Both the position numbers and the translations under genes were made by a program. Below, piece by piece: positions 1 through 12,864 of a DNA stretch of 12,864 bases. The notes below the pieces were generated by a model. That model did not search any database and was not told the origin of the DNA. It saw nothing but the letters and a program-made list of their open reading frames with translations. The stretch spans positions 1 through 12,864 of the forward strand of contig JAUQYZ020000208.1 in the NCBI GenBank assembly GCA_030587475.2, written 5' to 3'. This stretch comes from Candidatus Sigynarchaeum calidifontis (lineage in GTDB: Archaea; Asgardarchaeota; Lokiarchaeia; Sigyniarchaeales; Sigyniarchaeaceae). How positions within the stretch are numbered: the first letter of the stretch is position 1; each line of letters begins with the position of its first letter.

Positions 1-54
1 ACAAAAAAAAGTATCGTTTTCCCTGGTGGTAAAAAATGGGCGCCTAACGGCCTA

Positions 55-63
55 TTATTTAAA
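55..63 (+). promoter_or_regulatory. Putative archaeal TATA box for the 51-aa gene
   Basis: TTATTTAAA at 55-63, about 55 nt upstream of ATG 116, leaving room for a leader that contains the SD-like GGTGA (103-107). Confidence 0.55.
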
Positions 64-115
64 AAAAACGACTCGAATGAAATCCGTGCAATCAAAACCG
101 TTGGTGAAAGCGAAC

Positions 116-271
116 ATGGATGGCGAATTGAAGAAAGCGATCGAAGCGGGTACTTCCCTCAAAAAAGTAGACCAGGAAGAACTCAAGAAAAGGGAAGAAG
201 AAAAAAAGAAGCGCTTGGAAGAGTTGAAGGCACTGGCTGCGAAATTGGAAGCACAAGCGCCAAAAGAATGA
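116..271 (+). CDS. Small 51-aa protein: WH2-like motif (ELKKAIEAGTSLKKV) followed by an E/K-rich helical or coiled-coil tail
   Basis: ATG 116 lies 8 nt after GGTGA; upstream TATA; downstream T-run; purine-rich coding-like composition. Protein MDGELKKAIEAGTSLKKVDQEELKKREEEKKKRLEELKALAAKLEAQAPKE. In-frame ATG 77 is an alternative start. Confidence refers to the CDS; function is inference. Confidence 0.8.
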   Translation: MDGELKKAIEAGTSLKKVDQEELKKREEEKKKRLEELKALAAKLEAQAPKE

Positions 272-280
272 ACTATATCA

Positions 281-301
281 CTCTTTCTCCATTATTTTTT
301 T
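281..301 (+). terminator. Pyrimidine-rich/oligo-T archaeal terminator candidate
   Basis: CTCTTTCTCCATTATTTTTTT begins 10 nt after the stop at 271; T7 run at 295-301. Confidence 0.55.
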
Positions 302-354
302 AAAATCCGACGTGCGAGCAGCGGCAACGGGCATTTATCGACTTAGCAGGCCGG

Positions 355-726
355 ATGCTTAGAGCGATTCAAGGTACATATAATTTACCAAACCGGGCAC
401 CCCTGAAAAAGATCCTCGAGGATCACCTCAAACTGTTCGGCGAGATCCATTCCGATGCCGATTTCTTGTATACTTTGGATCTATGGCATGCCATCGATGG
501 ATATCCGAACCAGACCACCATGGTCTTCATCTATAACAAGTGAAAGGACTTCACGCGGGACGGGATGATCGTAGAATTCAGCCATAATATATTCAGCGCA
601 ACATCGACAAAAGATCGCATCATCGTCGGTGGTATGGCGGAAGAGACTTGACCAGCCACTGGTACAGCATACTATGCTTGTATTACAAGGAAACGCAGTT
701 GCCCGAGCAAGACGGCGGATGAATAG
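355..726 (+). pseudogene. Possible degraded gene of unknown function (62-aa ORF that continues through two in-frame TGA)
   Basis: The frame opened at ATG 355 is interrupted only by TGA 541-543 and TGA 649-651 before TAG 724-726, and fills the gap up to the convergent stop at 740. No family recognised. Confidence 0.25.
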
Positions 727-739
727 TATCTCCGGTAAC

Positions 740-1129
740 CTATTTCAAGAATTTTTCGACAAGAATCTTGAATTTTTCGATCTTTTCGGGCGAGATGACG
801 CCCCGTTCGATAGACTCGCGATCCTCCCAAAAAAAATGCACGAAATTCTCCAGGACCATGTCCATCTTGTCGTGCAGGTCCGCATCATCGTGATTCTTCG
901 TCGATGCTATGCAAAAGATCAGCTCGCTGGTGAAATGCGACTGGTCGAATATAAATTTCGTGGACCCGGTAATGAACAGCGAGACACCGGATTGCGAGTA
1001 CATCTCCGCCCACGAGCTTGCCGCTGATAGGAATGCCCCGACGAGCTTCGGGTCGGTCTTGTTCGGGGCAATCTGGTGGTGGAACAGCAACATGCCAGAC
1101 TTGTTGAAGATATAAAAGGACTGCAGCAT
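740..1129 (-). CDS. Standalone longin-like domain protein (about 129 aa)
   Basis: N-terminal MLQSFYIFNKSGMLLF beta-hairpin typical of longin folds (TRAPP small subunits, AP sigma, Asgard longins); helix DPKLVGAFLSAASSWAE; three further strands and two C-terminal helices. GGTGA (1142-1138) lies 8 nt before ATG 1129, favouring that start over 1144 or 1135. Confidence 0.75.
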   Translation of the reverse strand: MLQSFYIFNKSGMLLFHHQIAPNKTDPKLVGAFLSAASSWAEMYSQSGVSLFITGSTKFIFDQSHFTSELIFCIASTKNHDDADLHDKMDMVLENFVHFFWEDRESIERGVISPEKIEKFKILVEKFLK

Positions 1130-1171
1130 GCCCATCGTCACCAAGTCGCTCCGCTCGGCTGGCTCGATGAA

Positions 1172-1178
1172 ATATAAA
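1172..1178 (-). promoter_or_regulatory. Putative TATA box of the longin-like gene
   Basis: Minus-strand TTTATAT about 43 nt upstream of ATG 1129. Confidence 0.55.
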
Positions 1179-1249
1179 CAGCTCGATTCCTTCCGGCGGT
1201 CATATTAATGATCGCGTCGTTCCCTTATAAGAAATACGCGGCAAGTCCT

Positions 1250-2098
1250 TCACAATGCCATTTGAATAACCTTTACGAGTGCGCGAACCCGCGCTGCATC
1301 GACCGCGTTCTGGACGTTCCCGTTTTCCTTGAGCGACGTGCCCACGATGCAACCATCGATCGTGTTACCGGAAAGCTTGACCATCGACGTGATGTTCTCG
1401 ACCGAAACGCCGCTTCCGACGAGTAACTTTGTTTTGGGCAAAATTTTTTTCACGCTGGCCAGCTGCGCGAGCGTGTCCCCCGGAGGTTCGGCACCGGTCG
1501 CATCACCCGTGTAGATCAGCGCCCCGTCGACCAGGGCCCTGGATACGAGATCCTCGCTCTCTTGCAACACGGACCTTTGCATCAACGGCGTCGCGTGCTT
1601 CACGCGCACGTCAGCATAGATGAGCACGTTCTCGGCACTGATCGCCCTGCGATAACGCAAGGTCTCGTGCGCCGTGCCGTTGATGACACCTTGGTCCGTC
1701 ACCGCCGCACCGGCATGGATGTTGACGCGTATAAACTGCGCGCCGACCGCCTTCGAGATAGCTAGGGCCGACACGGCATCGTTGCGAAGCACGTTGATCC
1801 CGATGGAGAACGACTCGTTAGTTGAAAATGGATCGACATCGCTCACGCACGATGTCACGACACGGGTCATCGCCGCCACCGTCTCGGGAGGAACGCGTCC
1901 AGGAAAAAACGGCGCGTCGCCGAAGTTTTCGAAAATAACGCCGCTCATGCCCGCCTTCAGGTAGATATCCAGTTCCCGCTCGGCGCGGTCGATGACGGCT
2001 TGCAAGCCTTCAAGCTCGTCGAACCCCGGGCTGCCAGGTAACGGGAGCAAGTGAACCATGCCGATGCATTCGAAAGTTTTACCGCTTTTTGTTTTCAT
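1250..2098 (-). CDS. BtpA/SgcQ family TIM-barrel protein
   Basis: IGMVHLLPLPGSP, ENFGDAPF, GINVLRND, FIRVN, ADVRVKHA, TGDATG, VGSGV, IVGTSLK motifs. ATG 2098 is 7 nt after the upstream gene's stop and avoids the overlap implied by 2137. Confidence 0.93.
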   Translation of the reverse strand: MKTKSGKTFECIGMVHLLPLPGSPGFDELEGLQAVIDRAERELDIYLKAGMSGVIFENFGDAPFFPGRVPPETVAAMTRVVTSCVSDVDPFSTNESFSIGINVLRNDAVSALAISKAVGAQFIRVNIHAGAAVTDQGVINGTAHETLRYRRAISAENVLIYADVRVKHATPLMQRSVLQESEDLVSRALVDGALIYTGDATGAEPPGDTLAQLASVKKILPKTKLLVGSGVSVENITSMVKLSGNTIDGCIVGTSLKENGNVQNAVDAARVRALVKVIQMAL

Positions 2099-2105
2099 TG
2101 TCTTG

Positions 2106-2972
2106 TCACGCACGCGAGATAAGTAGGCGCAATGCAAGCACGATGGCGCCTGCGTATTCCTCCACTGTCCCCACCCGTGACGTGTCCATCACGGGCCCGG
2201 GGAATCCCGGCCCGAGATAGAAGGCGCCGTGCGAGTGTCCACCGCCCAGGTGCAGCAAGGTGCGGTATATCAGGTTCCCAGAGATGCCATCTGGGGCAAT
2301 TATGGTGTTCGCTCCTTTTTCGAAGGCATCTTCGATCAAGATCTCCCCGTGCTGGATAGCAAGGGACGGGTGCTGTAACTTGAGTTTTTCCACGAGCCGA
2401 ATTGTACTTGCTATGGAATCACGGATCCGCGGGCTGCGCTCGGCATCGTCGAGCCGGCCCGCCGATAACAAGTAGAAGGATGGCACGATGCCGATTTTCT
2501 GGAGTAGTTCCGTGGCGAGCTCGATCAGTATTTCTTTCTGTTCGCTGTCTCCACCCTCGTCTATACCCACGGGCGCGAAGAGGAAATCCTCGCGCGCTGC
2601 AGTCGAGAGCATGGCCAATCGGTACGTGTGTTTCAAGTTGAACTGCCGCTTCAACTCTGCCAGGAAGGTGGACGACGATAGCTGCCCGCGGATGATGGCG
2701 TGAACCTTCCCGGCCTTGAGATCCGAGATCATGTCCATCGCGGGATTGGAGCTCGGGCGCCAGCGCACCCCTCCTTCTACGGGGAGGTTGTCTTGTCCAC
2801 CCCTGTCATGGTATGCTACGAGGACGAGGCCGGTTTCACCGAGTTTTGCCCTGCAGTCGCTGATTACCGCGCCAATTTTTTCCGTATCGGCCAGTCCGAT
2901 GCCTACGAGAAACGATCGGGCATCTCGCCCCGAGCAAGCGATTCTCGTGGCATCGAGCAGCTTTCTAAACAT
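2106..2972 (-). CDS. MtxX / methanogenesis marker protein 4-like protein (phosphate acetyl/butyryltransferase-like fold)
   Basis: AIIRGQLSS, FLFAPVGIDEG, SAGRLDDAERS, ILIEDA, IIAPDGISGNLIYRTL, HLGGGHSHGA and DTSR match my recollection of the MtxX/Mmp4 family; SD-like GGGGATGA upstream. Confidence 0.85.
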   Translation of the reverse strand: MFRKLLDATRIACSGRDARSFLVGIGLADTEKIGAVISDCRAKLGETGLVLVAYHDRGGQDNLPVEGGVRWRPSSNPAMDMISDLKAGKVHAIIRGQLSSSTFLAELKRQFNLKHTYRLAMLSTAAREDFLFAPVGIDEGGDSEQKEILIELATELLQKIGIVPSFYLLSAGRLDDAERSPRIRDSIASTIRLVEKLKLQHPSLAIQHGEILIEDAFEKGANTIIAPDGISGNLIYRTLLHLGGGHSHGAFYLGPGFPGPVMDTSRVGTVEEYAGAIVLALRLLISRA

Positions 2973-2990
2973 GAATCTATCATCCCCGTC

Positions 2991-4163
2991 TCATGCTTGT
3001 TGCAAGGAAGACGCCACAATCGCCCGTGCATGTCGGCGGATAAAAAACTTGACGAGCATGTATGTACCGAGTATGCCAAACGCTGTGAACGAGATGTAGA
3101 CAAAAATGTCAGAGTAACTCTCCATCCCGATATTGGCCAGCTCCGAGTAAATGTAAGAGTAGACCACGAGCAGCGAATCGTACATCCCGTGGACCAAGAT
3201 CATCAAGTTCAGGTTCTTGGTCTTCCAGTAGATCCCGCAGAGGACCAGCGACAGCAGGAAATAGGGGAAAAACAAGAACGGGAGCGACGTTATAGTGATA
3301 AAACCCGCTATCACGTGTACCATGGTGAAAAGCATTGCCGATATCACGAGCGCATGCCTCGGATCCATACGTGCCTCGAGTCCTTGCTGCGAGAAGCCCC
3401 GGAACAGCATTTCCTCGGTTGGACCGATGATGAACACCATCGATGCCACGAGCAAGACGAGTTCGAGCGGATTATTTGGGGTTATGGACTGATCCACGTC
3501 GCTAATCCCGCTGCTACCGCCCGGGATGAGTGGCGTCCACAGCGCGTCGTTGAGGACGATGACGATGAACTGGAATCCGACGAGCGCCAGGGCGATGACC
3601 AACGCCCAAACGATATCCTTTCCCAACCGACCCAAACCCCGCCCCGATTCCCCCGTGTATGGCGACCAGCCGAGTAACATAAACCGCTCCTTCACGCTCT
3701 TCCGGTACTTGCGCATGATGGCGAACGGAGGGATCACCAACACGAATTCGGTGACAGAAAGCAGTGCGGTCATGATCGGGGTGAGAAGCAAGCTATTGAC
3801 GGCCTCAAGGAGGACCTCCAAGTCGCCAGACGCGAGCGAGGGATTCACGGCGATGACTGCGAAAATCACGATGACCGTGGCAATGAACATGGCTGCCATG
3901 AGCAAGCCCATGCCGATAGCAACCGAAAGCAACGACCATTTCAGCGGCCACAAGGCACGGCCAGTGAGCGGGTTCGAATCCTTCTCTGGCTTGAAGGGGA
4001 CCAAAGCCATGTTCACGATGCCGCCGCAAAACGGGCAATATACGGGGGTGAGGGGAGTAAAACGCGATATGTCCTTTTTGCAATAATTACATGCCATCGC
4101 GGGGACGCTTGCTGGTTCCGGGATCAACGGCTGTTCCTTACCGGTTTCGGGTCGGGGCTCCAT
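2991..4163 (-). CDS. CPBP family (type II CAAX/Rce1-like/Abi) intramembrane glutamic protease with N-terminal zinc ribbon
   Basis: GPTEEMLFRG (EExxxR), FTMVH (FxxxH), HGMYD (HxxxN/D); multiple hydrophobic TM segments; CNYC...CPFC near the N-terminus. Confidence 0.9.
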   Translation of the reverse strand: MEPRPETGKEQPLIPEPASVPAMACNYCKKDISRFTPLTPVYCPFCGGIVNMALVPFKPEKDSNPLTGRALWPLKWSLLSVAIGMGLLMAAMFIATVIVIFAVIAVNPSLASGDLEVLLEAVNSLLLTPIMTALLSVTEFVLVIPPFAIMRKYRKSVKERFMLLGWSPYTGESGRGLGRLGKDIVWALVIALALVGFQFIVIVLNDALWTPLIPGGSSGISDVDQSITPNNPLELVLLVASMVFIIGPTEEMLFRGFSQQGLEARMDPRHALVISAMLFTMVHVIAGFITITSLPFLFFPYFLLSLVLCGIYWKTKNLNLMILVHGMYDSLLVVYSYIYSELANIGMESYSDIFVYISFTAFGILGTYMLVKFFIRRHARAIVASSLQQA

Positions 4164-4277
4164 GGGGATCGCCAGGCGCGCGGCAAGGATATCCCGCGCT
4201 GCATCTCAACATGCCTAGAATCGGAAATCTTAGATTAAAATGTTAACGAGAGATTTTTTTTCGCCGATTTTTTGGTT

Positions 4278-6092
4278 CTAATGCGTGAACCACGCGTGTA
4301 ACTTCGTTTTCGTGACAGATTGCACTTTAACAAAGCCGAAACGCTCGAACTGGAGCATGTCACCCGCTTTAACCGACTGCAAGTTCAATTCACCTTTACC
4401 CGAAATAATCTTGCCATCCGGCATCAAGATCTGGACATTTACGTTGTTTTTCGGTTCGGAATCGACCCATTGGATGACAGGGGCTTTTTGATTTCTTGCC
4501 GCGTCGAGATCTTTCGAATGGAACGTGGCTTTTGTGACATCACCGCCCGGGATCGTGATATTAAACAAGTCCTTGAGCCGGACGAGCACGTCCCCGCCGA
4601 GACCTTTTATCTTCTCGACATCGGAAGCAGAAACGAGCAGCTTCTTGGCCCCCTCCTTGACCGTGATCGAGATGGTTCGCTTCCCGAGCGATGGATTGAG
4701 CGGGTTCACGAGCGGCTCGGCCTTGTACATGCTGCCTGGTATGCCGGTGATGCACACGGTGACGGGCTCCTCGACGAAAAAGTAACGGTTCGATATGGGG
4801 TCGATGATCTTTTGATTCTCCGCATACATTATGGATGCGGGAAAATCGACATCCGCCAGCTTCAATCCCTGGGATAATAGAACGTTACGAAGTGGTTCAG
4901 GCCGTATACCACGCCTGTCCAGCGATTGCAACGACCACGTGCGCGGGTCATCCCAGCCGACGTATTCTCCCTTCGCGATCATCTCCCGAGCATATGTCTT
5001 ACTAAGTTTACCGAGCTTCTCGGTCGAGATGATGCCGTAATGCAGGATGTGCGCTGGCTTCCAGCCGAATAACTTCCAGATATGTCCCTCGATGAAGTCT
5101 TCCTTGAAGAGATCCTTGCCGCGGATGATATGCGTTATGCCAAGCAGGTGATCATCGAGCCCCCAAGAAAATTCGAGCATGGGCCAAACTCGATATCTCG
5201 TGCCAACGCGAGGGTGTTCCGCGTCCGAGATGCGCATAATGACAGGCTCTCGCAGCGCGGGATCGCTCAAGTCGATGCCGCTCTTGAGCCGGATGACTGC
5301 CGAGCCCTCCTCGTATGTCCCATCGAGCATCTTCTGGAACTCTTCCAATGCCACCTCGATGGCTTGGTCACGATGGGGGCATGGCTTTTTTGCATCCTTG
5401 AATGCCTTGAATGCGGTGGCATCGCACGTGCACGCGTATGCTTCTCCCATCTCGATGAGCTTCTTGCAATAATCGTAATAAATGGGAAGTCGATCGCTCT
5501 TGAAGACCTCCTCGTGCCATTTCACGCCCAGCCATTTCAACCCTTCCCGAATCATGTCATACGCTTCGGGCAAAACATATTTGGCACCGGAATCTTCTTC
5601 CTCGATTTTTTTCTTCATGGCGCCGATAGTATCGTCAAAGGCTAGAATTAGCTTTCCATTGGTCATTTTCGCATACTCGTCGTTCAACACGACCATGCGA
5701 GCATTTCCGATGTGTAATGGACCGCTCGGGAAAGGGGCCATGCGGAAAATGGGGGTGTAAGGAAGATGGCCGCTTGTTTTTTCCATGTCTGGGAGCGGAG
5801 GGAGCCCTTCCTTCTCCTCCTTCCGCTTGGGGCCGAGTTCATCAGCGTTGATCCCGAACGTTGCTAATTCGGCCATGATTCGGTCAATCGCCATTGCATT
5901 GACTTCTTTCACGGCTTCCTCCACGAGCGGTTTTATTTCCTTTGCCTTCGATCTTAATTCCTTCATCTCGCCCATGATCGCGCTGAGCACCGAGCCCGCT
6001 TGTGCGGTGCCGTTGTATTTCGCCGCGTTGATCAGCGCGGATTTCCGAATGATGATCTTCAAGTCATGCTCGTTCATGTAACGCGTCGCCAT
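4278..6092 (-). CDS. gltX: Glutamate--tRNA ligase, archaeal/eukaryote type
   Basis: ALINAAKYNG N-terminal domain, RMAPFPSGPLHIGN (HIGH), FDDT, CTC...CPHR, THIIRGKD, KLSKT (KMSKS), GWDDPRTWSL, RRGI, C-terminal QFERFGF. Start is ATG 6092 or 6077. Confidence 0.97.
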   Translation of the reverse strand: MATRYMNEHDLKIIIRKSALINAAKYNGTAQAGSVLSAIMGEMKELRSKAKEIKPLVEEAVKEVNAMAIDRIMAELATFGINADELGPKRKEEKEGLPPLPDMEKTSGHLPYTPIFRMAPFPSGPLHIGNARMVVLNDEYAKMTNGKLILAFDDTIGAMKKKIEEEDSGAKYVLPEAYDMIREGLKWLGVKWHEEVFKSDRLPIYYDYCKKLIEMGEAYACTCDATAFKAFKDAKKPCPHRDQAIEVALEEFQKMLDGTYEEGSAVIRLKSGIDLSDPALREPVIMRISDAEHPRVGTRYRVWPMLEFSWGLDDHLLGITHIIRGKDLFKEDFIEGHIWKLFGWKPAHILHYGIISTEKLGKLSKTYAREMIAKGEYVGWDDPRTWSLQSLDRRGIRPEPLRNVLLSQGLKLADVDFPASIMYAENQKIIDPISNRYFFVEEPVTVCITGIPGSMYKAEPLVNPLNPSLGKRTISITVKEGAKKLLVSASDVEKIKGLGGDVLVRLKDLFNITIPGGDVTKATFHSKDLDAARNQKAPVIQWVDSEPKNNVNVQILMPDGKIISGKGELNLQSVKAGDMLQFERFGFVKVQSVTKTKLHAWFTH

Positions 6093-6180
6093 GCTTAATG
6101 AAGGCAACAACACAGAAAAACATAGTGAAAGGCACGATTACCGGGGGGGAGAAGAAATACTGAGCAGCGGCCCGGCAAGG

Positions 6181-7626
6181 TCAGAACACGTCGAGCGCGC
6201 CCTTGAACAGGGTTCGCAACCGCCGGAACTCGTTCGGGTTCAAGTATTGATTCACGATGCCACGCCTGAACCGGCTTGCGAAGTTTCTGTAAAAAGCTCG
6301 CGCGAGATATGTGGGCCTGGCGAAGATTTTCATGTAACGCTCGTTTACCATACGCTTGAGGATCTTCCGTTTCATAATCGAACCGGGCAAGTCAATGATA
6401 TCCACGCCTGCTTCCCAATACTTGTTATCGTCAAGAATGTTCCGACGGGCGAGGTCGGCATATATCGGGGTTCCCGGCAAGGCACGCGCGAGGAGGAGTT
6501 GTGGAAAATCGACGTCGATCGACTTGATGAACTTGATCGTCTGGTTCACTTCTTCGTACGTCTCGTCCGGTGCCCCGACAATGAATGTACCGACGATGGC
6601 ATCGATCCCTGCTTTTCGGGCATGTTTTACCGCGACCCGGCTCATATCCGGCGTGATTTTTTTGTTGTAATAATCGAGAATGCGCTGGACGCCGCTCTCG
6701 AACCCGAAGAATAGAGTCGAGAACCCGGCTAGCTTCATGTGCCGGAGCATGGAATAGTCGCTCTGGTTGACACGTCCCTCGGTAGAGAGAAACAAGTCGA
6801 GTTTTTCTTTCTGGATACGCTCGCAGAGTTCCATGACCAGTTTTCTCCTCAGGGTGAAGTTATCATCGACCAGGACCACGTTTTTCGTTCCCATACTCGC
6901 GATTTCACACAATTCTTCTACGAACGCATCCACGGATCTAACACGGTAGGTACCCCTGGTGAACATGCGGCACGCGCAGAAAGTACACGCATATGGGCAC
7001 CCCCGCGAGAAAAAAATGGTGGTAGTTTTATAGCCCGATGCCTGGATCCCGGGAACCTCGTTTTTATACATGTCCGGGAGCATGGAGCGATCAGGAAGAG
7101 GGAGCGTGTCGAGATCCATGATCAATTTTCGATCTGCATTTTCCTTGATACGATGGTTTGCTTTAAACGAGACTCCCTCCACTTCTTCAAGTGGACGTCC
7201 TTTTTCCCATGCATCGAGAAGCTCCTTGAAAGTGACTTCTCCTTCGCCCCGCACGCACGCGTCGAGCCACGGGTAGTGTTCGAGCATTTGCCGCGCGGAA
7301 AAAGTAGCGAGGTAATTTCCGAACACGATTTTCAAGTTTGGGTTCCAAGCTTTCAGATTTGCAGCAATGATCTTTGCATTGTCAATCGATTTGCTCAAGA
7401 CACCGATACCGACAACATCAGGATCGATTTTTTTCACTTTTTCGATAACACCCTCGTTGGTCAGCCTAAACGCGGATTGATCGATGATGGTTGGTTCATG
7501 GCCGCATTTCTTGGCATAGGTGGCTAACAATAGAAGCCCCAAGGGGTGCATGTGCCTAGTGGTAAGAAAATCGTCGGATCCGGTGTCACGGCTCACTGCC
7601 GCCGGTGCGATCAGCACGGTCTTCAT
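6181..7626 (-). CDS. Cobalamin-binding (class B-like) radical SAM protein
   Basis: N-terminal B12-binding domain (HPLGLLLLA...PDVVGI...VRGEGE), SRGCPYACTFC (CxxxCxxC), DDNF, GFESG, FIVGAPDET, PGT motifs. Start is probably ATG 7626 (AGGA upstream); alternatives 7641 and 7647. Confidence 0.93.
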   Translation of the reverse strand: MKTVLIAPAAVSRDTGSDDFLTTRHMHPLGLLLLATYAKKCGHEPTIIDQSAFRLTNEGVIEKVKKIDPDVVGIGVLSKSIDNAKIIAANLKAWNPNLKIVFGNYLATFSARQMLEHYPWLDACVRGEGEVTFKELLDAWEKGRPLEEVEGVSFKANHRIKENADRKLIMDLDTLPLPDRSMLPDMYKNEVPGIQASGYKTTTIFFSRGCPYACTFCACRMFTRGTYRVRSVDAFVEELCEIASMGTKNVVLVDDNFTLRRKLVMELCERIQKEKLDLFLSTEGRVNQSDYSMLRHMKLAGFSTLFFGFESGVQRILDYYNKKITPDMSRVAVKHARKAGIDAIVGTFIVGAPDETYEEVNQTIKFIKSIDVDFPQLLLARALPGTPIYADLARRNILDDNKYWEAGVDIIDLPGSIMKRKILKRMVNERYMKIFARPTYLARAFYRNFASRFRRGIVNQYLNPNEFRRLRTLFKGALDVF

Positions 7627-7673
7627 GTATCCTACCAACATGTGCAAGTTTCATTCCCGGGAACGACGCCAAC

Positions 7674-7702
7674 ATGATGCATTATTCCTGGGGATGCTTC
7701 AT
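7674..7702. repeat. Imperfect inverted repeat upstream of the radical SAM gene
   Basis: ATGATGCAT-N11-ATGCTTCAT (8 of 9 complementary); nearby perfect palindrome TTCCCGGGAA at 7654-7663. Confidence 0.35.
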
Positions 7703-7822
7703 CTGCTACATGAAACCAAAGCGAGAACCCATATTATCATTTCCACGTTGATCTACGCAACGCACAACGGGATTCCCGGCACGACGTGGGATGTGAATAC
7801 CCAGCATTCCAAATCGACTCGC

Positions 7823-9415
7823 TCACATGTCGCTGGAATCGAGCGTCCCGATATCCAGGGCCTGGAAAAGCATTCGCAAGTTGTCCATTATCTCGAGCAA
7901 ATAATTGTCGGTCAAGTTATAAAAAAACACGGACTTGCGGGCATTCTGGCTCGCGCCGAGGACGGAGGACAAGTCCAGCTTGGATAATAGGTCAGAATAT
8001 CTTTCTTTTTCGCATAGAATGCCGATCGAGCCGGTAAACGTTTCTTTTTTTGCAGACTGGAACAATATCTTGAGAAATTGTGCGAACTTGGCCATCTCCT
8101 CCGTGCTCTTCAGCTTGCGTGCATCGATGAACCCGAGCACGCCATCCAAGTCCTTTAACAGCTCGATCTGCTTGTAAAAGTATTCCTTTTCCGAGATCTC
8201 GATCACCACGAGGGACATGCCAAAGTTGAACGTGTAGGTTTTCGACATGCTCGCGGCCTGGAGATCGGGGGATCGATCCATCTCGAGAAACACCTGCAAG
8301 ATCGGATCGAACAAGGATTTATTCTTGACGAGGCCAAATTTCAAGTTTCCCCCGGATTCGACAATACCGGCCTTGACTTCCTCCTTCAAGCTTTGAAGCT
8401 CCTTCGCTTCCACTTTCTTTGCTTCGTGATCCACGAGCTTGTAGGCGAGCAAATTAAATGCATCGGAAACGTTTGACCCGGTAAGTGCCGAAGTCTCGAA
8501 ATACGTGAATCCGTTGGCGTTCGCGACGTCGCTTATTTCCTTTTCATGCACGACGCGCTTCGCTGCCAGGTCGCTTTTATTAGCAAGCAAGATCGTGGGA
8601 ATGTCGCCGCCGGCGAACCGCTTTCGTTCCTCGTCCCATTTCAGGACATTGTCGAAAGATTCTTTGTTCGTGATATCAAAAACAATAATACACGCCTGGC
8701 AACCAGCATAATAACTGAGGCGCACCCTGCGGAAATAGGCTTGCCCACCGAAATCCCAAATCGAGAAATTGACCCTTGCTTTTCTCAATGGCAAGTCGAT
8801 GGAATTTGTGGTAATGCTAACGCCGAGCGTCGGCAAATAATTCTCTTTGAACTTGTTCTCGGCATGACGCAAGATGAGGCTCGTCTTGCCGACGTTCTGG
8901 TCCCCGATCACGATGATCTTGAAGGAAAAATTGCCGCTACTAGACCGAAGCTCGAAGAAATGATCGCGGAGCATCTTCTGCTCCTCCTCGTCCGTGATCA
9001 CCTTGATGAGGGGGATGTCGAGTTCCACGGCTCGCCCTTCTAATATATTCCGAACCTTTTCGGCGGTCAAGTATGCATACGGCAAAGCCGCGTCGACCGA
9101 GGCATCGACCTTCAACGCGACGCTGAGCACGATGTTTTTAACCTTGATGAATATCAACCGGTTCTGGTCGGTGTCGAAAAACGAGACAGGGCCAGAACTC
9201 GTGACCAGCTCCTTCGTCAACCTATCGAGAACATTCTTAATCGATCCCGACACTGCTTTCAACGAGGAATCGGACTCGCCTTGCGATGCGATGGTTTCAT
9301 CCTTGTCGCTGTCGATCGCGATGATGGCCTGGGTGTCGGCGACGCTATGAATGAAGTTCGAGAAGAGTATTTTTATGGACTCCTCGGCAGAATGGTCTTT
9401 CGACGAGGCTATCAA
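7823..9415 (-). CDS. Multidomain Rab-like small GTPase: N-terminal roadblock/longin-like domain, Ras-superfamily G-domain, C-terminal alpha/beta domain (probable degenerate GTPase)
   Basis: G1 GDQNVGKT (8905-8882), G2 YLPTLG, G3 WDFGGQ (8758-8741), G4 NKSD, G5 ETSA; Rab-like YYAGC and IVFDIT. TTG start is uncertain. Confidence 0.9.
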   Translation of the reverse strand: MIASSKDHSAEESIKILFSNFIHSVADTQAIIAIDSDKDETIASQGESDSSLKAVSGSIKNVLDRLTKELVTSSGPVSFFDTDQNRLIFIKVKNIVLSVALKVDASVDAALPYAYLTAEKVRNILEGRAVELDIPLIKVITDEEEQKMLRDHFFELRSSSGNFSFKIIVIGDQNVGKTSLILRHAENKFKENYLPTLGVSITTNSIDLPLRKARVNFSIWDFGGQAYFRRVRLSYYAGCQACIIVFDITNKESFDNVLKWDEERKRFAGGDIPTILLANKSDLAAKRVVHEKEISDVANANGFTYFETSALTGSNVSDAFNLLAYKLVDHEAKKVEAKELQSLKEEVKAGIVESGGNLKFGLVKNKSLFDPILQVFLEMDRSPDLQAASMSKTYTFNFGMSLVVIEISEKEYFYKQIELLKDLDGVLGFIDARKLKSTEEMAKFAQFLKILFQSAKKETFTGSIGILCEKERYSDLLSKLDLSSVLGASQNARKSVFFYNLTDNYLLEIMDNLRMLFQALDIGTLDSSDM

Positions 9416-9468
9416 GGCGATTTCCCAGGTTTTATGCGTGATCGATCTTTATCCCCGATCCATATATC

Positions 9469-10560
9469 TCATTCGATCCATCGAGATAAGTCCGCAGAAA
9501 CGTGCACCTGGGAATCATCAAGGTCAGTCACGCGCCGGGCATTGAGCAAGCACATTGCTGTCTTGATTTCAGCCTTGATCGTCTCTATCTCCATCGTGCA
9601 CGCGTCGCTCGATACCACGTCCATGGTTGCCTTCACGTCGTTCAGTGCCGCGATGAGGAAAGGATAGGCGAGGCCCGCCATGTCCGCACCAAGGCACAGT
9701 GTTTTCACGACATCCAATCCAGTGCGGATACCTCCGGTAGCCATAATAGATAGCCCCGTGTATTTCTTCGCGAGCATGATCGAGACGGGCGTGGGCGTCC
9801 CGCAGTCCTGGAACGTCTTGCCGAGGTTCCGGGTGTATGGATAAGATGCCTCGTCGACGCGCACGGCTTCCACCAGTGAGAAATTCGTGCCGCCAAACCC
9901 GCCCGTGTCCACGGCAGCGACCTTGTAGCCCCGCAAGATTTCGTAATCGGACCGGGAAAACCCCATGCCCACCTCCTTGATGATCACGGGGATATCGAGA
10001 TCATTTTCGATCGCTTCGATGACATCCATGACCTTGGAGAAGTTTCGATCCCCTTCTGGTTGCACGAGCTCTTGAAGCTTGTTGAAGTGGATAGCAAGCG
10101 CATTTGCCTTGATCATGTCGATGCATTCCTTGGCCGTGTCGATCGGCGATTTGGATTTGACGATCTGCGACATGCCTATGTTAGCGATGAGGAAAAGGTT
10201 ATCGGACACGTCACGCGCGATCTTGAACGTGTCCACGAGTTCATAATTGTCGAGGGCAACCCGCTGGCTTCCGACACCAAGGGGGATGTTTGACTTGGCA
10301 CATGCACGAGCGAGCACCTCGTTGATCTTCTTGCTTTTCGGGTGACCCCCGGTCATGGCCGCGATGTAAAACGGGGCATCGAACTTGCGCCCGAACAGGT
10401 GTACCGAGATGTCGATGTCGCCAGGATCGACCGCGGGAATCGCGTCTGGGTGTAAATAAACATCGTCCATCCAATTGCGTGATGATTGCATCCCGTTTTC
10501 CGTGATGAGCTTTATGTGATCGAGTTTCCTGTCTTCGTTGGATTTACGTTCGTTCGACAA
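9469..10560 (-). CDS. fni: Type 2 (FMN-dependent) isopentenyl-diphosphate delta-isomerase
   Basis: RKLDHI, AMTGG, GVGSQR, ANIG, HFNKLQELVQPEGDRNF, KEVGMG, GGTNF, TGGIRTGLD motifs. Confidence 0.97.
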   Translation of the reverse strand: MSNERKSNEDRKLDHIKLITENGMQSSRNWMDDVYLHPDAIPAVDPGDIDISVHLFGRKFDAPFYIAAMTGGHPKSKKINEVLARACAKSNIPLGVGSQRVALDNYELVDTFKIARDVSDNLFLIANIGMSQIVKSKSPIDTAKECIDMIKANALAIHFNKLQELVQPEGDRNFSKVMDVIEAIENDLDIPVIIKEVGMGFSRSDYEILRGYKVAAVDTGGFGGTNFSLVEAVRVDEASYPYTRNLGKTFQDCGTPTPVSIMLAKKYTGLSIMATGGIRTGLDVVKTLCLGADMAGLAYPFLIAALNDVKATMDVVSSDACTMEIETIKAEIKTAMCLLNARRVTDLDDSQVHVSADLSRWIE

Positions 10561-10573
10561 GTTGTTCGCCTTC

Positions 10574-11422
10574 TCAAGATTCTGCTAACGTGATCCGCGT
10601 ACACGGCACGGTTTTACCTTCGATCAAGCCGCTAAGCGATGTTCGGTTGCGGCCACTGATTAAGAATGCCAGAATTTTCTTATCCTGGAGCCGTCCCAGC
10701 TCGCGTAACTTGCCAAAGATCCCGCCCGTGACATCGATCGTAGCCCCACCATTCTGCGCGGTTGCCTCGAGATCAACAAATCCGCCAAACCCGGGGACGA
10801 GGAGTTTCCCGCCCTTGACGACCACTTCGGGTATCAATTTCGCGCCATGGTCTTGCTTCGGGTCTTTATCGAACAGACCGTCGACATCCATAAGATATAC
10901 GATGCGATCCACGTGATGTTTCATTTTTTTTGCCAATTCCACGATGATCGCGTCACCAGACAGGATGCCAAAACCTCGCGTGATGTCAATCACCGGGTCC
11001 CCGTACAAAACGGGAACGAACCCTTGATCGAGCAACGCGTCCACGGCCTCGAGGTTGGCGATGTTCGTGAGACCATTATCGAGGATGAAAATTGCGGAGG
11101 GTTGTACCGGGTAGGCGGGAATGCCGTGTTTCAAGAATGCCCCCACGATGGCCACGTTTAATTCCGCCATCGCCTCGTGCGTCTCGCAGAACCCTTTTGA
11201 TTGGTCACCATGCCCTGCTTGCCGGCCAAGATGGATGCCGTACTTTTTCGCGACGGGATGGCCATAAGAACCCCCGCCATGCACGATGATGAAGGGAAAT
11301 TTGGCCCCTTCGAGCTGCGTGCAGATACCATCGATAACATCTGCATGTAGCGACCTCGGCACGTTTTTATCCGAGAAACAGCTTCCCCCGAGCTTGATGA
11401 TCGTGATGTCCCTGCCCGTCAT
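10574..11422 (-). CDS. ipk: Isopentenyl phosphate kinase (amino acid kinase family)
   Basis: IKLGGS, HGGGSYGHPVAKKY (IPK-diagnostic His), PVLYGD, ILSGD, DVDG, DVTGG; lies between mvk and fni; TAATG stop/start overlap with mvk. Confidence 0.95.
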   Translation of the reverse strand: MTGRDITIIKLGGSCFSDKNVPRSLHADVIDGICTQLEGAKFPFIIVHGGGSYGHPVAKKYGIHLGRQAGHGDQSKGFCETHEAMAELNVAIVGAFLKHGIPAYPVQPSAIFILDNGLTNIANLEAVDALLDQGFVPVLYGDPVIDITRGFGILSGDAIIVELAKKMKHHVDRIVYLMDVDGLFDKDPKQDHGAKLIPEVVVKGGKLLVPGFGGFVDLEATAQNGGATIDVTGGIFGKLRELGRLQDKKILAFLISGRNRTSLSGLIEGKTVPCTRITLAES

Positions 11423-12375
11423 TACCCGACAACCGTTTTAATTGTCTTGTATCCCTTCTTTTCGATGGCGTTCGCCACCTTATCTTGCAATTCCCTGCCT
11501 GGTGTCAGGCAAATAACAAGGCCCCCGCGCCCGGTTCCGGTTAATTTCGCCCCGTATGCCCCGGCGGCACGCGCGGCGGCTATTATTTCCTCTATCTCTT
11601 TCCCGGAGACTGTTAATTTCGCGAGCAATTCTTGATTCTTGTCCATCAAGGCCCCTACTTTTTTCCAGTTCTCTTCCTTTATCGCTTCGACTGCTTCTTT
11701 TTCCAACATTTCGTATTCGTTAAATACAATATTGATTGTTGGATCCGTCTCTTTCAATTTCTTGACATCGGCGACGACATCCTTCGTCAGCGCGGTCTTG
11801 CCGGAGTTCCCGAGAACGATTTCAACGGGCTTTTTTACCTTTAGGAACTCAAATTTATTTTCCGCGCCGGCAAGGCCTTTTTTGAACAAGAGAAAACCGC
11901 CAAATGTAGCGGCGGTGTTATCGATCCCGCTCGGGGTGCCGGATCCTGCAGTTTCCCCCTCGAAAGCCGCCTTGTTTATCTGGGCATCGTCAAGTCCTAG
12001 ATCATATTCTTCGTTTATCGCCCTGGCAATTGCCACGGCGCATGCCGCGCTCGCGCCGATCCCCGAAGCTGCAACTAGATCCCCGCCAAGTGTTATCTTT
12101 ACCCTATCGCTAACGTTCAAATATTCGAGAACCCGCTTGATAAGCGCATCGTATTCCCCCCTTTTTTCTTCCTTGTATCCTGGTGTCGCGGGGCGATTAT
12201 CGATTAATTCGTATCCACCTTTACCCTCGATCCGTTTTACTTCCGCGGTGGTCACTTGGCCTAGAGCACAAGGGATACCTTCCAAGCCGAAAACGACGAA
12301 GTGCTCGCCGAACAATATGGTTTTGCCGAACCCCTTCCCGCTACCCGTGTGACCATCACCCCATCGATCATGCAT
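11422..12375 (-). CDS. mvk: Mevalonate kinase (GHMP family)
   Basis: GKTILFGEHFVV, SGIGASAA, GTPSGIDN, GAKLTGTGRGG. Start uncertain: ATG 12375 overlapping the reductase stop, or ACG 12348 (see findings). Confidence 0.95.
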   Translation of the reverse strand: MHDRWGDGHTGSGKGFGKTILFGEHFVVFGLEGIPCALGQVTTAEVKRIEGKGGYELIDNRPATPGYKEEKRGEYDALIKRVLEYLNVSDRVKITLGGDLVAASGIGASAACAVAIARAINEEYDLGLDDAQINKAAFEGETAGSGTPSGIDNTAATFGGFLLFKKGLAGAENKFEFLKVKKPVEIVLGNSGKTALTKDVVADVKKLKETDPTINIVFNEYEMLEKEAVEAIKEENWKKVGALMDKNQELLAKLTVSGKEIEEIIAAARAAGAYGAKLTGTGRGGLVICLTPGRELQDKVANAIEKKGYKTIKTVVG

Positions 12376-12864
12376 GACCAAGTTCCTTGTATATCTCCAC
12401 CGCGACGTCCACGCGCACCGTGCCCCTCTCGACCATGCGTTGAATGACGCGCTCGTGGAACTGCTCGGGGATCCCGGCCATTCGCACGACGTTCTTCGCG
12501 TGGAGCTTCATATGACCCTTTTGTATTCCCTCGGAGACGAGAGCGCGTAGTGCGGCGAGGTTCTGTGCCAGGCCCACCGACGCTATGACCTGGGACAAGG
12601 TCTGGGCGCTGTCGATCTCCATTATTTTCAAGCATAGCTGAGCAACCGGGTGAGTTTTCGTGGCCCCTCCGATGATCCCGACCGCGACGGGCATCTCGAT
12701 CTCGCCGACAAGGTTACCATCATCATCAACGTGGTACCTGGTCAATGGCCTGTAGGCATGGTTCCACGCGGCGTAAGCATGCGCGCTGGCCTCGACCGCG
12801 CGCGTGTCATTGCCAGTCGCACGGACAACCGCGCTCGCCCCGTTCATGATACCCTTGTTGTGCG
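12368..12864 (-). CDS. mvaA: Hydroxymethylglutaryl-CoA reductase, class II (bacterial-type), 5' part outside the window
   Basis: Frame is open to the window edge: HNKGIMNG...ATGNDTRAVEA.AHAYAA, GGATKTHP, LAQNLAALRALVSEGIQKGHMKLH. Confidence 0.95.
   Translation of the reverse strand, partial: HNKGIMNGASAVVRATGNDTRAVEASAHAYAAWNHAYRPLTRYHVDDDGNLVGEIEMPVAVGIIGGATKTHPVAQLCLKIMEIDSAQTLSQVIASVGLAQNLAALRALVSEGIQKGHMKLHAKNVVRMAGIPEQFHERVIQRMVERGTVRVDVAVEIYKELGHA

Follow-up and report, generated by a model that had tools for sequence, protein, structure and literature searches.

A near-universal 50-residue protein of a Lokiarchaeia order is probably a WH2/beta-thymosin-like binder of actin monomers

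In eukaryotes, WH2 and beta-thymosin modules buffer actin monomers and drive nucleation. Thymosin beta-4 is laid out as motif, extended linker and C-terminal helix, and the tandem-WH2 nucleators (Spire, Cordon-bleu, JMY, VopL/VopF) usually carry three to four units. The WH2 domain is disordered when free and folds on binding, its helix occupying the actin cleft between subdomains 1 and 3 (PMC4506460), and its motif has been defined as L-basic-basic-T/V (PMC9433394). Asgard actin control is credited mainly to profilins and gelsolins (bioRxiv 2025.11.30.690169; PMC13716822), and the two-domain gelsolins contain a WH2-like LKKT motif that binds actin and can do without its basic residues, as in LVDV and LKDV (PMC9433394). 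In Pyrobaculum, the C-terminal peptide of arcadin-2, a protein of about 200 residues, places a helix in the hydrophobic groove of an actin homologue, in reverse orientation to thymosin, and was proposed as a thymosin analogue (PMC5173319). The initial annotation of the DNA described here knew of no free-standing archaeal WH2 protein. This held for the literature searched, in which a free-standing archaeal counterpart of WH2 or beta-thymosin is undescribed, but WH2-like elements as such have been described in archaea, namely the gelsolin motifs (PMC9433394) and the arcadin-2 helix (PMC5173319).

The window, i.e., the whole stretch of 12,864 nucleotides that was analyzed, is the start of a contig in the 4.99-Mb genome of Candidatus Sigynarchaeum calidifontis. 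The Lokiarchaeia order of this genome includes the cultured Promethearchaeum, Lokiarchaeum and Harpocratesius. The 51-aa open reading frame that had been annotated near the contig end was confirmed with its start, and the TATA-like stretch, the GGTGA word and the run of seven T reported with it are all present (Table 1). AT-rich TATA-like motifs also precede many orthologues. A Shine-Dalgarno-like word was found in 25 of 28 orthologous loci (loose pattern, no null computed), and 25/28 have a T run of at least six within 60 nt 3' of the stop codon. A promoter and terminator scan of the locus was uninformative, the scanner being bacterial and the host archaeal. A longer in-frame start, GTG at 26 (81 aa), was rejected since the orthologues begin at the position of ATG-116. 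The 51-aa ORF is a real gene under purifying selection, with 24 synonymous and 6 non-synonymous codon changes relative to the same-genus orthologue (genome G001). Shortness and low complexity would suit a spurious frame in K/E-rich sequence, but such a frame is hardly conceivable in view of the purifying selection, matches in more than 150 genomes and five peptides of the orthologue from L. ossiferum.

Table 1. Features of the microprotein locus (positions in the window).
Feature	Position (nt)	Strand	Basis
Putative archaeal promoter, AT-rich TATA-like stretch	53..63	+	sequence only
Shine-Dalgarno-like GGTGA, 8 nt 5' of ATG	103..107	+	sequence; orthologous loci
Microprotein CDS, 51 aa, stop included	116..271	+	ATG 116; synonymous excess; orthologue detected by proteomics
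Predicted N-terminal WH2-type helix segment	122..151	+	AF2 helix 3-11; conservation; N-WASP WH2 alignment
LKKV, LKKT-type motif (family pattern L-x-K-V)	158..169	+	conservation; extended in AF2 model
N-cap D19 and 28-residue helix (residues 20-47), second predicted binding element	170..256	+	AF2; conservation
Putative archaeal terminator, pyrimidine-rich tract with T7 at its end (295-301)	280..301	+	sequence

Since the contig ends 115 nt upstream of the ATG, the stand-alone status of the gene was taken from G001 and G003, two relatives in which an AAA-ATPase-like ORF precedes the gene and is read divergently. Its usual neighbours are an acetyltransferase and pelota, but the neighborhood varies between families; the microprotein is therefore not part of a conserved operon, and that reading was rejected.

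Other genes of the window were noted in passing. An N-terminal remnant of a WD40 beta-propeller lies at 355-543 (+; 45% identity over 60 aa, E 1e-13), and its intact counterpart (339 aa) is found directly downstream of the orthologue in a same-genus genome (L002:419-1438, -). A 134-aa longin/roadblock-like protein (740-1144, -; Pfam Fuz_longin_1, E 0.035) is encoded convergently with the microprotein, and two further genomes of the family have it at this position as well. At 7823-9415 (-), a 530-aa protein combines a Ras/Rab-type GTPase domain (residues 166-326) with an N-terminal region that appears roadblock-like by eye. To judge from its appearance, 9469-12847 (-) is a mevalonate-pathway cluster comprising type 2 IPP isomerase, isopentenyl phosphate kinase, mevalonate kinase and HMG-CoA reductase, the last cut by the contig end.

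The claim of WH2-type spacing, L-KKA-I-EA-G-TS-LKKV, with the codons of L5, I9 and G12 at nt 128, 140 and 149, was borne out and exceeds chance. The pattern arose in 5e-6 of 200,000 shuffles of the protein, and a search of all six frames of the 5-Mb genome with a slightly broader one returned this ORF alone. A relaxed pattern was present in 41/67 homologues versus 0.03 expected from shuffles. The caveat that LKKV may arise by chance applies to the bare tetrapeptide (1.8% of shuffles) but not to the whole pattern. Positions 5 and 9 (L5, I9) hold hydrophobic residues in 99% of the 67 homologues, and G12 is kept in 82%, followed by L15 in 94%, K16 in 24%, K17 in 82% and V18 in 75%. K16, the first basic residue, is variable and often acidic, which speaks against an actin-monomer binder; LKKV itself occurs in 13/67 members and the strict L-basic-basic-T/V form in 14/67. 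Thus, the hydrophobic and glycine positions were conserved as anticipated, and the WH2 positions of the motif were kept as L-x-K-V rather than as LKKV. The second WH2 of N-WASP also deviates from the strict form. Where WH2 usually has the pair LL, the stand-alone forms have LK.

AF2 models often display bound-state helices. The model of the 51-aa protein has two helices, 3-11 and 20-47, joined by an extended stretch at 12-19 (mean pLDDT 89). The initial annotation had proposed to check whether conservation peaks in the WH2 segment. It does not do so there alone, since tail positions equal or surpass it: among the 67 homologues, E29, K30, K32 and L37 exceed 90%, E36 reaches 99%, R33 is invariant and position 30 is K or R in 100%; L40 and L44 are also conserved. 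L23, K30, R33, L37, L40 and L44 share one face of the helix. The initial annotation gave nucleation as a second option, should the E/K/L tail dimerize two WH2s. A homodimeric coiled coil presenting two WH2 motifs and nucleating filaments would fit one continuous amphipathic helix with conserved L37, L40 and L44, and has a precedent in the dimerized WH2 proteins VopF and VopL (PMC4506460). It is nevertheless very unlikely, because the helix offers only about two hydrophobic heptads, K30 and R33 lie on the same face, and tandem and fusion proteins carry the tail helix internally, while Hermodarchaeia have most of it replaced. K30 and R33 on the hydrophobic face with L37, L40 and L44 suggest that the predicted helix would rather bind an acidic partner than form the core of a coiled coil, and the tail looks like a partner-binding helix instead of a dimerizing one.

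Pfam was searched with its curated cut-offs (23.1 bits for WH2, PF02205; 24.8 for Thymosin, PF01290; 32.3 for DUF3006, PF11213). The WH2 search proposed as a check did not place the protein in the family, as it scored 14.4 bits (E 0.031), and it had no Thymosin match. Among the full-length members, 6/67 matched WH2 at E <=1 and 21/67 matched DUF3006. The sub-threshold scores count against a monomer binder, and together with the excess of DUF3006 matches they favor a non-actin partner (ribosome, chaperonin, GTPase or nucleic acid), the WH2 likeness then being convergent or accidental. That the tail is the most conserved part and that the usual neighbors are an acetyltransferase and pelota points the same way. 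When the proteins were divided, however, the DUF3006 signal vanished and WH2 became stronger. WH2 was the top match of the window protein's N-half alone (16.3 bits, E 0.008); 4 of 10 N-halves matched it, one of them above the cut-off (24.9 bits, E 1.5e-5). The best Thymosin match, that of the Harpocratesius N-half, remained below the cut-off (15.4 bits, E 0.017), and C-halves alone gave no Pfam match of note. DUF3006, matched by the window protein with 14.7 bits over 27-66 of 67 profile positions only, was rejected as a matter of composition, as were H-NS-like matches. IF1 was rejected as well, with no IATP among the families listed in the 28-member scan or among the top 25 listed in the 67-member scan and no IF1 chain in the PDB at E <=10, and no other family with a function was matched. 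Taken with the lack of a conserved operon, a non-actin partner is unlikely.

Searches of the PDB pointed to WH2. The N-half of the best-scoring relative matched only WH2 proteins, i.e., N-WASP (E 1e-9), Spire and MIM, and the best match of the family profile was N-WASP (E 0.018); neither search returned an arcadin-2 chain. In the ESM Atlas, the nearest named clusters were Thymosin (0.84-0.85, and 0.85 for Promethearchaeaceae members), a similarity at the level of a lead. Foldseek with the 51-aa model gave no meaningful match, and the PDB search with a full-length relative (P0003) gave coiled-coil noise only. Across 301 Asgard genomes, the Pfam WH2 model found nothing above cut-off and missed the family almost entirely. 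Its matches in a conserved 740-aa protein of family f26 sit inside a larger domain.

The family profile matched 142/153 genomes of the Lokiarchaeia order, nearly always as a short stand-alone frame and usually as a single copy, and 19/19 Hermodarchaeia genomes. Stand-alone members are ORFs of 49-66 aa. Profile-profile comparison joined the forms of the order and of Hermodarchaeia (probability 88%, E 3e-6). In the other 227 Asgard genomes, the same query gave two weak matches only, though those groups have actin; the lack of a stand-alone homologue in most Asgard groups with actin argues against a monomer binder. A genome-wide scan with the family alignment confirmed nothing, a single pattern being too generic. 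A search of 1.84 billion proteins with the profile gave 78, two of which are unrelated N-half matches that carry WH2-like repeats, one above the Pfam cut-off. P0082 and P0091 were not counted as relatives, since only their charged tails match. Named members are hypothetical Asgard proteins such as DSAG12_00453 and WP_371806818, with the exception of one automatic label; there was no named homologue from outside Asgard archaea, and most metagenomic matches were without taxonomy.

Compared with WH2, the family shares the amphipathic helix L-x3-I-x2-G followed by L-x-K-V and aligns residue for residue with the WH2 of N-WASP and Spire, LKKV standing at the N-WASP spacing. Like WH2 (N-WASP, WAVE, WIP, MIM, Spire), it occurs singly, in tandem and fused, and tandem units regain paired hydrophobics at the helix start (LL, IL or LM). 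It differs in that the microprotein is a whole free protein of an archaeon, mostly below the cut-off and variable in the first basic residue, and in the conserved 28-residue helix right after the motif. With beta-thymosins (thymosin beta-4, ciboulot, actobindin), it has in common a free, charged chain of about 50 residues arranged as helix, motif and helix. The WASP-type Gly link prevails in most members, including the window form, and a longer, thymosin-like link from helix to motif is found in Promethearchaeaceae. The Hermodarchaeia forms, in which most of the long tail helix is replaced by a non-helical-looking linker, run from the motif through a 9-residue linker to a short C-helix and resemble the layout of thymosin beta-4. 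However, all members stay below the Thymosin cut-off, and in the window form a single residue separates the motif from the long helix, with no extended linker between them. In addition, Asgard tandem units repeat every 45-48 residues, and L. ossiferum contains far less of the protein than of actin. In contrast to the gelsolin motif, a linker between gelsolin domains, the microprotein has its own WH2-type helix and no gelsolin domain; arcadin-2 belongs to another lineage and another actin. The microprotein thus passes neither the WH2 nor the Thymosin cut-off, and the long conserved helix is its own feature.

Fusions and a tandem relative tie the WH2-like unit to actin. First, one to four copies are fused to a profilin domain, in two distinct layouts; this domain matches profilins of solved structure, among them those of Odin and Loki (E 7e-9 to 2e-5). 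The window's genome encodes a Lokiactin with intact WH2-binding surfaces (cleft and strand motifs) and three profilin-like genes. The unit is also fused to small Rab-like GTPases, LRR and ribbon-helix-helix domains; these are not cytoskeletal on the face of it, and fit actin sensing and another partner equally.

Several further proteins with such units were observed. NikA-like ribbon-helix-helix fusions, alone or with LRR or a Rab-like GTPase (L119:2143-2565, L120:2389-3357, L122:2434-2790, L123, L124; P0073, P0079, P0089), might, speculatively and by analogy with RPEL proteins, be actin-sensing transcription regulators. A protein of about 250 aa (L029:2506-3252, L030, L121) with a coiled coil, a proline-rich linker and the unit at its C-terminus recalls the WASP-family layout and has no Pfam match. 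An ankyrin-repeat protein (P0085, L126:3001-5997) has five WH2-like repeats (Pfam 40.8 bits); it is encoded on an 89-kb metagenome contig, within a series of ankyrin genes that have no introns. In another Asgard family (f11, probably Thorarchaeia), a conserved protein of 315 aa has a WH2-like segment within its chain, with LKKV or LKKT at the segment's end (L111:2222-3022, L112:1754-2686, L145:1191-2135); the protein belongs to no Pfam family and its WH2 score is sub-threshold.

Second, 8/14 Promethearchaeaceae genomes encode a tandem protein of about 480-490 aa (488 aa in the cultured L. ossiferum) with nine clear units and a degenerate tenth, spaced 45-48 residues apart. Its model consists of helices of about 37 residues with 9-residue breaks and no compact fold (pTM 0.17), each long helix leading straight into the next WH2 helix. 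Like the tandem-WH2 nucleators, it has several units and is non-globular; it differs from them by its nine to ten units, by rigid helices in place of short extended linkers and by having no other domain. The tandem protein was absent from the window's own genome in the search made. Searching for homologues with it was swamped by candidates and yielded one match, and its alignment retrieved nothing from PDB sequences.

Gene order and monoisotopic mass served to place the L. ossiferum copy in the published Lokiactin co-immunoprecipitation (co-IP) table (bioRxiv 2025.11.30.690169, supplementary table 2). With 56.41 kDa it corresponds to GNAMCCOK_04085, and its neighbors (47.75, 47.31 and 57.98 kDa) match to 0.01 kDa. 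GNAMCCOK_04085 was enriched 23-fold (log2 4.53, adjusted p 0.002; 44 peptides, 366 spectra) at moderate overall abundance. It ranked fourth among the archaeal proteins, above the bait (4.44) and all five enriched gelsolins (3.97 to 2.08); a search of the preprint and of its Nature version for this protein found nothing. Antibody cross-reaction was rejected, as the protein scored below the shuffled mean against both epitopes. The co-IP used formaldehyde cross-linking (bioRxiv 2025.11.30.690169), and a histone-like protein (3.96) and uL1 (2.69) also ranked high; the rank is therefore no proof of direct binding, and a non-actin reading takes the enrichment as such background. The 23-fold enrichment with 366 spectra at moderate abundance and the profilin fusion in two layouts speak against it. 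That the strong signal belongs to a paralogue not found in the window's genome weakens the case for the microprotein itself.

The short L. ossiferum orthologue is GNAMCCOK_02436, annotated with 8.24 kDa from an upstream GTG; its neighbors match. For this orthologue (L027:3213-3419), annotated with a 14-residue N-terminal extension, the Shine-Dalgarno word, the orthologues and RefSeq point to 55 aa. It was detected in 16/16 L. ossiferum proteomes. Its mean was 18.4; the profilins had 19.5 and 17.4, and actin had 21.7. At about 3 log2 units under actin, the value is low for a bulk sequesterer. In the Lokiactin co-IP it was enriched weakly and not significantly (log2 0.57, adjusted p 0.105), which counts against a monomer binder, and it was quantified in 3/3 actin pull-downs versus one IgG control. 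With log2 values of 1.07 and 0.31, the profilins in the same co-IP bracket it.

The main functional rival to monomer buffering is a bridging of two actin subunits on the long-pitch strand, by a nucleator, end binder or filament stabilizer; actin binding is common to both. The tail would then be a rigid spacer and a second cleft-binding helix, the protein amounting to about 1.5 WH2 units. A helix of about 30 residues is roughly 45 angstrom long, similar in scale to the rise per actin subunit (55 angstrom). The long helices of the tandem protein run directly into the next WH2 helix. The Hermodarchaeia profile aligns with tandem N-WASP (E 0.11) from the motif through the linker into the helix of the following WH2, with some 29-30 residues between the helices compared with 28 in the N-WASP construct, but this weak alignment alone is not significant. 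Moreover, the L37/L40/L44 stripe of the Loki form is out of register with the WH2 helix of the next unit, and a filament-bound protein would be expected above 0.57 in a cross-linked co-IP. Bridging is therefore rather unlikely.

The microprotein is probably a WH2/beta-thymosin-like binder of Lokiactin monomers. Its N-helix would lie in the Lokiactin cleft between subdomains 1 and 3, the L-x-K-V motif would run along the actin strand, and the long helix would climb the monomer's face. Being a single unit whose C-helix is conserved, the free protein may bind the monomer 1:1, for which buffering would be the simplest role; among monomer-binding functions, such buffering or sequestration by the free unit is slightly favored, and profilin-like delivery or end binding makes up the remainder. 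The tandem form may be a multivalent scaffold for actin, bind filaments or nucleate them. The proposal of a free-standing WH2-like microprotein was thus supported by its conserved positions, by named homologues confined to Asgard archaea and by the links to actin.

We consider it possible, though less likely than not to be the full picture, that a WH2/beta-thymosin family of Asgard archaea is homologous to that of eukaryotes and comprises a free buffer peptide, a ten-unit multivalent filament scaffold or nucleator, profilin fusions, ribbon-helix-helix and GTPase fusions able to sense G-actin, and WASP-like and thymosin-like variants. Since no stand-alone form was detected in other Asgard groups, convergence and loss are both compatible with the distribution. 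The finding bears on when WH2-type control arose and on how Asgard cells buffer and nucleate actin. A near-universal 50-residue gene and its ten-unit relative would add a third class of actin regulator, in organisms that are cultured and crawling. If the homology is true, WH2-based actin control would be older than eukaryotes, and the ten-unit protein would become a candidate archaeal actin nucleator.
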